A DNA stretch of 64,000 nucleotides from Escherichia phage vB_EcoM_LNA1. Below, in pieces: positions 1 through 64,000 of this stretch. Location: sequence record MZ311863.1; one strand, given 5' to 3'. The notes beneath the pieces were generated by a model. The model did not search any database. It was not told the DNA's origin and saw nothing but the letters and a program-made list of their open reading frames with translations. Numbering within the stretch: the stretch's first letter is position 1; the number at the start of each line of letters is the position of its first letter. Made by a program: the position numbers and the translations under genes.

Positions 1-52
1 TGATAAAACATGGTTCAGGATATTTTTGTAGCTTGTATCTGCTTGTGACATA

Positions 53-598
53 TTAAAAGTGCCCTTTTACTTGTGGAACATAAATTTCAAAGGTTGCTTT
101 ACCATCCTCTGATGGTTTTGACTGTACCTTTGTAAATACACGGTTATCATACAGCTTCTCAAAGAAGTTTTCAAAAGGTAAATACACAGTGGCCTCTTCA
201 GTAACTTTATGGAAAACAGTATGGAACACCACACTAGCATACGGTAAAGCATTGACAAGGATACCTGCACCACCAATTACAAAGACATCTTCATCAATAG
301 AGCTATCAAGATACTTCAAAAATGCTCCAAATGACTCTTTACTGGCTTTAGCATACATTACATCATCTTTTCCAAAGTCTATGCCTAAGTATGGTACAGA
401 ATTTGTTAAGATGAGGTTTGCACGTTCTGGTAAAGGTTTACTACCCAGAGTCTTAAAAGTCTCATTACCCATAACTACTAAGTTATTTTTAGTGAGTCTC
501 TTAAACTCTTGCATGTCCTGTTTGTGTCGAGGCCACGGCATACCAGTCGGTGTACCAAATTCACCGTTTTCACCACTTGCAAATATTAGTTTAATCAT
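53..598 (-). CDS. frd: dihydrofolate reductase
   Basis: 181-aa ORF; MIKLIFA N-terminus, GMPWP and IGGAGILVNALPYA segments resemble T4 Frd/bacterial FolA signatures (from memory). Confidence 0.75.
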   Translation of the reverse strand: MIKLIFASGENGEFGTPTGMPWPRHKQDMQEFKRLTKNNLVVMGNETFKTLGSKPLPERANLILTNSVPYLGIDFGKDDVMYAKASKESFGAFLKYLDSSIDEDVFVIGGAGILVNALPYASVVFHTVFHKVTEEATVYLPFENFFEKLYDNRVFTKVQSKPSEDGKATFEIYVPQVKGHF

Positions 599-855
599 TT
601 TGTAAACCCTTTCTTAATGAACCAGTTGATGACACTCTTCACAAATTTACTACGATGGTAGATAAAATGTGGAGAGGGTTGGTATGAACCATAAGCCCAG
701 AAAGCGATAATTTCATTACACCCTGTGCATCGGGTACTTTCTTCAGCAATATGACCGTTGACTATTTCACTTACCTCACCTTGTAAGTCTGTACACCCAC
801 AATGTGGACATCGGATAGGTGTTCCATCAGACTCATAGCAGTGTTCAATTTTCAT
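595..855 (-). CDS. hypothetical Cys-rich (zinc-ribbon-like) protein
   Basis: 86-aa ORF with CPHCGC and CTGC pairs; start overlaps frd stop. Confidence 0.4.
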   Translation of the reverse strand: MKIEHCYESDGTPIRCPHCGCTDLQGEVSEIVNGHIAEESTRCTGCNEIIAFWAYGSYQPSPHFIYHRSKFVKSVINWFIKKGFTK

Positions 856-1371
856 TTATTTAACCTCAAAAACTGGCTCAAGAACCAATATAAAGTCTAC
901 ACAGTCATCTTCTTCATCCAGAATACCATCAAAGTTCTTAGGAACGAAGTCGAAGAGGCTCATAACAAAGCAGTCAGAAGTGACCTTGATAGTCCCTCCC
1001 ATGTTCTCTACAGTCAACACTGTACGACTTTCTTTTACCTCCCTCAGAAGATTACCCACAAAGTCGTCTAAGAAGTACTTCATCAGTGACTTGAAACCTT
1101 TAGGGTAATCTGTACCAGAGTATGTTTCAATCTGAGGAACAAGCTCAACATTTATACTAGTCTTTGTTAAGAACGTTTTAGAGAACATACTATCAGGTAA
1201 CTTACAAACAGTCTTTCCAGTACCTTCATGCTCAATCTCAACAAAACCAGCTTCGTCGCCACATGTAACTATTTTAAAAGATGCTTCATTCTCATACTGT
1301 GAAGCCATAAACTTTTTAAGCATCTCTTTAAGGAAGTCTGCATGAGCATCTTGTAAGAAGATATCAATCAT
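856..1371 (-). CDS. hypothetical protein
   Basis: 171-aa ORF tightly packed in minus-strand operon. Confidence 0.4.
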   Translation of the reverse strand: MIDIFLQDAHADFLKEMLKKFMASQYENEASFKIVTCGDEAGFVEIEHEGTGKTVCKLPDSMFSKTFLTKTSINVELVPQIETYSGTDYPKGFKSLMKYFLDDFVGNLLREVKESRTVLTVENMGGTIKVTSDCFVMSLFDFVPKNFDGILDEEDDCVDFILVLEPVFEVK

Positions 1372-1384
1372 AGTTAATCACCTA

Positions 1385-1744
1385 TTATGGGAACAAACAC
1401 TTAATGTCATCGTTTTTGAAAACAAAACTTGTGTAATTATGACCATCAACATCCAGCCAAACAGCCTGAACATCTACACCATCAAGATTTTGGTAAAGCT
1501 CTTTGATGAAGTGGTCTTTTACAATCTGACTGCTAGTTGTTTCCAGCTTAATATTTGAGATTGCTGAACCTACAGCCATATAGCCCATGACACGTTTCTT
1601 CTCAGTATGCTTAATCTTACCATCTTTGTAAGCCATAATGAGATTGGAAAGAATCTTCACACCATAATACTTTTCAAGGTGAGTAGGTACACCATAAAAG
1701 CCTAATGCGAAGTTTTCAGAGTGGATAATGTTTTCACGTTTCAT
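1385..1744 (-). CDS. hypothetical protein
   Basis: 119-aa ORF in operon context. Confidence 0.4.
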   Translation of the reverse strand: MKRENIIHSENFALGFYGVPTHLEKYYGVKILSNLIMAYKDGKIKHTEKKRVMGYMAVGSAISNIKLETTSSQIVKDHFIKELYQNLDGVDVQAVWLDVDGHNYTSFVFKNDDIKCLFP

Positions 1745-1745
1745 A

Positions 1746-2078
1746 TTAATCTACCAGCCTTAAATTAAAATTAACACCAAATTTTTCACATACTTCCAAC
1801 ATATACTCAAGGGAGACATTGCCAGTGAGGTGGATTATGTTGGATACACGAGCCTGAGAGATACCACAAATTTTAGCAACTTGCTCTTGAGAAAGACCTC
1901 TTGATTTAATCTCTCTCTTAAAACGATGTGCAACGAAGTCTCTCATTTCGTCTACATCCATTGGACAAATATAACTCTCCATTTCAGCCTCTCTGTCAGC
2001 CTCCCAATCATCTTGTGGAGCATAAGGGTCAAAAACCTCATTCATCTTTCTTCTTCTTCCGTTTGCGTGAAGTATCAA
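1746..2078 (-). CDS. HTH (XRE-like) DNA-binding protein
   Basis: 110 aa; segment LSQEQVAKICGISQARVSNI matches helix-turn-helix pattern. Confidence 0.5.
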   Translation of the reverse strand: MILHANGRRRKMNEVFDPYAPQDDWEADREAEMESYICPMDVDEMRDFVAHRFKREIKSRGLSQEQVAKICGISQARVSNIIHLTGNVSLEYMLEVCEKFGVNFNLRLVD

Positions 2079-2254
2079 TTAATGAATCTATGTTTGTAGC
2101 CCTAACCTTTTCACGTTCATCATTAAGATAATCGTCAAGAGCCTTTTCAATCTGTGAATCATCTTGACAGATAACTGTAAAGACTGTAAAGCCGTCTGTA
2201 TCATCAATTATCTTACCATAACCGCTTCTGGGATGTAACTTTTTAAGAGCCATA

Positions 2255-2638
2255 TCAAATACCTGTGCAGCTTCTGTTTTCTAAGAAATACTCAACACCA
2301 TACATAGCTTTTTGCATCAAATCTTCTTTAAACTGGATACGATGGTTGAGCATAGCCTGTACATCAATATCATCACGGTGTTTCTCTTTAATGTTTGCAG
2401 ATTGCAGGAAATACTCTGCAAGAACACGATACTGGTAGTCAGTTACCTTATCAGTCATCTCTGTTAAAGACTCTTCAGAGGTTGGTTTAAGTAACTCACC
2501 ATTAGCCAGAGCAACACCTTTAACAATCTGACAAGTATCTTCTGGAACACCGGATAAGTCCACATTTGGGAGTTCTGTTGCATTGACTGGTAAATTCATT
2601 GCCATGACCATTGCAGCAGCTAATAAAATCTTTTTCAT
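2255..2638 (-). CDS. secreted protein with signal peptide
   Basis: 127 aa; N-terminus MKKILLAAAMVMAMNLPVNA is a typical Sec signal peptide. Confidence 0.45.
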   Translation of the reverse strand: MKKILLAAAMVMAMNLPVNATELPNVDLSGVPEDTCQIVKGVALANGELLKPTSEESLTEMTDKVTDYQYRVLAEYFLQSANIKEKHRDDIDVQAMLNHRIQFKEDLMQKAMYGVEYFLENRSCTGI

Positions 2639-2763
2639 AATGACCTCAAAGTTATATTAAATTTTGTATTACGTTGAGTATAAAAATAAGCTATAACACC
2701 TGACTTGTCAACAGATTTTATAGCTTATTTGGCAGATTTTTTATAAGGCTACTGCCATCCTTC

Positions 2764-2823
2764 CATACCAAACCACACCAAACCCTGCCAAACCAGAGCC
2801 TACTAGACCATACCGAACCAAAC
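2764..2823. repeat. cluster of CCAAACC direct repeats in intergenic region
   Basis: accaaaccacaccaaaccctgccaaaccagagcc...ccgaaccaaac; at least 5 copies of CCAAAC(C) within 60 bp. Confidence 0.5.
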
Positions 2824-2925
2824 ATCACTTAAAAACCCTTTTAAAAGGCTCTTAAGTGATGCTGGTGAGTACCCGTTGGTTTATGCTGCTCAGTATACTC
2901 ACCAGATTATCTATGTCAACAACTT

Positions 2926-4026
2926 TTATTCATAATCCCTAATAATTAGCCCTACAGGGAACTGTAAAGACCCCTTACGAGTCATCTTCTGGAACTGAAC
3001 CGTTAAAGGTTTCCCGATAAACTCTTCAGGGTGTTCAGCAAGATACTGTTTCTTCTCGTGAGTAGTCTTCCATGAGACATCTACAAAGACGTTAGGAAGA
3101 GTCTCTACAACGAACTTGCCATGACCACGTTTATCGGTCTTTACACCAGTCACTTTAAACTCTTCAGTGTGCATCTTCTTGTGCTTAATCAAGAAGTATG
3201 AACGGTGACAACACTCATAGAAGGAGTCTTCAGAGATTGAACGGTACATTGCACCTTCAAACTTAGCTTCAACCCACTTATCATGAGCTTCATCAAACTC
3301 TTCCCAAGAATTTACACGGATAGTCTGTACAGGAACCACTCTACAGGTATCCCCAAGCTCAACAATAGGTGAACTATCAATAACTTCACGACGCTCAGGC
3401 CAAGATTTTGAATTGTCACAGATATCATACCAGTAGAATTTAAGAAGGTGACGGTCTGGATTGTCAGCATTCTTAATCATAGAGACAATATCTTCTAAGT
3501 CCCAACCATGAGCATAAATCTCACCATCAAAGTCTTCAACTTGTGGATGTAATTTAAGCAACAAAAGTAAGTCTGGGATTAGTTCTGCTGGAACGTTGTA
3601 AACAGTATTCTCACGAGAATAAGCCGTGAAACTAACTGAATCATCATCTCTTGAAATCCTACAACGGACACCATCAAGTTTCGGTTGAGCATCAGCAGGG
3701 AACTTCAGATACTTTGCATGGCTAACCTTTGCAGCATCGTGAGCAAGCTGTACACCTACCTTCTCAGTATTCTGTGCAGACTCTTTTGTGTAAGCATAAC
3801 CTTTGCGGTCAACTTGCTTTTTATACTTAGCAGCAACTTCAAAGAGAGCTTGCTGTTCAGCGTTACGCTCATTCTTTTTACCGATGTTTTTAGGCTCTGC
3901 TGTGTACTCTTCAAACATCATCTTGCCATTTTCTTTACCGTAGGTTGTAATAACTTTGTCACCTACAGCAACGCATGACCAAACGTTGAAGGAACCATCT
4001 TTATTTTGTTTGTACAGAATTGTCAT
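2926..4026 (-). CDS. ATP-dependent DNA ligase
   Basis: 366 aa; KLDGVR adenylation motif (motif I KxDG) in PKLDGVRCRI. Confidence 0.75.
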   Translation of the reverse strand: MTILYKQNKDGSFNVWSCVAVGDKVITTYGKENGKMMFEEYTAEPKNIGKKNERNAEQQALFEVAAKYKKQVDRKGYAYTKESAQNTEKVGVQLAHDAAKVSHAKYLKFPADAQPKLDGVRCRISRDDDSVSFTAYSRENTVYNVPAELIPDLLLLLKLHPQVEDFDGEIYAHGWDLEDIVSMIKNADNPDRHLLKFYWYDICDNSKSWPERREVIDSSPIVELGDTCRVVPVQTIRVNSWEEFDEAHDKWVEAKFEGAMYRSISEDSFYECCHRSYFLIKHKKMHTEEFKVTGVKTDKRGHGKFVVETLPNVFVDVSWKTTHEKKQYLAEHPEEFIGKPLTVQFQKMTRKGSLQFPVGLIIRDYE

Positions 4027-4280
4027 TTTCTCTTACCACCAATCTCTACGTCGATAACTTGAACATCGCCAGCAACATCAAACTTATGAATGATGCTTTC
4101 CACAGTGTAAGTCCAACCCTCAATGCGAACCAACTCACCTTCTCGTGGGACGATTGGATTACGTTGAGCTACGGTTGTAGTGGAGTGAACAACATCATAA
4201 CAATAGATGTAGTTTACTAAGACTTCCATCGAGAAAACCTCACTCAATAACCGTAGTGTGTGATTGTCCATTTTTGCCAT
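4023..4280 (-). CDS. hypothetical protein
   Basis: 85-aa ORF, overlapping start/stop with neighbours. Confidence 0.35.
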   Translation of the reverse strand: MAKMDNHTLRLLSEVFSMEVLVNYIYCYDVVHSTTTVAQRNPIVPREGELVRIEGWTYTVESIIHKFDVAGDVQVIDVEIGGKRK

Positions 4281-4497
4281 AGTTGTAAGATGTTGTTGTT
4301 TGAGAATTTGGACATCTTACAACAACAATATCTCTGCTTATAGCATCACCATTGAGTTTGTAGATTTTGCAGTCTTGCATCTCTGGAGGGAGGCTGTAAG
4401 AAGCATCTTTGTTTTCATAAGATGGGTTGCATCCAGCCAGAAAAATTACTCCAAGTGCAACCATTGCTTTCACACAAATCTTAACCTTATTGTTCAC
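4240..4497 (-). CDS. putative lipoprotein
   Basis: N-terminus MVALGVIFLAGC has lipobox-like LAGC. Confidence 0.4.
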   Translation of the reverse strand: MNNKVKICVKAMVALGVIFLAGCNPSYENKDASYSLPPEMQDCKIYKLNGDAISRDIVVVRCPNSQTTTSYNYGKNGQSHTTVIE

Positions 4498-4629
4498 GAT
4501 AGTCTACCTCTCTGTATGTTTTTAAATAGTGAGTGATGAGTTCTGGTAATTCACTACGTTTAACGTTTGAACGAAGAAGTGTCCAGTCAAAACCTTTACC
4601 AACCCTTCCCCAGAGACTGTACAGTTTCT

Positions 4630-4863
4630 TCATATCAACTCCAGAATATCAATACGTTCACCCTTAAGGACTCCTGTACGGTCTCTTGCAATCTTACCGT
4701 CAACGATAAGGATATGCGCGACCTTTAAAGCCTCACGATTAAAACCTTTTAAGAACTTGCTAGGCATCACGACAATGGACATCTCCTGAATCAACTCTGG
4801 AGTATAGCAATTGTCATGAAGTTGCTGAATAACGTCTGCAAGTGTCATTTTTGGTGTCTCCAA
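4630..4863 (-). CDS. hypothetical protein
   Basis: 77-aa ORF. Confidence 0.35.
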   Translation of the reverse strand: METPKMTLADVIQQLHDNCYTPELIQEMSIVVMPSKFLKGFNREALKVAHILIVDGKIARDRTGVLKGERIDILELI

Positions 4864-5054
4864 TACTCAATGTCAATAAGTTCTTGTGCAATGCTTTTCA
4901 GATTACCTTTCAAGAAAACCTTCTCAGAACCTGAAAGAGATGAATTGTCAATTAACCTGTTCATTCTCTCAAACAACTTATGCTTACGGTTCTTGATAGT
5001 TTCCTTTGAAGCACCTTTCATCATCGCTGCATGGGTTCTTCCACGGTGGCTCAT
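4845..5054 (-). CDS. hypothetical protein
   Basis: 69-aa ORF. Confidence 0.3.
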   Translation of the reverse strand: MSHRGRTHAAMMKGASKETIKNRKHKLFERMNRLIDNSSLSGSEKVFLKGNLKSIAQELIDIEYWRHQK

Positions 5055-5105
5055 AAGCCCTCCTATACAAGATATAGTATAAGGTACTCTTCCCTGAGCA
5101 CCTTG

Positions 5106-5657
5106 TCAACTTAGTTTTGCAAACTCTCCGTGGAGTTTAATAGCAGCTTCACAGTAAGCTTTATGGGCTTCTTCAGGGGTGTCAAACATACCAAGATGAT
5201 AGTTTTTACCTTGTAAACGTATCATTGCTCGAAACCTTTTACTTATCTTCTGTACACCTTTTGGCAACCCAGATGGGGACTCTCTTGACCGATTGCAAGA
5301 GTTTTGTGAAGCTGTACAAACCCTTAAATTCAAGTACCTGTTGTCCCAACCGTCCCCATTCTTATGGTCAACCTGTAAGGTTTTATCAGGTAGATATCCA
5401 TCCATATACAAGATAACTAAACGATTTGCTTGGTAACCCCTTCCATCAATCAGCAACTGAACTGACTTGTGTCCATCAGTATTTGTTCTGTAGTTTCCAG
5501 CCCTCTTACCTCCAAATCTAGAGTTAAAGTTTGCATTACCTTCTCTAAACTTCCAAGTAAAGACCCCTGTTTCGGGGTCGTAGTCCAATAGCTCCTTAAG
5601 ACGAATTTCTGTAATCATTTCAACACCATCAATGTACCTCATACCAGCTCTTACCAA
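5106..5657 (-). CDS. HNH homing endonuclease with AP2-like DNA-binding domain
   Basis: 183 aa; HKNGDGWDNRYLNLRVCTASQN (HNH_3-like) followed by RFRAMIRLQGKNYHLGMFDTPEEAHKAY (AP2-like); starts 29 nt inside the end of DNA polymerase exon 2. Confidence 0.7.
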   Translation of the reverse strand: MVRAGMRYIDGVEMITEIRLKELLDYDPETGVFTWKFREGNANFNSRFGGKRAGNYRTNTDGHKSVQLLIDGRGYQANRLVILYMDGYLPDKTLQVDHKNGDGWDNRYLNLRVCTASQNSCNRSRESPSGLPKGVQKISKRFRAMIRLQGKNYHLGMFDTPEEAHKAYCEAAIKLHGEFAKLS

Positions 5658-6185
5658 CCTTTGCTGTACCAGTTACAAGTGTTTCTTTCCTCAAACCTAA
5701 GTTTTTTGAAGCTTGTCCATACATCCAGTCAGCAATTGCTTTCATATCCTGTGTCATACCCTCTGGACATTCCCAACTATTTTCATCGTGATATGCCAGA
5801 AGTAACCTTGCTCCGATAGCTGGTTTTCGAGCATTCAGTTTTGTCAGGCCATCTTCACAGGCTTTTCTTGCTGCTAGGTTGATGGCCTCATTCTGAATCT
5901 GTGCTTCCGAACTCATCAGGAGGTAGTTCAGGAGTTTATGTGGAGATTTGCACCATATCCATGCTCCAGCGACCCTGATATAACCACCTTTAGCAATTGA
6001 AGAATTCTTCCCAAAAACCTCTTCCAGAGCCTTTTTAGACGCCTTAAAATCGGCTTCTAAGCTGTCAAGTAACTTCTTAATCTTCGGTAGACGCATATAG
6101 TAAGTCTGCTTAGTCAATGCACCTTCTTCTGTAGATGATGCCTTGATAGTTTTTGCAAACTTCTCATCACCTGCACCGAACAATA
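5629..6185 (-). CDS. DNA polymerase (family A) exon 2: end of motif B through motif C
   Basis: begins (L)FGAGDEK matching T7 gp5 YGAGDEK of motif B; contains LLLAYHDE motif C; ORF track start is TTG, so not an independent start. Confidence 0.7.
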
Positions 6186-6453
6186 CATCTGGTCAATACA
6201 CTCGCAAGGTGTACCAGTTCTCTTATGAACTTCTCCGCATTTCTACGGAGTGTCGGACTATATCACGTAGTAGTAATACTACCGTTGCACTTGGGAATGG
6301 TCATTAGCTTACCACCCTACTCTACTCAGTTCATACATTAAGTATGCTTTTCGATAGTCTCTGAACGTTCCTCTCAAGAGGCTTCGCTGCTGATTACCGT
6401 ATCTTCTCAGACTTAGGCTTCCAGCAATTCACAACGTTTTACATGCGCCACTG
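6186..6453 (-). ncRNA. putative ORF-less group I intron in DNA polymerase gene
   Basis: splits motif B (KNGIYA / LLFGAGDEK); 5' exon ends in U, intron ends in G; intron start cagtgGCGCAtg can pair with exon end uGCGU (U.G at splice site); contains GATATAGTCCGAC resembling the Tetrahymena-type P7 core, then hairpin CTCCGTAGAAATGCGGAG (P9-like). Confidence 0.6.
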
Positions 6454-8596
6454 ACGCATAAATGCCATTTTTGGCTTTCTTACGACCTTTTGTAATCTCG
6501 TGAAGAAGTTCCTCGTCCTGTGTCCCCCTACAACGAACAATATCTTCTTCCTTGTTCAGACCAAAGTAAATACTGTTCAGTGTGTGTGCATCAGTACCTG
6601 TGTAGACTTCGTAGAGGTCATTCTCAGCATCATAACGAAGATACTTATCAGTTTCTGGATTGAGGTACTTATCAAGATGCTTGCAATAGTATCTCCCATC
6701 ATCTTGCTTAGTAAATTCTACAAACTCTTTACCTTCAGTTACCGCTTTGGTGAAGTCTTTATCACCCATAAAGTTACACAGTAAAACAAGCTGTGCAGAG
6801 TTCTGGTCAACAGAAACAATGTTAGTACCCTCTTCACAAATCCACACTTCCCTCATAGGTGCTCCATAGACAGCAGCACCAGATGGTACGTTTACAATAC
6901 CATATTGTGTCATACGTCCAGTTGAAGTACCAAATACCATTGCACCAGCACTAAGGCGACCATCGGGACGAATCTGGTTCAACCAACCTTTTTCATCATC
7001 CTTTGAGTTCTCAATAGTTCTGCGTCGGTGCATCAAAGTATAGTACTTAGCAATCTTCTGTCCAAGCTCACCTTCAATCGTATCATAAGATGATTCAGTA
7101 AGCTTTGGTGAAGTACGGATTAAGCAAGGCTCAAGCAAATCTGTGTATTTCTTCACAGACCAGTTATGCTCAATGTACTGTACACCTTCATGTTCAACAT
7201 AGCTCAAACCACACCGCTCAACCATTTCCTGCCACTTAGGATGTTTTGTAATCATCTTTTTATTGTCTTTGAAACGACAAACTTTGACAGGGCGACCATC
7301 TGAGTCTTTCTTGTAGTTCCAGTCATCTGGAATCCAACCAACTGATTTCAAGTAATCTTTAACAACTGCTACCTGAGTCATACGAGAAACTTCGAACTCA
7401 ATTGGTGTATAAGGTGCATCAATCAAACCTGTGTAGCGACTTGACTCAAGCTCAAAGTGATTAACAACATGGCTGTTATAGTACTTCACAGTTTTAACTG
7501 TTTTTACTGGCTTCCAGTCTTTGCATTTCTTACCAATCTTTGCATTCAACTCATTACAAATTGCACGAGCATCCTTCATTGCTACAAAACCTTCCTTGTA
7601 CTCTTCACCAGTTACAGAGTTGGTTGGTGTATAGCAATTTCTCTTTTCAATGTTAAAAATCTTTGTAGTTGGCTTACCAAATGGTTTGATTTCATAAGTC
7701 TGCATCTCACCATTACGTACCTGCTGACGATACTTTGTCTTAGGATACTTGGTAATTCTCTTCAGTCCATCTGCATGACCAAATGTTTCAACATACTCAT
7801 TCCAAGCTTTTGCAAACTCTTCTCCAGTGACTTTACCTTTAGTCTTAATAGTTGGAGGAAGATGTGGTTCAACTTCTGAAGCAAGCTCATTAGTCAACTT
7901 GTCAAGTTCCTTTACATGGAACTCCATAAGCTCTTTATCAGCTTTCCAACCATTGATAGCCTGTTGACTCATCCAGAAAGATGTTTCTTTAGCTCGCATG
8001 TAGGTTTCATAAGTATCTACGCCACACTTCTTTAGCTTGAGATATTCATTATCCAGTGCGCGTTTAGTTTTGGCGTTAATACGGATATCTTCCACAACAC
8101 GAGTGAAGATTTCTGCATTCCACACACCCCAATGTTCAATCTCTGGTTTACGTACACCAACACGAGCACCCCATGCAGCCAAGCCATGAGCACCTTTATA
8201 ACCTTTTGGAGTTGGTCTATCCATCCACTGAACACGGGACTGGATAAGAGAATCCTGAAAGAAATTACTCCACGGTTTACACTTTGGATTATCAAAGTTC
8301 CATAAATCCGGTGCAATGTGATTGAAAACCCACCAGTCATAACCGAGACCGTTATGGATACAAAGACGTTTTGCCTTTAACGCAAACTCAACACCTTCAC
8401 GTAAGCCACCCTTAATGTACTTAGTGTACTTGTGACCGAGGATAGGCTCATCTGTAAAGACCCATACAGGTGGCTCTTCATCGTCAGATTTATAGTCTGC
8501 AAAGGCCATTACGTGAACTTTAGTGAACTCAAGGAGTAAACCATCAGTTTCTGTATCACCAACCAAATGTAAGTTTTTAAAATCTACGTTTTCCAT
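6454..8596 (-). CDS. DNA polymerase (family A) exon 1: 3'-5' exonuclease domain through first half of motif B
   Basis: VGDTETDGL exo motif near N-terminus; VSVDQNSAQL motif A-like; ends ...RKKAKNGIYA before in-frame stop in intron. Confidence 0.75.
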
Positions 8597-8854
8597 TTTT
8601 TACTCCCTCTAAAACCATTAACCTCATACACTACTGCAAAAAATTATAAAAAGCAAGTTGACAATGCACTTGACAAGGTGTTAATCTTTGCGAAGTGGGT
8701 TTTTACTTAAAAGGTTACTTAACAGTTTAACTATACAGATACTTTAAAACTCTTAAAAGATTATTTAATAGCTTTTAAAAAGCTTTAAAGTATAACGTAT
8801 AGAATACGTTAAGATAAAAGATTAAAACTTAATAGTTACTTAAAAGAGGCTTAC

Positions 8855-9277
8855 ATGCAGAAAATGTTTGTTCACCCAGACATAGCTGACTTTGTTAGAG
8901 CTTTGCAGAAGTTGGAAGAACTTGACATTGCTGCTCAACGGGAATATGCTCACCATCACAGGAGAATGGTTGATATACAACATGAAATAGAGTTGTCTGA
9001 AAACTATGAAGATGACTTAAAATGCTCTGTATTTGAGCATATGAAAGATGTTGCTACAGCTAGACGTAAAGCTAAAGACACAGTTGCTTTACTAGATTCT
9101 CTTAAAAAGAGGTTGCAAAGTGGTACAGACCTGTGTAATCTAGCGTCACTGATTAATGATGTTGAAACTTCTTGGGATAGACATTACTATCCACGTTCTG
9201 AAAAGACACTTGACTTTTCTTCATCCGAAAACTTAAAATGTTCTAGAAAGAAACTTAACCAACTGAGAGAGAAATAA
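8855..9277 (+). CDS. hypothetical protein
   Basis: 140-aa ORF downstream of promoter-like TTGACA elements at about 8660-8690. Confidence 0.4.
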   Translation: MQKMFVHPDIADFVRALQKLEELDIAAQREYAHHHRRMVDIQHEIELSENYEDDLKCSVFEHMKDVATARRKAKDTVALLDSLKKRLQSGTDLCNLASLINDVETSWDRHYYPRSEKTLDFSSSENLKCSRKKLNQLREK

Positions 9278-9278
9278 T

Positions 9279-10091
9279 ATGAATACTACTGTAGACCAGA
9301 TGCTTGAAGAAAAAGGTATTGACGAAGCTTTCTTAATCAATGCCGTAGAAAGCATGGCTATGATTCTTCGTGGAAACAACTACACAGAACAGTTTATGCC
9401 TGCAAGCTATAACCTGCCTAAAGACAAGTCTGATAACGGTGCTTTTGCAGAACAGGTTAATATGATGCTGTGTGACAAAAAACTTGCTTTAGCATCTATT
9501 GTTGTAGGTGTTGATGCTCTTGCAGAGTTCATTTTTTATGAGATGCAGAAAAATGACTATATTGCCATGACCTCTGAAGAAAAAGACTCGCTATTGCTCT
9601 TAGATAATAATGAGCTAGTTGACCTGTTAATTTCGTCAACGAGTGCTGTTATGGCTGCTCTTGAGAAGCGCATGGAAGAGAAGCTGTCACGATATGAAAA
9701 ACTTGATTGGGGTGTAGAAGAGTTAAGCCCACGAATCAAAGAGATTATCCAGCAAACCAAAGACTCTTTAGCAGAAGCTGTGAAAGATGATTCTGTAGCT
9801 GATGTAGAACCACTACAGGTGAAGGTTGCTCTGATGATTCCAGCTATCTCTACGATGATGAATATCGTTGCACTAATCCAGCTTTCACAGATGATGGGTG
9901 CAAGCATTGAGTTCATTGAGAGCATGACTGGTGGTGTGAGTATGCAAGCAATCAATGATGTTTTGGTAAGCATCGGTGCTTCAATCATTGAAGAGAAGCT
10001 GCGCACTAACTTTGGTGATGATTTTGTGAAGCAAATCTCAGCTATGGCTGAAAAAGAACACTCACAGATTACCAGTGACCAACTGCACTAA
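9279..10091 (+). CDS. hypothetical protein
   Basis: 270-aa ORF. Confidence 0.4.
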   Translation: MNTTVDQMLEEKGIDEAFLINAVESMAMILRGNNYTEQFMPASYNLPKDKSDNGAFAEQVNMMLCDKKLALASIVVGVDALAEFIFYEMQKNDYIAMTSEEKDSLLLLDNNELVDLLISSTSAVMAALEKRMEEKLSRYEKLDWGVEELSPRIKEIIQQTKDSLAEAVKDDSVADVEPLQVKVALMIPAISTMMNIVALIQLSQMMGASIEFIESMTGGVSMQAINDVLVSIGASIIEEKLRTNFGDDFVKQISAMAEKEHSQITSDQLH

Positions 10092-10109
10092 GTCTTTATA
10101 AATCTTACA

Positions 10110-10137
10110 AGCCTCCTTAGTTGGGGGCTTTTTAGTA
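10110..10137 (+). terminator. putative intrinsic terminator
   Basis: hairpin agcctcc...ggggct followed by ttttt. Confidence 0.4.
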
Positions 10138-10152
10138 ATTAAGGGAGATAAA

Positions 10153-10896
10153 ATGAGTAGTATTATCGCATTTACTGGAAAGGCACGTTCTGGAAAAGAT
10201 ACCTCATGTTCTATTGTGAAGAACATCTTAGAGGATGAATACGGCTATAATGTTGAAGTAATGGCCTTTGCAGACAACCTTAAGCTATCTGCATCAAAGA
10301 TATTTGACCTGACTTGGAATGACCTGTATGGTGAAACTAAAGAGACTTCACAGGTTTTTGACTTATCATATCCTGAACTGATGTTCAAAGTCACAGAAGC
10401 TATGGAGTTTACGTTCAAAGATGAACGTTACCATATGGATTTTAAACTTATGTCAGAACTAACCGGACGATTAATCATGGAGCTTAAGAAGGTTGCTAAA
10501 CCGACTCTATTGACACGTCTAGGGTTTAGTAAAAAGTATAAATTCTCATCAAGACAAATTCAACAGATTTGGGGCACTGAAGTAATCCGTAAAGTTATGG
10601 GTGACAAATTCTGGGCTAAAGACCTTGAAAAACGAATGGCTCGCTTCTTTGAATCTTGTTCACTTATGAATCAAGAGGGTGTTGTTTTAATCAGTGACTT
10701 AAGGTTTGACTCTGAAGCTGAGTGGTTGAGCAGATTTGCACACCAAATTATTGAAGTAAAAAGAGACAATGTGGATAAGGTTTCATCACATGTTTCAGAA
10801 AATGGAATTTCTACCAAATATGCGCGTGACATTATCCATAATAATGGTACTCTTGAAGACCTTGAAAGCAAGCTAAGAGCTATCCTGAAGATTTAA
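10153..10896 (+). CDS. deoxynucleoside monophosphate kinase
   Basis: 247 aa; N-terminal P-loop FTGKARSGKDT and C-terminus IHNNGTLEDLESKLRAILKI resemble T4 gp1 dNMP kinase. Confidence 0.65.
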   Translation: MSSIIAFTGKARSGKDTSCSIVKNILEDEYGYNVEVMAFADNLKLSASKIFDLTWNDLYGETKETSQVFDLSYPELMFKVTEAMEFTFKDERYHMDFKLMSELTGRLIMELKKVAKPTLLTRLGFSKKYKFSSRQIQQIWGTEVIRKVMGDKFWAKDLEKRMARFFESCSLMNQEGVVLISDLRFDSEAEWLSRFAHQIIEVKRDNVDKVSSHVSENGISTKYARDIIHNNGTLEDLESKLRAILKI

Positions 10897-10904
10897 AAGA
10901 GAGA

Positions 10905-11105
10905 ATGAAGATGAGAGTAAAAGACAATTTTAAAGTTATTGACCACCGTTTAGTGGAACTCTCATCTCTTTCCAATGAGGTAATGATTGAACGTCTTAAG
11001 AGAGTTGAATCACGAAGGAAAGAGATTGCAGATGAAATTCATGAACTGGACAAGATTGAAAATGGATTGAAGGCAGAACTACAACGAAGAGGTGCTAATG
11101 TCTAA
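10905..11105 (+). CDS. hypothetical coiled-coil protein
   Basis: 66-aa ORF. Confidence 0.3.
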   Translation: MKMRVKDNFKVIDHRLVELSSLSNEVMIERLKRVESRRKEIADEIHELDKIENGLKAELQRRGANV

Positions 11106-13083
11106 AGGTCGTAAATTGAAAGAGGCTGGTCAGTTTATTGGTCATTGTGCATGTCCACGTTGTGGTTCATCAGATGCTGGTTCAATCTACCACCATGACG
11201 ATGATTCTTATTCGATGACTTGCTTTAGCTGTAACAAAGGTTTCCCAGAGTGGGATTTTGATAAAGGACAAATCGTGAGCACTTATTCTACTGGTTCAGA
11301 TAATAAAAACCGTACTTTCCGTGGGATGGATTTAGATGATGTAAAAGAAAACCTAGAAGCAATGGACTTGAAAGACAGGAAGATTCCTGCAAAAGTTCTT
11401 GAACGCTTAGGTATCAAGGTTGACATTGATAGTGATGGTGAAATTGATGCACATTTCTATCCAACTTACAAACGTAATGAAGATGGCAAGCTAGAACATG
11501 TTGGCTACCGTGTTCGTCACCGTTACCCAGAAGACCATCCAAAAGAACACCTACGTGGTAAGCTAAAAGACTTTTCAGGTGGTGTTGGAGATATTAAAGG
11601 TGAACTGGCAATGTTCGGTTCATGGATTGCTCCAGAAGGTGGTAACCGTCTATTCATCTGGGAAGGTGAGATGGAATGCGCTACAGCAATCTACATGACT
11701 TCTCTGGCAATTAAAGATAAGTCTCGTCGTAAGAATTACTGTCACGTATCTGTTCCATCAGGTGCAAACATTAAGTCTATCAAAGACAACTATCAGTACA
11801 TCACATCATTTGATGAGATTTACTTGTGCTTTGATAACGATGAAGCAGGTGCTAAAGCTACCAAAGAGGCTGCTGGTATCCTTCCTATTGAGAAGGTTCG
11901 CTTATTCCAGTACCCAGAGGGTGTAAAAGACCTTAACGAATGGTGGACAAAGTTCTATAAAGAGAAAGATACAGTTCTGGAAGGATTTAAGCAGCGTATC
12001 TACAACGCACCTCGTTACTGTCCTGCTGGTATCAAGAACTTTGCAGATGGTTTTGAGGCAATGAAGAATCGTGGTCAGATTCCATTGATTCCTTTCCCAG
12101 AATCTTTCGGAGACTTGAACAGGCTAACTTACGGTGGTTACGGTTTAGGTGAGATTACGACTATTGCAGCACCATCTTCAGTAGGTAAGTCAGCTTACAC
12201 CCGTGAGATGATTTATTCAGCTTGGAAAGAAACTGATTATAATATCGGTGTAATTCCTGTAGAAGATACCTATGAAGAGTTGATGGAGATGCTCTGTGCA
12301 ATCCACCTAAGCAAGCAGATTTCCGAGATTCCTTATGATGAACGAGATTGGGATGAATTAAAGGGAGCACACGCCGAGCTTTCAAAAGGTCGTCGCATTC
12401 ATATCGTTGACCATCAAGGGGCAATTGACCAAGATAACCTGCTGGAGTTTGTTGACTATCTTGTTAATAGTTTAGACTGTAAGATTATCATTCTTGACCC
12501 TATTACGTTGGCTCTGTCACGTTCAGATACGGATGAAGAGGAAGTTTTATCTGAGCTATTGCGTCGTTGCAAACGCTACCAGTATGCACAGGTGAACGTC
12601 TGTCACGTTCGTAAGAGTGCAGGTGGTCAGAAGGCTAACTCCGAAGGTGGAGATATCTCTGAAGAGGATATTAAAGGTTCTGGTGCGTATTTCCAGATTT
12701 CTATGAACAACATTCTGTTAATGCGTAACAAGGTTGACCCAGACCCTGTTAAGAAAAACTTGACAAAAATCAAGTTAACTAAATGCCGTCGTCACGGTAA
12801 GTCAACAGGTATTGCTGGTCATACTTGGTACAATCCAGATACAGGGCGTCTCATTAAAGCCTCTGGTTGTGGAGTTGACATTGATGGTGCAGCAGAAAAT
12901 ATTCGCCAACAGTTTGGTATTGGTGAAGCTGAAGACCATTACGATGACTCTTTGCCACATTATGAGGATGAAGTGTTTGACCGTGAGACTGGTGAAGTCT
13001 ATACTGAAGAGCAGCGTCAAAGCTCAACGATTCCACCTGTATTAAGTGAGGATGCAGATGACTGCCCGTTCGAAACTGAGTGA
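11092..13083 (+). CDS. primase-helicase (T7 gp4-like)
   Basis: 663 aa; N-terminal zinc-binding CPRCGS...CFSCNK, central TOPRIM-like region, C-terminal Walker A IAAPSSVGKSAYT. Confidence 0.7.
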   Translation: MLMSKGRKLKEAGQFIGHCACPRCGSSDAGSIYHHDDDSYSMTCFSCNKGFPEWDFDKGQIVSTYSTGSDNKNRTFRGMDLDDVKENLEAMDLKDRKIPAKVLERLGIKVDIDSDGEIDAHFYPTYKRNEDGKLEHVGYRVRHRYPEDHPKEHLRGKLKDFSGGVGDIKGELAMFGSWIAPEGGNRLFIWEGEMECATAIYMTSLAIKDKSRRKNYCHVSVPSGANIKSIKDNYQYITSFDEIYLCFDNDEAGAKATKEAAGILPIEKVRLFQYPEGVKDLNEWWTKFYKEKDTVLEGFKQRIYNAPRYCPAGIKNFADGFEAMKNRGQIPLIPFPESFGDLNRLTYGGYGLGEITTIAAPSSVGKSAYTREMIYSAWKETDYNIGVIPVEDTYEELMEMLCAIHLSKQISEIPYDERDWDELKGAHAELSKGRRIHIVDHQGAIDQDNLLEFVDYLVNSLDCKIIILDPITLALSRSDTDEEEVLSELLRRCKRYQYAQVNVCHVRKSAGGQKANSEGGDISEEDIKGSGAYFQISMNNILLMRNKVDPDPVKKNLTKIKLTKCRRHGKSTGIAGHTWYNPDTGRLIKASGCGVDIDGAAENIRQQFGIGEAEDHYDDSLPHYEDEVFDRETGEVYTEEQRQSSTIPPVLSEDADDCPFETE

Positions 13084-13339
13084 TAGCTATAAAAGAGAGG
13101 GGTTCACACCCTTATTTGAAGAAAAAAGTTTAAATAAATTTCATGAAGAGTGTTTGACAAAGATTGATAGGTTCTATAGAATGCTCCACATGAAATGCGA
13201 TGGAGAAGTTGAAATAGAACAGCAGTTCCATCAAAGTATGATTACAGTCATCATTACACTGCCTCAGCATAATATTGGTTGGCTGTTTATAATGAAAGAA
13301 AATGTGTTTGAATATCAAGTATATCGGAGAATATCATGA
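13046..13339 (+). CDS. hypothetical protein
   Basis: 97-aa ORF overlapping end of primase-helicase. Confidence 0.25.
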   Translation: MRMQMTARSKLSDSYKREGFTPLFEEKSLNKFHEECLTKIDRFYRMLHMKCDGEVEIEQQFHQSMITVIITLPQHNIGWLFIMKENVFEYQVYRRIS

Positions 13340-13492
13340 AACACTCTAAAGCATTTGAAAAAGTTTTTGGGGATTCCTTAAAAGCCACTGCTGGTAAACC
13401 AGCAAAATACTATGAAGAGAAGCGTGTAAGAACTGGAAAAACTGCACGTAAAGCAGCTTCTAAAGATAAGCACAACTTCCAGTAATTAATGT

Positions 13493-13521
13493 TTGACAAT
13501 AGAGTATCAACAAATTAGAAT
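13493..13521 (+). promoter_or_regulatory. sigma70-like promoter
   Basis: TTGACA-17 nt-TAGAAT upstream of 13558 gene. Confidence 0.5.
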
Positions 13522-13557
13522 TGGTACTCTTCATAAATTGAGATAGAGGTTTAAATA

Positions 13558-14415
13558 ATGTCTAAAGTTGTCAAAATGAAAGCTCCGGTAGAGAAGTACA
13601 ATGGTACTGAACGTCAAACTCTGCGTTACCTTCTGAAAGATGTTTGGTTCTATTACCTGAACACTTCACCACGTCCGGGAAAAGGTAAATCCATCGATAA
13701 GAAATTCCCAGGCAAAGACTGTAACTACAGTGTTTCAATTCTGGCAGAAGATGGTAACAAGCTGTTTAAAGAGTTTACTAAGTCTAAGAAAAACCCAGAA
13801 GGTTGGGATAAAGTTACCACTGAAGCAGTTGATGCAGATGACTTCGAAGAGAAGTTTGGTTGCAAACCACCATTTGAAGCAGACACTTACTACATCTTGA
13901 AAGTAAGTCGTGCAGCAGCTTATAAAGATGGTGCTGTGTGGACAGCTAAACAGTCATTCCCTGTAATGCTGATTGAAGAAGTAAACGGTAAGCGTGTAGC
14001 TGTTAAACAGCCGATGAAGAAAATCAAAGCTCAAGCATCTGACAAACATGAAGATGACAAAAACTATGATGTAATTCATCCAGATATTGCAGTTGGTAAC
14101 GGTTCTTTTGGTAGTGTGATTCTTTCTACTCACTTCTACACTTTTGAGAACAATGTTCTGACAAAACCTATTCAGGAACAGTTTATCATTGATACTCTTG
14201 TACCTTACACTGGTGGTAACGGTGCTAACGGTGAACCTGAACTGGATGAAGACGAACTGGCTATGCTTGGTCTTGATGGCGTTGAAGATAATGGTGAAAT
14301 CACTGAAGAAGACGCAAAAGACCACAAACCTTCGAATGATTCTGATGATGGTGACGATGAAGACTTGCCAGACCCAGATGACGAAGAAGATGAAGACTTC
14401 GATACAGAAGACTAA
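13558..14415 (+). CDS. single-stranded DNA-binding protein (T7 gp2.5-like), putative
   Basis: 285 aa; highly acidic C-terminal tail DDGDDEDLPDPDDEEDEDFDTED. Confidence 0.45.
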   Translation: MSKVVKMKAPVEKYNGTERQTLRYLLKDVWFYYLNTSPRPGKGKSIDKKFPGKDCNYSVSILAEDGNKLFKEFTKSKKNPEGWDKVTTEAVDADDFEEKFGCKPPFEADTYYILKVSRAAAYKDGAVWTAKQSFPVMLIEEVNGKRVAVKQPMKKIKAQASDKHEDDKNYDVIHPDIAVGNGSFGSVILSTHFYTFENNVLTKPIQEQFIIDTLVPYTGGNGANGEPELDEDELAMLGLDGVEDNGEITEEDAKDHKPSNDSDDGDDEDLPDPDDEEDEDFDTED

Positions 14416-14433
14416 TCTCTAAAAGTTACTTTA

Positions 14434-14461
14434 AAGCCCTGTACTTAGTATGGGGCTTTTT
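14434..14461 (+). terminator. putative intrinsic terminator
   Basis: agccc...ggggct hairpin followed by ttttt. Confidence 0.4.
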
Positions 14462-14477
14462 CATATGGAGAGTCACA

Positions 14478-15518
14478 ATGGAGAAGTACACGCTAACAAA
14501 ACTTCCCGATTCAGTTACACATGTCTTTATTGACTCTGATAGTATTGCCTATAAAGGTGCTTGTGTAGTTGAGAAAGCAAAATATAAGTATGTCAATAAA
14601 CTCACAGCAGAAGAATCTGAACCATTTGATAATGCAAAAGATGCGGCAAGATGGTTAGCAGACCAGAGAATCCTTGTGGAAGAACTTGGCCTGACATTTA
14701 ATGAAGATGAATGGGAAAGACAGACTTGGAAAGAAGCTAAGAGTGAAAAAGAAGCTATCATGGCTACTCAGCAGGTTCTTCAGGAATGGCTTAAGGTTGT
14801 TGGTAAAGAAAGAACTTGGGTAGGTTATTTAACAGAGAAGGGTGTACACAAACATAAAGACGTTAAAGGTCTTGAGCACCAATATCAAGGTAACCGTAAA
14901 GATGCTGTCACACCAACACACTTAGTTGCTTGTCGTGAATATCTTCTATCAAGACCAGAGTTCAAACTCTTAAAGGGAGGCTTCGAAGCCGATTCCATCG
15001 TAATTGCTAAAGCTGAAAAGATGGGTAAGAAGGCTGCTCTTATGAGTATTGACAAAGACCTTCGACAAGCTGAAGGGACTTATTGTATTGATATGACTTA
15101 TGAAAAGTCACCACTAATTTTTATTGCTGACAATAATGTTGGTGATATCTGGGATTGCCCTATCAAATCAAAACCAAAAGCTGCAAAAACAGTTGGTGTA
15201 GGTTTTAAATTTTTGTGTTATCAGGCTGTTGCTGGAGATAATGCAGACAACTACTTCGGCCTTAAAGGTGCTGGCAAAGTAGCTGTGATGAATGCTTTAG
15301 ATGGTAAAGAGACCTATAAAGAGTGTCTTGACGCTATCTATGAACTCTATGCTAAAAAAGAGTCTTACACCTATGTGTCATGGGATGGACAGACTGTCAC
15401 AAAGACACCATTAGAACTAATGGAACAGCATTTCTGGATAGCATATCAAGAGAGAAATCCAAAAGATAATTTCTCTTTTAAGAAATATAATTGGGAGCCG
15501 TGTATGAATGAAGATTAA
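14478..15518 (+). CDS. flap endonuclease / 5'-3' exonuclease (RNase H-like)
   Basis: 346 aa; HVFIDSDSIAYKG (PIN-like motif) and GLKGAGKVAVMNAL (H3TH-like) resemble T5 D15 / T4 RNase H. Confidence 0.55.
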   Translation: MEKYTLTKLPDSVTHVFIDSDSIAYKGACVVEKAKYKYVNKLTAEESEPFDNAKDAARWLADQRILVEELGLTFNEDEWERQTWKEAKSEKEAIMATQQVLQEWLKVVGKERTWVGYLTEKGVHKHKDVKGLEHQYQGNRKDAVTPTHLVACREYLLSRPEFKLLKGGFEADSIVIAKAEKMGKKAALMSIDKDLRQAEGTYCIDMTYEKSPLIFIADNNVGDIWDCPIKSKPKAAKTVGVGFKFLCYQAVAGDNADNYFGLKGAGKVAVMNALDGKETYKECLDAIYELYAKKESYTYVSWDGQTVTKTPLELMEQHFWIAYQERNPKDNFSFKKYNWEPCMNED

Positions 15519-16005
15519 AGGATTTGGCAATTGTCCCACCTATGGTCATTGGGTATCTTTATGTGGGGAAGTTGACCCCACTAAACATTTTGGTTTTGTC
15601 TATTTAGTACACTGTAAGAAGACCGGACAATATTATATTGGAAAGAAACAGCTTAATAGTGTGACCAAAAGAAAAGTTGCTGGTAAGACTCGGAAGAAGG
15701 TAGTCACTAAGGAGAGTGATTGGATGACTTATGAGACATCTTCTGAGTATATCAAAAAAGATATCGAGAACTTTGGAAAAGAATTTTTTGACTTTTACAT
15801 TATCCAAACCTACTACACAAAAGGTGGTCTAGTTTATGGCGAAGCAAACCTTCAACATAAATTCGATGTAATGACAAAAAGAATTGACTCAAAGCTCAGA
15901 CTCTTCTACAATGCCAATATTGCAGCAATTAAGTTTATCACTAAAGAAACTTATGAAGATGCTGAAAAAAGAATCCATAAGGTAATGAAAGCAAATTGTG
16001 CTTGA
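15508..16005 (+). CDS. GIY-YIG endonuclease-like protein
   Basis: 165 aa; FGFVYLVHCKKTGQYYIGKK matches GIY...YIG motif spacing. Confidence 0.45.
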   Translation: MKIKGFGNCPTYGHWVSLCGEVDPTKHFGFVYLVHCKKTGQYYIGKKQLNSVTKRKVAGKTRKKVVTKESDWMTYETSSEYIKKDIENFGKEFFDFYIIQTYYTKGGLVYGEANLQHKFDVMTKRIDSKLRLFYNANIAAIKFITKETYEDAEKRIHKVMKANCA

Positions 16006-16011
16006 TAACTA

Positions 16012-16275
16012 TTGAGAGAGAATAAAATGTTTAACAAAAGTAAAGCTGTGAGTCATGTAGCAAAGGTTGACAGCAAGATTGAAGAACTTGAGCGCACTCT
16101 TGCAAATGCCAGAGAGTCAATAATTAAAGAAGTTGAAGCTGTTGAATCTCAAATGCAGCACCTAATGCTTAAACGTCAAGAGTTACGTGAGCATCTGGAA
16201 TATATTGAAACACGAGAGCTAAAGGTTAACAGATATTTTAAGGAGTCCAAATGTTTAACTCAAGAGAATCAGTAA
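16012..16275 (+). CDS. hypothetical coiled-coil protein
   Basis: 87-aa ORF. Confidence 0.3.
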   Translation: MRENKMFNKSKAVSHVAKVDSKIEELERTLANARESIIKEVEAVESQMQHLMLKRQELREHLEYIETRELKVNRYFKESKCLTQENQ

Positions 16276-17006
16276 AAAACTGGAATCTTCGTTGTGGAAA
16301 CACTCAAAAGCAACCCTACAGCAATGAGTATTGGGAATCTTTGAAATCTCAATCTCTATGTATGCTTGAAGAAGCAAAAGAGCTTGTAAAAGCAATTGAA
16401 GAGAAAGACCCTATTGAGACACTGGATGCTCAGGCAGATTTGCAATATGTTCTTGACGGTCTGATTTATCTGTCACAGCATGACCACAATGGCGCTATGG
16501 AAGCCGTTTGCCATAATAATGACCTGAAGTACACAGACGACTATGAAGAAGCTTTAAAACGTCTTGCAGACATTGAAAAGCGTACTGGTCAAGAGTGTAT
16601 TATCAGAATGTCAGTAGTTGATGGTAAAGAGTGGTATGCTATTGTTCGTGCAGACGATGGGAAGATTATGAAGCAATCAAATCTCCCTAAAGTACAGCTT
16701 GGTGAATACATTGTAGAACTTGAAAGCCAAGAACTTTTTGTGGTAGTATCTGAGACATGCGTTATCTGCAAAGGTATTGTAGGTAGCTTAAAGGATTTGG
16801 GTGTAGATGGTTTTGTAGAAGTTAATCCAATTACCTCTAAAGCAGATAAAGACTTCTGTAAAGAGAACGGACTATGGATTGCAGATATTGTCTACTATGA
16901 TGGTGAGCAGTTCCATGTAACCTCATACCCGAAACTGAATTATGATGCTAATAACCTGAAGTGCTGGTTAAAAGGGGTTGGTTATAATGGATTCACAGAA
17001 CATTAA
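16251..17006 (+). CDS. hypothetical protein
   Basis: 251-aa ORF. Confidence 0.35.
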   Translation: MFNSRESVKNWNLRCGNTQKQPYSNEYWESLKSQSLCMLEEAKELVKAIEEKDPIETLDAQADLQYVLDGLIYLSQHDHNGAMEAVCHNNDLKYTDDYEEALKRLADIEKRTGQECIIRMSVVDGKEWYAIVRADDGKIMKQSNLPKVQLGEYIVELESQELFVVVSETCVICKGIVGSLKDLGVDGFVEVNPITSKADKDFCKENGLWIADIVYYDGEQFHVTSYPKLNYDANNLKCWLKGVGYNGFTEH

Positions 17007-17310
17007 TAAAGAGGGTGTGGCTCAGAAGAGCCACTTCTCAAACTACAATATTTCTATGACGGTGTTTATGAATGACCCGTTACTAGAAAAATATGGTGAG
17101 ACTCCAGATACACTTCTGGACAATGAACAAGTTTTAAAAGCAGTCCTGTACAAATACGGTATTGATATTGAGAAAGAGTATTCTTTTGAAATCTGCCAAC
17201 ACAGAAACACTTTTGGTAAAGTTGTGATGGCTCCACTCTTTATGGGCGTAGAAAGGACTGACTATGGCTGGTTGTATCTGAAAAGAAACTTGGAGAAATA
17301 CCGTGTCTAA
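16978..17310 (+). CDS. hypothetical protein
   Basis: 110-aa ORF. Confidence 0.3.
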   Translation: MVIMDSQNINKEGVAQKSHFSNYNISMTVFMNDPLLEKYGETPDTLLDNEQVLKAVLYKYGIDIEKEYSFEICQHRNTFGKVVMAPLFMGVERTDYGWLYLKRNLEKYRV

Positions 17311-17638
17311 AGCAAAAAAGCTATCTTATGATGACATTATCTCAGGTGCTAAGTTAGGTGTTGATAGTATCGGACAAGATGTTAAGCACGGAGACACAGT
17401 CATGTACTGTGATGACCGAAGAGGTAGAAGTGCAATCTTGTTTGGAAGAATTGTTTGCAAGATGAGAGGTAATTACGTTGTTGCAGACATGGATGTGAAC
17501 GTTACACAAAAACTTGAAACAATTATGGATGCTAGCGCACCATCATGGTTCCTAAATTGTATGCACACCTCGTCAGTCACAAAAGTAAGTGATAAGTTTT
17601 ACGATATGTGGCAGAATGAGCAAATTTTCAAGATTTAA
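17303..17638 (+). CDS. hypothetical protein
   Basis: 111-aa ORF. Confidence 0.3.
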   Translation: MSKAKKLSYDDIISGAKLGVDSIGQDVKHGDTVMYCDDRRGRSAILFGRIVCKMRGNYVVADMDVNVTQKLETIMDASAPSWFLNCMHTSSVTKVSDKFYDMWQNEQIFKI

Positions 17639-17643
17639 ACTAT

Positions 17644-17667
17644 GGAGCCTCTTCGGAGGCTCTTTTC
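17644..17667 (+). terminator. intrinsic terminator
   Basis: ggagcctcTTCGgaggctc hairpin plus tttt. Confidence 0.55.
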
Positions 17668-17684
17668 ATCTGTAGGATTCAAAA

Positions 17685-19919
17685 ATGATTAAGACAATTA
17701 AAAAATCAAACGGCACAGTAGTAAGCTTTGACCCAGAAAGACTGAATAAGTGGGCATCATGGGCAGATAAACGTGGGATTATCTGGTCAGAAGTCACTAT
17801 GGAAGCCATGAAACGTGTCTATGAGGGTTGCACTACAAAAGAGATGCACCAAGCCATGATTGATGTTTGTGTTGATAAACAAACTCAAGAGTACTCAGAT
17901 ATGGCTGGACGACTGCTTTTGGGTATTATCTACAAAGAAGCCTTTGGAGGCTTTACTAAGGTTCCTACGCTGGTTACCTTCGTTAAAAATATGGAGAGAG
18001 CAGGACTTTGGGAGAAGATGGATTATTCACAGGAAGAGCTTGAATACCTGCAAGGTTACATCGTACACTCAAAAGATATCTCTTACGGTTATGCAGTCTT
18101 GAAACAGTTCAGAGACAAGTATGGTATCCGTGATATTAAAACGGGAAGACTTTTTGAGTCACCACAATTTATGTTTATGGGTATGGCTATGAAAGCTTTT
18201 GAGAAGCAACCAAAGCACCGTAGACTGCAAGATGTTATCAAGCTGTACACTTATCTATCTGACCTGAAGATTAATGCTCCCACACCTTATTTAAACGGTT
18301 TAAGAGCTACTAAATCAGGTTATGCGTCATGCTGTTTGATTAAGGCGAATGATACTGCTGAATCTCTAGGTATTGCTGCAAAGGTTGCCTATGACATGAC
18401 CACAAAGCAAGCTGGTATTGGGATGCTGATGGAGACTCGCACTATTGGTGATGGCATCCGTCAAAATACTATTGAACACATGGGTAAGCTGCCTTATTAT
18501 AAGCTTGTACGTTCATCTGTAGAGGCAAACAAACAGAAGAGTCGTGGTGGTTCAGCTAATAACTTCTACACTGCTCTAGACCCGCAGATTGAAGATTTAC
18601 TGCGTTTGAAGCACCCTACAACGGTTCCTTCTAAACGTATTAATGAGATGGACTACTCATTCGGCACAAACGATTATTTCTGGCAGTGTGTTCAGTATGA
18701 TACAGATTGGTTGCTATTCTCTTACAAAGATGCACCAAAACTCTATGACATGTTCTACACAGCATCTGCTGATGAGTTTGCTATGGCAGTTGGTCACGCA
18801 GTACATACAGGAGTTAAGCACAGACGAGTAAAGGCTCGTGAAATTGCTAAGCTGTTTATTCAACAGCGTTATGCTACAGGTCGTGTGTATCCATTCTTCA
18901 CTAACAATGCAAACACACATACACCATTTAAAGAACCATTGAAGATGTCAAATCTTTGTATGGAAATTGTATTGCCAGTGTATGGTTTTGAGAAAGAGAC
19001 AGACCTTTACAGAGACGATGCTGTGAAAGAGGATGGTGAGGTGGCTCTTTGCTTCCTAGCTAGTTTGGTTGCAGGGAGAATTTCAGAAGATGAATACGCT
19101 GACGTTGCTTATTATGCTCTTGCAATGGTTGACTCCGTTATTGACCTTATGGATTATCCGTATCCGTCGATGCGTAACCATGTTCAGAAGCGTCGTTCTG
19201 TTGGGATTGGCCTTACAAATGTGGCTCATTACCTTGCGAAGAACTACGTGAACTACTCTTCACGAGCAGGTAAAACGAAACTTCATGAACTTGCAGAGAT
19301 GCACTCTTACTATCTGCATGAAGCCTCTCTGAGACTTGCTAAAGAGCGTGGCGTTCCAGAGTACATGAAGTTCACTAAGTATCCTGAAGGCTGGGTTCCT
19401 CCAAAGACAGCTAACAAGAAGATTGATGAAAAGCATGATGCAAAACTACGATATGATTGGGATGACTTAGCACAACGTATCAAAGAAAATGGTGGAATCC
19501 GAAACTCTGTATTAGAAGCTTACATGCCTAATGAGAGTTCTTCACTAGCAACTAATACGACAAACGGCTTGTACCCAATTCGTGACTTTATTTTAACTAA
19601 AAAGTCTGCAACCGGTAACGTACTGTTTATTGTTCCAGATTATGAAGAACTGAAGTATGTCTATGAAATTGCTTGGGATATTGACACCTTTGATATGATT
19701 GATTGTTATGCAATTGTTCAAAAGTTCACTGGTCAGGCTATCTCTTCAGACTTCTATGTTGACTATGCAAAGTCTAAGAAGGTATCATTGGCTCAAGCTT
19801 TGAAGTACATGATTTATGCCAACTCGGTAGGTATGAAAACCATGTACTACCTTAACAGTCGCATTGGTGTAGGTAAATCTGCACTGCAAGATGCTTATTG
19901 CGAGGGTTGTGGTGTTTAG
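17685..19919 (+). CDS. nrdA: ribonucleotide reductase class Ia alpha subunit
   Basis: 744 aa; N-terminal ATP-cone-like region, C-terminal CEGCGV cysteine pair. Confidence 0.8.
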   Translation: MIKTIKKSNGTVVSFDPERLNKWASWADKRGIIWSEVTMEAMKRVYEGCTTKEMHQAMIDVCVDKQTQEYSDMAGRLLLGIIYKEAFGGFTKVPTLVTFVKNMERAGLWEKMDYSQEELEYLQGYIVHSKDISYGYAVLKQFRDKYGIRDIKTGRLFESPQFMFMGMAMKAFEKQPKHRRLQDVIKLYTYLSDLKINAPTPYLNGLRATKSGYASCCLIKANDTAESLGIAAKVAYDMTTKQAGIGMLMETRTIGDGIRQNTIEHMGKLPYYKLVRSSVEANKQKSRGGSANNFYTALDPQIEDLLRLKHPTTVPSKRINEMDYSFGTNDYFWQCVQYDTDWLLFSYKDAPKLYDMFYTASADEFAMAVGHAVHTGVKHRRVKAREIAKLFIQQRYATGRVYPFFTNNANTHTPFKEPLKMSNLCMEIVLPVYGFEKETDLYRDDAVKEDGEVALCFLASLVAGRISEDEYADVAYYALAMVDSVIDLMDYPYPSMRNHVQKRRSVGIGLTNVAHYLAKNYVNYSSRAGKTKLHELAEMHSYYLHEASLRLAKERGVPEYMKFTKYPEGWVPPKTANKKIDEKHDAKLRYDWDDLAQRIKENGGIRNSVLEAYMPNESSSLATNTTNGLYPIRDFILTKKSATGNVLFIVPDYEELKYVYEIAWDIDTFDMIDCYAIVQKFTGQAISSDFYVDYAKSKKVSLAQALKYMIYANSVGMKTMYYLNSRIGVGKSALQDAYCEGCGV

Positions 19920-19974
19920 TTTTAATAACTATGAGGGTCGTAAAAGACCCTCTAAAAATAACTTTGGAGAGACC

Positions 19975-20232
19975 ATGAAAGATTTAATAGAAAAACATGA
20001 GCGACCTATATACTTGCTCCACAAGCCTCGGAAAACGATGTACTATGTGAGTAGCACAGACATGATGATAAAACAAAAGGATGACTCATGGGTTGCTGGT
20101 ATATCTTACATCTCTACAGCAGATGGTAAAATCTACGCAAGACCTTATGAGATGTTCAATGAAGAAAATTGGGAAGTTTTAGACAGAAAACAAGCCTTAG
20201 AAATGATAAAGAAAGGAGAAATCACACTATGA
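19975..20232 (+). CDS. hypothetical protein
   Basis: internal ATG of ORF 19891-20232 chosen so it does not overlap nrdA; 85 aa. Confidence 0.3.
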   Translation: MKDLIEKHERPIYLLHKPRKTMYYVSSTDMMIKQKDDSWVAGISYISTADGKIYARPYEMFNEENWEVLDRKQALEMIKKGEITL

Positions 20233-21302
20233 TTAACCAGCACCCAATCTTTTTAGGCGGTGAGAGAAAAACTTTTGACTCACTTAATAAGCACTACCCA
20301 AAAATCTTTGAACTTTATAAACAACAAAAAGCACAAGACTGGTCAGAAGATGAGTTCCCTTTTGAGCAATCACGTCTTGATTTTGAGAGTGTGCCAGCAT
20401 CAATGTCAGGTGTAATGCTTGAGATTCTTAAGTGGCAGTGGGAAGCAGATACCCAAGTTGCTAAGAGCTTGGCATTCGCCTTTGCACCATTCATCTCTGA
20501 TGATATTTATGCAACTGCAATTATGAAGCAGTCTGAGATTGAAAACCTACATGCTCTAACTTACTCGGAGATTGTAAGGCAATGTATTAAAAATCCTGAA
20601 ACAATCTTAGATGAGATTAACCAGAACGTTGCTGTACAAGACCGATTAAAAACTGTGAATCGTGTTCTTGAAGAATTACTAGATGAAGGTATAAACTACC
20701 GACTGAGTTATGTCCGTGGCTCACTTCTGGACAAAGACCCTTTACACTTCCATAAAGTGATTCTGAAAGGTCTATTTGCAGTGACTGCACTGGAAGGTAT
20801 ATCTTTTATGGCATCCTTTGCATGTACTTTTGCACTTGATGCTCAAGATAAATTTCAGGGTATTGCTCAAGCGGTACAGAAAATTATGCTTGACGAAATC
20901 CTTCACACTAAAATTGATATTGAAGTTTTAAAAGAAACTTTAAGAGATGATGAGTGGCAGAAAGCTTTTCAACAAATTCTTCCAGAGATTAAAGTAATCT
21001 TAGATGAAGTAGTTGAAAGTGAAGAGAAATGGTCGTATTATATCTTCTCCGAAGGACGTGCTGTAGTTGGCTTAAATACAAAGCTTCTTCATGAGTGGGT
21101 TTACTATAATGCTGCCCCGCTGTATGACATGTTTGGCATTCAAAGAGATTTTGTAGCTCCTAAAGAACCACCTTTGAAGTACATGATTAAGAAGATGGAA
21201 ATTGATAAAGAGCAGAATGCTAATCAGGAGCAACAGAACGGTGCGTACCTGTTGAATACTGTTGTAGACGATTTGAATAGTGGATTTTTAGAGGTTCCTT
21301 AA
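20229..21302 (+). CDS. nrdB: ribonucleotide reductase class Ia beta subunit
   Basis: start placed at MINQHPIF; ferritin-like di-iron helical protein directly after nrdA. Confidence 0.7.
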   Translation: MINQHPIFLGGERKTFDSLNKHYPKIFELYKQQKAQDWSEDEFPFEQSRLDFESVPASMSGVMLEILKWQWEADTQVAKSLAFAFAPFISDDIYATAIMKQSEIENLHALTYSEIVRQCIKNPETILDEINQNVAVQDRLKTVNRVLEELLDEGINYRLSYVRGSLLDKDPLHFHKVILKGLFAVTALEGISFMASFACTFALDAQDKFQGIAQAVQKIMLDEILHTKIDIEVLKETLRDDEWQKAFQQILPEIKVILDEVVESEEKWSYYIFSEGRAVVGLNTKLLHEWVYYNAAPLYDMFGIQRDFVAPKEPPLKYMIKKMEIDKEQNANQEQQNGAYLLNTVVDDLNSGFLEVP

Positions 21303-21544
21303 TGACTTATGTAATTTACTCCAAAACTGGATGCCCTCAGTGTGAGACTGCAAAGAATTTTGCAAAAGCTCGTGGTATTGACCACGTTGTGAGAATGTTA
21401 GGGCAGGATTATGAGCTATCAGACCTGATGGATATTGCACAGATGCCAGTTCGTCAGATGCCATTCATCATGAAAACTGATGGACAAAACCTAAAACCTG
21501 TTGGTACGCTACAGAATTTTATGGCAGAGGTGAATAATGCTTAA
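21302..21544 (+). CDS. glutaredoxin/NrdH-like redoxin
   Basis: 80 aa; CPQC active-site motif in YSKTGCPQCETAK. Confidence 0.65.
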   Translation: MTYVIYSKTGCPQCETAKNFAKARGIDHVVRMLGQDYELSDLMDIAQMPVRQMPFIMKTDGQNLKPVGTLQNFMAEVNNA

Positions 21545-21743
21545 ACGCCTTTGGGAAGGTTTGGTTGTTGATGCACCAGCTATTGTGATTGGTATGCTTA
21601 TTGTTAACCTATTTACTGACTTTGAACAAGGTTCATTGTTTGGAGCCATGTTACTATGGGTTATCTTTGAAATATTAGAGATACAGTTAGGTATCACTGA
21701 AAAACTAAGAGAACTCTTTGCGAAGTTTTCTAAAAAGATTTAA
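21537..21743 (+). CDS. small hydrophobic protein
   Basis: 68-aa ORF with hydrophobic stretch. Confidence 0.3.
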   Translation: MLKRLWEGLVVDAPAIVIGMLIVNLFTDFEQGSLFGAMLLWVIFEILEIQLGITEKLRELFAKFSKKI

Positions 21744-21750
21744 AATGAAA

Positions 21751-21772
21751 GGGTCTCTTCGGAGACCTTTTT
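21751..21772 (+). terminator. intrinsic terminator
   Basis: ggtctcTTCGgagacc hairpin plus ttttt. Confidence 0.55.
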
Positions 21773-21791
21773 AGCATGTAAAGGGGCAATA

Positions 21792-22988
21792 ATGAACAAA
21801 GTACAGATTATTAAAAAGAATGGCTCACTTGAAGAACCTGATATCAAAAAAGTTTTAGCAGCAGTCACTAAGTCAGCTAATAGGGTTGGGTATAAAGAAC
21901 TACCACCAGATGTTACCCAAGCTCTTGAGTCAGCATTTATGAGGATTCTGGTAAAATCCACTAAGCAGAATAATTTACTCATTTCAGTAAATGATATTCA
22001 CAGTATTGTTGAGGGTGCTTTGGCAGAAGTCAATCACGAGATTTATGAGTCTTACTCAACATATAGAAATTACCGTAAAGAAGTTGCTCAAAATTGGGAT
22101 GAACTCTACCAGAAGACCAAAGATACACTCTTCTTAGGTGACAGAGAGAATGCTAACTTTGACAGCAGTTTAATTTCTACAAAAGGCTCAATTATTCGTG
22201 GTTACCTGACTAAAGAAATCTTTAAACAGTACCATTTAACACCAGAGGAACTTGAAGCCATTGAAAAAGGGTTTATCTATATCCATGATTTAAGAGACCT
22301 GATTTTTGGTGGTATCAACTGTTGCCTGTTTGACATTGGCAAAGTGCTGAAAGGTGGCTTTGAAATGTCTGGCATTGAATACTGTGAACCGAAGTCTGTA
22401 CTGTCAGCCTTACAGGTTATTGGTGATGTAGTTCTTTCAGCAACTGCACAGCAATTTGGTGGCTTTACTTTAGCAGAGATTGATAAGGTACTTGTACCGT
22501 ATGCTAAAAAATCTTTAGTGTACCACTCAGAGAAAGCTGAAGAGTACGGAATCCCTAAAGAGCAACACTATAATTACGTAATGGAGCAATTACAGAATGA
22601 GTTAACACAAGGTTTCCAATCTCTTGAAATGAAACTTAACACTGTTCCTTGCAGTCGCGGTGATTTTGCATTTACTACTCTGACATTTGGTCTGTTGGAA
22701 CCAGATATGCACAATGAAGATAACCGTCTTCAGTTTATGATTGCCAATACAATCCTTAACGTAAGGATGAACGGGCAAGGAAAAAGCAAAAAACCTGTTG
22801 TGTTCCCTAAACTTGTTTATATCTATGAAGAAACGAGACATAAGCTTGATGTATGCCAAGCAAGGTTGTTTGAAAAAGCTATTGAGTGTTGCTCTAAAGC
22901 GATGTATCCAGATTTCTTAAGTGTGTCTGGTCATGGTGCTGTAGCAGAGGCTTTTGAGCGTTCTGGTAAGGTAATTTCACCGATGGGT
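21792..22988 (+). CDS. nrdD: anaerobic ribonucleotide reductase exon 1
   Basis: N-terminal ATP-cone (MNKVQIIKKNGSLEE...); ends ...VISPMG before in-frame TAA; the conserved PMGCR(A/S)FL block is split here. Confidence 0.75.
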
Positions 22989-23730
22989 TAACAAGCTCTA
23001 TAGCTCATCTAAAACGTGCCTAAACAGGGAAACTCTACAGATGTAGATAATCCTGTGCTAAATGATGTAAGATGTAAGAAACTATATAACATAGGAGTAT
23101 TACATGCCAAATTATCATGTTACTGAAGACGGAAGAGTCTTTAGAGAAAATGGTGTAGAGCTTACACAGTGGAAATCCAACACTGGGTATATGAAAGTAA
23201 AGTTTTACGGTAAGAAGAATCGTGACATGTATGTCCATAGGTTAGTTGCTGAGAAATATGTACCTAACCCAAACAATCTTCCAATTGTAAAACACAAAGA
23301 TGATAACAAACTGAACAACCATGCTTCTAACTTAGAATGGGGAACTCATTCTGAGAATGTTAAAGAAGGTTATGAGAACGGTTGCTACAAGTTTTGTAAG
23401 CGTTCATATGCTGTGAAGGCTACACACAAAGTGACAAAAGAAGTTATTGCTGCCAAGTCAATACGAGAGTTATCCAACATACTCGGATATAATCGCAAGA
23501 CTATCTCTTCAATATTGAAGGGTGTAAAAGAGCATAATAACTTTGAACATGAATTTGAATACATCTAAATGCCGAACGACTAACCGTGATGAATGTAGCG
23601 GTGTAGGGTCAAGCGACTCGAAATGGTACGCTACTTAGAAATAAGTAGAAGATATAGTCTGGACTTACTGGTGACAGTAAGCAGCTTGGATAAAGCGGGG
23701 TAAGCGTAGCGAACTTACCTGAACAACAAG
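22989..23730 (+). mobile_element. putative group I intron with HNH homing endonuclease ORF, inserted in nrdD
   Basis: exon 1 ends in U (ggt), intron ends in G (acaag); joining gives in-frame ...SPMG|CRAFLSPYHNEDGEEFYVGRANIGAVSLNLP; contains AGATATAGTCTGGAC (P7-like core) at about 23650. Confidence 0.7.
23104..23568 (+). CDS. HNH homing endonuclease (intron-encoded)
   Basis: 154 aa; HKDDNKLNNHASNLEWGTHSEN HNH-like motif. Confidence 0.6.
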   Translation: MPNYHVTEDGRVFRENGVELTQWKSNTGYMKVKFYGKKNRDMYVHRLVAEKYVPNPNNLPIVKHKDDNKLNNHASNLEWGTHSENVKEGYENGCYKFCKRSYAVKATHKVTKEVIAAKSIRELSNILGYNRKTISSILKGVKEHNNFEHEFEYI

Positions 23731-24678
23731 TGTAGAGCGTTTTTATCACCATACCATAACGAAGATGGTGAAGAGTTTTATGTAGGTCGTGCTAACATTG
23801 GTGCTGTATCTTTGAACTTACCAATGATTTACCAGTATTCTAAAGAGAATGGCTTAGATTTCTGGAAAGAGCTTGATAAGTACCTAGAAATGATTCGCAG
23901 CTTCCACAAGAAACGTTACGAAATGATTGCTAATATGCCAGCAAGTTCTAACCCTCTTGCATTCACACAAGGTGGCCTGTACAAAGGGAATAAGAAACCT
24001 ACTGACAAGGTTGGCTGGGATATCGTGAAGTCCTTCACAGCTTCTTTTGGGGTTACTGCGCTTGATGAGCTATCTGTTCTTGCTGAAGGTAAACGACTTC
24101 ATGAAGTTGGAAGCTGTAGTTTTGCATATGATGTTCTGGAATATATCAACATGAAGACTGAAGAGTTTAAAAATGAAGATGGCTTCTTATATGCAGTCTA
24201 TGGCACTCCAGCAGAATCACTTTGTGGAACTCAGCTAAAACAGTTCAGAGATATGTTTGGCGTTATCAAAGGCGTTTCTGACAAGGAATACTTTACAAAC
24301 AGTTTCCATATGAATGTTGCAGCAGACATTACACCATTTGAGAAGCAGGACTTAGAAGAACCTTTCTTCCATATCTGTAGAGGCGGCAGAATCCAGTATG
24401 TAAGAGTGGCTAATCCAGAAAACTTATCAGCACTTAAGAGTTGTATTACAAGAGGGATGTTGAAAGGTTTCTATCAGGGACTTAACTTTGACTTAGCAAT
24501 CTGTGAACATTGTGGTAACAGACCAAAGGCTGATGTTGAAGAATGTGATGTTTGCCATTCACATGATATTTCTGTGATTAACAGGGTGTGCGGATATCTG
24601 GGATGGACTAAGATTAAAGGTGAATCCCGAATGAACGATGCAAAAATCGCTGAGATTCGTGACAGAATTTCTATGTAA
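23731..24678 (+). CDS. nrdD: anaerobic ribonucleotide reductase exon 2
   Basis: C-terminal Zn-ribbon CEHCG...CDVCH and glycyl-radical motif RVCGYLG; ORF track start at 23812 is TTG within the continuous frame. Confidence 0.75.
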   Translation, partial: CRAFLSPYHNEDGEEFYVGRANIGAVSLNLPMIYQYSKENGLDFWKELDKYLEMIRSFHKKRYEMIANMPASSNPLAFTQGGLYKGNKKPTDKVGWDIVKSFTASFGVTALDELSVLAEGKRLHEVGSCSFAYDVLEYINMKTEEFKNEDGFLYAVYGTPAESLCGTQLKQFRDMFGVIKGVSDKEYFTNSFHMNVAADITPFEKQDLEEPFFHICRGGRIQYVRVANPENLSALKSCITRGMLKGFYQGLNFDLAICEHCGNRPKADVEECDVCHSHDISVINRVCGYLGWTKIKGESRMNDAKIAEIRDRISM

Positions 24679-24689
24679 AACTTGACAAG

Positions 24690-24965
24690 GTGATGCGGGT
24701 CTTGATAGGCTTGCATCACCTTTTTATTTGGAGTTACATTATGGACTTGTGGCTTTATGTAGCAGTTTGTGGGATTGTATGTCTGATAATCTTATTTATT
24801 CTTGGAGTAATGCGATTTAGAGATATTATACAGTCAGATTTTTTGCCTGAGTTTGCCATGATAGTTGGGGTTATTACCCTTTGTGTCTTGGCGGTGTTCT
24901 ATTCATACAAAACTGTGATATGGATGGAGGCAAACAATTGTGTAAAAAACTCATCAGCACCGTGA
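24690..24965 (+). CDS. small membrane protein (two predicted TM helices)
   Basis: 91 aa, hydrophobic segments LWLYVAVCGIVCLIILFILGVM and FAMIVGVITLCVLAVFY. Confidence 0.35.
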   Translation: MMRVLIGLHHLFIWSYIMDLWLYVAVCGIVCLIILFILGVMRFRDIIQSDFLPEFAMIVGVITLCVLAVFYSYKTVIWMEANNCVKNSSAP

Positions 24966-25064
24966 GGTTACTTATTATGTGAGTGTACTTAGTGGTAGCA
25001 CTACTATACTTGTCCCACAAACTTCTGTAGAGTATCTTTACACATGTGATAATGGTAAAACTAT

Positions 25065-25280
25065 ATGGTGGAATTAACAATGACAACACTCTTAAAAGTA
25101 TTGATACCCATACTACATATAGCAGTCTTCTTCTTTGGTGTTAGTGTTATGGTATGGGGCTTTTCAGACCCACAATGGAGTTTCTCATATCATGGTCAGA
25201 TGGACTTATGGTCATGCTTCAAACCATTTTTAGGGTTAGCTATAGCATTCAGTGCATTACCAACTAAGGTGAGATTATGA
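25065..25280 (+). CDS. small membrane protein
   Basis: 71 aa, two hydrophobic segments. Confidence 0.3.
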   Translation: MVELTMTTLLKVLIPILHIAVFFFGVSVMVWGFSDPQWSFSYHGQMDLWSCFKPFLGLAIAFSALPTKVRL

Positions 25281-25672
25281 TTAAGTTGAACCAAAAACAG
25301 TCAGAGTGGATTAAAGATTACGCCTCAGAGTGTGGCTCTTGCGAAAAGAATCACGTAAGATACTCAACATTCCATACGACCTTCACACTGTATATCAGTG
25401 AAAATGTTCTAAGTGATTCTGTAGAAGATGGTGTAGCATTGCCTAATGAATTACTTGATAAACTAGCTGTAGTCTATGGAACTTGGTCTGAGGAAGATGG
25501 TCACGAACTGTCTGATGATGTTGTCTTCTACACCCTTGAAAACATCATGAACCCAGAGTACATTATGCTAATGACTTGCGCACAAGATTGTGTACCTTTA
25601 CAAAGATTTATTAAAGAGCACTGTGAAGAGTTTATTACCAAACAGGTTCCTTGTCAGGTGGTATTTGAATGA
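25277..25672 (+). CDS. hypothetical protein
   Basis: 131-aa ORF. Confidence 0.35.
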   Translation: MIKLNQKQSEWIKDYASECGSCEKNHVRYSTFHTTFTLYISENVLSDSVEDGVALPNELLDKLAVVYGTWSEEDGHELSDDVVFYTLENIMNPEYIMLMTCAQDCVPLQRFIKEHCEEFITKQVPCQVVFE

Positions 25673-25968
25673 GCAAAACAATTCGAAGAAAAGGTTTAAA
25701 GAACGTTCATGGACTTTATGAGTGGAGAAATGAGGTACGTAACAGAGAAAATGCTTCAGAGGTCTACTACCACTCTGACATGATGTCTAGAAAAGGTGGC
25801 TCTTACGACTTCACAAGCCAGCCTTGTAGAGAGATTAAGAAGGCTACTAAACGTCTTACAAGAACACAAATAAGGCAGCTTCCTAAGACATCCTTCTTAG
25901 ATGAAGACTTTGACATTGATAGTAAGTCTCCAAAGAAAGCTGCTAAGAATACTTATATGTATTGGTGA
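25669..25968 (+). CDS. hypothetical basic protein
   Basis: 99-aa ORF. Confidence 0.3.
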   Translation: MSKTIRRKGLKNVHGLYEWRNEVRNRENASEVYYHSDMMSRKGGSYDFTSQPCREIKKATKRLTRTQIRQLPKTSFLDEDFDIDSKSPKKAAKNTYMYW

Positions 25969-25977
25969 GGTAACTAG

Positions 25978-26463
25978 ATGAATTACATGGAGATTAGACC
26001 ATTTGATACAGCTAATGGTGAAGGGGTTCGTGTAAGCCTCTTCGTAGCTGGTTGTAAGCATCACTGTGAAGGCTGCTTTAACAGGGAGTCTTGGAAGTTT
26101 AATGCTGGTAAAGAGTTTACTTATGCAAACCTATACGGAATCATCCAGTTAATGGGTGACGATGCTGTCAGTGGGTTGTCAATACTTGGTGGAGAACCTC
26201 TGGATGATAGAAATATTCAAGAGGTTACCGACATATGCAAACGTGTTAAAACTGTTTACCCAGAGAAGACTATATGGCTCTGGACAGGTTTTCAACTACA
26301 CGAAAAAATTCACCTAGATGTGATGAAATATGTTGACGTGGTGATTGATGGTAAGTATGATTCATCTAAACCAACAGTTAAACCATATCGTGGTTCTGAT
26401 AACCAAAACCTCTGGAGAAAAGAGTATGGGTGGCAAGGTGATTGTCAGTGGAGAGCCGAGTAA
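25978..26463 (+). CDS. nrdG: anaerobic RNR activating enzyme (radical SAM)
   Basis: 161 aa; GCKHHCEGCFN CxxxCxxC-type cluster near N-terminus. Confidence 0.7.
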   Translation: MNYMEIRPFDTANGEGVRVSLFVAGCKHHCEGCFNRESWKFNAGKEFTYANLYGIIQLMGDDAVSGLSILGGEPLDDRNIQEVTDICKRVKTVYPEKTIWLWTGFQLHEKIHLDVMKYVDVVIDGKYDSSKPTVKPYRGSDNQNLWRKEYGWQGDCQWRAE

Positions 26464-26500
26464 GTCTCGTCGTAAAGTAGGTTACGGAAAAGGTGAAATC

Positions 26501-26803
26501 ATGGTTCTTTCTTTTAACAGTGCTTTATTAGGTACTTACAAAGTTAAGACCGAACTACTTGATGAATGGAGAAAGTATACAAACTCACTTTTCGGTAATG
26601 TTGGAATGGAAGCCTTAGCAGAGATTGAGAAGGCTGGAACATTTGAAGTTGTCGGTAAAGGTAACTACACAATGTTCTACAAAACAAATTTAAACGTTGG
26701 CGACAGTATTGTTGGTGTCACTGAAGAAGAACTTAAAACATTTTGTGAAAAGATTGAGAGAGATACGAAATGGGACTCTGGAACAGTTTTAAATCAAAAG
26801 TAA
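26501..26803 (+). CDS. hypothetical protein
   Basis: internal ATG with aaaggtgaaatc RBS chosen to avoid overlap with nrdG. Confidence 0.3.
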   Translation: MVLSFNSALLGTYKVKTELLDEWRKYTNSLFGNVGMEALAEIEKAGTFEVVGKGNYTMFYKTNLNVGDSIVGVTEEELKTFCEKIERDTKWDSGTVLNQK

Positions 26804-27027
26804 AAGCAGCACTAGCTTCATTAGGTATGCTCACTGGTGTTGATGTGACTCATCTTATGCAGAACTTTAAGATGGATGAGGAGCTGACTAATGAGATTAT
26901 GAAAAGTATCTATGTAGGCCGTGGCAAAGGTGGTAAGAAACAAGCCCACCGCCCGTCTGGTGCAGCAGCTATTAAACGAGCAGCTAAGAAAGCTCGTAAC
27001 CGTAAACGTAATAAGAAGGCTAAATAA
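26770..27027 (+). CDS. hypothetical highly basic protein
   Basis: 85 aa; C-terminus AAKKARNRKRNKKAK. Confidence 0.3.
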   Translation: MGLWNSFKSKVKAALASLGMLTGVDVTHLMQNFKMDEELTNEIMKSIYVGRGKGGKKQAHRPSGAAAIKRAAKKARNRKRNKKAK

Positions 27028-27029
27028 TC

Positions 27030-27350
27030 ATGAGCAAAGTTTATAACACTCGCAAATTACAGATTTTCGTACTGTGTCAGTTTATGGCTAAAGAATATAA
27101 TTTCTACTATTGTGGCACAGGTTTCATTAGCGATGATGATGGCTCATACCTACCATTTAAAGAAGCTGTGAAGCTCTTTAATGAAGAGAAAAACTCTAAG
27201 AAAGATATTGAAAAGGTTAAGCTAACCTACAGCAAGAAAGATAAGAAGATTATCTGCCTAGATAACTTTGTAAAAGTTACTGGAGAAGCAAAAGAGTTTA
27301 TGGATGAGAGTGAGATTTCATTCACAAGCATCTTGAAAGTAGCTCAGTAA
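27030..27350 (+). CDS. hypothetical protein
   Basis: 106-aa ORF. Confidence 0.3.
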   Translation: MSKVYNTRKLQIFVLCQFMAKEYNFYYCGTGFISDDDGSYLPFKEAVKLFNEEKNSKKDIEKVKLTYSKKDKKIICLDNFVKVTGEAKEFMDESEISFTSILKVAQ

Positions 27351-27401
27351 ACAGATACTATAAGGGGACTGTAAAGGTTCCCTTTTTATTTTGGAGATAA
27401 A

Positions 27402-27917
27402 ATGTATCTGTCAAACCTGAAACGTTCGGCTGCAATGTCAGTTCTAAGACTCAGCTTTGAGGAACGTCAAGAGTTCATTGACTCCCACCAATACGACCCT
27501 TCTAACTCGAATCACATGGTTCTTTGGAATCGTGATAGTACTCGTGAAAGAGCACTATTCCGCTACTACCCACATTACACCGTAGACAACCTGTATGAAT
27601 GTTTTGTTGTGAAGAACACCATTACAGTACTCAATAAACTTTGCAGATACACAGGTAGTCAATCCTTCACATTAGGACATCACAAACCTGTTACAAAGGG
27701 TGGTGAGCATCACTGTGCAAACTGGTTTATCCAGACTAGACTCGATAACCAGAGGCAAGGTGATAGTCTTTTAAGTACCCCTAAGATGTCCTATGAAGAG
27801 CAAGAGAAATATATCAAAAATAATATGCCAGATGTGCTTGACAACAACTATACAGATTTGGCAATATCTCTCCTGTTGAAGTTCGAGACAGTTTATAGGG
27901 CAACTTATAATGGCTAA
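27402..27917 (+). CDS. putative HNH-like endonuclease
   Basis: 171 aa; GHHKPVTKGGEHHCANWFIQTRLDNQ weakly resembles His-Me finger. Confidence 0.3.
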   Translation: MYLSNLKRSAAMSVLRLSFEERQEFIDSHQYDPSNSNHMVLWNRDSTRERALFRYYPHYTVDNLYECFVVKNTITVLNKLCRYTGSQSFTLGHHKPVTKGGEHHCANWFIQTRLDNQRQGDSLLSTPKMSYEEQEKYIKNNMPDVLDNNYTDLAISLLLKFETVYRATYNG

Positions 27918-28188
27918 AGAGAAGTGGGAGATTTTACCATTAGTCAGTGAAGGCGGTAATGGTTGTGAAATGTACATGATACGTGGTCATGTTCCAGAAC
28001 CAATTGCACTTGAGATGGTAAACAACTTTACAGATGGCTCTTACAAAGACTTAGGGGAGCCAAATATAAAGCAGCAATGGGTAAAGCCTGTACCAGACAG
28101 CACAGGTAACTGTAGTGTACTTTATCACGTTGTAGACCCTGCAAAATGCAAATCTGCAATGGCAGTAACAAACGTAACTTTTGATTGA
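27910..28188 (+). CDS. hypothetical protein
   Basis: 92-aa ORF. Confidence 0.3.
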   Translation: MAKEKWEILPLVSEGGNGCEMYMIRGHVPEPIALEMVNNFTDGSYKDLGEPNIKQQWVKPVPDSTGNCSVLYHVVDPAKCKSAMAVTNVTFD

Positions 28189-29081
28189 GAGAGAAAACTA
28201 TGAAAACTGTTATTGAAGCCGTCGTCACCGCTCAAGAGAAATTCTTCCACACAGAAAAATTTAATATCATTCAATTCCCATCTGGAGAAATTGGTGGAAA
28301 CTTCTCTGAAGATTTTGTTAAGTTTACTGAGCGTAATGCTGGTAAGATTGATAATGTTATAATTACTGTACAGGGATATGACAAAGATACACTGTTTGCA
28401 TTAGCTTTGGCTAAGGATGCCGTTGACAGTCTTGTTCCCCAGAAATCAGCGATGAAAACCGTTGTTTTCGGGTTCTTACCAAATGCTCGATATGACCGCC
28501 ACATGTTCAAAGGTGATGCAGCAGCACTGAAAGTCTTTGCCAACCTAGTTAATGCAATGGGTTTTGATGCAGTATGTGCTCTTGACCCTCACAGTAATGT
28601 TGCAGAAAACTTATTTAAGTGCTTTCAAAGCATGAAGCAAAAAGATGTGGCAGTACACTTTGCAAGTGACCCACGCATTGATTTCTTGGTAGCCCCAGAT
28701 GCAGGTGCAGCTAAGAAGACTGAAGATACCGCTAAAGAGGTGGATAAACCGTATATCACAATGTCTAAGGTGCGCAATCTTAAGACTGGAGAAATCACTG
28801 GTATGCGAATCCTTGACGATGTTGATTTGACCGATAAAACTGTCATGATTCTTGATGATATCTGTGATGGTGGTCGAACCTTCGTAGAGGCAGCTAAACA
28901 CCTACGTGAAGCAGGTGCAAAACGTGTGGAACTCTATGTAACTCATGGTATTTTCTCTAAAGGTGTTGAAAACTTGCTTGACAACGGTATTGACCATATC
29001 TACACTACAAACACTTTAGGTGAAGCTAAAGACCGTGGCTTAACACATTACGCCCAAGTTACTGTAGCAACCATTGATTGA
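28185..29081 (+). CDS. prs: ribose-phosphate pyrophosphokinase (PRPP synthetase)
   Basis: 298 aa; PRPP-binding loop MILDDICDGGRT (consensus DDxxDTGGT). Confidence 0.7.
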   Translation: MREKTMKTVIEAVVTAQEKFFHTEKFNIIQFPSGEIGGNFSEDFVKFTERNAGKIDNVIITVQGYDKDTLFALALAKDAVDSLVPQKSAMKTVVFGFLPNARYDRHMFKGDAAALKVFANLVNAMGFDAVCALDPHSNVAENLFKCFQSMKQKDVAVHFASDPRIDFLVAPDAGAAKKTEDTAKEVDKPYITMSKVRNLKTGEITGMRILDDVDLTDKTVMILDDICDGGRTFVEAAKHLREAGAKRVELYVTHGIFSKGVENLLDNGIDHIYTTNTLGEAKDRGLTHYAQVTVATID

Positions 29082-29090
29082 AACTTTATA

Positions 29091-29111
29091 GGGGCTTGAA
29101 AGCCCCATTTT
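29091..29111 (+). terminator. putative intrinsic terminator
   Basis: ggggcttgaaagcccc hairpin plus atttt. Confidence 0.4.
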
Positions 29112-29126
29112 GAGAGAGATTAAAAG

Positions 29127-30908
29127 ATGACTAAATCGCTTTACGCAGTACCAGCAGGTTTAAACGCAGATGCTTACAAATCTGGTCATGTTTACCAGTA
29201 CCCTAGTGCAACAGAATACTTGATGTTCAACCTGACACCACGTAGTGACAAATGGTTTAACAGCCCCTTAGCAATTGATGGTGTAGTAGCTTTTGGTATT
29301 CAACGTTTCGTTAAAGATTACCTGATAGACCACTGGAACGCCACTTTCTTTGAACGTGATAAAAAAGAAGCAGTTGACGAAATCTTAGAAGTCATGAATG
29401 GTGTTCTGGGTAAAGATGCTATCGGTCGAGAGCATTGGGAAGCACTTCACGATTTAGGCTATCTACCAGTTGAAGTATACGCTGTAGAAGAAGGTACAGT
29501 TGTTCCTATGCGTGTTCCAATGATTGTCTTCCAGAACACTGTTTCAGGTTTCCATTGGGTAGCAGGTTATCTGGAAGATGCTTTCTCTGCTGAGATTTGG
29601 AAGACTTGCACCATTGCAACTATTGCATTGCACTACAAACGTATCTGTAAGAAGTGGGCTGACCTTACTTGCGACAATGACTTACATTTACCTTATCAGT
29701 GCCATGACTTTGCTATGCGTGGTATGTCCGGCTTTACCGATGACGCATTTAATGCTGTAGGTCACTTAACCAGCTTTAAAGGAACTGATAGCTTCCCTGC
29801 TGTATACACGGCTAAACGCATCTATGGACAGTCTTACCCAATTTCTGATATTGGTAGTTCTGTACCAGCCACTGAACACTCTGTAATGTGTGCAAACATT
29901 GCTTGGGAAGGTGGTAATGAATTGATTGAAGAGGAAAGACGCTTTAAAGGTGAGTTGCAAACCTTCCGTCGTTTCTTAACAGAAACTTACCCAACTGGTA
30001 TTGCAAGTATTGTTTCAGATACTTATAACTTCTGGAGAACTGTGTCAGAAATCTTACCAGCACTTCGTAAAGAAATTATGGAACGTGATGGTAAGCTGGT
30101 AATTCGCCCTGACTCTGGAGACCCTGTACATATTGTCACAGGCTATAAAGCAATCCACTTAGAGTGTGCTAAGAAGACTTATTATGAGCACCTAAGCAAG
30201 CTGGAAGCTAGTGACACAATGTTGAATGCTGTTCTGAACATGAAGCTTGAAAACATCAACTATGGTATTGCTGGATGGCTACTGTCAGAAGGCTACGAAA
30301 TGGTTGTTGACAGAGAAGACTTTGAAGTTGCTGATACAGTGATGTTGAAAAATGCTTATATGGTTGGCTCTGCAAACGTTGTAACACGTCCTGTAGCAGA
30401 GATTGATGGAGCTATTAAGACCCTGTACAACATCTTCGGAGGGACTATTAACTCTAAAGGGTTTAAGGTACTGGATGAGCACATCGGCCTTATCTATGGT
30501 GACTCTATCACGCTGGAACGTGCAAACGAAATCCTGAAGCGTCTGTATGAAATGGGTTTTGCAAGCTCTAACGTAGTGTTTGGTGTAGGCTCTTACACTT
30601 ACCAGTACATGACTCGTGACACCTTTGCATTTGCTGTCAAAGCAACTCTTGCAAGCATTGGTGGTAAAGAGATTATGCTTGCAAAAGACCCTAAAACAGA
30701 TAGTGGTGTTAAGAAATCTGCCTTTGGTGGTGTAGCACCTATGTGGGATGGTGATAAGCTGAAAGCTGTAGATGGCTATGGATTCCAGAGTTTTGCAGAT
30801 GTACTTGACCACCAAGCTTGTGCTTTACGTTTAGTCTTTAGCGACTCTGAGCAGTTCGGTTATACAACTCTTGGAGATATTCGAAATAATATTGACAAGC
30901 AGCTTTAA
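29127..30908 (+). CDS. nadV: nicotinamide phosphoribosyltransferase (NadV-like)
   Basis: 593 aa; directly follows prs; GHLTSFKGTDS and general NAPRTase-family architecture (motif-level call from memory). Confidence 0.6.
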   Translation: MTKSLYAVPAGLNADAYKSGHVYQYPSATEYLMFNLTPRSDKWFNSPLAIDGVVAFGIQRFVKDYLIDHWNATFFERDKKEAVDEILEVMNGVLGKDAIGREHWEALHDLGYLPVEVYAVEEGTVVPMRVPMIVFQNTVSGFHWVAGYLEDAFSAEIWKTCTIATIALHYKRICKKWADLTCDNDLHLPYQCHDFAMRGMSGFTDDAFNAVGHLTSFKGTDSFPAVYTAKRIYGQSYPISDIGSSVPATEHSVMCANIAWEGGNELIEEERRFKGELQTFRRFLTETYPTGIASIVSDTYNFWRTVSEILPALRKEIMERDGKLVIRPDSGDPVHIVTGYKAIHLECAKKTYYEHLSKLEASDTMLNAVLNMKLENINYGIAGWLLSEGYEMVVDREDFEVADTVMLKNAYMVGSANVVTRPVAEIDGAIKTLYNIFGGTINSKGFKVLDEHIGLIYGDSITLERANEILKRLYEMGFASSNVVFGVGSYTYQYMTRDTFAFAVKATLASIGGKEIMLAKDPKTDSGVKKSAFGGVAPMWDGDKLKAVDGYGFQSFADVLDHQACALRLVFSDSEQFGYTTLGDIRNNIDKQL

Positions 30909-30922
30909 AAGTATATGATAAG

Positions 30923-30945
30923 AGGCTCCTACGGGAGCCTTTTTA
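30923..30945 (+). terminator. intrinsic terminator
   Basis: gaggctccTACGggagcctc hairpin plus tttt. Confidence 0.55.
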
Positions 30946-30961
30946 ATTTCTGGAGAAGATT

Positions 30962-31297
30962 ATGAAAATCAAAGAAATGAACATTAACGTTGTCCTAGAA
31001 GAACGTTGGGAGAACATTAAGAAACCTGAAGATGGTAAAAAGTTCCTTAACAAAATTTTAGTAGCAGCTAAAGAAGAACTGACTGGCAAGATTGCAGCAG
31101 CAATCACAATAAAAATCTGTGTAAAAGGTCTTCCACAACATCACCAATTTGCACTTGACGAGTTTAAAGAAAGCTTCTACAATCCAAACAAACAGATGCT
31201 TGAAAGTAACTTTGCAGTGTCTACAAGTATCGTCCATGACAGAAGCTTTATCCTTTACAAGAATATGAGAGGTGAGTCATGCAAGCATATTGGATAG
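30962..31297 (+). CDS. hypothetical protein
   Basis: 111-aa ORF. Confidence 0.3.
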   Translation: MKIKEMNINVVLEERWENIKKPEDGKKFLNKILVAAKEELTGKIAAAITIKICVKGLPQHHQFALDEFKESFYNPNKQMLESNFAVSTSIVHDRSFILYKNMRGESCKHIG

Positions 31298-31483
31298 AAA
31301 TTTTACTGTCACTTGGTAGTGTAGCAGTATTTGTTTACCTTCTTTGCAAGTACTATGCAGAGCACAAGAAGTGTGATTACTGCAACGGGGAAGGGTACAC
31401 AAGAGCAGGTTGTTGCCCTATTTGTGGTGGTTCTGGTAAAATGTTTAATAAGTAATTTAACAGTAAACTAAGAGGAAAGTATT

Positions 31484-33850
31484 ATGCGCATGGTAAATGA
31501 CCACGCAGAAGTGATTAAGAGTTCAACTTCTTTAGAGACGTCTCAAGCACAGATTACAATGACACCTGAGATGTTCAGCCTTTTGAGTTCAGGTGTATAC
31601 ACATTCAAAGAAAGGGCAGTGATTCGTGAACTGTCATGTAACGCAGTAGATGCTCAAAAAGAAGCTGGAAAAGAGAACATCCCATTCCATGTGCATTTAC
31701 CTACTCGATTTGAGCCTTACTTTGAAGTCCGTGACTTTGGAACTGGTTTAACCCATGATAAAGTAATGAGTTTGTATCTGAACTATGGGGCTTCTACGAA
31801 GAATGACTCCAATGATTACATTGGTGCAATGGGTATCGGCTCAAAATCCCCATTTGCAATTGCTCAGTCATTCACAGTATCTAGCTATGTTGATGGTGTT
31901 GTTAATAAGTACTCTGTTTACCTTGAGAATGGTATCCCTCAAGTAACTAAGCTTACTACCAACCCAACAAATGAACCCAATGGTTTAGCTGTACGTGTGG
32001 CAGTTGCTGACCATCGTATTTCAAAGTTCTTTGAAGAGGCTGGTCACGTATACTCATACTTTGCTGTAAAACCAGAAAGTAACATTGTATATGATGATGT
32101 ATTAGCAGATATGAATGTCATTGCCCGTGAAGAGGGTGTTTATGATGCTATGATTCATAAGCAAAGCTGGCGTTCTAGTGGCAACAGGACAGAGTTTAAT
32201 GTGGTGATGGGTAATATTGCCTACCCAGTGAACATGGAAGCATTACTTGGTGATGATTTCTTCAAAGTCTTGCCAGAGTTTTTCCGTAGGAGCGTAGACC
32301 TTGTAAACATCTACATGCCTATTGGTTCAGTTGCTATTGCAGCTTCTCGTGAAGCATTGCAGATGAATGACACGACAAAAAATGTTATCATTGAGGCTAC
32401 TAAAAAGATAACTGAAGCCATTACAAAGGATGTTATCAAGAAAGTTAATAGCCAACCTACACTCATGGATGCTGCACAGGCCTATGCTGAGTTACGTTTG
32501 AACTCACGAGAGATGTTTAATGCTGTGTGTCCAAAGCTAGAGTGGGGTGGCGTTAAGCTTGATTCTCTGGAAGAAGAATTGCTAAACATTCGTCGTGGAA
32601 TTATCTACGCAGAAGACGGCTCAGTCATTTACGAACGTGACGGTAAAGGTAATATTAAGGTTGATAGGAACGGGAACAATATCCCTAAAGTAGATTATCT
32701 TTATGACCCAGTTGCTTATGTCAAGTTTAACTCTTTAGAGAGTAAGATTCGTGCAACAGCACTATCCTACACTCAAGAGGCGAGCATGTTCAACATCTTT
32801 GGTGCAATGCGCAAAAGCCAGATTGGACAGTTTTTGTTCGTGATTAATGACCGCCGAAATAAAAATGGCACTGAGAAGACTGTTGGGCGTAACCAAATCT
32901 TGCGTGGTGCATGTCGAGACTATGCAAGTGAGTCTAGTCTGTTTCACAGATACAATGGTATTGTCTTTGTATTCTCGACTGAAAAAGAGTTAGATGACTT
33001 AATCAATCTGCACAAACTTGATAAAAGCTTGCTAAAGATTGTGAAAATGTCTGATAAGGAACACCATTACCAGCGTAAAGAAGCTGTAAGAGGTGTTGTA
33101 AAACTCTGGAAAGCTGTTCCAGCAGAAGGTGTAGCCTCCTACAAAGAGGTGTCAGAGGACTTAGACACAATTGAAGAACCTCAGCTTTACATTAAGGCAA
33201 TTGGTGACACAGTTGATGGCGAATGTTTTTGCTCATCTCCAGAAGATGTAGCTAAGTCAGTTGCCAATGTCATTGAAAAGACAGTCTATGTTTTCCGAAA
33301 AGCAAATTGGAAAAAGATACCAGAAGACTGGATTGAAGTAGATGAGAAGCTCTTGAGCAACAGCTTAACTAATGTTCACTGGATTAATCATAACAGGTAT
33401 ATGACACGTATCTATATGAATGGTGTCCTAGACCTGACAAGCAGTTGGATTATTGCCAGAAACTTTACGTTCAATAACAGGAAGATTTCTCGTGGCTATT
33501 GCTATTCACGGGATACAAACAAAACTATCTTCCTAGAAGGTAATGAAGAGGCTGTAGAGGCAATGTTTGGTAAAATCCAGTATGTTGCTGCACCATTTGC
33601 ATACACTTACACTATTAGTGTGTTGAAAACTTTGAAAGATTGTCTTGACAACGATACAAAGCTTTACAAGAAAATTAAGAAAGCTGGTGACCGTATGGTT
33701 ATTAAGGTGACAAACTACCTTTCAAAAAGAAAACAAGAAAACTTCTTGCTTTCCCATTTAGATTGGAATAAAGTGTCACCCATCGAAGTGAGTAAGTTCT
33801 TAGGTTTTGATGTGAAGTGTGTTCCAGAAGGAACTACAGTTTACGATTAA
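31484..33850 (+). CDS. rIIA-like protein with GHKL-type ATPase domain
   Basis: 788 aa; N-box RELSCNAVDA, G1 VRDFGTGL, G2 GAMGIGSKSPF (Bergerat fold); size and pairing with downstream gene resemble T4 rIIA. Confidence 0.5.
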   Translation: MRMVNDHAEVIKSSTSLETSQAQITMTPEMFSLLSSGVYTFKERAVIRELSCNAVDAQKEAGKENIPFHVHLPTRFEPYFEVRDFGTGLTHDKVMSLYLNYGASTKNDSNDYIGAMGIGSKSPFAIAQSFTVSSYVDGVVNKYSVYLENGIPQVTKLTTNPTNEPNGLAVRVAVADHRISKFFEEAGHVYSYFAVKPESNIVYDDVLADMNVIAREEGVYDAMIHKQSWRSSGNRTEFNVVMGNIAYPVNMEALLGDDFFKVLPEFFRRSVDLVNIYMPIGSVAIAASREALQMNDTTKNVIIEATKKITEAITKDVIKKVNSQPTLMDAAQAYAELRLNSREMFNAVCPKLEWGGVKLDSLEEELLNIRRGIIYAEDGSVIYERDGKGNIKVDRNGNNIPKVDYLYDPVAYVKFNSLESKIRATALSYTQEASMFNIFGAMRKSQIGQFLFVINDRRNKNGTEKTVGRNQILRGACRDYASESSLFHRYNGIVFVFSTEKELDDLINLHKLDKSLLKIVKMSDKEHHYQRKEAVRGVVKLWKAVPAEGVASYKEVSEDLDTIEEPQLYIKAIGDTVDGECFCSSPEDVAKSVANVIEKTVYVFRKANWKKIPEDWIEVDEKLLSNSLTNVHWINHNRYMTRIYMNGVLDLTSSWIIARNFTFNNRKISRGYCYSRDTNKTIFLEGNEEAVEAMFGKIQYVAAPFAYTYTISVLKTLKDCLDNDTKLYKKIKKAGDRMVIKVTNYLSKRKQENFLLSHLDWNKVSPIEVSKFLGFDVKCVPEGTTVYD

Positions 33851-33855
33851 AGTGT

Positions 33856-33885
33856 TTGACAAGGGGCTTCAAAGCCCCTTAGAAT
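33856..33885 (+). promoter_or_regulatory. sigma70-like promoter with hairpin in spacer
   Basis: TTGACA-18 nt-TAGAAT; spacer contains ggggcttcaaagcccc. Confidence 0.45.
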
Positions 33886-33929
33886 ATCCTTACAAAATGA
33901 TTTATTAACTAACAAGAGAGAGTAATAAG

Positions 33930-35039
33930 ATGACTACTAAAACTAAAGCACAGATTGACGCAGAAATTTACAAACTGGTTAAAGAGGGTAAGCTGACTAA
34001 AACAGCTATTGCACAGAAATTTAACACTTCAACCCGTTCAGTTGGTCGTGCTGTAGAGCGTCATGAAGCAACCTTAAAAGGTAAGAAAAAGGTAGCTTCT
34101 AAACCAGCTACGAAGACTTTGAAGCAAGTTGCTAAGTCAGTTAAAAAGAAAGCTGGAAAATCAGTTGAAAAGGTTGTTAAAGAGCCTGTACAGAAGGCTC
34201 CGGTAAATAAACTACACGAAGCTATGCAGAATGGTAACCAGATTGAGTATATGATTACTGGCGATTCTGTTATCATGACTTTCGGTGCAGATTCTGAAAT
34301 CGTTGAGTCTACCCATCCGAACTACAAAGAAATCGTAATGGCTGTTGTAGGCGGTGAGTATAAGAAAGCTTTCGAACTGATGAACATTCGTAAGTCTATC
34401 GAAAACTTCACTCAGGGTGCTATCACCATCAAAGGTGACAAGTTATTCTACGGTGCTGTTGAGATGCGTTCTACTCTGGTTGACCGTATTCTTCACATGA
34501 TGAAGACTGGAGATAAAGGTTTCGAACGCCTTGTGATGTTCTTCGAAAAACTGATGGAAAACCCATCTAAAGATTCCGTAGAACAACTTTGGGGCTTCGT
34601 ATCTCACCTTGATGTTGAAATTGATGAAGAAGGCTACATCATTGGTTGGAAGAAAGTCTCTACTCGTGAAGGAAAGCTGGTTGACTCCCACACCTACAGA
34701 GTACCTAATGATTTGGGTAACATTGTAGAAATGCCACGTTGGATGGTTGATAATAACCGTAACGTGACTTGCTCTCAAGGTCTTCACGTTGGTGCTTGGG
34801 ATTATGTTCGTTGCTTCTCAGGTGATACAATCCTGAAGGTTCGTGTCCACCCACGAGATGTTGTATCTGTTCCAACTGATTACAACGATATGAAGATGCG
34901 TTCATCTCGTTATGAAGTTGCAGCAATCGTTGATAACCAACGTAAAGTGCTGAAAGAATGGGATGGCAAGACTGAAGCTTTGCATGTCATCGTTGGCACT
35001 GCTGGAGAACTTATCTCTCAGCGTAAACGTGAAATCTAA
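33930..35039 (+). CDS. rIIB-like protein
   Basis: 369 aa; N-terminal HTH-like TAIAQKFNTSTRSVGRAVER; immediately downstream of rIIA-like gene. Confidence 0.4.
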   Translation: MTTKTKAQIDAEIYKLVKEGKLTKTAIAQKFNTSTRSVGRAVERHEATLKGKKKVASKPATKTLKQVAKSVKKKAGKSVEKVVKEPVQKAPVNKLHEAMQNGNQIEYMITGDSVIMTFGADSEIVESTHPNYKEIVMAVVGGEYKKAFELMNIRKSIENFTQGAITIKGDKLFYGAVEMRSTLVDRILHMMKTGDKGFERLVMFFEKLMENPSKDSVEQLWGFVSHLDVEIDEEGYIIGWKKVSTREGKLVDSHTYRVPNDLGNIVEMPRWMVDNNRNVTCSQGLHVGAWDYVRCFSGDTILKVRVHPRDVVSVPTDYNDMKMRSSRYEVAAIVDNQRKVLKEWDGKTEALHVIVGTAGELISQRKREI

Positions 35040-35055
35040 TAAGTAATTTCTTAAA

Positions 35056-35078
35056 AGGCTGCTTCGGCGGCCTTTTTT
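35056..35078 (+). terminator. intrinsic terminator
   Basis: aggctgcTTCGgcggcct hairpin plus tttttt. Confidence 0.55.
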
Positions 35079-35139
35079 ATTTGTATTTTGTGCAGAGTGC
35101 TGTATAATTGTTGTCACGATAAACTAAACAGGAGAACCA

Positions 35140-35688
35140 ATGAAGAATTTGATTCTAGGTTTGTGCTTAATGTTTACAGCACACTTATCTTATGCAGTTG
35201 ACTGCCCAGAGCTATCAATTAGCCAAAAAGTAAACATGTTAAAAGCTTACCAGTATGGTGAGAATAATATGGGTAAAGGTTGGGGTATCACTCTAGCTGC
35301 TATAGCCTTACAAGAGTCAGAGTTAGGTCTGAAGGTAGAGAATAAAAAGACCCATGACTATGGTATTTTCCAGAATCACTTGAAGACTGTTGTAAAGCGT
35401 AACAAAATCAGCCCTAATGTGGCTAAAAAGAAACTCTTAAAAGACTTTGACTATGCTGCAAAAGAAACACACAAAGAGCTTGAGTTTTGGACGAAGGTGC
35501 ATGGTCACCCAAAGTCAAAGAAGGCTTTACAAAAAGTTTTAGCGTCATATAATGCTGGGTATTCGTACAAAATCCCTAAAGCTAAGAAATACTCTCAAGA
35601 TGTCTATAACAATATGAAAGTTATCGCTCAATGTGAATTTGCAACAAACATTTCTAAGGTAAATCATGAAAAAATTAAGAAAGTTTGA
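35140..35688 (+). CDS. secreted lytic transglycosylase-like (SLT/lysozyme-like) protein
   Basis: 182 aa; signal peptide MKNLILGLCLMFTAHLSYA; QESELG...YGIFQN resembles SLT catalytic Glu region. Confidence 0.45.
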   Translation: MKNLILGLCLMFTAHLSYAVDCPELSISQKVNMLKAYQYGENNMGKGWGITLAAIALQESELGLKVENKKTHDYGIFQNHLKTVVKRNKISPNVAKKKLLKDFDYAAKETHKELEFWTKVHGHPKSKKALQKVLASYNAGYSYKIPKAKKYSQDVYNNMKVIAQCEFATNISKVNHEKIKKV

Positions 35689-36361
35689 CGAAGTGCTGTG
35701 TCATGCTTATGACTTACATCCCCATGAATTAGGTATTGATACTGACATATGGACTCCAGAGCAGTGTAGAGACTTTGAAGATACTGCAAGGGAGGTTGTA
35801 TGCTCACTTGAAGAGTTCCACACACCGGAGCCAATTGTGAATGCTGTCGATAAAGAGACTGGGAAAGCCATAGGTGTAAGACGTGATAGCCTAGTCATAG
35901 TCAATAAAGACCTTGTAGAGAAAGGAAATCTTATCCTAGCAGATATTGATGGTGTTCTAACATATTTTAATCACGAAGCTTACTCAGCAGAGTTGACTGA
36001 TGGGTCATTTTCACAGTACACCAACTTACTTGATGCTGTAAGAGCAAAACCAACATATGTTTTCCACATCATTGATGCAATTGCAAATCATGCAGCAGTT
36101 GGGTTCTTGACAGCAAGAGGTGAGACTCAGAGAATACCTACTGAGATGTTTTTAAGACACAATATAGAACATGATTACTTGCTTTTTATGCGTGGCTTTG
36201 GAACAAATTCTCTAAGTGCAGAAAGTTTAAAGGTTAGGATGATTCAGTCTTGCATTCTTCCTTATTTTAATATAGTATGCTTTATAGAAGATACAGAGAA
36301 GAATGTGCAGAAGGTGAACAGAATCCTTCCACACATCAAAACCATGTTAGTTAAACATTGA
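35666..36361 (+). CDS. HAD-superfamily phosphatase (possible 5'-deoxynucleotidase)
   Basis: 231 aa; LADIDGVLT matches HAD motif I DxDGT. Confidence 0.45.
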   Translation: MKKLRKFDEVLCHAYDLHPHELGIDTDIWTPEQCRDFEDTAREVVCSLEEFHTPEPIVNAVDKETGKAIGVRRDSLVIVNKDLVEKGNLILADIDGVLTYFNHEAYSAELTDGSFSQYTNLLDAVRAKPTYVFHIIDAIANHAAVGFLTARGETQRIPTEMFLRHNIEHDYLLFMRGFGTNSLSAESLKVRMIQSCILPYFNIVCFIEDTEKNVQKVNRILPHIKTMLVKH

Positions 36362-36371
36362 GAGAAAACTT

Positions 36372-36836
36372 ATGAACAATATCATTACGGTAGCACTGGA
36401 CGTTACGGCAAACAAATCTGAAGTAGTTCGTAACATTATCAAGAACAACTTTGAGGGTAAAATCTTCCGTGCTGTCAACGTAAAAGCAGATGGTAACATT
36501 CGAGAGTATCGCGCTCTTTTGAATGTTAAGAAACACGTAAAAGGTTCTGGCTCAACGACAGCACACAAAGAAAACCTGATGACTATCTATGATATGGGGA
36601 TGGCTTCAGAATTAGGTGCTGAAGGTATTGTTAAAGAAGGTGCTCCGTATCGCTCTTTCAATCTGGAAACTGCTCTCATGCTTTCCTTTACAAGTGGTTC
36701 TAAAACAACTACTTATCTCTTTACTGATGCTGCAACGGTATCTGCTATCAAGGATAGCACCGTCAAAGCTGGGGTAGCTGCTGCTGCAAAAGCTTCTTCG
36801 ATGGCTGCAAATGTCCTTGCTAAAGTCCTCGGTTAA
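36372..36836 (+). CDS. hypothetical protein
   Basis: 154-aa ORF. Confidence 0.35.
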   Translation: MNNIITVALDVTANKSEVVRNIIKNNFEGKIFRAVNVKADGNIREYRALLNVKKHVKGSGSTTAHKENLMTIYDMGMASELGAEGIVKEGAPYRSFNLETALMLSFTSGSKTTTYLFTDAATVSAIKDSTVKAGVAAAAKASSMAANVLAKVLG

Positions 36837-36846
36837 GGTTAAGATA

Positions 36847-36870
36847 CAGGCTCCTTCGGGAGCCTTTTTA
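36847..36870 (+). terminator. intrinsic terminator
   Basis: caggctccTTCGggagcct hairpin plus ttttt. Confidence 0.6.
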
Positions 36871-36886
36871 AATTCAAGGAGTATTA

Positions 36887-37771
36887 ATGAAACCAATGTT
36901 TAAGTATCTTGGTGGTAAAACAAGAATACTGAAAGAATATGAGCGTTTAGGTGTCTTTCCAGACAAATGTGAAAACTTCTATGACCTGTTTTCAGGTGGT
37001 GGTTCAGTAGCTATTTGGGCTTATAACAGATACCCAGAGGCAAAAGTGTTTATTAATGAGATAAATAAACATATTATAGGTCTTTACACAACTTTCAGAG
37101 ATGACTATGAAAACTTCATGGAAGAATTTGAGTACCTGTCAAAAAGGTACTTAGCCTTACCTATGCAGGAAGAGTATGCCGTGAAAGGCCAGCGTCATAA
37201 CCGTCTACGCTATAAAATGTATTACAGTGTAAGAGAGGAACTTCTTTTGCTTGGTGAAGAAGGAGCATATGACTACAGGTACTATGCCAGACAGTTTTTC
37301 CTTCAAAAACTAAGTTTTGGTGGTGTATGGCAGACTACTAAAGAGATGAAAGGTCACTATGCAACACCTTGCGGGTATTTGCTGGAAGAAGAGATTTTCT
37401 TCACAAAAACTAAGAAGTCACTGTCTGAGTTCTACAGTTTTATCACTGATGAGAGGGTGATACTTAGCAGTGAACCTTATAACAGGGTTGACATAAAACA
37501 TGGAGAAGGCACAGTTATCTACTGTGACCCCCCGTATATCAACACCAACCAGAAATATGGTGCAAAGTTTGACATTGAGATGTCTGTAAAATTATGCGAA
37601 GATATGATTTCTTGGGGGGAGTTAGGCTCTAAAGTTTTGATGTCAAACTCTCAGTGGGATGGATGGGCAAACCTAATTCCTGAAAATTTTAACTTGACAG
37701 AGGTTAGCCATTCATACACAATACATGCACAGAGAAGCAAAGATATTAACGAAGTAATTATTCACAACTAA
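36887..37771 (+). CDS. dam: DNA adenine methyltransferase (Dam-like, N6-A)
   Basis: 294 aa; N-terminal FKYLGGK and catalytic DPPY in VIYCDPPYINT. Confidence 0.75.
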   Translation: MKPMFKYLGGKTRILKEYERLGVFPDKCENFYDLFSGGGSVAIWAYNRYPEAKVFINEINKHIIGLYTTFRDDYENFMEEFEYLSKRYLALPMQEEYAVKGQRHNRLRYKMYYSVREELLLLGEEGAYDYRYYARQFFLQKLSFGGVWQTTKEMKGHYATPCGYLLEEEIFFTKTKKSLSEFYSFITDERVILSSEPYNRVDIKHGEGTVIYCDPPYINTNQKYGAKFDIEMSVKLCEDMISWGELGSKVLMSNSQWDGWANLIPENFNLTEVSHSYTIHAQRSKDINEVIIHN

Positions 37772-37782
37772 GGTATCAAGTT

Positions 37783-38595
37783 ATGGCAAACAGCATCAAT
37801 GTAGCACTGAATGGCAAGGTTGTTAAAATTCACACTAAGATTATCAGTGTCGAGGATTTTCTTAATGAAAAACGTTACAAAGAAAACCCTCGTCAACGAA
37901 ATACACTTAAGCGTCTGAAAAGCAAACACCTTAATGGTGACGTATCACCAGACCAAACAGTAGTCCATGTGGCTAAGTTCGGGAGTTCACTGTTCATCAT
38001 TGATGGGCACTCACGTAGAGAGGCATGGAAAGTTGGTAACCTGACACGACCAGAAAACTTGATTGCAGTTATATACCATGTGAACTCTATATTGGATGTC
38101 ACAGATTTGTATACACATTTTGACTCTGAGTTAGCAAGAGAGAAGCCTTCAGAAGTTTATTACGGAAATATGAAGATGATTTCTTTCAACCCAGAGTCAG
38201 AACTGATGAAAGCATCTTGGGCAACTGCTATTAAATATGTTGCTGCATACTACGGTGTACAACAGGTCTCTAACACTGAAACAGTTAAATATCTTAATGA
38301 CTTTAAAAATGAGCTGGAACAAATTGATTCTCTTGAAGTACAGCTTAAAGGTGTAGTAAACGCAAAACGGAAATATTCTTCTGGGATTCGTGCAGCAATG
38401 TTAATTACACTACGCCTATATGGTGATGCTGCATTTTCCTTTTGGGAAGACTATAATGATTACTGTGAAGGTATGTCTAACAAATATGTTACAGAGGTAT
38501 ACCAACTGGCATTACAAGCTGGTCGCGGAGCACAGGCTGATAAGTTGTTGATGAATCAAGCGATTTCACTTGTCAACTATTACAGTCAAGAATAA
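37783..38595 (+). CDS. hypothetical protein, possible ParB/DGQHR-like nuclease domain
   Basis: 270 aa; FIIDGHSRREAW resembles DGQHR/ParB N-terminal motif; weak. Confidence 0.3.
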   Translation: MANSINVALNGKVVKIHTKIISVEDFLNEKRYKENPRQRNTLKRLKSKHLNGDVSPDQTVVHVAKFGSSLFIIDGHSRREAWKVGNLTRPENLIAVIYHVNSILDVTDLYTHFDSELAREKPSEVYYGNMKMISFNPESELMKASWATAIKYVAAYYGVQQVSNTETVKYLNDFKNELEQIDSLEVQLKGVVNAKRKYSSGIRAAMLITLRLYGDAAFSFWEDYNDYCEGMSNKYVTEVYQLALQAGRGAQADKLLMNQAISLVNYYSQE

Positions 38596-38599
38596 TACA

Positions 38600-38622
38600 C
38601 AGGCTCCTTCGGGAGCCTTTTT
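38600..38622 (+). terminator. intrinsic terminator
   Basis: caggctccTTCGggagcct hairpin plus ttttt; near-identical copy of the 36847 terminator. Confidence 0.6.
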
Positions 38623-38641
38623 CATTTCAGGAGATTGTTAA

Positions 38642-38989
38642 ATGACATTTAAAGAGTTCTGTCAAGCTACTTTCATAATTGTTTTCTTAGTTGGGGCAGG
38701 TGTCTGGGGAGGATACTCTTATAGAGACTACCAAGTTGCTGAAGCTGAGCTAAATAATGAGAAACTGATAAGTGTTGCTAAAGATGCTTATCAGGAAGGT
38801 TTAGTCACACTCAGCACTAATTACAAAAATGATTTGAAAGATGTGCTTGCTAAGAATAAGCATACAAAAGAGGTATTAACATATGAAAAAACTAAGCCAG
38901 AGTTTTATAATGTTTGTGTTACTGATAACTATGTCAGGGTGTTCAACGAACAAAGTGAACAGTACATTCAAAAACTCCCAAGTAAGTGA
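38642..38989 (+). CDS. putative i-spanin (Rz-like)
   Basis: 115 aa; N-terminal TM helix ATFIIVFLVGAGVWGGY then coiled-coil-like region; overlapped by lipoprotein ORF. Confidence 0.4.
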   Translation: MTFKEFCQATFIIVFLVGAGVWGGYSYRDYQVAEAELNNEKLISVAKDAYQEGLVTLSTNYKNDLKDVLAKNKHTKEVLTYEKTKPEFYNVCVTDNYVRVFNEQSEQYIQKLPSK

Positions 38990-39152
38990 GAGTGATAAGT
39001 ACACTCAAGAAGAATCACGGTATATCATCAAAGGTAACACAGGCAGTGATGTAGCAGCAGCACTTGAGTTCTACCGTGACGGCTTTTACCAGTGTACAAT
39101 TAAAGCTAATAACCTTATTGACATGATTTTATTAGGAAATAAACAGCAATGA
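38883..39152 (+). CDS. putative o-spanin (Rz1-like lipoprotein)
   Basis: 89 aa; lipobox-like LITMSGC; starts inside 3' end of preceding ORF in another frame. Confidence 0.4.
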   Translation: MKKLSQSFIMFVLLITMSGCSTNKVNSTFKNSQVSESDKYTQEESRYIIKGNTGSDVAAALEFYRDGFYQCTIKANNLIDMILLGNKQQ

Positions 39153-39418
39153 CAGAGCATGAAGATACTTTTTACGTAGAAGGGTACTTACTGTTACCGC
39201 GACCAAAAGAAACTTATATGCGAATTGACTTCATACCAACCATTATGGATAATGTGATGTGCCATATCTTTATGCAAGGTGTCACAGCGCAACTTAAGCA
39301 TGTTGGTAAAGAGTGCAAAATAAAGGTTGACACTCATCCAGAAATCAAAGAGAATCACTACACATGGTTCTTACCAGATTCTAAAGAAATCTTAGCAGTT
39401 CTCAAAACGAGGAAGTAA
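39149..39418 (+). CDS. hypothetical protein
   Basis: 89-aa ORF. Confidence 0.3.
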   Translation: MTEHEDTFYVEGYLLLPRPKETYMRIDFIPTIMDNVMCHIFMQGVTAQLKHVGKECKIKVDTHPEIKENHYTWFLPDSKEILAVLKTRK

Positions 39419-39420
39419 CT

Positions 39421-39744
39421 ATGCAGATTAATGGAAGAGATTTTGTAGCCGTTTACTATGAGAAAGATAAAGAGGTTGGTGTAGCACAAGTAACCTATGG
39501 CAACGGTAAGTGGTTATATGGAACAATCGCAGTAGTAGGCACAAGAAGTGATACAAAAACTTTTAAAGATTGTGTTGACCTTCTTGAAGAATCCATTCAG
39601 AATCATTGGTGTCTGATATGGATGACTGATAATGAAGTGATGGAGCGTTTCAAAAAGATTGACATCAACATTGACAGTATTGAGCATGTTGATTTATATG
39701 AGCTAACTGAGAAGGTAAACTATGAAAGCTCTAGAGGTAATTGA
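39421..39744 (+). CDS. hypothetical protein
   Basis: 107-aa ORF. Confidence 0.3.
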   Translation: MQINGRDFVAVYYEKDKEVGVAQVTYGNGKWLYGTIAVVGTRSDTKTFKDCVDLLEESIQNHWCLIWMTDNEVMERFKKIDINIDSIEHVDLYELTEKVNYESSRGN

Positions 39745-39949
39745 TAAAGACACTGGAGAAGTTACATCAGCATGTGTCTTCGTTAGTAACGACACAGTGA
39801 TACCATTTTACAATCTCGATAGTTTTAGTTTTACAGGGATAACTCCAGAAGAATACTTTGAAGACCTTACCTTTGCCAGAATCTCTATAGATACATTCTA
39901 TAAATGCTTCTATGATGAAGGTAAAGAATTACGAGAAACTGAACTATAA
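39722..39949 (+). CDS. hypothetical protein
   Basis: 75-aa ORF. Confidence 0.3.
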   Translation: MKALEVIDKDTGEVTSACVFVSNDTVIPFYNLDSFSFTGITPEEYFEDLTFARISIDTFYKCFYDEGKELRETEL

Positions 39950-39961
39950 GGTATATATTAT

Positions 39962-40162
39962 ATGGCTGACTTCTGCAAAGACTGTTCTATCGAAATGTTC
40001 GGACGTGATACAGGTGACTTAAAAGGTCTTATCACTGAAGATGACTTTAAAGCTGGTTATGCAATGCCAGTAATCTGTGAAGGTTGTGGGTGCATATGGG
40101 TAGACCACGAAGGACAGCGTGTAAAACCTTCAGAAGATAAAGAATCTTGGGAGAGATGTTAA
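39962..40162 (+). CDS. hypothetical Cys-rich protein
   Basis: 66 aa; CKDC ... CEGCGC. Confidence 0.3.
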   Translation: MADFCKDCSIEMFGRDTGDLKGLITEDDFKAGYAMPVICEGCGCIWVDHEGQRVKPSEDKESWERC

Positions 40163-40948
40163 ATGGGTATTGTAAAAATCATCAAAGGGGATATCTTTGA
40201 CGCCTTTGATAAAGGTAAATTTGATATCATCGGTCATGGTTGCAACTGTATGAATTTCATGGGTGCAGGTATTGCAGCAACTATTTCTAAGCGTTATCCA
40301 AAAGTGTATGATACTGACACAGAAGTTTACCTGTTTGCAGGTGGCATCCGTCACAAACCCTGTGAAAATTTACTAGGTAATTTCTCTGTAGCACGTTTAA
40401 AACAAGGTCGTATAGCTAACCTTTACACCCAACTTCATACTGGTAAAGATGCCCGATACAGTGCTTTAGAGTCATCTTTGAAACAGCTTAACAGATACTG
40501 TGAAGTTAACCAGTTGAAGAAAGTTGGCCTGCCTATGATTGGTGCAGGTATCGGTGGACTTGACCCTCAAGCTGTCACAGTTATCATCAATCAGGTGATG
40601 AAGAGCGTAGATGTTTACCTGTATGTCTACGAGGCAGAGATGTACAACAAGTTACACTCAGGTTGGAAGAACTACTGTGAACCAGAATACTTTGCGGGTG
40701 TAGTAGTGTTCACAGACAACACAGTTACCCTCTTCAGACGAAGAAAAGGTAAGATACATCAAAGTAACCCTCCGGTTGAAAAGATGTCTCTAAGTAACGC
40801 TCTAGTTACCCACCTGTCGAAGAGCAATCACAGGATTGCAGTAACATTTGGCAGCGATGCAGATGCTTACATCTATGCAAGAACTGATGAGGCTATCGAG
40901 ACGGTTTTCTCTTCACCGGAAGTTACCTTCTTAGACGCAAAGAACTAA
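40163..40948 (+). CDS. macro-domain (ADP-ribose-binding/processing) protein
   Basis: 261 aa; IIGHGCNCMNFMGAGIAATI resembles macro-domain N-x(5)-GGG-[VI]-x(2)-AI region. Confidence 0.5.
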   Translation: MGIVKIIKGDIFDAFDKGKFDIIGHGCNCMNFMGAGIAATISKRYPKVYDTDTEVYLFAGGIRHKPCENLLGNFSVARLKQGRIANLYTQLHTGKDARYSALESSLKQLNRYCEVNQLKKVGLPMIGAGIGGLDPQAVTVIINQVMKSVDVYLYVYEAEMYNKLHSGWKNYCEPEYFAGVVVFTDNTVTLFRRRKGKIHQSNPPVEKMSLSNALVTHLSKSNHRIAVTFGSDADAYIYARTDEAIETVFSSPEVTFLDAKN

Positions 40949-41020
40949 GAAAACTCTGTAGAATATTCACAATAGACTAAGCCTTTCTTATCTGGTAAAT
41001 TTTTCAGGTAAGGAGGGCTT

Positions 41021-41218
41021 TTTCATTTCAGGATTGTGCAGGTAGAGTTCTGGACAGAAATCTGTAGAGAGAATTTTGAACTCCAAAGAGAAAATTCATT
41101 TTCAAATTGTGCAGGTAATCTCCAAAGAGCTTTTTCATTTTCAAAACGTGCAGAGAAAAATCAGGTCGGGCAAGAAAAATCATTTTAGAATTGTGCAGGT
41201 AGGTGGGTGCAGGTGGGG
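41021..41218. repeat. iteron-like direct repeats
   Basis: four copies of about 25 bp CATTTTCA-N3-5-TTGTGCAGGTA (41021-41046, 41091-41119, 41130-41155, 41176-41203) plus gtgggtgcaggtgggg, followed by AT-rich stretch. Confidence 0.55.
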
Positions 41219-41377
41219 ATGTCGCCATTTCTCACAAGGCTACCACATCCGAAAAGAAAAGTCAACAGAAAAATTTGTAGCGGATTGAAAAATAATTCTT
41301 GATTTGTGTTCTGTTTTGTGGTATTCGCGCGCACCCGTTTCATTGCATTTTTGCCAAAAATATTTTTAAAATTTTTC

Positions 41378-41406
41378 TTGACTATTCGAACGGGGTTATC
41401 TAGTAT
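41378..41406 (+). promoter_or_regulatory. sigma70-like promoter
   Basis: TTGACT-17 nt-TAGTAT upstream of first small-gene cassette. Confidence 0.45.
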
Positions 41407-41411
41407 TTGCA

Positions 41412-41469
41412 TCAACGGGGAGGAAATGACTTCCCCACTAAATAAACCCTTAAACTAGGAGATTCTAAA
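41412..41469 (+). promoter_or_regulatory. leader cassette type A (copy 1)
   Basis: TCAACGGGGAGG(A/G)AATGAC(C)TTCCCCACTAAATAAA(g/c)cCTTAAACTAGGAGATTC(a/t)AAA-ATG; hairpin directly upstream of SD. Confidence 0.5.
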
Positions 41470-41658
41470 ATGGCATCAAGAAAAATTAAAGTTGGCGATG
41501 AGGTTAACATCAAGCACGAATATTCTTACAAAATGCTAACTATCCGCTCTTATAAGGTTTATCAGGTGGAAGCTATCCACGAAGATAACACTTTTTCCTT
41601 AAAAGGTTATAGCGAACGTTTCCCTGCTGAACTCTTTGAGAAATGGAGCGCGAAATAA
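41470..41658 (+). CDS. small hypothetical protein (cassette gene)
   Basis: 62 aa; preceded by type A leader. Confidence 0.4.
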   Translation: MASRKIKVGDEVNIKHEYSYKMLTIRSYKVYQVEAIHEDNTFSLKGYSERFPAELFEKWSAK

Positions 41659-41864
41659 TGCTATACGGTCGTGAATTGATGGTTACAACTAACGTTAACA
41701 CAAATGTAAAACGTTTTTACATGCGAATTTGTGGCGTATGGTCTAGAATATCAGAAGCTGACTACTGCAACTATGTAGAAACGGCAATCAACTCTGATTG
41801 TTATCTTACAAGGAATACTAAAAAATTTACGAGACAGACAGCGGTTTACTATTACGATATCTGA
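41658..41864 (+). CDS. small hypothetical protein
   Basis: start placed at internal ATG after ggag RBS. Confidence 0.3.
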   Translation: MLYGRELMVTTNVNTNVKRFYMRICGVWSRISEADYCNYVETAINSDCYLTRNTKKFTRQTAVYYYDI

Positions 41865-41867
41865 TAA

Positions 41868-41955
41868 AGTAATTTACAAGGGGCTTAAAAGTTGATATCT
41901 TAAGCCCCAGATAAAGAGTTTTACCACATCAACCCTTAAACTAGGAGATTCAAAA
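41868..41955 (+). promoter_or_regulatory. leader cassette type B (copy 1, divergent)
   Basis: ggggcttaaaagttgatatcttaagcccc hairpin then AGATAAAG...CTTAAACTAGGAGATTCAAAAATG. Confidence 0.45.
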
Positions 41956-42336
41956 ATGGCTTATCGTGCACCTAAATTCATCAATAAAGACAATTTCCGC
42001 AATGCACTGGAAAAATCACTTGATGAGAATTTTACAGGTCGGGTTATTGTTGTACACGCATTCAATTTTAAGTATGATATTAACGGGAATAAAATCAACC
42101 ATTACACGGCAACCATGTTAGATGGTGCACTTTCAAGTGAAAAAGCCATTCTTCATGCACTTGCAGGACGTGGTAAAAACCTGATAAAATGCAATAAGAG
42201 ACGTTATCAGGGCGGCGCATATGGTTACGATGATGCTGTTTATCATCTTGAGAATATGGGCTATTCAGTGGAAAAATCTGGAGTATCTCAAATAATCGGC
42301 AGTGATGGTTATGTGACAATCTTCAAAATTAACTAA
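41956..42336 (+). CDS. small hypothetical protein (cassette gene)
   Basis: 126 aa. Confidence 0.4.
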   Translation: MAYRAPKFINKDNFRNALEKSLDENFTGRVIVVHAFNFKYDINGNKINHYTATMLDGALSSEKAILHALAGRGKNLIKCNKRRYQGGAYGYDDAVYHLENMGYSVEKSGVSQIIGSDGYVTIFKIN

Positions 42337-42338
42337 TA

Positions 42339-42424
42339 AATTACTTTACAGGGGGCTTATAGTTCGATAAAATAAGCCCCAGATAAAGTGATTTACCACT
42401 AAATCCTAAACTGGAGAATCTAAA
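42339..42424 (+). promoter_or_regulatory. leader cassette type B (copy 2)
   Basis: TACTTTACAGGGGGCTTATAGTTCGATAAAaTAAGCCCCAGATAAAGTgaTTTACCACTAAATCCTAAACTGGAGAaTCTAAAATG. Confidence 0.5.
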
Positions 42425-42721
42425 ATGAAATTATCAAATAAAGTTAGGGAAAATCTAAGCAAGTTACTCAACAAAATCGATTTTATTGAGACCTCAAGAA
42501 ATACTCATGAGGTTATGGAATGGTTACACGGCAAGATAAAAGGCCGTCGTGTGGTGATTTGTTTATGGAACAGTTGCAGGGAGTATAAAAAACCTGTATT
42601 ACAAATTAATATTTATGATAATACTTTTAAAAGCCCTGTAAAGTCGAAAAGCGATTTATTAGAATCCTATGAGATAACTGTAAGTGGCAAGGTATCACGT
42701 AAAGAGGAAACACCATGTTAA
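42425..42721 (+). CDS. small hypothetical protein (cassette gene)
   Basis: 98 aa. Confidence 0.4.
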   Translation: MKLSNKVRENLSKLLNKIDFIETSRNTHEVMEWLHGKIKGRRVVICLWNSCREYKKPVLQINIYDNTFKSPVKSKSDLLESYEITVSGKVSRKEETPC

Positions 42722-43047
42722 TAACTGGCGTCACTGCAATTATAGCCATTATAGCACTTTATAAGGCATATAAAGCCTATAATCTGGCAAGTAAGGCAAT
42801 CACGCAACAGGTCAATAATAACCTTGTAGAGAGCTTTCTAGGGCGTTTAAGTGATGAGCAAATAAAGCGGCTAGAGATGAGCTTCAGATATAAAGCGAAA
42901 ACCTATCAGATAAGTGACATCTTCAAAGATGATTTTCAGTTAGTCGATGATTATAACGCTCTGATAAATGCTTTAAATATCAGTGACTTAAAAGACTACT
43001 ACGCTGTAATTGTTCAAGAATTGAGCAAACGAAAAAATTCCTCTTGA
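42715..43047 (+). CDS. small hypothetical protein with N-terminal TM helix
   Basis: 110 aa; LITGVTAIIAIIALY hydrophobic segment. Confidence 0.35.
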   Translation: MLITGVTAIIAIIALYKAYKAYNLASKAITQQVNNNLVESFLGRLSDEQIKRLEMSFRYKAKTYQISDIFKDDFQLVDDYNALINALNISDLKDYYAVIVQELSKRKNSS

Positions 43048-43077
43048 TTTTGATTTTAAAAACAAGTAAATTACTAA

Positions 43078-43137
43078 TCAACGGGGAGGGAATGACCTTC
43101 CCCACTAAGTAAAACCCTTAAACTAGGAGATTCAAAA
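43078..43137 (+). promoter_or_regulatory. leader cassette type A (copy 2)
   Basis: near-identical to copy 1. Confidence 0.5.
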
Positions 43138-43410
43138 ATGTACACTACTAACAACGGTCGCACCTTAAACGTAACCCTGCGCCACTACGTGAACGGTGTA
43201 ATGCACTTCGAGGATTTACAAGCTGAACAACATATCTTGGATTGGCAACTTGCAGGATTCCAAAAAACTGTTACAGGTTACGGGAAAAAGATTCCAACTA
43301 GTTGGAAAGTATACTACGAAGGACGTTTGCGCAGAATTTATCAGGATGTTTACAGTAATAGCGCATCAAGTTACATCATGGTAAAAGGTAAAAAGCTGCA
43401 TTTAGTATAA
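43138..43410 (+). CDS. small hypothetical protein (cassette gene)
   Basis: 90 aa. Confidence 0.4.
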   Translation: MYTTNNGRTLNVTLRHYVNGVMHFEDLQAEQHILDWQLAGFQKTVTGYGKKIPTSWKVYYEGRLRRIYQDVYSNSASSYIMVKGKKLHLV

Positions 43411-43496
43411 AGTACTTTACAGGGGGCTTATAGTTCGATAAAGTAAGCCCCAGATAAAGTACTTTACCACTAAATCCTAAATTGGAGATTCAAAAA
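43410..43496 (+). promoter_or_regulatory. leader cassette type B (copy 3)
   Basis: near-identical to 42339-42424. Confidence 0.5.
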
Positions 43497-43901
43497 ATGG
43501 TTATTAATAACCGTGAATTATTAATTTTAAAAGCACGTTTGACCGTTAACCGGATTAATGTTATTACGTCATCAGCACCAGACGAGACACTGCACAACAT
43601 TATTGGGAAGATTCAAAGTGTTATCTTAGACGTTGAAAACGTAAAAAACTCACTGATTGACGTTGCAGCAGGTATCACGCTAGACGGTGCACAATACGAA
43701 ATGGCTGACATGTTGGGCAAATCTAAGGTAATGAATAGGGAGTTAGATTTGAAAATGTTTAGATTTGCTGTTAAAGTATGGCTATCCGTCGAGTATGATG
43801 CTAATTATGCAATCGCTGACTTTTTCGCAACATGGTTACAACGTAATTTAACAAATCACGATTTTCGTAGTATCTGCGATGCAATTTATACAGAACTTTA
43901 A
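43497..43901 (+). CDS. small hypothetical protein (cassette gene)
   Basis: start at ATG (MVINN...) that follows the conserved leader. Confidence 0.4.
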   Translation: MVINNRELLILKARLTVNRINVITSSAPDETLHNIIGKIQSVILDVENVKNSLIDVAAGITLDGAQYEMADMLGKSKVMNRELDLKMFRFAVKVWLSVEYDANYAIADFFATWLQRNLTNHDFRSICDAIYTEL

Positions 43902-43944
43902 AAATTTTTGTTGACACTGGTTTCTAGATAGATTAAATTACACC

Positions 43945-43999
43945 TCAACGGGAGGGATGACCTCCCCACTAAATAAAGTCCTAAACTGGAGATTCTAAA
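43945..43999 (+). promoter_or_regulatory. leader cassette type A (copy 3)
   Basis: TCAACGGGAGGGATGACCTCCCCACTAAATAAAGTCCTAAACTGGAGATTCTAAAATG. Confidence 0.5.
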
Positions 44000-44203
44000 A
44001 TGGCTATTATTAACGGTTTAAACATTGAAACTACTCACATCAAAGACATCAAAGTTGGCGATATAGTCCTTTTTCACGGCGTAGAGAAAACTGTTACTGC
44101 AAAAGATATCAAAGAGGATTCATTCATGGGCCGGACCCTCTTCGGTGAGTCCTATTGCTTAGGTTACCTTGCAGTTTTAAAAGTTGTCAAAGGTAATCGT
44201 TAA
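44000..44203 (+). CDS. small hypothetical protein (cassette gene)
   Basis: 67 aa. Confidence 0.4.
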   Translation: MAIINGLNIETTHIKDIKVGDIVLFHGVEKTVTAKDIKEDSFMGRTLFGESYCLGYLAVLKVVKGNR

Positions 44204-44288
44204 AGTACTTTACAGGGGGCTTATAGTTCGATAAAGTAAGCCCCAGATAAAGTACTTTACCACTAAATCCTAAACTGGAGATTCTAAA
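44204..44288 (+). promoter_or_regulatory. leader cassette type B (copy 4)
   Basis: identical hairpin GGGGGCTTATAGTTCGATAAAGTAAGCCCC. Confidence 0.5.
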
Positions 44289-44831
44289 ATGAAATGCTTT
44301 CACGGTACTACTCAAGAAAACTTCCTCAATCTGATTAATAACGGCGATAAGCCATCAGGTGCATGGAATTGTTCGGATATGGACGGCAATTTTTACGTAT
44401 ATCCAGAAAATAAAATCTATGGCGACGATGAGCAAGAAATAATCTCTGAAGGTATCCAGCAAGCGTTAGGCAATGCCGCTATCACCGCAGCTTTCCAGAT
44501 GAAAACTCAAAACATTGTTATCTTGGAACTTGATATTCCAGAAGATGACCTGAATGATGATTATTCTTGTGATAATATGGCTGGCGTAGCAAGTTTTACA
44601 GAATACTTCGATTTGAATTGGATTAAAAAGGTTTACGTAACCGAGTTTAACGCTATGTATTCGCCTTTTTGTCTTCCTTCACTGGATAACCCAAATATGA
44701 ATTATCTTGATGAGACATTAGAGCTACTTGCTAAAAGTGTTCAACAGTCGGACAGTACTCAGGTTTTTTGTGACATCATGGAGACACTGGCAGGAAACAT
44801 CACAGAAGAGGATTTAAAGAGTTTTTTATAA
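44289..44831 (+). CDS. hypothetical protein (cassette gene)
   Basis: 180 aa. Confidence 0.4.
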   Translation: MKCFHGTTQENFLNLINNGDKPSGAWNCSDMDGNFYVYPENKIYGDDEQEIISEGIQQALGNAAITAAFQMKTQNIVILELDIPEDDLNDDYSCDNMAGVASFTEYFDLNWIKKVYVTEFNAMYSPFCLPSLDNPNMNYLDETLELLAKSVQQSDSTQVFCDIMETLAGNITEEDLKSFL

Positions 44832-44863
44832 AAACCTATACAATCACCTTATAAACACTATTC

Positions 44864-44883
44864 AGCCCCTTGTAGGGGCTTTT
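44864..44883 (+). terminator. putative intrinsic terminator
   Basis: agccccttgtaggggct hairpin plus ttt. Confidence 0.4.
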
Positions 44884-44897
44884 AAGGAGCTTAAATC

Positions 44898-45131
44898 ATG
44901 CTTACAACCGTTTACCTCATCCTTTCTATTTGTAATGGCCATTCATGCGACTTTAAAGGGCTTGAGGAGTTTACAGGAAGTAAAGAAAATGCTATTCAGG
45001 TTTGCCAGATAGCAAGGCAAGACTATCCCGCAAGTGATGATATACAATGTTACTTTAAAACAGAAGATGACGACGGAATCTATTTCGATAGTGTTGATGG
45101 CCAATATGAAATTATCATAGAAAAAGACTAG
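44898..45131 (+). CDS. small hypothetical protein
   Basis: 77 aa. Confidence 0.35.
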   Translation: MLTTVYLILSICNGHSCDFKGLEEFTGSKENAIQVCQIARQDYPASDDIQCYFKTEDDDGIYFDSVDGQYEIIIEKD

Positions 45132-45162
45132 ACAAGCCTGATAAAAGTCTGTAAATTGTCAA

Positions 45163-45222
45163 TCAACGGGGAGGGAATGACCTTCCCCACTAAATAAAGT
45201 CCTTAAACTAGGAGATTCAAAA
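45163..45222 (+). promoter_or_regulatory. leader cassette type A (copy 4)
   Basis: near-identical to copy 2. Confidence 0.5.
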
Positions 45223-45564
45223 ATGGCTTATGTAACCGTAATTACCGATAAACCGGATTCATCTTGGTCAACTCAAGTAAGTGATAAGATGACACCTATG
45301 CAGTGCCTAAAATACTTTGAGCAATGGAATAAAGGCGAGGAAACCAGCCCCTTTCAAGTAATGCAGATTATTCATGCAGACAACGAAGGGATTAAAACGG
45401 TTTTAAATAGTGAGCACTATACAACCCGATTTGAAACGAGATGTAAAACGATGAAGTTATTACGTGAGTCCGGTTATACCCATATTGCCGCACTAATCTG
45501 GGATGACCTGCTAAAAAATCAGCGTATCAGCTACGTAAAGCCTGAAAAAATATTCATCAGTTAA
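45223..45564 (+). CDS. small hypothetical protein (cassette gene)
   Basis: 113 aa. Confidence 0.4.
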   Translation: MAYVTVITDKPDSSWSTQVSDKMTPMQCLKYFEQWNKGEETSPFQVMQIIHADNEGIKTVLNSEHYTTRFETRCKTMKLLRESGYTHIAALIWDDLLKNQRISYVKPEKIFIS

Positions 45565-45727
45565 TCAATAACTTACAAAAAACTTTCAAAAAAGTATTGA
45601 CAATACCCCTTGACATTGGTAATGTTGTTCGAGGGGGTTTATCTAAAAGGGATTAACTTAAAAGATTCTTTATAGATAAACTGAAAAAATTGCTTGCAAT
45701 CAGATATCAAAACAAGTAAATTACTAA

Positions 45728-45786
45728 TCAACGGGGAGGGAATGACCTTCCCCACTAAATAAAGTCCTTAAACTAGGAGATTCATA
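45728..45786 (+). promoter_or_regulatory. leader cassette type A (copy 5)
   Basis: near-identical to copy 2. Confidence 0.5.
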
Positions 45787-46317
45787 ATGAACAAGTTCAA
45801 AGCTATCAACTTCATTCGTTCAAATGCTGTAATGTCTAAACCTGTTAAAGATACCTACGAATTTCGCTGCAATGGTGTACACTTCGCAACAATCACCAAA
45901 TCAGAAAACGGGGCTTATTACGTCCATCGTCGTAATGTTGCAACCGTTGTAGTCTCTCATTTTATGCAAGCCGTAGCGAAACTATTACCGCTATTCTTAG
46001 AAATTTACTTGGATGAGTGTAAAAACGTTCACAATCACGTTAAAAACCTTTTAAATAGTTATAAAATGGCTTATGAGCATTCAATCAAGTTTTTAAACAA
46101 GTTCTATAAAGCCCCTGTAAATACTGTTTCAATGGCTTACAGTGTAAGCGGTGAGTTGGTCAGTCTCTTCGAAGTGGAAGGAATCGAACTGCATGACTTG
46201 CGCCCTAGCGGTTACGCTAAGACACTGGGAGAAGGTTTATCTTTCAATATCAAAAACTTAGAAAAAACTTTGAGAGATATTGGAAAAGATATTGACGAGA
46301 CAATCAAAAACCTGTAA
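45787..46317 (+). CDS. hypothetical protein (cassette gene)
   Basis: 176 aa. Confidence 0.4.
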   Translation: MNKFKAINFIRSNAVMSKPVKDTYEFRCNGVHFATITKSENGAYYVHRRNVATVVVSHFMQAVAKLLPLFLEIYLDECKNVHNHVKNLLNSYKMAYEHSIKFLNKFYKAPVNTVSMAYSVSGELVSLFEVEGIELHDLRPSGYAKTLGEGLSFNIKNLEKTLRDIGKDIDETIKNL

Positions 46318-46325
46318 ATTGTCAA

Positions 46326-46380
46326 TCAACGGGGGATGACCTCCCCCACTCAATAAAATCCTTAAACTAGGGGCATCAAG
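46326..46380 (+). promoter_or_regulatory. leader cassette type A (copy 6, divergent)
   Basis: TCAACGGGGGATGACCTCCCCCACTCAATAAAATCCTTAAACTAGGGGCATCAAG-ATG. Confidence 0.45.
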
Positions 46381-46644
46381 ATGGAAAACGTAGAATTAAC
46401 CAAACTTTTACAAATTGCAACCGACAAAGAAGATGTAGCATTATTCCACCGTATCGAAAGCGATTTGTTCAATGGTGAAATCATCAAAGAATCTTACGAA
46501 GTTGTCGGATTCAAAGATGGTAAAGCGTTTGGCTTTTTTGACCTCGACAAAGGCAACGCGGTTGCAAAATATGATGTTTTATCTTGTGAGATTCTTACAA
46601 AATACAACGAAAAAAGGCTTGCAACATACGCCAACATGCAGTAA
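46381..46644 (+). CDS. small hypothetical protein (cassette gene)
   Basis: 87 aa. Confidence 0.4.
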   Translation: MENVELTKLLQIATDKEDVALFHRIESDLFNGEIIKESYEVVGFKDGKAFGFFDLDKGNAVAKYDVLSCEILTKYNEKRLATYANMQ

Positions 46645-46652
46645 ATTACTAA

Positions 46653-46709
46653 TCAACGGGAGGTAATGACCTCCCACTACATAAAACCCTTAAACTAGGA
46701 GATTCAAAA
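46653..46709 (+). promoter_or_regulatory. leader cassette type A (copy 7)
   Basis: TCAACGGGAGGTAATGACCTCCCACTACATAAAACCCTTAAACTAGGAGATTCAAAAATG. Confidence 0.5.
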
Positions 46710-46958
46710 ATGGCAACTATCCGCGCAACTGTTAACGCTTATGGCTGTTATACTCTGGACGTTAAATTTGATATTGGTGGGACTGATGAATGTTTTTCCT
46801 TAGTGAAGACAGTTATCAAGCAAGTTATTCCAGACTATAACCCTACTGATGACTTCTGGAAAGATGCCGTAAAAGAGGCCATAAACGATGAGCATCACTA
46901 TCACTATTGGGGCGATTTAATTGTTTCCCTGTACTACAGCAAACAAGGTTACAACTAA
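46710..46958 (+). CDS. small hypothetical protein (cassette gene)
   Basis: 82 aa. Confidence 0.4.
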   Translation: MATIRATVNAYGCYTLDVKFDIGGTDECFSLVKTVIKQVIPDYNPTDDFWKDAVKEAINDEHHYHYWGDLIVSLYYSKQGYN

Positions 46959-46968
46959 TCGACGCAAC

Positions 46969-46990
46969 GGGGCTAAATAGCCCCAGATAC
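46969..46990 (+). terminator. putative intrinsic terminator
   Basis: ggggctaaatagcccc hairpin after last cassette gene. Confidence 0.4.
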
Positions 46991-48640
46991 CTTCAAAGCT
47001 CCTTTTCATAGGGGCTTTTTTACGTCTTATCGAATCCCTATACAATCCCTTTCCCTTTCCTTTCCAGAATCTCTCCCACTGATTCGATAGAATCTATCTC
47101 AGACCTTAAAAAGCAATAACTCTGTAGCTTATCCTATAGCCTTTTATCAAATCAACTTAAATATAAGCCCATAACCCGAAAGGGAAGGGCAACCATTTAA
47201 ACGCCCTATAAAGCCCTATAACGGCCTTTTTAACCTAACTTAAGGGATTGCATTACCTCACCCTTAAAAGCCCTTTATAAAGCTTCCCAGAGCCTTAAAA
47301 GAATCTTATAAGGGTGTAAGCTTTATCATCTCGTTAGTATTCTTGTGAATAACTAAAAAGGGCTTGTCAGTGTCTTAAAAGTATGTTATAGGGGCTATAA
47401 AGTTACTTCAAAGTTACGTGATAGATAGCTTAAAAGTTACGTAAATGCTAGCCCCCTTAACATTTTCTTAACAATTTCTTAACAAACCCTACATAGTTAT
47501 GCTTGTTAGGGACTTGTTAGCAACTTGTTAAATCTCTGTTACAACCATGTAAAAGCCTTGTAAGAACCTTTGACATAGCCTTTAAAGCTCCTGTAAAGCC
47601 CTATAAAGGGCTATCCATACAGTTGAGGGGTAAATACTAGGGAGAGCCTGAAAAGAGCCTATAAAGGGCTATAGAGAGCTTTTAAAAGGGCTATTTAGAG
47701 AGTCACTAAGAGGGAAAGGGAACGATAAGAAAAGAATAGTGACCATGTTAATAGCCTGTTAAAAAGATTAAACACTTGTTAGGAACTTGTTAATTATCTT
47801 AACAAAATAACCCTTTAAAATTAACTTGTTAACTCTTGTTAGTCATCTGTTAAGACTCTGTAAAGACCATATAGCAACTGTTAAGGAACTGTTACCCTCT
47901 TGTTAAAACTGTTAAAAATCTGTTAATACCTCTGAAGAGATGTTAAAAAGATGTGAGAACTGTTGAGAGATTGTTAATGATATTTTAAAATTTTGCAAAG
48001 GGGGTGTTAAGGAGCTGTTAAGGGCTACCAAGCAGATATACATCTTCTACAGATATTTTTCAGTTCCTTCAAAAACCCTAAAAAATGACTTGATAGTCCT
48101 ATTTTATAAAAATTTTAAAAATCTGAATAATTACCCAGACAGTCTTTTAAAAATACAGGCATAAACAGGCTTATAAGATACCTTGTTAGTACCGTGTTAG
48201 ACCTTGTGAGATAAGGTCTGTAAAGATATTCCTGTTAAGTTTGTTAAAACAGTCTATATAGAGGCTTAGTAATACCTAGTGAACACCTATAGAGGGTAAC
48301 ATAGCTTACCTAGAGATTAAGAGGTGTATAGGAGCTTCTAAGAGGGTGTAGAGGTATGGTTAAGGTGATTGTATAGGTTGTTAAGAAGGCTTGTTAGAAG
48401 AGTGTTTAGAAGGACTATACAGAGGGGCTATTAAGACCACTAGATAGATACTAAGATGCTATATAGTACTATATAACTATATAGAGAGTAAGATTAAGAA
48501 GGTTGTTAAGAAGGATAGATATTTTATTCACATATGATGGTGACCCAGAGGTTGGGACAACCGATAAAATTTTATAAAAAATATAAATTTCGTAAATTTT
48601 ACTCAATAAAAAGCCCCCAATTAAGGAGGCTCTTAAGATA
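46985..48640. repeat. ORF-free region dense in short direct repeats
   Basis: no ORF of 60 aa or more on either strand across about 1.65 kb; more than 30 copies of YTGTTAR (cttgttag, ctgttaa, ttgttaa), plus recurring CTTAAAAG and TATAAAGGGCTAT words. Confidence 0.6.
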
Positions 48641-48642
48641 TT

Positions 48643-49236
48643 TTAAATCAGTGTTTCCAGAACTGTTTTTAATGATGACTTGGTTGTCTGATAAAAATGA
48701 GTAAATCCGTTGTTGTTATCGAATATCTGCATCATGATATCATCTCCCTTGATTGGGTACACTCGGATATCATAGTGAAACCCATTAAAGACAGCAGAAC
48801 CATTACAGAACACACTAAAGTCATCCACTGAGATGTACTCTTCATGACCTGTGATTTTTATACAGATGCCTTTACTCGGTCTCTTAGGGTTGATATCTTC
48901 CATCACAGACATACTCTGCCCACCAAGAGATACCATAGTGACCACTTTACGGTTCTTCTGTTTAAAGTACATCTTAACTTTCTGCAAAGTGTCTTCATAG
49001 AACGGATAAGACCTTTCTACAAAGATTCCTTCAAGTGGCTCTTTACCTTTTACAATACCTCTGGTATGACGTACTGCAAAGATAATTTGTTGGAACCAGT
49101 CAAGATTTTCTTCGGAGAGTGCTTCTCGAACATCACTCCAGTCAAGCACTAAGTAGTTACCTTCAACTTCTTTTAAGTTATCTTTTTCCATATCTATCAC
49201 ACCGTTATCGTAAAACTTGGTAGGCTGGTACTGCAA
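48643..49236 (-). CDS. hypothetical protein
   Basis: 197-aa ORF, first gene of minus-strand block. Confidence 0.4.
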   Translation of the reverse strand: MQYQPTKFYDNGVIDMEKDNLKEVEGNYLVLDWSDVREALSEENLDWFQQIIFAVRHTRGIVKGKEPLEGIFVERSYPFYEDTLQKVKMYFKQKNRKVVTMVSLGGQSMSVMEDINPKRPSKGICIKITGHEEYISVDDFSVFCNGSAVFNGFHYDIRVYPIKGDDIMMQIFDNNNGFTHFYQTTKSSLKTVLETLI

Positions 49237-49669
49237 ACTTGTTGCTGTTGTTCTTAATAAGGTCTTCTTCTGTTACTAAGAATGTAATCCCACATAAGTG
49301 CTTATAGCGGCTATCATACTCAAATATTTTAAGTAGGTATTTACCATCATGATAGACAGATTCTACTACACCTTTTGCAACAATCTTTCCAGTCTTGAAG
49401 TCTTTAAGACGGTATACATTACCAACTTTAGGGACTGTTTTCACTTCAGGTTCTTTTAGCTTCTCACCAAATTCTACATCACCTAGTAAGTGAGAACTTT
49501 CAAACGCTACATATTGCATATAAGCTTCTGAGCATTCCCAGATAAAACAATGTACAAGAACCTTAGCAGCATGTCTTGAACAATTCAAATTATCACAAAT
49601 CTCTTTGTACATTTCGTCTTTAGTTGAGTTATCAAGCATTGCTTTTTGAACGACTTCTTTAATTTTCAT
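49205..49669 (-). CDS. hypothetical protein
   Basis: 154-aa ORF. Confidence 0.4.
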   Translation of the reverse strand: MKIKEVVQKAMLDNSTKDEMYKEICDNLNCSRHAAKVLVHCFIWECSEAYMQYVAFESSHLLGDVEFGEKLKEPEVKTVPKVGNVYRLKDFKTGKIVAKGVVESVYHDGKYLLKIFEYDSRYKHLCGITFLVTEEDLIKNNSNKFAVPAYQVLR

Positions 49670-49721
49670 TTCGCTACCTTCTAAGTTTCTACAAAGGGGC
49701 TATCAAGTAACCCCTAAGTTA

Positions 49722-49946
49722 TTACTCAGACTTTTCAGTCTTCTTATCGGATTTCTTACTAGTCTTCTTCTCAGCTTTCTGCTCAGGTTCCTTCTCAGGA
49801 GTTGCCTTGATAACCATATCAAGAAGCTCTGATAAGTCACTCTTCAGCAAAGTAACAGGCTGCTCGTTGTAGAAGTTTTTGTCAAGATAAACTTTAAACT
49901 CTTCTATAGAAGGAAATCCAAAAATTGGTACAGGTGTCTTAATCAT
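49722..49946 (-). CDS. hypothetical protein with lysine-rich C-terminus
   Basis: 74-aa ORF. Confidence 0.3.
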   Translation of the reverse strand: MIKTPVPIFGFPSIEEFKVYLDKNFYNEQPVTLLKSDLSELLDMVIKATPEKEPEQKAEKKTSKKSDKKTEKSE

Positions 49947-50022
49947 TACTTAGTCTCTCCATAGGCATCTTTTAAGATTGCCTTGTTAATCATTTCAGCG
50001 ATTGCAAAACGAACACATACAG

Positions 50023-50556
50023 CTATAATTGTAGGTTGCATTCTTTACTTACCTCTTCAAGTTTAATCTCAGAGTCCTTAAGTCGTTTCTTATGAACTCT
50101 GAACCTCATTAGTGAGATGATGATACCAGCTAAAGGGACAGCATACAAGTACCATACATCATAAACCTTTGCAGTAATCTGTGTAATGGTCAAGTCTTGA
50201 ATTATGTAGCTGATTACTGATACTGCCAGTAACGTTGCTAAGAAGAATACCAGTACCATAGCAATACTTAGGCATCTTCTGGCATGGTGTTCATGCTTAA
50301 TGCACTTATTCTTTTCGTCAACAACCCTGTTGTAGTCGTTTGTAAAGTCTCTGTAGAAAGCTTTCAAGTATTCTTGAGTGTAGCCCTCAAAGCAACCTGT
50401 ACCGTACCAATAATCACCACCAAAATGTGCTATGATACCGGTATCTCCATTTGGTTTCGTCACTCTTAAAGAAGTGTGGTGGCGAGTATCCTGAAAATCT
50501 ATCTTATATCTTTCTTCGTAAATCATTTTCCAATCCCTCTCAATCGTTTGTTCCAC
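50023..50556 (-). CDS. hypothetical membrane protein
   Basis: 177 aa; two hydrophobic helices (LSIAMVLVFFLATLLAVSVISYII, YLYAVPLAGIIISL). Confidence 0.4.
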   Translation of the reverse strand: MEQTIERDWKMIYEERYKIDFQDTRHHTSLRVTKPNGDTGIIAHFGGDYWYGTGCFEGYTQEYLKAFYRDFTNDYNRVVDEKNKCIKHEHHARRCLSIAMVLVFFLATLLAVSVISYIIQDLTITQITAKVYDVWYLYAVPLAGIIISLMRFRVHKKRLKDSEIKLEEVSKECNLQL

Positions 50557-50741
50557 TCAAGGTCAACAAGCCTTTGCAGGACTTTCCCTCTAGGTGTTAC
50601 ACCTTTTAAATCTGCATCGTAGCAACGGTAAAAGTCACCTTCAGCGTGTTTACCATAGCATTTTCTGATATTCTGGCTCCTACGATACTGCTCTAACAGG
50701 GACAGTTTGTAGTAGTCTTCAACTGTAGTTAGTTTTTTCAT
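50523..50741 (-). CDS. hypothetical protein
   Basis: 72-aa ORF. Confidence 0.3.
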   Translation of the reverse strand: MKKLTTVEDYYKLSLLEQYRRSQNIRKCYGKHAEGDFYRCYDADLKGVTPRGKVLQRLVDLEWNKRLRGIGK

Positions 50742-50824
50742 TCTTTTACCATGTCTCTTATCTAGAAACTAAAAAGGGAACTACCTCTCGATAGCTCCCA
50801 TCATAGTCAATATTGTATACTCGG

Positions 50825-51406
50825 TCAAGAGTATTTTTTAGGCAGCAATGCACTGCGCTTGTTACTCTCTTCACTCAATAGTGCAATGAAATCATCACTT
50901 TTACCTTTCCACGGGCTGAATGAAGGGATATGTTCACGGATAGCCTCAATCACTGTTTTAAGTGCTGTGTTCTTCATCCACCAATCAGAATCTGCTGATG
51001 CTACCACGTAGTATCCACCGTCATCAGTTAAAATCGGCTCTGAAATACATGGTGAAATCAAAGTGGTGATGATTGAACCATTGTTCATGTAGTATGTACG
51101 CTTCATAACCTTTTCAAGAAGCTTGTGAAGGTCACCAAACAGTGCTACAAGTTCTTTGTGGTCAATGTCTTTTTCGAGGCTTGCTCGGTACTTCAATAGT
51201 GCAGCATCAACCTCTCTGTCATTAAACTTGAAGTACTGGACTTCATCAACAAGGCAAACACTGATATTGTTAACATTCATAGTCAACTTGCAAACTTTTG
51301 CAGGAGAGTTGATACTTGGTTGAAAAAGTGCAATACACCCTTCAATGTTTCCAAAATGTTGGACTAGTGTTACTTGTGGAGTGATATTCTGTTGCTCTTC
51401 GGACAT
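50825..51406 (-). CDS. hypothetical protein
   Basis: 193-aa ORF. Confidence 0.4.
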   Translation of the reverse strand: MSEEQQNITPQVTLVQHFGNIEGCIALFQPSINSPAKVCKLTMNVNNISVCLVDEVQYFKFNDREVDAALLKYRASLEKDIDHKELVALFGDLHKLLEKVMKRTYYMNNGSIITTLISPCISEPILTDDGGYYVVASADSDWWMKNTALKTVIEAIREHIPSFSPWKGKSDDFIALLSEESNKRSALLPKKYS

Positions 51407-51750
51407 TACAGTTTCCTCATTAAATACTTTTTAAGTTGTGTGTTAGGTTTCTCAAAAACTTCTATAGAAGATATCTTAACAGCTTCACCACGCATACCTG
51501 TATGTTTGAATATGTAGTACTCTAACATCCCTATGTACTTTGCTGGTAAGTCATGCTTGACATACACCGTCACAGAATCTTCAAATTCAACGACCTTTGT
51601 ACCATCTTTGTAGTTAAACTCTTTAGGATGGTTGTAGTTATCTATGTCGTACATTAAAAAGAGTCTTTTACGTTGTAAGTCAAGCTTATTTGTTAAAGAC
51701 TCTTTGATATCTGAGAAGTTTTTGTACACTGTGACATGGAGCTTACTCAT
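51406..51750 (-). CDS. hypothetical protein
   Basis: 114-aa ORF. Confidence 0.35.
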   Translation of the reverse strand: MSKLHVTVYKNFSDIKESLTNKLDLQRKRLFLMYDIDNYNHPKEFNYKDGTKVVEFEDSVTVYVKHDLPAKYIGMLEYYIFKHTGMRGEAVKISSIEVFEKPNTQLKKYLMRKL

Positions 51751-52036
51751 CGTTAAACTCTCTGACGAAGAAATAGTTGACTTTGTTATTACCTACCATA
51801 AGGTCAAAGCAGGTATTCTCAAAAGGTTTGTTGTAGGCATCATATGAAACATATGGGTCAGCTACTTGCTTAGTGCTTAACTTCTTACTTGATGGGTTTA
51901 AGAGGCCACCATACAGCTTCTTGATAGACTCTTCTACAACAGACCAGATGATTTCGTCAGTAATTTCTTCGTACAGGTCAAGTTCACGCTCTAGTGAGAA
52001 GTCACAAATAGGGAAAATAACCTGTACTTTACTCAT
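51743..52036 (-). CDS. hypothetical protein
   Basis: 97-aa ORF. Confidence 0.35.
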   Translation of the reverse strand: MSKVQVIFPICDFSLERELDLYEEITDEIIWSVVEESIKKLYGGLLNPSSKKLSTKQVADPYVSYDAYNKPFENTCFDLMVGNNKVNYFFVREFNDE

Positions 52037-52431
52037 TAGCGAATGACCTGTGTTACCTGAATAGCTTCAGTTACTGACAAATCACCAACCGTTTCTTCTT
52101 TGACGAAGGTGAAGGTAAGTTCAACAGGCTCTTGTTCTTCCTGCTCAACCGGAATACCGTTAAGCTCATCAAAGATTGATTGAGTTGTCCAGTCTTCTCC
52201 ACCATCTGGGTAGTGGATTGCGTAAAGTGGAAACTCTAAATTATACCAAGCAAAAACAGGGCAACCATCTGCATCATCTCGACATCTGTGGAGATATGTG
52301 TTTGTACCTTCAAAATGCAAATGGAGATTACCATTCTTCTCAAATAGAAGAGCATCTTGCAGGTCTAGTTCCTCATTTTCGCTGTAACGGCTGACATCAA
52401 CCTTAACATGGATATGACTGTTATTATTCAT
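52036..52431 (-). CDS. hypothetical protein
   Basis: 131-aa ORF. Confidence 0.35.
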   Translation of the reverse strand: MNNNSHIHVKVDVSRYSENEELDLQDALLFEKNGNLHLHFEGTNTYLHRCRDDADGCPVFAWYNLEFPLYAIHYPDGGEDWTTQSIFDELNGIPVEQEEQEPVELTFTFVKEETVGDLSVTEAIQVTQVIR

Positions 52432-52822
52432 AAAAACCTCTCTCTGCTTGTTCGATTTTTGCTCTTAAAATTTCGCAATGTTGTAAATGGTAGTTAGCTT
52501 CTTGTTCATGTGTTGCTAACTGCCTTTCAAGAACAGTTTTATAATAACCTGCAAGTTGCTCTTTTGTCAATGGGTGCTCTGAAATAATATCAAGTCCACT
52601 TTCACCAAGAGGATTGAATTGTCCATGCTCATTGACATTGTAAGTCTCAAACTTGAACATACCATTGTTCACAGACTCAATAGGTGACAGTTCAACAAGC
52701 TCTACAGTAAACCGTGTATACACCTTGTCGCCTCTTGAAACTACATTGTTTCCAATGATGCGTACAAGCGAACCATTACGAGTGTATTTAAAAGTCCCAA
52801 AATCACTAGCCCAAAGCTTCAT
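52424..52822 (-). CDS. hypothetical protein
   Basis: start moved to internal Met (MKLWASDFG); the upstream part of the ORF (GSFGSLFFFS) is translation of a terminator hairpin. Confidence 0.35.
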   Translation of the reverse strand: MKLWASDFGTFKYTRNGSLVRIIGNNVVSRGDKVYTRFTVELVELSPIESVNNGMFKFETYNVNEHGQFNPLGESGLDIISEHPLTKEQLAGYYKTVLERQLATHEQEANYHLQHCEILRAKIEQAERGFYE

Positions 52823-52840
52823 AGTTTTCTCCTTAGAAAA

Positions 52841-52866
52841 AAAAAAAAGGCTCCCGAAGGAGCCTA
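52841..52866 (-). terminator. intrinsic terminator (minus strand)
   Basis: minus-strand ggctccTTCGggagcc followed by a run of 10 T. Confidence 0.6.
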
Positions 52867-52874
52867 TGAAGATA

Positions 52875-53339
52875 TTACTTTGGATATACACTGTCAAGAT
52901 AAATGTTAGCTTCCATTCTACGTCTGTTTTTCAGTCCGTTTGAAGTAACCTTCTCACCTTTGACTGTAATCTTGTTCCACCACTGCATAGCTTCTGCACA
53001 ACCTACCTTATTACCAGCATTGTGGCGCTTGATAAATGTAGAGTCCTGCATAGCTGTGATACCGATGTTGTATGTTTCACTTACAAGTGCGTCGAACTCA
53101 TTCTGAGAAGTGGGAACCTTGATAGCTTTGTTCACTGCTGTAACAAACTTTTCAACATCTGCGAGAAGATACTGTTCAGCTTGTTCAGCCGTGATTTTCA
53201 TACCCATCTTAACAGGTTTTCCGTCAATACGGATTGTACCATACCCGATTGTTGGGATTCCGGCAGAATCTTTGTAAGCCTCTAACTTCAGACCTTCAAA
53301 GAACTTAATGGCTTCTAAGCCTTTTCTTGAGAGTTGCAT
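52875..53339 (-). CDS. endolysin, GH24 lysozyme family
   Basis: 154 aa; EGLKLEAYKDSAGIPTIGYG matches lambda R / P22 gp19 lysozyme catalytic region. Confidence 0.7.
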   Translation of the reverse strand: MQLSRKGLEAIKFFEGLKLEAYKDSAGIPTIGYGTIRIDGKPVKMGMKITAEQAEQYLLADVEKFVTAVNKAIKVPTSQNEFDALVSETYNIGITAMQDSTFIKRHNAGNKVGCAEAMQWWNKITVKGEKVTSNGLKNRRRMEANIYLDSVYPK

Positions 53340-54724
53340 TATGCCCCTCCTGCTGGGTTAACTGTAACCGTTGCCGCATTAGATGTTACAGAGCCACCTG
53401 CACCAGTTACAACGCAAGTGTAGCTTCCTGCATCAGCAGCGGTTGCACCTTCTTTGGTGTAAGTTGCAGTAGTTGCGTCTGGGATGTTTTCCTCACCCTT
53501 CTTCCACTGATAGCCTGTTGCACCTGTTGCCACAACATTCAGCGTTAAGGTCTCACCTTCAGTGATTTCTTGATTGGTTGGCTGTTGAGTGATTACAGGA
53601 AGAGCATTCACAGTAACTGTCGCTGCATTAGAAGTGACTGTTGTACCACCTGCACCAGTAACTACACAGGTATATGAACCAGCATCAGCAGGGGCTGCTT
53701 TAGCTTTCGTGTAAGTTGCACCAGTTGCGCTAGGGATGTTCACATTGTCTTTCTTCCATTGGTAACCTGTTGCACCTGTAGCCTCAACGCTCAGCGTCAA
53801 GCTACTACCTTCATTGACTGCTTGGCTGGTTGGCTGCTTGGTAATCACTGGTAGAGCGTTTACTACAACAGTCGCAGGGCTAGAAGTAACAGAACCACCT
53901 GCACCCGTTACAACGCAAGTGTATGAACCTGCATCTGCTGGCAGTGCGCCAGACTTGCTATAAGTAGCTTCTGTAGCTGAAGGGATGTCAGAGCCATCTT
54001 TCTTCCATTGGTAACCTGTTGCACCTGTTGCAGCCACTTCCAAGTTGATATTCCCACCCTCATTGATGGTCTGGCTAGAAGGTTGCTGTGTAATCACAGG
54101 TAGTGCATTAACAGTAACTGTTGCCGCGTCTGAAGTAACACTTGTCCCAGCCTCTCCAGATACAACACAAGTATATGAACCAGCATCGGCAGGTACTACA
54201 GATTGTTTTGTATAAGTTGCAGAAGTGGCACTGGAGATATCCTCACCACCCTTCTTCCATTGATATCCAGTGGCGTTAGTTGCAAGAACGCTTAGGGTAA
54301 GTGTGCCACCCTCATTAACTGTTTGGTTTGTTGGTTGCTGAGTAATTGCTGGTGGCTTAATAGCATCCTTCAGCTTAGCATTCAACATTGAGAACGGCTT
54401 AACTCTTGCCAACCATTCACAATACACTGTATCAACGTCTTTACCATTGATAATTGCATATTGTAAATCCATGAAGAAGTCAGAAGTTCTCATTTGAGCA
54501 CCGACGCTGTAAAGCAAATCATCACTAAAAGGAACTTTATAGTCTGGTTTGTAGTCAAACTTCTCAACTTCTGCGATATCAGCTTCAGGCCAATATGAGC
54601 TATAGGTTAGTGGTAAAATAGCCTCTTGATATGTTCTAAAATCATATCTCTTACCAGCCTTTACGTTTGCAATGAAGCCCTTCACAAACTCTTTGAAGTC
54701 TGGGTAAGTCTTTGCTTTAATCAT
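53339..54724 (-). CDS. protein with four tandem Ig-like repeats
   Basis: 461 aa; about 170-aa N-terminal domain then four ~95-aa repeats each containing ATGYQWKK...ADAGSYTCVV (Ig/I-set-like); underlying DNA 53357-54347 is tandemly repeated. Confidence 0.5.
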   Translation of the reverse strand: MIKAKTYPDFKEFVKGFIANVKAGKRYDFRTYQEAILPLTYSSYWPEADIAEVEKFDYKPDYKVPFSDDLLYSVGAQMRTSDFFMDLQYAIINGKDVDTVYCEWLARVKPFSMLNAKLKDAIKPPAITQQPTNQTVNEGGTLTLSVLATNATGYQWKKGGEDISSATSATYTKQSVVPADAGSYTCVVSGEAGTSVTSDAATVTVNALPVITQQPSSQTINEGGNINLEVAATGATGYQWKKDGSDIPSATEATYSKSGALPADAGSYTCVVTGAGGSVTSSPATVVVNALPVITKQPTSQAVNEGSSLTLSVEATGATGYQWKKDNVNIPSATGATYTKAKAAPADAGSYTCVVTGAGGTTVTSNAATVTVNALPVITQQPTNQEITEGETLTLNVVATGATGYQWKKGEENIPDATTATYTKEGATAADAGSYTCVVTGAGGSVTSNAATVTVNPAGGA

Positions 54725-55092
54725 TTCTTTTTAGCCTCTAAATGTGCGTTTAATCTAAAATAACCTTTATGATGTGAAGATACATCGCCGACAACAATAC
54801 CTTTAATCTCATAACCCTTACCAATCACATATTGGATATCCATAAGAAATCTACCAAGACCAACAATATGAAACATTGGATATAATAGATTTTCAGAATC
54901 TGGAATGTGCATTTCAGGGTTGTAGGCAGGTTGTTCACTTGTTGGTGTGATATCTTCTTCAGGCCATTTACTTAGTCTCCATGTCAAAGGTGTTGGGATA
55001 ACATCACTAAGATTGTACCTTTCACCCTTTTTCACAGAATTGATGTAGGATTGTAGGAAGCAGTAAAAGTCTTTTGCACTCTTAGCCTTCAT
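54721..55092 (-). CDS. paralogue of the N-terminal domain of the Ig-repeat protein
   Basis: 123 aa; shares KAK..F..F...I..VK.G.RY and FLMDIQY(V/A)I blocks with N-terminus of 53339-54724 product. Confidence 0.4.
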   Translation of the reverse strand: MKAKSAKDFYCFLQSYINSVKKGERYNLSDVIPTPLTWRLSKWPEEDITPTSEQPAYNPEMHIPDSENLLYPMFHIVGLGRFLMDIQYVIGKGYEIKGIVVGDVSSHHKGYFRLNAHLEAKKK

Positions 55093-55140
55093 TAAATATC
55101 CTTATAAATAGTAAAAGGGGTATCAACCCCCTATCTACAC

Positions 55141-55731
55141 TTAAGCCTTAGTCTTAAGTAGGTTCTTAAGTTTTTTGAGATTCATACTCTCATCGAACTT
55201 AAAACCAAATCCATTGACATAATCAATGAACTCGGATTTTTTGCTAAGTGATAGCGCATAATCCATATCAAAGCTGTTACTTGTTTCTGCGTCTGGACTA
55301 GAGTTCACATCAAATGAAATTTCTGTAGGCTCTTGTTTGCTTTTTCTCATATTATCCACTAATAAGCAGGTATAGTTTGCTGGATAGAAGTTCACACTCC
55401 CGTCAACGTAGCTATACTTATTATTGTGAATAAGGTTGGAAAATACCTTAAGAAATGTTTCTGAGTCGTGGCATACAAGCTTGAATTGACTAGACTCTCC
55501 AAGAGCAACTAATGAATATGGACTTTCACTATCAAAGGCATAGTTTGGATTCGATGCCGTTACTGTTACACGCATCAAATTATTAGCGATGGTTTTTTGT
55601 TTAAAAGAGTTTTGAACATAGAAAAGACCTCTGTCACACTGGTTGACTAACTCTTTCAAGAGGTCATTTGCATATGGTGAATTAATTGATACAGAGCCAT
55701 CACTATTGTAATTAAAAGTTACTGTTAACAT
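55141..55731 (-). CDS. hypothetical protein
   Basis: 196-aa ORF. Confidence 0.35.
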   Translation of the reverse strand: MLTVTFNYNSDGSVSINSPYANDLLKELVNQCDRGLFYVQNSFKQKTIANNLMRVTVTASNPNYAFDSESPYSLVALGESSQFKLVCHDSETFLKVFSNLIHNNKYSYVDGSVNFYPANYTCLLVDNMRKSKQEPTEISFDVNSSPDAETSNSFDMDYALSLSKKSEFIDYVNGFGFKFDESMNLKKLKNLLKTKA

Positions 55732-55958
55732 TTTTCAGTTCTCCTGCGATTTATAATTTTGCTGCAATAGAGAAACGAAGTAAACTCACTGGAAGAAACC
55801 ATTAAGTGTTGTTCACTAGATTGAGCCATTGCCCTGAAATACATTCCAGTCAAAGCATCATAGTGACTATTCTTTCCAATTGAGGTTATATAGCCATGAC
55901 TCTTTGCAGTTTGATATAAATCTATAATATCTGCGATTTCTAATTGGGAACTACACAT
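55725..55958 (-). CDS. hypothetical protein
   Basis: 77-aa ORF. Confidence 0.3.
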   Translation of the reverse strand: MCSSQLEIADIIDLYQTAKSHGYITSIGKNSHYDALTGMYFRAMAQSSEQHLMVSSSEFTSFLYCSKIINRRRTEKC

Positions 55959-56350
55959 AGATAATCCTCTTGTCTTCTGTAATTTTGAAAGAACAGGTAC
56001 AGACCAATTTCAGAGGATGAATAGTAGAGTAACTCTACCCTTTTTGATTCCTTACAGTGATTGGTGTTTTTACCTTTCTTCGGGTTATTTGATTTTCTCA
56101 TTAAGTCTCCTTTGTAGAACAAGGCAGACCTACAGCTTTAAGTAAGATGGTACAGTAATCCATACAACAAGTCAAGAACTATTACAAGTTAAAAAAGTTG
56201 TTGACAAAGTACTTGACAAGGTGTAGGCTTATAAATACTTAGAAGATAACTTAAAAGGTTCCTCTAAAAAGGCTATTTAAACAGATATCTTTCTGGATAT
56301 CTATCTTTTATCTTAAAAGCCTTTTAAGAGGTCTTATAAGAGGCATACCA

Positions 56351-56722
56351 ATGAAAAACAGAACAAACAAAGGCCAGTTTAAAAAAGGCCAATCTGGAAA
56401 CCCATCTGGAAGACCAAAAGGCTCTCGTAACAAAAGCTCACTTGTAAAAGCTCAACTGACCATTGATAATTCTGCTGAGTTTGCTGCAAAGCTGTTTGAG
56501 GCAATTGTTACAAGGGATGCTGCTAAGCTTGCAGAGTTCGGGTTAAACACAGATGACGTAACCATCAAGAGTATGATTGAGGTCGGTAAAACCATCTTTA
56601 CTCACTCAGCAGGTGAGATGAAAGCACTTGCAGCAGACACTAAGAAAACCCCTGATAATGGTGGTCAGCCACAGACAGATAACAAACCAACGTTCTCTGC
56701 TGTAGCGACTCTCAAAAAATAA
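56351..56722 (+). CDS. hypothetical protein with GNPSGRPKG motif (DUF5681-like)
   Basis: 123 aa; N-terminal KGQFKKGQSGNPSGRPKGSRN, a motif I recall from a phage/plasmid DUF family. Confidence 0.35.
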   Translation: MKNRTNKGQFKKGQSGNPSGRPKGSRNKSSLVKAQLTIDNSAEFAAKLFEAIVTRDAAKLAEFGLNTDDVTIKSMIEVGKTIFTHSAGEMKALAADTKKTPDNGGQPQTDNKPTFSAVATLKK

Positions 56723-56803
56723 TTTTAAAAGGTGTTGACAGACTCTGCAAAGTTGTTCTAAAGTCTGTCACATCAAACAACAAATGAGAGAAGAGAGTAA
56801 AAT

Positions 56804-58219
56804 ATGAGCGAATTATTCAAACATGCGCACCTTCATGCAGGTCGAACTGAAAATGGTGCTGTAAACCATACTTCATCAATGTCTGCTCTTGTGGACTTTT
56901 ACAAAGCTGCTGGTTCAAGCCGTAGCAATGTAGAAATCTTACCAGACTTGTTCTACAAAGCTTTGCGTGAGGATGTTGATGTTGCAGTTCGTATTTTGCT
57001 TCACATGCGAGATGTACGAGAAGGTATGGGTGAGCGTAAAGCCTTCAGAACTGTTTTACTTAAAGCAATCGAAGATAAAGTTTTAGAGCCTACACAGGTT
57101 CTTCGTATTATGGATAAGATTGCAGAACTTGGTCGTTTTGATGACTTCAAAATCTTTGTAGGTACTCGTTTCGAAACAGATGCCTTCAAGCATTTAGAAG
57201 CAGCATTACTAGACCCTGCAACAGCAGGTTTGGCAGCCAAGTGGTTACCACGAGTCAAACCACGTCATAAGCAGTTTGTAAAACGTTTCTGCAAGTTTGC
57301 CAACTTGAGTGAGAAAGAGTACCGCACACTGTTGTCTGCACTGTCTGATACAGTTGAGCAAAAAATCTCTGCTAATGAGTTTGGTAAGATTGACTACAGT
57401 AAGATTCCTTCACTTGCTGCTGCACGTTACCAAAAACTCTTTAACCGTAAAGATGGGGAACGTTACAAAGCTTACATCGAGTCCCTCTCAAAAGGTGAGG
57501 CTAAGATTAATGCTGGTGCTGTTTACCCATACGATGTGATTAAATCTATCAAGTATGGTAATGCAGATGTTGCTAATGAGCAGTGGAAAGCACTACCAAA
57601 CTGGATGGCAGAAGGTGAAAACATCCTGTGTATGACTGATGTTTCAAGCTCAATGTCTTGGGTGAATCTTGGCTCAATTACTGCCCTTGATATTGGTGTA
57701 TCACTTGCCTTGTATGTAGCAGAACGCAATACAGGTTGCTTCAAGGATGAGTTAATGGTTTATTCAACAAACCCTCACTTCATCGAACTGAGTGGTGATT
57801 TACGAAACCGTCATCGTCAGGTGATGCGACATGTTGAATATGGCTCAACTAACTTACAAGCAGCTTTTGACCGCATTCTTGAGGTAGGTAAGAGAAACAA
57901 CTTGACTCAGAAAGATATGCCAAGTAAGCTTATCATCTTCTCTGATATGGAGTTCAATCAGGTTGATGGTGCAAATGGTCGTACAAACTTTGAAGCAATT
58001 CAGAGTAAGTACAAAAAAGCTGGATACGAAATGCCACAACTAGTATTCTGGTACTTAGCAAACCGTAATGGTACTTGCGAAGTGTCTGTTAAGGATAATG
58101 GTGTAGCAATGGTATCGGGGTTCTCTCCAGCCACTTTAAAAGCTCTGCTTGGTGGTGAGAAGTTTGACCCAATCAGCGTAATGCTTAAAGCAGTAATGAT
58201 TGACCGTTATATCTGGTAA
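56804..58219 (+). CDS. vWA (MIDAS) domain protein, possibly TROVE/Ro-like
   Basis: 471 aa; C-terminal half has MIDAS motif DVSSSMS and downstream IIFSDMEFN; N-terminal helical domain unassigned. Confidence 0.45.
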   Translation: MSELFKHAHLHAGRTENGAVNHTSSMSALVDFYKAAGSSRSNVEILPDLFYKALREDVDVAVRILLHMRDVREGMGERKAFRTVLLKAIEDKVLEPTQVLRIMDKIAELGRFDDFKIFVGTRFETDAFKHLEAALLDPATAGLAAKWLPRVKPRHKQFVKRFCKFANLSEKEYRTLLSALSDTVEQKISANEFGKIDYSKIPSLAAARYQKLFNRKDGERYKAYIESLSKGEAKINAGAVYPYDVIKSIKYGNADVANEQWKALPNWMAEGENILCMTDVSSSMSWVNLGSITALDIGVSLALYVAERNTGCFKDELMVYSTNPHFIELSGDLRNRHRQVMRHVEYGSTNLQAAFDRILEVGKRNNLTQKDMPSKLIIFSDMEFNQVDGANGRTNFEAIQSKYKKAGYEMPQLVFWYLANRNGTCEVSVKDNGVAMVSGFSPATLKALLGGEKFDPISVMLKAVMIDRYIW

Positions 58220-58238
58220 AAAGTTTTAAAAAAGGGTA

Positions 58239-58267
58239 TTGACAATGTGTTTAATACCCTTTAATAT
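58239..58267 (+). promoter_or_regulatory. sigma70-like promoter
   Basis: TTGACA-17 nt-TAATAT; a second weaker TTGACA element at 58330. Confidence 0.45.
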
Positions 58268-58385
58268 GTTCTACATAGAGACGAAATGAGAGCTTTTCTA
58301 AGATACTGAAAAATATTTTAAAAAAGTTCTTGACAATCACTAAAAAATAATGTTAAAGTGGTTACATAGAGTTTGAAAAGTTTAT

Positions 58386-58462
58386 CTCTGTTTAGCTCAG
58401 CTTGGTAGAGCGTTCCGTTTGGGGCGGTAAGGCCGGAGGTTCAAGTCCTCCAACAGAGACCA
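58386..58462 (+). tRNA. tRNA-Pro (UGG)
   Basis: manual fold: acceptor ctctgtt/aacagag (C1-G72), D-arm gctcagcttggtagagc, anticodon loop tttgggg, T-arm ggagg-ttcaagt-cctcc, CCA encoded. Confidence 0.65.
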
Positions 58463-58469
58463 AATTAAT

Positions 58470-58547
58470 GTTCCAGTAGACAAAATGGTATAGTCACCAC
58501 TCTTTCAAAGTGGATATTTGAGGGTTCAAATCCCTTCTGGAACGCCA
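58470..58547 (+). tRNA. tRNA-Glu (UUC)
   Basis: acceptor gttccag/ctggaac, anticodon arm ccact-ctttcaa-agtgg, T-loop ttcaaat. Confidence 0.6.
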
Positions 58548-58552
58548 GTTTT

Positions 58553-58630
58553 GACAGAAGACCAATTACAGCAAACTTAATCTTATTCATCTGAAGGTAA
58601 ATCGGACAAAGAAGAGATTTGGTCTGGTCA
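58553..58630 (+). repeat. inter-tRNA repeated element (copy a)
   Basis: gACAGAAGACCaaTTACAGCAA ... tttGGTCTGGtca; same 5' and 3' motifs recur in 3 further units. Confidence 0.5.
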
Positions 58631-58638
58631 TTAAGAAT

Positions 58639-58715
58639 TGCGGGTATAGAGAAAGGGCGTCTCACATGTCTCATTAGCATGGTATCGGCAGGTTCGACTC
58701 CTGCACCCGCCTCCA
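58639..58715 (+). tRNA. tRNA with CAU anticodon (Met or Ile2-type)
   Basis: D-arm gaga-aagggcg-tctc, anticodon arm catgt-ctcatta-gcatg, T-arm gcagg-ttcgact-cctgc; acceptor pairing imperfect, exact ends uncertain. Confidence 0.5.
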
Positions 58716-58720
58716 AATTT

Positions 58721-58790
58721 TACAGAAGACCGTTTACAGCAATATTTATTAAATTTTTAGCGGAAAAATTGAAAGATACGGTCTGGTAAT
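58721..58790 (+). repeat. inter-tRNA repeated element (copy b)
   Basis: tACAGAAGACCgtTTACAGCAA ... acGGTCTGGtaat. Confidence 0.5.
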
Positions 58791-58799
58791 ACTAAATAT

Positions 58800-58876
58800 G
58801 GTTAGGAAGCACATAAGGTATGTGCGGTCGCCTGTTAAGCGAATGGCACAGGGTTCGAATCCCTGACTAACCGCCA
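58800..58876 (+). tRNA. tRNA-Asn (GUU)
   Basis: anticodon loop ctgttaa, T-arm caggg-ttcgaat-ccctg, acceptor ggttagg/actaacc, CCA encoded. Confidence 0.65.
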
Positions 58877-58885
58877 AATTTAAAT

Positions 58886-58973
58886 GTGTCGTTATCCCGT
58901 AGATGGTAGCGGTGGGGACTGTAAATCCCTTGTCATTGAGACTCGGTAGGTTCGACTCCTACACGGCACACCA
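58886..58973 (+). tRNA. tRNA-Tyr (GUA), long variable arm
   Basis: 88 nt; anticodon arm gggga-ctgtaaa-tccct, T-arm gtagg-ttcgact-cctac, acceptor gtgtcgt/acggcac. Confidence 0.6.
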
Positions 58974-58994
58974 ATTTTGATAGGGCTACTTAGC

Positions 58995-59030
58995 CCCTCC
59001 CTTAAAGGGTTCTTACGAGTATCCTTTAAA
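58995..59030 (+). repeat. palindromic element AAGGGTTCTTACGAG..TCCTT (copy 1)
   Basis: cccttaaagggttcttacgagtatcctttaaagg; second copy at 62443. Confidence 0.5.
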
Positions 59031-59032
59031 GG

Positions 59033-59112
59033 AGCAGAAGACCAAATACAGCAAGTTACTTAAAATTTCAAGCCAATTTAATTTTGAAAAATTTAAAACT
59101 TGGTCTGGCTCA
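59033..59112 (+). repeat. inter-tRNA repeated element (copy c)
   Basis: gagCAGAAGACCaaaTACAGCAA ... ttGGTCTGGctc. Confidence 0.5.
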
Positions 59113-59120
59113 ACAAATTT

Positions 59121-59258
59121 ACAGAAGACCGTTTACAGCAAAACTTAAACAATCTATTTCTCGGTAAAGAAAAGGCGAAGATTCGACTCCTTCACTCGGC
59201 AGATGTCGAGTTGGTGTAATGGTAGCACTTAAGATGATAAACAACGGTCTGGTAATTA
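59121..59258 (+). repeat. inter-tRNA repeated element (copy d) containing tRNA-like fragments
   Basis: ACAGAAGACCgtTTACAGCAA ... T-arm-like gaagattcgactcctt and hairpin actcggcagatgtcgagt ... acGGTCTGGtaat. Confidence 0.45.
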
Positions 59259-59401
59259 CCTTTGTAGGTGAGCTATTAAGCTTACCTGTGAGTATGCGAC
59301 CACAAAGGGTGAAAGGGTAAATTCTAGATTTAAACCCAAAAAGGCACATCACTACAGACCTTAAGCAAGTCTGGGTAGCTTATCTACAAAGATAATTTAA
59401 T

Positions 59402-59477
59402 GGAAGTGTAGCAGAATGGTGATGCGGCAGACTTTTAATCTGACAGGCGATGGGTTCGATTCCCTCCACTTCTACCA
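59402..59477 (+). tRNA. tRNA-Lys (UUU)
   Basis: anticodon loop cttttaa, acceptor ggaagtg/cacttct, T-loop ttcgatt, CCA encoded. Confidence 0.6.
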
Positions 59478-59481
59478 ATAT

Positions 59482-59558
59482 GGTTCAGTCGCAGATAAGG
59501 TAATGCAAGGGTCTCATAAACCCTATGAATGTGGGTTCGATTCCCATCTGAACATCCA
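59482..59558 (+). tRNA. initiator tRNA-fMet (CAU)
   Basis: anticodon arm agGGt-ctcataa-aCCct with three consecutive G-C pairs, and 1-72 mismatch (G.A): both are bacterial initiator hallmarks. Confidence 0.6.
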
Positions 59559-59560
59559 AT

Positions 59561-59636
59561 GCTGTGAAAGCACATATGGATGTGCATTCGGCTGATAACC
59601 GAAAGGCAGAAGGTTCGAATCCTTCTCACAGTACCA
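59561..59636 (+). tRNA. tRNA-Ile (GAU)
   Basis: anticodon arm ttcgg-ctgataa-ccgaa, T-arm gaagg-ttcgaat-ccttc, D-arm gcac/gtgc. Confidence 0.65.
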
Positions 59637-59651
59637 ATTTCAATAAAGTTG

Positions 59652-59680
59652 TTGACATTGAGATGTGACTACTTTATACT
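59652..59680 (+). promoter_or_regulatory. strong sigma70-consensus promoter
   Basis: TTGACA-17 nt-TATACT; followed by about 200 nt with no ORF before next tRNA. Confidence 0.55.
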
Positions 59681-59884
59681 AACCTTAGTTTTCGTTGCGT
59701 AGCGTCTATTTTGCAAATTTAAAATAAATGCAAACGACAATGTTTTTCTGGCAGTAGCTTAATAGGCTAAACACCAGTGAGGTCTTCCAATCCCTCATCA
59801 AAGAATTTGGCGTACTCGCCCACGGTATGGTTAATAAGGTGGGCATCTTTAAGGGCTTTCTAAGAGAGTCTTTAAAGATAATTA

Positions 59885-59966
59885 CGGGGCGTATCTCAGC
59901 TGTCTTCTAAACAGCCGTTAACCGAGTAAGTGGAGTATGCGGGTTCGAGTCCTGCCGCCTCGACCA
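59885..59966 (+). tRNA. atypical tRNA-like gene (possible Arg UCU-type hairpin)
   Basis: good 7-bp acceptor cggggcg/cgcctcg and T-arm gcggg-ttcgagt-cctgc with CCA, but internal arms non-canonical; hairpin gctgt-cttctaa-acagc looks like an anticodon arm. Confidence 0.35.
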
Positions 59967-60115
59967 ATTTAGTTAGCAGATTACTTAGACGACCTAAGCG
60001 GGTCTTCCTGTAGGGAGGTGGTCTGTATCTCATGTTTTCCAGAACATGTAAATAATCTGAGAAGGGGCTTTACAGTGTTGAGATAATACGGTAAGCTTCG
60101 AATTATAGTTTTAAT

Positions 60116-60186
60116 AGGGGTGAGCTATGGCAGCAATAGAGTCTCCAAAATTCTTGATTAGAGTTCGAATCTCTCCACCCCTGCCA
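60116..60186 (+). tRNA. tRNA-Trp (CCA)
   Basis: starts aggggtg, anticodon loop ctccaaa, ends caccccctgcca; closely parallels E. coli tRNA-Trp ends. Confidence 0.7.
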
Positions 60187-60200
60187 GAACAGGTGCTTGT

Positions 60201-60605
60201 ATGAAACTTTGTAGAAAATGTTCTCAAGAAAAGCCTTTAAGCTGCTTTCATAAAAGGGGTAATGGCTATCAGTCTGCTTGCAAAGATTGTAAAGCTAAGT
60301 ACTCAGCAAAGAGATACAAAGAAGACCCTACTTATAAAGCAAAAAGAAAAGTTAGGGCAAAATATGACAAAAAGAGGAACAGAGAGTTCCTTAGTAGATA
60401 TAAAAAGTTTTGCAAATGCAGGATGTGTGGCGAATCTGAGCCAGTAGCTTTGGATTTTCATCACTTAGACCCTAAAGAGAAAGATTTTGCTCCAAGCAAT
60501 CTTAAAACTTACTCTAGAGGCACTATTAAGCGTGAAGTCCGTAAGTGTGTTGTGCTTTGTTCAAACTGTCATAGGAAAGTTCATGCAGGACTGTTAAGTA
60601 TTTAA
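60201..60605 (+). CDS. HNH endonuclease inside tRNA cluster
   Basis: 134 aa; Zn-ribbon CRKC...CKDC and DFHHLDP...CSNCHRKVH HNH motif. Confidence 0.6.
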   Translation: MKLCRKCSQEKPLSCFHKRGNGYQSACKDCKAKYSAKRYKEDPTYKAKRKVRAKYDKKRNREFLSRYKKFCKCRMCGESEPVALDFHHLDPKEKDFAPSNLKTYSRGTIKREVRKCVVLCSNCHRKVHAGLLSI

Positions 60606-60618
60606 CAGTCTTATTAGG

Positions 60619-60706
60619 GGTAGGTAGCGGCTAATGGTAGCCAAACTGTCTTGAAAACAGTTGCCACTGTAGAGATACGGTGAGGGTTCGACTCCTTTAC
60701 TTACCG
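60619..60706 (+). tRNA. tRNA-Ser (UGA), long variable arm
   Basis: 88 nt; anticodon arm actgt-cttgaaa-acagt; long variable arm; T-loop ttcgact; CCA not encoded. Confidence 0.6.
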
Positions 60707-60962
60707 CCTAATAAGATTTTAAAGCCAAGCTTCATTCGGATGTCGCTTTGGTATCCCTCGTGTTGTCTAACACATTGATAAAACACCTAGTAGGTGTCAC
60801 GGAGAAGAGATAATATCAAGCTCTCCAAAGGTTCTAGTCGCCGGATTAAACAAGACTATGCAAAGACCTTTTTAGGTCTTTTTAGAGGGCTTCTAAGGTT
60901 ATTACAGCTTGTTGTGGAACCTTGTTGCTTAGGTTCTTAGAAGTTCTCTAAAAAGATTTAAT

Positions 60963-61040
60963 GGGAGATTGATGGTAATTGGTAAACCTATCTCGCTTAG
61001 AACGAGATGTTTGAGGGTTCGAATCCCTTGTCTCCTACCA
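60963..61040 (+). tRNA. tRNA with UAG anticodon (Leu-type) but short variable arm
   Basis: anticodon arm tctcg-cttagaa-cgaga; T-arm gaggg-ttcgaat-ccctt; discriminator A; class I length. Confidence 0.5.
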
Positions 61041-61047
61041 AATTAAT

Positions 61048-61123
61048 GCAGGTGTAGCAAAATGGTTATGCGGCTGACTCTTAATCAGTAAGACGATGGG
61101 TTCGAATCCCTCCACCTGTACCA
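61048..61123 (+). tRNA. tRNA-Lys (CUU)
   Basis: paralogue of 59402 tRNA; anticodon loop ctcttaa. Confidence 0.55.
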
Positions 61124-61129
61124 AACATT

Positions 61130-61205
61130 GGGGATGTAGTTTACATGGTTAAAACATAAGTTTTGCAAACTTAAGTACAGGGTTCAATTCCCTGCTTCTC
61201 CACCA
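61130..61205 (+). tRNA. tRNA-Ala (UGC)
   Basis: G3.U70 wobble in acceptor (Ala identity element), anticodon loop ttttgcaa, ends ctccacca. Confidence 0.7.
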
Positions 61206-61211
61206 ATTAGT

Positions 61212-61286
61212 GCATCCATAGTTTAAACGGGAAAATTACAGTCTTCCAAACTGAGGTTGAGGGTTCGATTCCCTCTGGATGCTCCA
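61212..61286 (+). tRNA. tRNA-Gly (UCC)
   Basis: acceptor gcatcca/tggatgc, anticodon loop cttccaa, discriminator U. Confidence 0.65.
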
Positions 61287-61292
61287 AATAAT

Positions 61293-61369
61293 GCTGCTTT
61301 CGTATAATTGGCTATTACACATCCCTTGTAAGGATGGAAATGCAGGTTCGAGTCCTGTGAGCAGCACCA
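61293..61369 (+). tRNA. tRNA-Thr (UGU)
   Basis: anticodon arm catcc-cttgtaa-ggatg, T-arm gcagg-ttcgagt-cctgt. Confidence 0.65.
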
Positions 61370-61371
61370 AT

Positions 61372-61462
61372 TCAGAGGTCAAGTGAAAGACCGCTGGTGT
61401 CAACTGAAGACCGTAACAAATTCCACGGAGTTGAGTTAGCGGCACAACTTCAGACCTCTTTC
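61372..61462 (+). ncRNA. candidate structured non-tRNA element
   Basis: terminal inverted repeat cagaggtc...gacctct; contains ctGAAGACCGTaACAaA related to the inter-tRNA repeat motif. Confidence 0.3.
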
Positions 61463-61464
61463 AT

Positions 61465-61539
61465 ACTCGCTTAGTTTATATGGTAAAATATCACCCTTAC
61501 AAGATGAAGAAAAAGGTTCAAGTCCTTTAGTGAGTACCA
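61465..61539 (+). tRNA. tRNA-Val (UAC)
   Basis: anticodon loop cttacaa, T-arm aaagg-ttcaagt-ccttt, acceptor actcgct/agtgagt. Confidence 0.55.
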
Positions 61540-61540
61540 T

Positions 61541-61618
61541 GTTCCAGTATCCCAATTGGCAGAGGATGCAAGCTCAAACCTTGTATTAGTGACGGTTCGA
61601 ATCCGTCTTGGAACACCA
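61541..61618 (+). tRNA. tRNA with CAA anticodon (Leu-type) but short variable arm
   Basis: anticodon arm gcaag-ctcaaac-cttgt; acceptor gttccag/ttggaac shared with the Glu tRNA at 58470; discriminator A. Confidence 0.45.
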
Positions 61619-61637
61619 ATTTTAAGAGGCTATTTAG

Positions 61638-62195
61638 ATGAGATATTTGAAGTATGCTTCATGGATTTTCCTAGCTTTACTAGAACCATTTGCAGCAGCC
61701 CTAGCAGTCATCTTAGCACCTTTCGTAGTTCCATTCTACAGTGAGAAGAAAGGGCATCTACCTTTTGGATTCAGATGGATGGAGACCTATGACAACCCGA
61801 TTGATGGTGATGAAGGCCACGTTAAAAGATGGGCTAAGATTAGAAAGATTGGTAAGCTGGGTGTCTACATGCAGAGAGTTGGATGGCTCTGGAGAAACAA
61901 AGCTTATAACTTCTCTTACCATGTATTAGGAAGAGATGTAAAAGGTGTGACTAAGTGGAAAGGTAATATCAACGTAAGTTCTGACCCTGAAGATAATCAG
62001 ACAGGTTATCTCCTAATGTGGAACAGTAATGCTTGGGGATTATTCGCTTTTATCCCATCAATTAAAGTCTTTGGTAAGCAGTTTTACTGGAGAATTTATG
62101 TTGGATGGAAACTAAAAAGCGTTGTCCCAGAAGAGAGAGCATTCTCAAGGGAAAGAGTTATGTTGGCATTCTTTATTCATCCACTGAGAAAGTAA
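61638..62195 (+). CDS. hypothetical membrane protein
   Basis: 185 aa; N-terminal hydrophobic helix WIFLALLEPFAAALAVILAPFVVPF; embedded in tRNA cluster. Confidence 0.4.
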   Translation: MRYLKYASWIFLALLEPFAAALAVILAPFVVPFYSEKKGHLPFGFRWMETYDNPIDGDEGHVKRWAKIRKIGKLGVYMQRVGWLWRNKAYNFSYHVLGRDVKGVTKWKGNINVSSDPEDNQTGYLLMWNSNAWGLFAFIPSIKVFGKQFYWRIYVGWKLKSVVPEERAFSRERVMLAFFIHPLRK

Positions 62196-62203
62196 AGATT
62201 TAA

Positions 62204-62279
62204 AGGGGATTAGTTTACAAGGTTAAAACCTCGGTCTTTGAAATCGAAGAAGTTGGTTCAATTCCAACATCCCCCGCCA
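62204..62279 (+). tRNA. tRNA-Gln (UUG)
   Basis: anticodon arm tcggt-ctttgaa-atcga, T-arm gttgg-ttcaatt-ccaac. Confidence 0.55.
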
Positions 62280-62281
62280 AT

Positions 62282-62360
62282 GCTCCATTACTCCAATTGG
62301 CAGAGAGGCCAGACTTAAAATCTGTGTTATGTATCGGTTCGAATCCGATATGGAGTACCA
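62282..62360 (+). tRNA. tRNA with UAA anticodon (Leu-type) but short variable arm
   Basis: anticodon loop cttaaaa, T-arm atcgg-ttcgaat-ccgat, discriminator A. Confidence 0.45.
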
Positions 62361-62365
62361 ATTTT

Positions 62366-62441
62366 AGCGGTATAGCATAACTGGCAATGCAGCAGTCTCT
62401 GAAGCTGTCCTATTAAGGTTCAAATCCTTATGCCGCTGCCA
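62366..62441 (+). tRNA. tRNA-Gln (CUG)
   Basis: anticodon arm gcagt-ctctgaa-gctgt, T-arm taagg-ttcaaat-cctta. Confidence 0.55.
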
Positions 62442-62442
62442 C

Positions 62443-62470
62443 TTCTAAGGGTTCTTACGAGAGTCCTTAA
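62443..62470 (+). repeat. palindromic element AAGGGTTCTTACGAG..TCCTT (copy 2)
   Basis: cttctaagggttcttacgagagtccttaaatg. Confidence 0.5.
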
Positions 62471-62471
62471 A

Positions 62472-62547
62472 TGTGGCCTTATCATAAATGGTAATGACCC
62501 ATGCTGTGAACATGGTCTATACGGGTTCAAATCCCGTAGGTCACCCC
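62472..62547 (+). tRNA. tRNA-His (GUG)
   Basis: anticodon arm ccatg-ctgtgaa-catgg, discriminator C, T-arm acggg-ttcaaat-cccgt; no encoded G-1 seen. Confidence 0.6.
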
Positions 62548-62552
62548 AATTT

Positions 62553-62629
62553 ATAGTCCAAGTAGCTTATATGGTTAAAGCGCGTGTCTGAAAAACATGA
62601 GAAGAGGGTTCAAATCCCACTGGACTACC
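62553..62629 (+). tRNA. tRNA-Phe (GAA)
   Basis: anticodon arm cgtgt-ctgaaaa-acatg, acceptor tagtcca/tggacta; 3' end assignment uncertain. Confidence 0.55.
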
Positions 62630-62646
62630 AATTTCAAAGGTGCTTA

Positions 62647-63381
62647 ATGAAAGAGATGACAGAACAAGGTAAGGAGATTTTTAATCTCTTAAAAACCGGT
62701 AAAGGGTTTTCTAACCCGCTTATTACTGGTGCAGCAGTTCTCGGTGGAACCGTAGCTGCCTCTACATCACTTGTAAGCTCTATTAGCTCTGTAACAGACC
62801 CTACAATAAAAGATAAGCTTGTTGCTGCTGGGCTTACAACAGTCCTTCTAAACAGCTTTACAACAAGCCTTACAAGCACTACAGCAACTACTAAGACCCT
62901 AACAGACTACGGTCAAAAGTCTATTGATGAGTTTTCATCACGTATGCAGGTAGCAAAGGGATACTCCAATGTTATGGGTGCAGCAGGGGAACAAGTTGGT
63001 TGTACACCATTCAGTGGTATTATGGGTGTTGCTACAGAGTATGGTCAAAAAGCTATTGGCATGATGAACAGTACACTAGATAGTGTTAATGGTGTGTTAA
63101 GTGACTTGCAAGACGCTATTGATGAGGGTCTTGATACTGTTTCTGATTTAGCTAATCAAGCTGTTAGTAAAATTAATGAAGGCATTTCAAAGATTACAGC
63201 TTATGCAGATGAAGTTGTGCAGATGATTGAAGAAGAAGCTGCCCTTATTGCAGAGTACCTTAAAACGAATATTAATGGGTTCTTAGCAGGTATCTTACCA
63301 GACTGGTTTGATGATGCCTGTAAAACTGGTGTAATTGACACTATTGCAACACCAGAAATGAAGAGCGCATTACAGAAATAA
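62647..63381 (+). CDS. hypothetical Ser/Thr-rich protein
   Basis: start moved to internal Met (MKEMTEQG) because the 5' part of the ORF overlaps tRNA-Phe. Confidence 0.4.
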   Translation: MKEMTEQGKEIFNLLKTGKGFSNPLITGAAVLGGTVAASTSLVSSISSVTDPTIKDKLVAAGLTTVLLNSFTTSLTSTTATTKTLTDYGQKSIDEFSSRMQVAKGYSNVMGAAGEQVGCTPFSGIMGVATEYGQKAIGMMNSTLDSVNGVLSDLQDAIDEGLDTVSDLANQAVSKINEGISKITAYADEVVQMIEEEAALIAEYLKTNINGFLAGILPDWFDDACKTGVIDTIATPEMKSALQK

Positions 63382-63382
63382 T

Positions 63383-63475
63383 GGAAGATTAACCCTAAAA
63401 GGTAAGGGAGCAGTTTGCTAAACTGCCAGTAGCTGAGAAATCGGTGTACCAGTTCAAGTCTGGTATCTTCCTCCA
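63383..63475 (+). tRNA. tRNA-Ser (GCU), long variable arm
   Basis: 93 nt; anticodon arm gcagt-ttgctaa-actgc, 21-nt variable arm, T-arm accag-ttcaagt-ctggt. Confidence 0.65.
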
Positions 63476-63480
63476 ATTTT

Positions 63481-63556
63481 GAATCCGTGACAGAAATGGA
63501 TATGTGCCTGTCTGCAAAACAGGTTTATAAGGGTTCAAGCCCCTTCGGATTCTCCA
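63481..63556 (+). tRNA. tRNA-Cys (GCA)
   Basis: anticodon arm cctgt-ctgcaaa-acagg, discriminator U, acceptor gaatccg/cggattc. Confidence 0.65.
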
Positions 63557-63778
63557 AGTTATTTTACTCTCTCTCAATTAAAATAATAATAATGCCCTGC
63601 TATAAGTATTCTTCCTTTCGCTACCGAAGAGTATTTTTAGACAGGGCTTTTTTACAGAGTTATACTTTATAAGAAGCCTTATACAGTATGTCTCTGACGT
63701 ACATTGTGGTTTCTCCTTGACGGTCTCTGTGCCGTCTTTTTTAAGGGGAAACAAGATTAATTATTTGGAGAAAACATA

Positions 63779-63979
63779 ATGAGCGAGAACGTTTATAAAG
63801 AACTTTATGAAGCTAACAAGAAGTTAGAGTTTATGCAGAATACTATCATGGCAATTGCAGATAGATTATCTGTAGCAACAGGTATTGATATTAAAGAAGC
63901 ATCTATGGATGCACTTCTTGATGCTGTTGATGCAAAGTTCGAAGTTAAGAAAGAAGAGACTGCTACAGACTCTGAATAA
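63779..63979 (+). CDS. small hypothetical acidic protein
   Basis: 66-aa ORF. Confidence 0.3.
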   Translation: MSENVYKELYEANKKLEFMQNTIMAIADRLSVATGIDIKEASMDALLDAVDAKFEVKKEETATDSE

Positions 63980-64000
63980 TTCTATTTGCGGAGGCGCTTA

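Follow-up and report, generated by a model that had tools for sequence, protein, structure and literature searches.

Escherichia phage vB_EcoM_LNA1 carries a gene-free region in an 11-nt register, a probable concatemer junction with the direct terminal repeat

The region described here occupies positions 46985–48640 of the window, i.e., of the whole analysed stretch of 64,000 nucleotides of Escherichia phage vB_EcoM_LNA1 (acc. no. MZ311863.1), a Felix O1-like myophage of the genus Felixounavirus (Ounavirinae). As an earlier note made from the sequence alone had stated, there is no ORF of 60 or more codons in it; the longest ones inside code for 45 aa (48469–48606, − strand) and 43 aa (47912–48043, − strand), and a 56-aa ORF (48534–48704, + strand) extends beyond the region. 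The comparison with related phages proposed in that note was carried out with more than 200 relatives and with other genera, and none has a conserved gene at this locus. The two adjoining gene blocks run outward to the genome ends and stop at rho-independent terminators, and the junction is therefore shielded from read-through. The fold of the first terminator (46960–47030) has an energy of −26.7 kcal/mol (z −5.2), and the second was matched in a terminator scan at 48628–48614, with a 10-bp stem followed by a U-run; in AYO145A, terminators are annotated at the places equivalent to both. The features of the region, with DTR standing for the direct terminal repeat, are as follows:

46969–47024, + strand: rho-independent terminator with tandem hairpins and a U6 run, closing the + strand gene block that runs toward the right end
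46985–47450, unstranded: right-end unique non-coding flank, just inside the right-hand DTR copy in virion DNA
47433–47450, + strand: conserved AAGTTACGTAAATGCTA, whose last letter directly precedes the left DTR boundary; candidate cut recognition site
47451–48029, unstranded: DTR of 579 bp by homology to that of Pr103Blw, present once here and at both ends in virion DNA
47454–47486, + strand: terminal word block at the left of the DTR, with three TTAACA words at 11-nt spacing that run against the main array
47575–47740, unstranded: central DTR block with TAAAG-type words and small palindromes (AGCCCTATAAAGGGCT, CCTATAAAGGGCTAT), then a purine-rich stretch
47745–48029, + strand: main TGTTAAG array in the right half of the DTR, with 16 TGTTA, ending in the right inverted-repeat arm (47992–48024)
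48030–48042, + strand: conserved AAGCAGATATACA, whose first letter directly follows the right DTR boundary; candidate cut recognition site
48030–48640, unstranded: left-end unique non-coding flank, whose homologue in Pr103Blw lies between the left DTR and the first gene
48605–48634, − strand: rho-independent terminator closing the − strand gene block that runs toward the left end

The repeat richness of the region far exceeds the composition-matched expectation, as the k-mer statistics called for in the earlier note revealed. YTGTTAR is present in 21 copies, compared with a mean of 1.0 and a maximum of 7 in 1000 dinucleotide-preserving shuffles, and with 0.7 per 1656 nt in the rest of the window; the figure of over 30 copies given previously was too high, at least 30 being reached only with looser variants (35 for YTRTWAR). 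On the + strand of the region TGTTA occurs 28 times and TAACA five times. CTTAAAAG is found four times against 0.2 expected from the shuffles, and TATAAAGGGCTAT, for which at least three near-identical copies had been claimed, has two exact ones (47602 and 47660) and near copies besides. The word clusters noticed at 47490–48030 and 48180–48420 are real, and the first is the terminal repeat itself, whose right half (47745–48029) has the windows with the highest TGTTA density in the entire 64 kb. Within these 64 kb both the TGTTA clusters and the 11-nt autocorrelation signal described below are confined to this region. CTTAAAAG is enriched elsewhere in the genome too (16 copies, 2.1 expected), and may have a second role, not related to packaging.

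The spacing of the words, described earlier as irregular, has a clear mode, of 11 nt. The lag-11 autocorrelation in the region reaches 0.400 (z 8.9; control chunks, 0.270 ± 0.015) and has harmonics at 21–22 and 32, and many period-11 arrays are detected by TRF. The whole junction is composed of degenerate units of ca. 11 bp, each with a core of 7–8 nt and a spacer of ca. 4 nt, and the words listed in the earlier note are sub-families of one such unit, CTNNNNAG (53 copies, 15.5 expected). In the DTR and the left flank the units are of the form (C/T)TGTTAAGA, and in the right flank CTTAAAAG or CTATAAAG. A single long-range period was not found, the Fourier peaks being scattered between 10.4 and 11.7 nt across the region, because runs of 3–8 units are interrupted by phase slips; the robust periodicity is the local 11-nt register only. 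It is with this unit that a CRISPR array, already dismissed in the note, is ruled out: near-identical repeats of 24–48 nt and unique spacers of similar length, expected of such an array, are absent.

The position of the region relative to the genome ends became apparent from its relatives. Pr103Blw (MW481326) has an annotated 581-bp DTR at its start and end, the first 581 nt being the same as the last 581 nt, which maps to 47451–48029 of the window with 88% identity and is flanked by the same genes; the homologue of the right flank lies there between the last gene and the right DTR. Exact DTRs are also present in CRP22 (579 bp), ZX4221 (591 bp), and ECP2307 (592 bp), both junction sequences of which are those of the window, and the boundary sequences are identical in these four both-ended records. 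The records of I14.1, E9, Ro111lw, SPJ41, NBEco005, MET-P1-301, REP10, and Mooglevirus HP1 start or end at or within ca. 20 nt of these points, UAB_69 has an annotated DTR of 618 bp whose boundaries lie outside these by 2 nt at either end, and matching ends are shown independently by Kolesnikvirus records. The ends are thus fixed and non-permuted, falling at the same sequence points in independent isolates, with the end calls of the relatives originating mostly from PhageTerm or assembly ends rather than wet-lab mapping and the DTR boundaries in the window good to ca. 2 nt.

DTRs of Felix O1-like phages are known from the literature, and those of UAB_Phi87, Ro111lw, Pr103Blw, and HP1 are the same element as the present one, in the same genomic place and with the same boundary sequences. 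The respective papers give 608 bp for UAB_Phi87, by Bal31 digestion and run-off sequencing (PMC4837284), 613 bp for Ro111lw (PMC6454146), 581 bp for Pr103Blw (PMC8303462), and direct repeats at both termini for Mooglevirus HP1 (PMC9120918), whose GenBank record contains a 570-bp repeat_region. The boundary motifs of UAB_Phi87 are 614 bp apart; because its record (JN225449) starts elsewhere than at a physical end, the experimentally determined ends were linked through L013 and UAB_69. TerL lies just beyond the window end, as judged from the synteny with E9, and the terminase phylogeny agreed with the packaging type in the case of UAB_Phi87, as reported (PMC4837284). Thus, the DTR itself has already been published, while its word architecture appears to be undescribed: the 11-bp arrays, the terminal word symmetry, the length quantization, and the cross-genus conservation are absent from the accessible portions of the four descriptions (PMC4837284, PMC6454146, PMC8303462, PMC9120918), and the genome papers on Felix O1 and wV8 and a Danish wastewater survey contain nothing on this region.

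By homology to these phages, the virion DNA would be linear, with fixed ends and a short exact DTR, estimated at 579 bp for this isolate, of which the window, with the ends joined, carries one copy. Since the ends would be joined and the DTR shown once, the ORF-free region would correspond to a concatemer junction. We consider it probable that this junction is of the T7 type and that its arrays are candidate protein-binding sites serving end recognition and packaging. A packaging or injection role had been listed among four candidates in the earlier note, beside a replication origin, a binding-site sponge, and a long structured ncRNA, and packaging and the genome terminus proved the right area, although the junction of physical ends and the DTR had gone unrecognised.

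The switch from one word family to another coincides exactly with the DTR boundaries. The right flank comprises 11-nt runs of CTTAAAAG, CTATAAAG, and CTTATAAG type words (at 47263–47312 and 47330–47381), with CTTAAAAG present four times and TGTTA once, while the DTR has 20 TGTTA on the + strand and four TAACA, and the left flank seven TGTTA together with CTATATAG and CTATAGAG words and two AT-rich tracts (48100–48135 and 48565–48600). The central DTR block, with both exact TATAAAGGGCTAT copies, also contains the repeat families D7 and D8 and TRF arrays of period 11 and period 22 (47579–47694). Just outside the left boundary, Pr103Blw, CRP22, ZX4221, ECP2307, and the window share an identical GTTACGTAAATGCTA, while AAGCAGATATACA, adjoining the right boundary, is the same in all Felixounavirus loci examined as well as in the Erwinia phage phiEa104. 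Read inward, either physical end starts with a G and a short C-run, after which come TTAACA words 11 nt apart, a terminal word symmetry present in three genera. The distance from the cut site to the first word is 6 and 8 nt here, and 6 and 19 nt in phiEa104; because these distances are unequal, a single symmetric rule of recognition does not hold exactly.

The two terminal blocks of the DTR (47454–47486 and 47992–48024) form an inverted repeat of 33 nt with 73% complementarity, and the minimum-free-energy fold of the DTR pairs its two ends on both strands. The folding z-scores of the DTR, −2.7 and −2.9, could be taken as a sign that this long, gene-free, and conserved region encodes a long structured RNA, as the earlier note had also proposed, or one whose repeated short words titrate an RNA-binding protein. 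However, these scores are modest and equal on both strands because of the DNA-level terminal inverted repeat. The Rfam search gave sub-threshold matches (best E-values 0.27 and 0.44, both on the flanking terminators), sigma-70-like promoter sites are at the chance level (11 versus 8.1 ± 2.6), the terminators on both sides face into the region, and conservation follows the distinction between word and spacer and not paired stems, all of which makes such an RNA scarcely credible.

A replication origin, suggested in the note as well, would have the 11-bp repeats as iterons and the AT-rich tracts (48100–48135 and 48565–48600) as unwinding elements. The units, being direct repeats with helical spacing and a single orientation, are indeed iteron-like, and the flanking terminators would protect an origin, but specific support was not obtained: DnaA boxes are not enriched (24 in the window versus 20.8 expected, with two one-mismatch sites in the region), no initiator gene adjoins the region or is recognisable among its neighbours, which have no Pfam domains, and the GC skew here merely follows gene orientation. 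Nor does an origin account for the switch of word family precisely at the DTR boundaries, and we find it decidedly unlikely that the region contains one or mainly is one.

Comparison of 16 relatives points to purifying selection acting on the word cores and not on the spacers: the conservation of TGTTA cores is 0.99–1.00 and that of spacers 0.75–0.83 (core versus non-core, p ~1e-10). The non-coding region is conserved to the same degree as its coding flanks, the best-conserved part being the left flank (0.95 at 48030–48420). The length of the arrays changes by whole units; indel sizes cluster at 10–12 and 21–25 nt, and the DTR lengths, which range from 579 to 658 bp in closely related phages, show a quantization of 11 bp (R 0.79, p ~2e-6).

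In phiEa104, an Erwinia phage of the genus Kolesnikvirus from the same subfamily, a 1430-bp gene-free gap is found between convergent genes. It can be aligned with the present region over only ca. 120 nt, and AAGCAGATATACA lies in this sole alignable stretch. Nevertheless, the gap has a lag-11 identity of 0.36, 21 TGTTA words, and the same unit consensus, TGTTAAGA. Its DTR, defined by the ends of other records, is ca. 440 bp long; the boundary motifs are kept, the left one reading TTTTACGCTATGGTTA up to the boundary and GCC after it, and the right-flank word differs, being TTCTAA (12 copies).

The gain and loss of whole units, with a DTR varying from 579 to 658 bp among close relatives, is what would be expected if the repeats had no sequence-specific function and had arisen as a side effect of slippage during replication and of unequal recombination, in end DNA that is dispensable. 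However, a side effect of this kind is very improbable given that cores are 99–100% conserved while spacers drift, that the non-coding region is conserved like the coding flanks, and that both word and layout persist in phiEa104, from a barely alignable genus.

The closest counterpart of the whole layout is the junction of T7 (NC_001604; 737 nt, 20 TAAAG-type words, lag-13 identity 0.40), in which, as here, non-coding right-unique DNA, a short exact DTR, and left-unique DNA follow one another and a short A/T-rich word at constant spacing packs the junction. The T7 packaging specificity resides within the terminal 5% of the genome (PMC3276506). The two junctions differ in the word (CCTAAAG in T7, TGTTAAGA with CTTAAAAG-type flank words here), its period (13 versus 11 nt), the length of the junction (0.74 versus 1.65 kb) and of the DTR (160 versus 579 bp), and in the place of the regular array, which lies beside the DTR in T7 while here arrays fill the DTR. 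Moreover, the T7 junction contains promoters, none of which are evident here, and T7 is a podovirus of Autographiviridae, unrelated to the myoviruses of Ounavirinae; the arrays of the two phages are analogous, not homologous. We know of no established function of the comparable repeats in the T7 junction, and therefore the analogy supports the location and not the mechanism.

Phased direct repeats occurring once per helical turn are a signature of proteins that line one DNA face or wrap DNA, as is the case with the 11-bp iterons of parC of plasmid R1, bound by ParR, and with the Pho boxes, 11-bp direct repeats bound head-to-tail by PhoB. The conserved 7–8 bp core, the variable spacer of ca. 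4 bp, the single orientation, and the once-per-turn spacing of the present units seem comparable with those of parC and the Pho boxes. On the other hand, the sequences are different, no partition or response-regulator genes lie near the array, which is also far larger (ca. 50 units in runs of at least three) and located at the genome ends. This resemblance is a mechanistic analogy only. In lambda cosB (R sites) and SPP1 (pacL and pacR boxes) the small terminase subunit positions the nuclease via repeated elements. These short repeated elements next to a cut site would be a further parallel to the present arrays, but they belong to cohesive-end or headful packaging and number a handful, and no small terminase has been identified in the present group.

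In the proposed mechanism, replication would generate concatemers with one DTR between genomes, as in T7. A packaging nuclease would cut one strand at each DTR boundary, nicking the top strand on the left and the bottom strand on the right, each nick falling a few nt from the first TTAACA word, on its 5' side, and the DTR would then be duplicated by strand-displacement synthesis, so that a copy would be present at both ends of each packaged genome. The words, which recur once per helical turn and for the most part share one orientation, would be putative sites for a protein lining up head-to-tail on one DNA face or wrapping the DNA. Such a binder, a small-terminase-like recognition factor, would mark the junction for the terminase and fix the cut positions, and the distinct word family of the right flank would allow the two sides of the junction to be told apart and thereby give the direction of packaging.

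The same phased TTAACA words stand near the tip of both physical ends and words fill the DTR, present at both ends, which would also suit arrays serving DNA entry or end protection, with the words bound by a virion or host protein that shields the end from exonucleases or that pauses or controls injection, as has been proposed for T5, whose terminal repeat contains a repeat-rich injection stop region. One terminal repeat would be the first DNA to enter the cell; transcription is kept out of the region, and a role of this kind is compatible with packaging. However, the papers searched yielded no description of Felix O1-like phages transferring their DNA in two steps, DnaA boxes, which are part of the T5 signal, are not enriched, and the asymmetric flank word families fit a directional process on concatemers better. 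A function in entry or protection is accordingly regarded as unlikely.

A protein binding the words, as postulated for end recognition and packaging, was not found among the neighbouring and candidate ORFs or in the annotation of E9. Pfam and PHROGs searches with ten neighbouring or candidate ORFs returned only domains of unknown function and a D12 methyltransferase, the ORFs neighbouring the region having no Pfam domain, and PDB sequence searches with the candidates gave nothing useful. The full Pharokka annotation of E9 contains no small terminase, nor is one annotated in the relatives, and the only binder candidate in the former, a single 'transcriptional regulator', is located at a long distance from the ends. 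Immediately upstream of TerL lies a 66-aa ORF that has only near-identical homologues and is predicted to form a two-helix hairpin and no DNA-binding fold. As to an IHF-like or Pho-box-like resemblance of the words, key consensus positions presumably differ. The product of 37783–38595, called ParB-like in the earlier note, has no Pfam domain at E ≤ 0.01, and the ParB label is therefore unsupported; it falls in a PHROG of unknown function and its PDB matches are spurious. With no ParB domain in this product and no partition genes in the E9 annotation, a ParB/parS or ParR/parC partition site was rejected.

A more specific version of the packaging mechanism can be put forward tentatively, as a possibility that we do not think likely. 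The arrays might be the loading platform of a putative end-organising protein of Ounavirinae replacing the small terminase, whose head-to-tail filament would set the nick positions in a ruler-like manner. This filament would extend along the junction between two landmarks, the inverted TTAACA block at one boundary of the DTR and the conserved motif at the opposite boundary, and the DTR length would be set in whole protein-sized steps of 11 bp. Such a ruler-like specification of a terminal repeat, if true, would be undescribed for any DTR phage.

The recognition and duplication of ends in short-DTR phages are poorly understood outside T7. Felix O1-like phages are widely used in the typing of Salmonella and E. 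coli, in biocontrol, and in therapy, and hundreds of their genomes have been deposited with arbitrary starts, the region in question being left blank or filled with spurious small ORFs. Exact boundary motifs would allow correct orientation and annotation of these genomes. A countable conserved word, TGTTAAGA at 11-bp spacing, provides a handle for finding the recognition protein, and also one for packaging-competent vectors or transducing plasmids, while the 11-bp quantization of the DTR length is a simple, testable prediction on how the ends of these phage genomes are set.

The ORF-free, repeat-rich region at 46985-48640 is very probably the collapsed junction of the genome termini, as indicated by the terminal repeats and record ends of relatives and by the mapped ends of UAB_Phi87. 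It lies between a + strand gene block, whose last gene ends at 46958, and a - strand block bordered by the ORF at 48643-49236. The earlier note's description of it as free of ORFs holds, the longest inside being 43 and 45 aa. The region matches 256 phage records, almost all of Felixounavirus (Felix O1-like myophages), with ca. 85-91% identity; the note had named a conserved gene in relatives as one refuting case, and no consistent gene occupies this position among the 256. Tiny "hypothetical protein" genes (25-55 aa) are annotated in the terminal non-coding region of several genomes (E9, PP886229, at 241-1157 and 86655-87450; also JH2, LMP33, ULIM9, and UAB_69); they are not conserved from one record to the next and probably reflect gene-caller artefacts.

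The direct terminal repeats (DTRs) of Pr103Blw (MW481326) are given as 581 bp by PhageTerm in the description of that phage (PMC8303462), and its record carries an annotated 581-bp repeat at the start and end, both copies being identical. This repeat maps onto 47451-48029 of the window with 88% identity, and the genes adjoining the Pr103Blw ends (last + strand, first - strand) are those flanking the region in the window. Three records containing both ends, CRP22, ZX4221, and ECP2307, have exact repeats of 579, 591, and 592 bp, respectively. Common to them are the left junction ...GTTACGTAAATGCTA/GCCCCCTTAACA... and the right junction ...GTTAAGGGCTACC/AAGCAGATATACAT... (slashes mark boundaries), found in the window at 47450/47451 and 48029/48030. 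At least eight further records, including that of Citrobacter phage HP1 from another genus, begin or finish at these boundaries or no more than ca. 20 nt away. For UAB_Phi87, end mapping with Bal31 and by run-off sequencing is reported to have given a 608-bp repeat (PMC4837284); the distance between its boundary motifs is 614 bp, and the annotated DTR of its sister record UAB_69, 618 bp, ends 2 nt outside the junction-defined ends on each side. From this homology we infer the DTR of vB_EcoM_LNA1, with boundaries accurate to ca. 2 nt:

Parts of the terminal junction
46985-47450, right-end unique non-coding DNA
47451-48029, DTR, by homology to the terminal repeats of relatives
48030-48640, left-end unique non-coding DNA

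The excess of repeats claimed in the earlier note was confirmed, YTGTTAR occurring 21 times in the region (mean 1.0 and maximum 7 in 1000 dinucleotide-preserving shuffles), a density far above composition-matched expectation, and 0.7 times per equal length of the remaining window. The exact count is, however, 21 rather than the more than 30 copies stated there, and the three or more near-identical copies of TATAAAGGGCTAT are reduced to two exact ones. CTTAAAAG is present four times (0.2 expected from shuffles), and the + strand carries 28 TGTTA vs 5 TAACA. The words named in the note are variants of a single degenerate unit, CTNNNNAG, with 53 copies in the region vs 15.5 expected. Their spacing, previously considered irregular, is periodic: the lag-11 identity is 0.400, against a control-chunk value of 0.270 ± 0.015 (z 8.9), there are harmonics at 21-22 and 32, and the commonest distance between successive CTNNNNAG copies is 11 nt, also according to TRF. 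The register is local, with phase slips separating runs of 3-8 units, and 52 units belong to runs of three or more. Across the 64 kb scanned, TGTTA clusters and the lag-11 signal are confined to the terminal region. A CRISPR array, already dismissed in the note, is ruled out by the unit size.

Transcription of the gene block on either side runs outward, in the direction of the physical ends, and each block is closed by a terminator:

Terminators bordering the region
46969-47024, tandem hairpins followed by U6 (fold z -5.2)
48634-48605, - strand, 10-bp stem followed by a U-run

These terminators face into the region from both sides, and there is no Rfam match, promoter signal, or strand-specific structure in it, which contradicts a structured or sponge RNA encoded there; the DTR folds end to end with equal z-scores on both strands because its first 33 nt are an imperfect inverted repeat of its last 33 nt. 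The word families change at the boundaries of the DTR:

Word counts in the three parts
Right-unique flank: TGTTA 1, TAACA 0, CTTAAAAG 4
DTR: TGTTA 20, TAACA 4, CTTAAAAG 0
Left-unique flank: TGTTA 7, TAACA 1, CTTAAAAG 0

This switch of word family is left unexplained if the region contains, or mainly is, a replication origin, a reading that we consider unlikely, as DnaA boxes are not enriched and no initiator is found near the region. Three of the four TAACA of the DTR are found right where it starts, spaced by 11 nt, and the two physical ends start alike when each is read 5' to 3' inward: the left as G CCCCC TTAACA n5 TTAACA n5 TTAACA, and the right, on the bottom strand, as GGTAG CCC TTAACA n5 TTAACA n5 TTTGCA n5 TTAAAA n5 TTAACA. 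The DTR middle (47575-47740) contains TAAAG-type words and small palindromes, e.g., AGCCCTATAAAGGGCT. Most relatives (loci L003, L005, L007, L032, and others) have CTTGTTA/GCCCCTTGTTAAAT, resembling the left boundary TGCTA/GCCCCCTTAACA, ca. 69-91 nt inside the DTR; in its place the window carries CTTGTTAGCAACTTGTTAAAT.

Short elements recur outside the region, too. GCCCCAGATA, the element given as a 57-bp direct repeat in the Felix O1 paper, has five exact copies, all on the + strand (41904, 42376, 43447, 44240, and 46980) and all within the block of small right-end genes; with one mismatch there are six vs 1.5 expected. At the copies inspected (41876-41913 and 46969-46989) it makes up the 3' side of a GGGG-loop-CCCC hairpin, with AGATA coming next, and some of the loops include CTTAAAAG or CTGTAAAG; the copies probably form a family of intergenic hairpins that act as terminators or in processing. 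CTTAAAAG is enriched beyond the terminal region as well (16 on the + strand vs 2.1 expected), with small clusters at 8700-8850 and 56250-56340, both in gaps of diverging gene orientation, and other copies within ribosome-binding sites or terminator loops, and may have a second, regulatory role.

In an alignment of 16 distinct Felixounavirus copies (78-90% identity to the window), conservation of the non-coding region equals that of the coding flanks (segment means 0.80-0.96). The five core positions at the 21 YTGTTAR sites reach 0.99-1.00 and the spacers 0.75-0.83, CTNNNNAR cores score 0.942 vs 0.866 outside (p about 1e-10), and indel lengths concentrate at 10-12 and 21-25 nt. The DTR length, 579-658 bp in 21 genomes, is quantized at 11 bp, the best among the periods tested (mean resultant 0.79; Rayleigh p ~2e-6, indicative only, as the genomes are related). 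Its classes, ca. 11 bp apart, are 579-582, 591-592, 601-603, 612-614, 623, 633, 638, and 658 (related loci L001-L026 and the record ends of Pr103Blw, CRP22, ZX4221, and ECP2307). Selection on the words is regarded as established, and neutral slippage as the source of the repeats is contradicted by the conserved word footprint and by conservation across genera.

Among further genera of Ounavirinae, Suspvirus (SUSP2), Mooglevirus, and the Shigella Sf15/Sf19 group retain the region at 76-79% identity, with matching repeat statistics. Erwinia phage phiEa104 (Kolesnikvirus) is alignable over ca. 120 nt only, around the right boundary; it has a 1430-bp gap without genes between convergent genes, with a lag-11 identity of 0.36 and 21 TGTTA. 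Its DTR of ca. 440 bp, set independently by starts and ends of other Kolesnikvirus records, has the boundary motifs TTACG..TA/GCC and /AAGCAGATATACA, homologous to those of the window, TAACA words in reversed orientation at its start, and a terminal inverted repeat of its own sequence, TTAACAT(C/A)TCTGCAACATT. The unit consensus, (C/T)TGTTAAGA, is the same as in the window, while the right-flank word is TTCTAA (12 copies in the right flank, none elsewhere in the gap). Since phiEa104 keeps the former and swaps the latter, the TGTTAAGA array and the boundaries are subfamily-wide, and the right-flank word is lineage-specific.

The location at the ends, the DTR, the insulation by terminators, the word architecture, and the terminal symmetry are considered demonstrated; specific binding of the word arrays and their action in packaging is a possibility to which we give somewhat less than even weight. 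In a T7-type scheme, concatemers would carry one DTR between genomes, and opposite-strand nicks at its two boundaries, followed by strand-displacement synthesis, would yield a full DTR at both ends. The 5' ends so formed would open alike, with G, a C-run, and phased TTAACA words, and this shared start fits a single recognition factor at both boundaries. The word design (a 7-8 bp core and a ca. 4-bp spacer, one per helical turn, mostly in the same orientation) is characteristic of proteins that wrap the DNA or stack head-to-tail along one of its faces. The putative binder would be a small-terminase-like recognition factor marking the junction and positioning the nuclease, and the right flank, with a word of its own, would lend the junction an asymmetry that sets the packaging direction. 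That the arrays serve entry control or end protection rather than packaging is compatible with the terminal symmetry and seems unlikely, though such a role may coexist with packaging.

The search for such a binder yielded none: relatives have no annotated small terminase, and the neighbouring ORFs have no known domains. By position, a 66-aa ORF (63779-63979, + strand) directly upstream of the start of the large terminase gene as placed in relatives is a small-terminase candidate; its homologues are near-identical only, and nothing in its predicted fold (pLDDT 83), two helices in a hairpin plus an acidic tail, favours DNA binding. The product of 37783-38595 (+ strand), labelled ParB-like in the earlier note, does not bear out that label, having no Pfam domain and matching a PHROG of unknown function; its gene directly follows one for a D12-class N6-adenine DNA methyltransferase (36887-37771, E 3e-23). 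Flanked by the tRNA cluster on one side and the terminase region on the other, a 265-aa ORF (62584-63381, + strand) gives a match to DUF7217 (E 9e-87) and a weaker one to a PHROG that carries a GTP-binding domain annotation.

Among known systems, the T7 concatemer junction comes closest, and the region is a junction of the same type in a phage unrelated to T7. The T7 junction (NC_001604, examined directly) comprises 737 nt of non-coding DNA, namely right-unique DNA, a 160-bp DTR, and left-unique DNA, with 20 TAAAG-type words (CCTAAAG) and a lag-13 identity of 0.40. The window junction is much larger and has another word and a period of 11 instead of 13; moreover, the arrays fill the DTR itself, whereas the regular array of T7 is sited just inside the left end. 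The existence and length of DTRs have already been reported for Felix O1-like phages (PMC4837284, PMC6454146, PMC8303462, PMC9120918) and for Kolesnikvirus (PMC11984208), while the word arrays, their phasing, the terminal symmetry, the 11-bp quantization, and the cross-genus conservation are not described in the portions of the literature covered by the search. The repeat-rich region is real, but a known feature, the genome termini of a short-DTR phage, accounts for most of the observation; what is added here is its internal architecture and the precise boundary motifs.

Follow-up and report, generated by a model that had tools for sequence, protein, structure and literature searches.

Directly upstream of the endolysin gene of Escherichia phage vB_EcoM_LNA1 lie a gene for a 461-aa protein with Ig-like repeats and a second gene that encodes a copy of its N-terminal domain only. 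This arrangement raises the question of what the repeat protein does and which role a stand-alone copy of its N-terminal domain could have beside it. The stretch of 64,000 nucleotides that was analysed (sequence record MZ311863.1; hereafter the window) belongs to a Felix O1-like myophage of the genus Felixounavirus, and 248 phage records are similar to the region, nearly all of which come from Felixounavirus and its relatives. An earlier note on this DNA had proposed that the Ig protein is either a capsid decoration protein or adhesin, or a cell-wall-binding accessory for lysis. We consider it about 90% probable that the 461-aa protein is the capsid decoration protein Hex-Dec and that the 123-aa protein is a constrained, dispensable tandem duplicate consisting of the capsid-binding domain (CapBD) alone, which is probably absent from mature virions.

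The three open reading frames exist as the earlier note had described them. The minus strand encodes a GH24 endolysin of 154 aa (52875..53339; PF00959, E = 1.1e-40) with the GH24 motif E-x8-D-x5-T at residues 15-30, the 461-aa Hex-Dec (53339..54724) and the 123-aa paralogue (54721..55092). The Ig protein had been placed downstream of the endolysin; the order on the minus strand is paralogue, Ig protein and endolysin, and the Ig protein therefore lies upstream of the endolysin. The stop codon of the paralogue and the start codon of Hex-Dec share an ATGA (54721..54724, minus strand), and this overlap is -4 in 25 of 27 related loci and -8 in the other two. Moreover, a conserved GAGG Shine-Dalgarno sequence is located about 11 nt before the Hex-Dec start, within the 3' end of the paralogue gene, and both genes are probably translationally coupled. 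The stop codon of Hex-Dec in turn overlaps the endolysin start codon (TAATG), which is also conserved among the loci. A predicted intrinsic terminator (AGGCTCCTTCGGGAGCCT followed by T10; 52848..52865, minus strand), located 10 nt past the endolysin stop codon, would close the paralogue/Hex-Dec/endolysin unit, and a terminator has been annotated at the equivalent position after the endolysin of phage Tribble. At the other end, a conserved G+C hairpin (55115..55132, minus strand) separates the paralogue start from an upstream 196-aa ORF, which has no match in Pfam, NCBIfam and PADLOC. In other phages, the stem of the hairpin is preserved because its two sides have changed together (GGGGGT/ACCCCT versus GGGGC/GCCCC). 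Hex-Dec is probably expressed as the middle gene of a tight late unit, in the order paralogue, Hex-Dec and endolysin, in which each stop codon overlaps the next start codon. A programmed -1 frameshift at an AAAAAG motif near the paralogue stop codon, generating a paralogue-Hex-Dec fusion, was considered as well and rejected: the motif is missing in 9 of the 27 loci, the Suspvirus-type loci with the -8 overlap have a different frame relation, and no fusion-sized protein has been reported.

The identity of the 461-aa protein can be deduced from two orthologues of known structure, Hex-Dec of phage Bas63 (Escherichia phage JohannRWettstein; PDB 9ncf_S; phmmer E = 3.6e-278) and gp20 of Shigella phage Sf14 (PDB 9c2d_S; E = 6.8e-180). 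Its overall identity to Bas63 Hex-Dec amounts to 93%, the values for the individual domains being 99% for the CapBD (122/123), 98% for Ig1, 95% for Ig2, 69% for Ig3 and 99% for Ig4. The N-terminal domain had been estimated at about 170 aa, because the count ran to the first YQWKK motif; the CapBD comprises only about 123 aa (aa 1-123; 54356..54724, minus strand) and is followed by the first Ig domain from residue 124 onwards. Most database records assign the protein to the tail ("putative tail protein", "major tail protein"), in agreement with the label "tail protein" of the matching phrog_3995 (E = 2.6e-242), and tail tube proteins may indeed carry Ig domains too. However, two cryo-EM studies, carried out independently, have placed the orthologues in the hexamer density of the capsid (chain S of both PDB 9NCF and PDB 9C2D), and the authors of the Bas63 study explicitly call the tail annotation wrong (PMC12609058). 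A tail function has therefore hardly any probability left; the label is already refuted by the solved structures and is corrected here for Hex-Dec of this genome.

Bas63 Hex-Dec consists of an N-terminal CapBD and four predicted Ig domains, occupies facet-edge hexamers only, and its gene is located more than 10 kb away from the structural module (PMC12609058). In Sf14, the CapBD of gp20 has 118 aa, the protein was found in virions by MS, and R79 and R107 contact D221 of the capsid MCP by salt bridges (PMC11821841). Several of these features recur in the window: the translation of Hex-Dec contains both Arg79 and Arg107 in the CapBD as well as I-set Ig repeats, and the gene lies away from the structural module and immediately precedes the endolysin gene, as in the orthologous loci. 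Four Ig domains are present in the proteins of the window and Bas63, and three in Sf14 gp20. In addition, the Hex-Dec orthologue of Felix O1, ORF36, has been detected in virions as gp36 (31.6 kDa; PMC3185647), and the presence of the VpaE1 orthologue in virions can be deduced from the proteome. The CapBD of Hex-Dec is under strong constraint (dN/dS = 0.044). By homology to Bas63 and Sf14, it would occupy the depression at the centre of those 60 hexamers of a T=9 head that are pentamer-proximal (quasi-threefold) and leave the 20 hexamers on the true threefold axes free of Hex-Dec. Arg79 and Arg107 would hold the protein in place via salt bridges to Asp221 of the MCP, a residue known from Sf14, since the MCP gene lies outside the window. 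The protein can thus be classified, as far as sequence comparison allows, as a monomeric, Hoc-like capsid decoration protein, which bears out the first of the two functions proposed for it (PMC12609058, PMC11821841). The 461-aa Ig protein is ordinary because it is the already-solved Hex-Dec of Felix O1-like phages, and it raises no new issue.

Hex-Dec resembles Hoc of phage T4, which is also a monomer at the hexamer centre with a small capsid-binding domain and a projecting string of Ig-like domains, and which is dispensable and varies in the number of Ig domains among relatives (PMC10385173). In contrast to Hex-Dec with its N-terminal CapBD, the CapBD of Hoc is C-terminal. Moreover, the fold of the Hex-Dec CapBD is topologically distinct and larger and has pseudo-C2 symmetry according to the Bas63 authors (PMC12609058), and Hex-Dec is present on only 60 of the 80 hexamers. 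No Hoc chain was among the Foldseek matches of the paralogue model, and the PHROG matches named "Hoc-like" are confined to the Ig region of Hex-Dec (residues 286-458). T4 Hoc is thus a functional analogue of Hex-Dec and not a member of the same family. Another monomer located at hexamer centres is pb10 of phage T5 (PDB 5LXK, 8ZVI), whose Ig domain shows detectable homology to the Ig region of Hex-Dec (E = 2e-13 and 5e-13). However, pb10 has one Ig domain, and its capsid-binding domain has no detectable relation to that of Hex-Dec, the match being restricted to Hex-Dec aa 297-374. To our knowledge, no anchor-only paralogue of pb10 has been described.

The second proposed function, according to which the Ig protein, the paralogue or both are cell-wall-binding accessories acting with the adjacent endolysin, is very improbable. 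The genes are immediate and conserved neighbours with reading frames that overlap the endolysin, and Felix O1 has no holin beside the lysin, which might suggest such a role. However, in the Pfam search the Ig protein matched only Ig-type domains and the paralogue nothing; neither a LysM, SH3 or PG_binding domain nor any other that binds the cell wall was detected, and transmembrane segments are lacking too. The Ig protein is a capsid component: its orthologues were found by MS in purified virions (Felix O1 gp36, Sf14 gp20 and, by deduction, VpaE1) and were modelled on the capsids of Bas63 and Sf14. Moreover, the Ig domains belong to the I-set type, which is also found in other decoration proteins such as T5 pb10 (E = 2e-13). 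The adjacency to the endolysin reflects conserved synteny and co-expression and is no evidence for a shared function.

The sole undescribed piece of the locus is the 123-aa paralogue. As the earlier note had recognised, it corresponds to the N-terminal domain of Hex-Dec alone: it shares 35% identity over 121 aa with residues 2-119 of Hex-Dec (BLASTP, E = 6e-17) and was matched by phmmer to 9c2d_S (1.7e-11) and 9ncf_S (3e-11). An AF2 model derived from a 19-sequence alignment had too low a confidence (pLDDT 54.7); the prediction was repeated with 45 sequences including Hex-Dec and outgroup CapBDs, which yielded a model with two helices and a pLDDT of 83.5. With this model, Foldseek retrieved 9c2d_S and 9ncf_S (TM 0.73-0.75) and no other significant match in the PDB. 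The 123-aa protein is therefore predicted to be a complete CapBD lacking Ig domains. The ORF stops 3-5 residues past the CapBD, with no fused display module such as Ig, Big_2 or another tail, and all of the 51 paralogue clusters have lengths of 88-124 aa. Orthologues include Felix O1 ORF37, VpaE1 gp40 and Bas63 bas63_0125 (phrog_4463).

The paralogue occurs in Felixounavirus, Mooglevirus, Suspvirus and on a divergent 87-kb contig, and it adjoins Hex-Dec in all 27 loci. Outgroup Ounavirinae such as Yersinia phage vB_YenM_P778 ("head outer capsid protein"), the Pectobacterium phages Arno162 and Wc4 and the metagenomic P0099-P0103 share the CapBD family (profile E-values of 4.5e-9 to 2e-4) and carry the gene in the equivalent slot, between an ORF of 185-196 aa and the endolysin. 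Unlike the window, they have a single CapBD gene and lack the stand-alone paralogue, and their CapBD is fused to Big_2 domains, to one Ig domain or to a Lys/Ser-rich tail without Ig. The ORF upstream of one Big_2-fused relative was considered as an additional copy and turned out not to be a CapBD. The paralogue is thus best regarded as a CapBD-only tandem duplicate that probably arose within the Felixounavirus/Mooglevirus/Suspvirus clade.

Purifying selection acts on the duplicate (dN/dS = 0.13), whose most conserved part is the invariant segment L69-G80. It is also dispensable: the gene is pseudogenised in fKMPT1, vB_CECAV_041 and EcF-vB, all of which are viable phages. The position of Arg79 is occupied by Gly78, which is invariant in 19 of 19 paralogues, and that of Arg107 by His, Gln or Arg. 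However, the single-copy outgroup CapBDs P0102 and P0103 also lack an Arg at the position equivalent to 79, and the loss of this residue is therefore no proof that capsid binding has been lost. A putative metal site formed by Cys11, His75 and His108 of the paralogue was rejected, as His75 and His108 are not retained in a divergent paralogue.

The paralogue appears to be absent from mature virions, as judged from two older proteomes and from the cryo-EM maps. Felix O1 ORF37 is missing from the published MS list of virion proteins (PMC3185647), and the proteins that were described for VpaE1 beyond the Felix O1 list do not include gp40, from which its absence is deduced; the proteome paper on wV8 has no relevant protein list. 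Neither of the cryo-EM papers mentions the paralogue, and according to both, the other hexamers show no density (PMC12609058, PMC11821841). In these data, a protein present at 20 copies or less, or lost during CsCl purification, could escape detection. The main text of the PhageMaP study does not mention Bas63 g125 either; in that study, g124 is more essential on E. coli S17-1 by score (bioRxiv 10.1101/2024.10.10.617714). The paralogue could be viewed as an overlooked, Ig-less minor virion protein, bound to the 20 true-threefold hexamers or to another low-copy site. Its complete CapBD fold, its co-expression and translational coupling with Hex-Dec and the basic patch retained at positions 107-109 (H/Q/R, H/K, K) are in line with this idea, as are outgroup phages whose single CapBD protein, presumably a functional decoration, ends in a tail without Ig and lacks Arg79 too. 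Moreover, a helix-rich density with C3 symmetry at the tip of the spike is unassigned in Bas63 and Sf14, and the paralogue model contains two helices; however, helix count alone makes this link. We regard a minor virion protein as unlikely, given that neither cryo-EM study has density on other hexamers, that the paralogue is missing among the Felix O1 virion proteins, where proteins of 9.7-13 kDa were detected, as well as among the VpaE1 additions, and that viable phages have lost the gene.

Alternatively, the paralogue may have been neofunctionalised off the capsid, for instance in host takeover, anti-defence or lysis timing, with only the fold being inherited. This scenario deserves to be taken seriously, even if we would not bet on it. 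The evolutionary rate of the paralogue is about three times that of the CapBD of Hex-Dec (dN/dS of 0.13 versus 0.044), and the window and the divergent phage share 43% identity in the paralogue versus 59% in the CapBD. The capsid-contacting Arg79 has been replaced, and the gene recombines independently of Hex-Dec, being 80% identical to its Bas63 counterpart versus 99% for the adjacent CapBD. It is also situated among accessory genes beside the endolysin. However, no defence, anti-defence or other family was matched in Pfam, NCBIfam and PADLOC, and the protein has no transmembrane segment. Furthermore, the strict adjacency and coupling in 27 of 27 loci argue that its function is linked to that of Hex-Dec.

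Our best guess is that the duplicate is a non-structural partner acting during assembly or in regulation. With the face of the fold that Hex-Dec uses, it might bind something else, either the capsid hexamer in a different state or the Hex-Dec protein. A more specific and rather improbable version of this proposal is that the paralogue is a regulator or placeholder of capsid decoration, which controls the time and place at which the Ig fibres are attached. For this purpose, it would transiently occupy hexamer centres, in procapsids or at the true-threefold hexamers, or cap Hex-Dec. If true, this could help to account for the occupancy of 60 of the 80 hexamers. In a still weaker variant, the paralogue would form the helix-rich spike-tip trimer of Bas63 and Sf14. 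The paralogue is a small and clean puzzle: a constrained and coupled copy of a capsid anchor that is apparently off the capsid and for which natural knockouts are known. A protein that modulates decoration or assembly would represent a new type of accessory factor, and a modulator of decoration would be relevant to phage display and engineering with the Hex-Dec anchor; a neofunctionalised protein would merely be another accessory gene.

The four tandem Ig-like repeats noticed previously in the 461-aa protein were also found by Pfam, in four stretches for each of Ig_3 (E = 1.9e-43), Ig_2 (1.5e-35) and I-set (3.3e-32). The array (53357..54355, minus strand) had been given as 53357-54347, which agrees with the units as delimited here. 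It consists of four units of 82-84 aa: Ig1 (aa 124-207; 54104-54355), Ig2 (aa 208-290; 53855-54103), Ig3 (aa 291-374; 53603-53854) and Ig4 (aa 375-456; 53357-53602). Tandem Repeats Finder detected a period of 252 bp at 53376-54028 (73% matches, score 585). The domains would project outward as a flexible fibre, which by analogy with T4 Hoc most likely provides weak adhesion to surfaces, for instance to the glycans of mucus or the envelopes of bacteria. The DNA repeats had been called recombination-prone. This holds in a moderate sense and not in a strong one, because the units, which are pairwise 70-77% identical in protein, are only 63-73% identical in DNA, with longest exact shared stretches of 11-32 nt. 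The expected variation in copy number was indeed observed: one Ig domain is present in 3, two in 11, three in 10 and four in 3 of the 27 related loci, with Hex-Dec lengths of 210-211, 294-298, 377 and 461 aa, respectively. A word-indexed protein search with the CapBD retrieved almost only clusters with one Ig domain (about 210 aa) and is biased for a census of copy number. The number of Ig domains changes between related phages by gain or loss of whole units. This variability has already been published and is not new, one to four Ig domains being described for Hex-Dec across the genus (PMC12609058). In comparison with Bas63, the third Ig unit of the window is another cassette, with 69% identity to Ig3 of Bas63 and 77% to Ig4 of the same protein in the window, and it is accompanied by the 80% identical allele of the neighbouring paralogue. 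The window therefore adds a four-Ig allele with a third Ig unit unlike that of Bas63.

Three tightly packed ORFs on the minus strand correspond to the gene trio described in the earlier note. ORF reading revealed a 123-aa ORF (54721-55092) and the 461-aa ORF of an Ig-like protein (53339-54724), followed by the gene of a 154-aa GH24 endolysin (52875-53339; PF00959, E=1.1e-40) with the catalytic E-x8-D-x5-T motif. The Ig protein had been placed downstream of the endolysin; however, it lies upstream in the order of transcription. The stop codon of the 123-aa ORF overlaps the start of the Ig protein gene (ATGA), whose stop codon overlaps the endolysin start (TAATG), and at both junctions the Shine-Dalgarno sequence of the downstream gene is located within the preceding gene. 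A strong intrinsic terminator (52865-52848, minus strand) is present 3' of the endolysin gene. At the other end, a conserved G+C hairpin (55115-55132, minus strand), whose stem is kept by paired changes in other phages, lies between a 196-aa ORF and the 123-aa ORF. With only ~24 nt between it and the ATG of the 123-aa ORF, the hairpin leaves too little space for a promoter of its own; it could act as a leaky terminator or as an element of RNA stability. The DNA of the region is matched by 248 phage records (60-96% identity), nearly all from Felixounavirus and close relatives with Escherichia, Salmonella, Shigella and Citrobacter as hosts; the closest is Salmonella phage PK6 (95.8%).

The Ig protein, the main object here, is already known: with a probability of about 90%, it is a capsid decoration of the Hex-Dec type. 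A PDB sequence search matched it over its full length to 9ncf_S, the 460-aa "immunoglobulin-like domain protein" of Bas63 (E=3.6e-278), and to 9c2d_S, the 372-aa Sf14 gp20 named "putative tail protein" (E=6.8e-180). Identity to Bas63 amounts to 99% in the capsid-binding domain (CapBD) at the N-terminus and to 98%, 95%, 69% and 99% in Ig1 to Ig4. Cryo-EM studies of both phages describe the orthologues as a Hoc-like decoration, which binds only the pentamer-adjacent hexamers at the facet edges (quasi-threefold), the true-threefold hexamers being without density; the Ig domains are unseen in the maps and presumed to form a flexible fibre (PMC12609058; PMC11821841). Arg79 and Arg107, which are salt-bridged to the major capsid protein at its Asp221 (PMC11821841), are both found in the translated 461-aa protein. 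By analogy with T4 Hoc, the Ig fibre could be adhesive. The decoration gene lies >10 kb outside the structural module, and the usual "tail protein" annotation has been stated to be wrong (PMC12609058). Of the roles considered earlier, capsid decoration is borne out, whereas a cell-wall-binding lysis accessory is rejected. The reading as a tail protein, taken from the annotations, is rejected as well. Virion proteomics, proposed as a check, is available from published work: Felix O1 gp36 (31.6 kDa), the orthologue encoded between ORF35 (endolysin) and ORF37, is abundant in virions (PMC3185647). In a preprint, Bas63 g124 (orthologue bas63_0124) was rated more essential with E. coli S17-1 as host than with three others (bioRxiv 10.1101/2024.10.10.617714).

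The four Ig-like repeats were confirmed by Pfam (Ig_3, E=1.9e-43; I-set, 3.3e-32; four stretches each) and by a 252-bp period in Tandem Repeats Finder. They span aa 124-207, 208-290, 291-374 and 375-456, so the N-terminal domain comprises ~123 aa and not about 170 aa as had been assumed. Copy number varies as predicted, which is already in print (PMC12609058). The complete gene was compared at 27 loci, 25 of them on IMG/VR contigs and one each in the window and in phage Tribble: three encode one Ig unit (210/211 aa), 11 two (294/298 aa), ten three (377 aa) and three four (461 aa); internal units are gained or lost, while the first and last are mostly kept. The repeats share 70-77% identity in protein but only 63-73% in DNA, with longest exact matches of 11-32 nt. 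Thus, the variation is evolutionary, and the suspected proneness to recombination does not extend to hypermutability. Ig3 (53603-53854, minus strand) is 69% identical to Bas63 Ig3 but 77% to the window's own Ig4, with flanking units 95-99% identical to Bas63, which suggests a mosaic cassette that arose by independent duplication or cassette exchange in the four-Ig lineages.

The 123-aa ORF is, as had been noticed, a paralogue of the N-terminal domain only (35% identity to Hex-Dec residues 2-119, BLASTP E=6e-17). A PDB sequence search retrieved only the two Hex-Dec chains (1.7e-11 and 3e-11). A first AF2 model was poor; a second, built from a 45-sequence alignment of both paralogous groups, reached pLDDT 83.5 and pTM 0.82. 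Foldseek significantly matched this model to 9c2d_S and 9ncf_S only (TM 0.73-0.75; next matches E ~0.7) and not to a housekeeping fold. Thus, as modelled, the paralogue is a complete CapBD with a fold private to this family. With 13 proteins retrieved when 1.84 billion representatives were searched exhaustively by profile, the family is very small; among the 13 are CapBDs fused to Big_2 domains, one Ig domain or a Lys/Ser-rich tail.

At each of the 27 loci, the paralogue adjoins Hex-Dec, with an overlap of -4 in 25 and of -8 in two; it is also carried by a divergent 87-kb contig, and occurs in Felixounavirus, Mooglevirus and Suspvirus. Outgroup Ounavirinae (Yersinia phage P778, Pectobacterium phages Arno162 and Wc4, metagenomic loci L032-34) have a single CapBD gene, which occupies the corresponding slot flanked by a 185-196-aa ORF and the endolysin, indicating that the duplication arose within the enterobacterial clade. 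Judged from pairwise dN/dS, the paralogue (0.13) is constrained, yet evolves faster than its sister CapBD (0.044; Ig units 0.13-0.18, endolysin 0.08); between the window and a divergent phage, the two are 43% and 59% identical, respectively. Its most conserved stretch, L69-G80 and F82-I86, is invariant in 19 sequences and is the counterpart of the Hex-Dec segment bearing Arg79. In these sequences the Arg79 position is an invariant Gly, and that of Arg107 is His, Gln or Arg. Neofunctionalisation of the paralogue for an unrelated role is conceivable, albeit doubtful.

At the spike tip, Bas63 and Sf14 show one helix-rich C3 density that has no assigned protein and could, speculatively, be a site of the paralogue. 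It is quite unlikely that the paralogue is a low-copy virion protein: Felix O1 ORF37 is missing from the identified virion proteins, though proteins of 9.7-13 kDa were detected (PMC3185647), and VpaE1 adds only gp54, gp58 and gp68 to the Felix O1 set, not the orthologue gp40. The remaining hexamers lack density in both cryo-EM studies, neither of which mentions the paralogue gene ("paralog", gp19 and gp21 being absent from the papers; PMC12609058; PMC11821841). Natural knockouts occur in fKMPT1 (L039 2306-2497), vB_CECAV_041 (L040 2313-2497) and EcF-vB (L041): all three carry the same ~230-bp internal deletion and no longer have the ATG, with Hex-Dec and endolysin intact. Of 252 phage records, 20 gave the paralogue query no match exceeding 60% identity; three of these 20 were inspected. 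On the preferred reading, the paralogue would be a non-structural, dispensable partner acting during late gene expression, and would direct the conserved face of its CapBD fold at a target distinct from the quasi-threefold hexamer in its mature state. Neither this anchor-only copy nor the history of its duplication, its constraint and its natural knockouts were met with in the literature searched; together they represent a modest addition to a known family.

The 196-aa ORF (phrog_4034; 55141-55731, minus strand) lies directly upstream of the CapBD gene(s) in every lineage examined, including the single-CapBD outgroups, and has no match in Pfam, NCBIfam or PADLOC. A 157-aa TTG-start ORF (52424-52897, minus strand) overlaps the endolysin terminator; because its phrog_4266 match begins only at residue 26, an ATG at 52822 is the most likely start codon (132 aa; Felix O1 ORF34). 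The PhageMaP preprint counts the endolysin orthologue Bas63 g123 among genes that are more dispensable in several defence-system hosts, and examined whether g123 might trigger retron Ec67. Nearby on the plus strand, a DUF5681 ORF and a 471-aa TROVE/Ro60-like (DUF2828) protein (56351-58219) precede 24 tRNA genes (58386-63556). Rfam reports a weak tRNA at 59885-59963 (31.2 bits) without an ARAGORN call, and ARAGORN a 71-nt tRNA-Trp at 60116-60186 without an Rfam report at gathering score. The Ro60-like orthologue Bas63 gp130 was reported in a preprint to counter the ppl defence system, and its authors speculate that some of the "tRNAs" are Y RNAs.

What the first reader, a model, noticed from the sequence alone, without database searches (positions are those of the whole stretch)
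56351..58219. vWA/MIDAS protein, possibly TROVE/Ro-like, immediately upstream of the tRNA and structured-RNA cluster
The 471-aa protein has a clear MIDAS motif (DVSSSMS) in its C-terminal half and an unassigned helical N-terminal domain, the same domain order as Ro60/Rsr (TROVE plus vWA). Bacterial and phage Ro60 orthologues are typically encoded next to tRNA-like Y RNAs. Here the gene is followed by a tRNA cluster that also contains repeated non-tRNA elements with conserved stem-forming ends. A small protein with a GNPSGRPKG motif lies upstream. If confirmed, this would be a phage Ro-like RNP module.
Basis: inference. Interest (0 to 1): 0.6.

Follow-up and report, generated by a model that had tools for sequence, protein, structure and literature searches.

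The report
Phage Ro60-like protein with partner RNAs
A Felix O1-type phage encodes a ring-shaped RNA-binding protein of the Ro60 kind, followed by four small structured RNAs whose conserved module recurs beside this gene family in hundreds of phages and prophages, which points to an undescribed protein-RNA partnership.

Summary

It is 98% identical to Bas63 gp130. A 2024 preprint already called gp130 Ro60-like, showed it counters the Ppl defence, and guessed that its Y RNAs hide among the tRNAs. So the protein idea is not new.

The RNA side appears to be new. The four non-tRNA repeats (58552-58630, 58720-58789, 59032-59111, 59119-59255) share one fixed module:
- a 7-bp terminal helix
- one spacer nucleotide
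- single-stranded UACAGCAA
- a variable insert
- the 3' strand, then G

Element 4 carries a permuted tRNA-like domain, as YrlA does.

The module lies on the gene strand beside DUF2828 genes in 171 of 235 distant loci. That is 362 elements, against 21 on the opposite strand. Some copies sit in the gene's own 5' UTR.

No Rfam Y RNA model matches. The only Rfam resemblance is sub-threshold, to Dictyostelium Class I RNA, which shares the core.

Verdict: a Ro60-type RNP with a new RNA partner class. Binding is inferred, not shown.

The parts
56351..56722 (+). Small DUF5681 protein (123 aa, GNPSGRPKG motif). It is a neighbour, not a conserved part of the module.
   Evidence: Pfam DUF5681 E 2e-14; PHROG 4114. 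tblastn finds it upstream of the DUF2828 gene only in Felixounavirus loci and L007.
56735..56764 (+). Sigma-70-like promoter in front of the Ro60-like gene (TTGACA-18-TAAAGT).
   Evidence: Consensus scan, 10 of 12 matches. This is a pattern match only.
56804..58219 (+). Ro60-like protein, 471 aa: N-terminal alpha-helical DUF2828 domain (about aa 1-265) plus C-terminal vWA (DUF7788, about aa 270-471).
57638..57658 (+). MIDAS motif DVSSSMS (aa 279-285). It is completed by T349 and D381.
   Evidence: D279, S281, S283, T349 and D381 are invariant in the 53-sequence alignment A1.
58239..58359 (+). Two sigma-70-like promoters (58239-58267 and 58330-58359) ahead of the tRNA and small-RNA cluster. A hairpin at 58231-58262 overlaps the first.
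   Evidence: Consensus scan, 10 of 12 matches each. Pattern match only.
58552..58630 (+). Element 1: short Y-like RNA (outer stem, AGA/G internal loop, helix AGACCAA/UUGGUCU, UACAGCAA at 58567-58574). It starts 5 nt after tRNA-Glu.
   Evidence: Repeat families D5/D9; fold; pattern scan; coordinates; Rfam RF01414 19.7 bits.
58720..58789 (+). Element 2: short Y-like RNA (helix AGACCGU/ACGGUCU, UACAGCAA at 58735-58742). It starts 5 nt after tRNA-Met.
   Evidence: Covariance model R1, built without this copy, scores it 34.1 bits, E 7e-5. Fold. RF01414 20.1 bits.
59032..59111 (+). Element 3: short Y-like RNA (helix AGACCAA/UUGGUCU, UACAGCAA at 59047-59054).
59119..59255 (+). Element 4: long Y-like RNA with a permuted tRNA-like domain. 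T arm 59177-59193; 7-bp acceptor-like stem closed by a tetraloop 59194-59211; D arm 59214-59228. UACAGCAA at 59134-59141.
   Evidence: Fold and sequence; coordinates. Canonical T arms occur in the same element class in at least 12 other loci. RNAalifold recovers the terminal helix and the T arm with covariation.
59352..59378 (+). Mini-hairpin CUACAGACCUUAAGCAAGUCUGGGUAG. It resembles a collapsed copy of the module; its status is uncertain.
   Evidence: Read from the sequence. Not supported by the model or by comparative data.

Best explanation
The gene encodes a Ro60-type ring protein: a HEAT-like helical ring closed by a vWA/MIDAS domain. It belongs to the DUF2828/DUF7788 family.

Its cognate ligands are the small RNAs encoded just downstream. 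These are probably cut out of the tRNA-cluster transcript by the enzymes that release the flanking tRNAs.

The protein most likely recognises a fixed module in these RNAs: a 7-bp terminal helix (first pair A-U, usually then G-C), one spacer nucleotide, the single-stranded octamer U-W-C-M-G-C-A-A, and an unpaired G after the 3' strand.

The variable insert is an AU-rich loop in elements 1-3 and a permuted tRNA mimic in element 4. By analogy with Ro60/Y RNA/PNPase complexes, it would act as an effector arm that recruits or decoys host tRNA- or RNA-handling enzymes. That would benefit phage RNA metabolism and counter-defence.

In other phages, a minimal copy in the gene's own leader, abutting the Shine-Dalgarno sequence, suggests translational autoregulation.

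Shown here: the fold, the RNA module, its covariation, and its genomic linkage. Shown elsewhere: Bas63 gp130 counters Ppl. Inferred: direct binding, processing, and the effector role.
For: Protein:
- The Foldseek PDB top 10 are all Ro60.
- The MIDAS is invariant.
- The Ro60-specific vWA Pfam family is hit by 8 of 53 homologues.

RNA module:
- Four copies in the window share the same fold.
- Strict pattern: 89 elements in 49 of 75 distant viral loci on the gene strand, none on the other strand, 0-2 in shuffles.
- General pattern, same strand versus opposite: 100 vs 9 (viral loci), 149 vs 8 (bacterial genomes and MAGs), 113 vs 4 (independent set).
- All 62 covariance-model hits are on the gene strand, including motif variants absent from the seed.
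- The helix covaries, with 4 Watson-Crick pair types at four positions. An unsupervised RNAalifold run recovers it.
- Reverse test: 11-14 of 16 full elements found by a DNA pattern lie next to a DUF2828 gene, against 1 of 64 partial matches.
- The link holds in loci that have no tRNAs.
- 5'-UTR copies abut the Shine-Dalgarno sequence in more than 10 loci.
- tRNA-like inserts occur in at least 12 loci.

Precedent:
- Bacterial and phage Ro60 genes are encoded within 4 kb of tRNA-like YrlA RNAs on the same strand (PMC4201824).
- Phage phiLo Ro60 binds adjacent Yrl RNAs and host PNPase (PMC12135203).
- gp130 counters Ppl (PMC11482910).
Against: - There is no binding or expression data for these RNAs.
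- Rfam Y_RNA and YrlA models do not match. The canonical GNCGAA(N)G or GGUCCGA Ro-binding motif is absent from the 5' strands.
- Pfam TROVE is not detectable by sequence in any of 53 homologues.
- gp130 alone, on a plasmid or inserted in T7, restores growth on Ppl hosts. The phage RNAs are therefore not needed for that phenotype.
- About a quarter of loci show no element. Some of those loci are truncated, and some may carry variants.
- Single-sequence folding z-scores are modest, -1 to -2.
- The covariation table was computed on elements pre-selected for at least 7 pairs.
- This phage's own gene leader lacks the module.
Confidence: 0.7

Rival explanations
1. The protein is Ro60-like, but the UACAGCAA stems are only cis-acting signals. 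They would be autoregulatory operators and leader/trailer duplexes that guide or gate processing of the tRNA-cluster transcript. They would not be stable trans-acting partner RNAs.
For: - Minimal copies lie in the gene's 5' UTR next to the Shine-Dalgarno sequence.
- In L039 and L040 the helix brackets an entire tRNA.
- In the window the elements directly abut tRNA 3' ends.
Against: - Many elements lie downstream of the gene, in tandem sets of 2-6, in genomes without tRNAs.
- They carry elaborate conserved inserts such as closed-acceptor tRNA mimics, which an operator would not need.
Confidence: 0.15
2. The protein works alone as a protein-level inhibitor of a host defence (Ppl), through its vWA/MIDAS face. 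The neighbouring RNAs serve another purpose and co-localise only because both sit in the phage's RNA-gene region.
For: gp130 alone rescues T7 and Bas63 deleted for gene 130 on Ppl hosts. vWA/MIDAS domains are classic protein-protein interaction modules (established knowledge).
Against: - Linkage is strand-specific, immediate, and holds across 33-48% identical homologues in unrelated genomes, with or without tRNA clusters.
- Elements occur in the gene's own leader.
- The fold is that of an RNA-binding ring.
Confidence: 0.08
3. The protein is an ordinary vWA protein of the chelatase or TerY type.
For: Sequence-level Pfam hits outside the DUF families are generic vWA families (VWA_2, VWA_CoxE) in some homologues.
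Confidence: 0.02

Closest known systems
Ro60/Rsr with Y RNAs (Xenopus Ro60-Y3; D. radiodurans Rsr-Yrn1; Salmonella and Mycobacterium Rsr-YrlA/YrlB; Thermus phage phiLo Ro60-Yrl1/2)
   Same: - Ring of helical repeats closed by a vWA/MIDAS domain.
- The gene sits next to several small RNAs on the same strand.
- The RNA ends pair into a stem with an internal loop.
- At least one RNA per genome carries a tRNA-like domain with a T arm, a closed acceptor-like stem and a D arm (PMC4201824).
   Different: - No detectable TROVE sequence signature.
- The protein is about 60-70 residues shorter than Ro60.
- The RNAs do not match Rfam Y_RNA or YrlA, and they lack the GNCGAA/GGUCCGA motif.
- The conserved element is instead a single-stranded UWCMGCAA next to a 7-bp helix.
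- Some copies are embedded in the mRNA leader.
Bas63 (Escherichia phage JohannRWettstein) gp130, PhageMaP preprint PMC11482910
   Same: It is the orthologue: 98% identical, with the same position upstream of the tRNA cluster. It is reported as structurally Ro60-like and as a counter to the Ppl defence. The authors hypothesise Y RNAs among the tRNA genes.
   Different: That work did not identify the RNAs. The candidates found here are not annotated tRNAs but the inter-tRNA repeats. In the Bas63 record, two of them lie under small minus-strand CDS that are probably spurious.
Dictyostelium Class I RNAs (Rfam RF01414; Kjellin et al. 2021, PMC7919456)
   Same: - About 60 nt long, with a short stem joining the 5' and 3' ends.
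- A conserved motif, CCUUACAGCAA, lies directly 3' of the 5' strand; the last 8 nt are identical to the phage motif.
- The interior is variable and G-poor.
- The 3' strand ends in C followed by UG.
- C6, C9, A10 and A11, which are near-invariant in Dictyostelia, are also invariant in the phage RNAs.
   Different: - Phage elements score only 13-29 bits, against a gathering score of 41.5.
- Dictyostelium RNAs have one more spacer nucleotide and start at G.
- They are eukaryotic genes with a DUSE promoter.
- Their known direct binder is the RRM protein Rnp1A/CIBP.
- Whether Dictyostelia encode a DUF2828 protein could not be tested here.
Pfam DUF2828 (PF11443) + DUF7788 (PF25043); PHROG 850
   Same: Clear member: E 3e-29 and 2e-43; PHROG E 6e-184.
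   Different: The family has no described function or RNA ligand in the literature searched.

Membership tests
Pfam DUF2828/DUF7788 (PHROG 850) | Score above the curated cut-off for both domain models | tested here: met
   102.6 bits (cut-off 29) and 148.9 bits (cut-off 27.1). PHROG 850 613 bits.
Ro60/TROVE proteins | N-terminal ring of alpha-helical (HEAT-like) repeats, the TROVE fold | tested here: met
Ro60/TROVE proteins | Sequence match to Pfam TROVE (PF05731) | tested here: not met
   No TROVE hit at E<=1 for the protein or for any of 53 homologues. A profile search of PDB sequences gives only E 1.8 to phage phiLo Ro60, at the MIDAS region.
Ro60/TROVE proteins | C-terminal vWA domain with a complete MIDAS | tested here: met
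Ro60/TROVE proteins | Binds Y RNA on the outer ring surface and single-stranded RNA ends in the central hole | not testable with these tools
   This needs EMSA, CLIP or a structure.
Y RNA / YrlA (Rfam RF00019, RF02553) | Match to the covariance model | tested here: not met
   No Y_RNA hit. The only YrlA hit is 17.3 bits, E 8, over tRNA-His/Phe. Nothing matched in 59100-59275.
Y RNA / YrlA (Rfam RF00019, RF02553) | Ro-binding motif GNCGAAN0-1G (bacteria) or GGUCCGA (metazoa) in the 5' strand of the terminal stem | tested here: not met
   The only match is GGCGAAG, inside the T stem of element 4.
Y RNA / YrlA (Rfam RF00019, RF02553) | 5' and 3' ends pair into a long stem with an internal loop or bulge | tested here: met
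   All four elements show it in predicted minimum-free-energy folds. The inner helix covaries across loci.
Y RNA / YrlA (Rfam RF00019, RF02553) | tRNA-like domain (T arm, acceptor-like stem-loop, D arm) in at least one RNA per genome | tested here: met
   Element 4 has a T arm at 59177-59193, a closed 7-bp acceptor at 59194-59211 and a D arm at 59214-59228. The G53-C61 equivalent is A.C. Modification and RNase P cleavage were not tested.
Y RNA / YrlA (Rfam RF00019, RF02553) | Encoded within about 4 kb of the Ro60 gene, on the same strand | tested here: met
   The elements lie 333-1036 nt downstream of the stop codon, on the same strand. The criterion is from PMC4201824.
Dictyostelium Class I RNA (RF01414) | Score at or above the gathering score (41.5 bits) | tested here: not met
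   13-20 bits in the window and up to 28.9 bits in L013.
Dictyostelium Class I RNA (RF01414) | Short terminal stem, conserved 11-nt motif CCUUACAGCAA adjacent to the 5' strand, 3' end ...CUG(U) | tested here: inconclusive
   UACAGCAA and CUG are shared, and some phage copies have the full CCUUACAGCAA (L010, L013, L016). The register differs by one nucleotide. The promoter and organism context do not apply.

The most novel reading that the evidence does not exclude
The phage UWCMGCAA-stem RNAs and the Dictyostelium Class I RNAs may be one ancient RNA class. They would be the cognate ligands of DUF2828/DUF7788 Ro60-like proteins, a family found in phages, prophages, giant viruses of protists and eukaryotes. 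Class I RNAs are abundant and developmentally regulated, have no known mechanism, and are thought to be unique to dictyostelids.

This would give Class I RNAs a Ro60-type protein partner. DDB_G0281243, the uncharacterised protein pulled down with DdR-21, is a candidate worth checking. It would also define a second, parallel 'Ro/Y' system.

Hints in favour:
- The same octamer sits in the same structural position, with the same 3' CUG.
- A giant-virus MAG carries a perfect element next to a tRNA and a ubiquitin gene.
- Fold hits show DUF2828 proteins in Pithovirus, Marseillevirus, CroV and Bodo saltans virus.
- An Arabidopsis outgroup candidate scored 40 bits in the Class I study, and plants have DUF2828 genes.
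Probability: 0.3. Interest if true: 0.9.

Novelty: new variant of a known kind. Interest (0 to 1): 0.74.

Why it matters
- It would give a large protein family of unknown function a concrete, testable RNA ligand with a defined recognition module. The family has 8,949 50%-identity clusters.
- It supplies the missing 'Y RNAs' for Bas63 gp130, a phage counter-defence protein already shown to be transferable between phages.
- It adds an RNA family that Rfam does not hold. Its members are currently unannotated or, in the Bas63 record, overlapped by small CDS that are probably spurious.
- It shows that Ro60-type RNPs with tRNA-mimic RNAs are much more common in phages than TROVE annotation suggests.
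- If the Dictyostelium link holds, it makes the long-open question of what Class I RNAs do directly testable.

Tried and rejected
- **Rfam, whole window at gathering thresholds, and 58200-63900 and 59100-59275 at E<=10.** No Y_RNA or YrlA match; only tRNAs and sub-threshold RF01414.
- **Sequence searches of the PDB, single sequence and profile.** Nothing significant.
- **NCBIfam.** Nothing.
- **AFDB fold libraries.** Not available.
- **DUF5681 as a conserved partner.** Rejected; it is lineage-specific.
- **MAFFT alignments of whole elements (A2, A3).** They misaligned some 3' strands, so I used fixed-register trimmed sequences instead (A4).
- **Model R1.** It cannot bridge long inserts, so long elements were found with a scripted pattern and strand and shuffle controls.
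- **Literature search for the octamer.** It returned only primer noise.
- **Searches for DUF2828 and its synonyms.** No functional literature.
- **Older Dictyostelium papers.** Avesson 2011 and Aspegren 2004 are not held.
- **Identity of DDB_G0281243.** I could not learn what it is.
- **Second homologue search, from a 551-aa family member.** It stayed within phage and bacterial sequences and did not reach eukaryotes.
- **AT-rich back-translated pattern aimed at giant-virus genes.** It returned only phage contigs, which I reused as an independent replicate.
- **The hairpin over the gene's promoter (56733-56770) and the mini-hairpin at 59352-59378.** They resemble the module only loosely and are not claimed.
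Full report
**What is there.**
The window is a Felixounavirus genome segment (97% identity to Escherichia phage adrianh and many relatives). The finding spans two ORFs.
- 56351-56722 encodes a 123-aa DUF5681 protein with the GNPSGRPKG motif.
- 56804-58219 encodes the 471-aa protein of interest.

Twenty-four tRNA genes follow on the same strand from 58386. Sigma-70-like promoters lie before the gene and before the tRNA cluster.

**The protein.**
Pfam assigns DUF2828 (N-terminal half) and DUF7788 (C-terminal half). PHROG 850 labels the family 'RNA-binding protein'.

A 53-sequence alignment down to 40% identity shows an invariant, complete MIDAS: D279, S281, S283, T349, D381. It also shows many invariant basic and aromatic residues in the N-terminal half.

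Sequence methods do not see TROVE.
- There is no PF05731 hit in any of the 53 homologues. Eight of them touch the Ro60-specific vWA family.
- PDB sequence searches are empty.

The AlphaFold model is confident (pLDDT 89.6, pTM 0.89), and it settles the fold question.
- The Foldseek top ten are all Ro60.
- Among viral models, the closest are DUF2828/DUF7788 proteins of phages and giant viruses, followed by annotated TROVE/Ro-like phage proteins.

**Already known.**
Bas63 gp130 is 98% identical and sits in the same place. The PhageMaP preprint (PMC11482910) reported its structural similarity to Ro60. It showed that gp130 counters the Ppl defence and that it can be moved to T7. It speculated that some of the neighbouring tRNA genes are Y RNAs. 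The Ro-like reading of the protein is thus confirmed but not new.

**The RNAs in the window.**
Four repeats lie between tRNAs: 58552-58630, 58720-58789, 59032-59111 and 59119-59255. All four fold alike: a 4-bp outer stem, an AGA/G internal loop, and a 7-8-bp inner helix.

The inner helix covaries between copies (AA/UU versus GU/AC). So does the outer stem (UGAC/GUCA, UUAC/GUAA, GAGC/GCUC).

Directly after the 5' strand comes UACAGCAA.

Element 4 contains, in this order, a T arm (UUCGACU loop), a 7-bp acceptor-like stem closed by a tetraloop, and a D arm. This is the permuted tRNA topology described for YrlA (PMC4201824).

Rfam Y_RNA and YrlA models do not match, and the GNCGAA motif is absent.

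**Comparative test.**
In 75 viral loci whose DUF2828 proteins are 39-48% identical, the octamer clusters beside the gene on its strand. The module has a fixed register:
- (A)A, then a 7-bp helix that usually starts A-U, G-C
- one spacer nucleotide
- U-W-C-M-G-C-A-A
- a 10-230-nt insert
- the 3' strand, then G

Counts by pattern:

| Set | Same strand | Opposite strand |
|---|---|---|
| Strict pattern, 75 viral loci | 89 elements in 49 loci | 0 (0-2 in shuffles) |
| General pattern, 75 viral loci | 100 elements in 53 loci | 9 |
| General pattern, 80 bacterial genome/MAG loci | 149 elements in 61 loci | 8 |
| General pattern, 80 independent loci picked only by a DNA pattern encoding RDxRxGxGER | 113 elements in 57 loci | 4 |

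Further support:
- A covariance model built from trimmed phage elements returns 62 hits, all on the gene strand. They include the variants UUCAGCAA, UUCCGCAA and UACCGCAA, which were not in the seed.
- Helix positions 3, 4, 6 and 7 each show four Watson-Crick pair types (the rows were pre-selected for pairing). An unsupervised RNAalifold run on ten long elements recovers the same helix, and a T arm, with covariation.
- In the Clostridia-associated clade, ACAGCAA occurs upstream on the gene strand in 35 of 40 loci, against 1 of 40 on the other strand. A T-loop occurs in 30 of 40.
- In reverse, a 14-base DNA pattern found 16 full elements, of which 11-14 lie next to a DUF2828 gene. Only 1 of 64 partial matches does.
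- The link does not depend on tRNA clusters.
- Minimal copies sit in the gene's own leader, with the 3' strand abutting the Shine-Dalgarno sequence. This is the classic signature of autoregulation by an RNA-binding protein.
- tRNA-like inserts, either permuted or as whole tRNAs bracketed by the helix, occur in at least 12 loci.

**Interpretation.**
The best reading is a Ro60-type RNP whose RNA partners form a distinct, undescribed class. Functionally they are Y-like: a terminal stem with an internal loop, a tRNA mimic, and linkage to the gene. They do not qualify as Y RNA/YrlA family members by sequence or by model.

By analogy, the insert would be an effector or decoy arm for host RNA enzymes. 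Rsr/Y RNA/PNPase complexes and the phiLo Ro60-Yrl-PNPase complex are the precedents (PMC12135203).

Caveats:
- Binding is not shown.
- gp130 alone suffices against Ppl.
- About a quarter of loci lack a detectable element.

**An unexpected resemblance.**
The only Rfam family that touches these elements is Dictyostelium Class I RNA. It does so repeatedly and in register, though always below threshold at 13-29 bits.

Class I RNAs have the same architecture, with one extra spacer nucleotide: a terminal stem, CCUUACAGCAA after the 5' strand, a variable G-poor interior, and a 3' CUG.

The family is considered unique to dictyostelids, and its mechanism is unknown. One DdR-21-associated protein, DDB_G0281243, is uncharacterised.

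DUF2828 proteins occur in giant viruses of protists and in plants. A giant-virus MAG carries a perfect element.

I could not test whether Dictyostelia encode a DUF2828 protein. This therefore stays a hypothesis.

**Verdict.**
- The protein part is already published.
- The RNA partner class, its defining module and its breadth appear to be new.

Noticed in passing
window 6233-6516 (-): Group I catalytic intron (Rfam RF00028, 61.5 bits). It may correspond to the split nrdD gene with a homing endonuclease annotated in Bas63; I did not map it onto the window.
   Followed up: no
window 60201-60605 (+): An HNH-type endonuclease ORF (134 aa, paired CxxC motifs) is inserted between tRNA-Trp and tRNA-Ser in the tRNA cluster.
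   Followed up: no
window 59885-59963 (+): A tRNA-like sequence is called by Rfam (31.2 bits) but not by ARAGORN. Relatives annotate a tRNA-Arg(TCT) at this position. Its 3' end, GGGTTCGAGTCCTGCCGCCTCGACCA, looks tmRNA-like, and a weak tmRNA hit (17 bits, E 7e-4) lies just upstream at 59694-59883.
   Followed up: partly
window 58974-59030 and 62447-62471: This phage lacks the tRNA-Asp that VpaE1 and Bas63 carry right after tRNA-Tyr. Two hairpins occupy the site instead, and one of them is repeated at 62447-62471 with 88% identity.
   Followed up: no
L082 37749-38023 (Bas63 record MZ501086): Two small minus-strand 'hypothetical protein' CDS (bas63_0137 and bas63_0138) lie in the tRNA-Asp to tRNA-Lys gap, where elements 3 and 4 sit in the window. 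They are probably spurious calls over RNA genes.
   Followed up: partly
L020 8605-9054; L025 1257-1707; L030 10822-11176: Phage-encoded tmRNA genes lie within a few kb of DUF2828 genes in three unrelated viral contigs (Rfam 75 bits in L020; ARAGORN in L025 and L030).
   Followed up: no
L097 264-337: A giant-virus MAG contig (GVMAG-M-3300023174-1, GC 28%) carries a perfect element, AGGUUCCgUACAGCAA...GGAACCUG. A tRNA and then a ubiquitin gene follow it immediately. The held stretch is too short to show whether a DUF2828 gene is nearby.
   Followed up: partly
L133 3550-4300 and L151: An AT-rich intergenic cluster holds three or four UACAGCAA elements interleaved with tRNAs, with no DUF2828 gene in the 5-11 kb held. 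The gene may lie elsewhere in that genome.
   Followed up: partly
L039 4734-4834; L040 4758-4854: Here the conserved helix plus motif brackets a complete, ARAGORN-callable tRNA (tRNA-Thr and tRNA-Asn) rather than a permuted mimic. It looks like a leader-trailer duplex around a tRNA.
   Followed up: partly
PMC7919456, Supplemental Table S4: The Class I RNA study lists an Arabidopsis outgroup candidate with a 40-bit model score (UGUUUUCAUUACAGCAA...GAAAACUG). The authors dismissed it. Plants are the main eukaryotic home of DUF2828 genes.
   Followed up: no
window 53339-54724 (-): A 461-aa protein has four tandem Ig-like repeats (QQPT.Q.V.EG..L.L.V.ATGATGYQWKK...). Bas63 annotates it as an immunoglobulin-like domain protein.
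   Followed up: no
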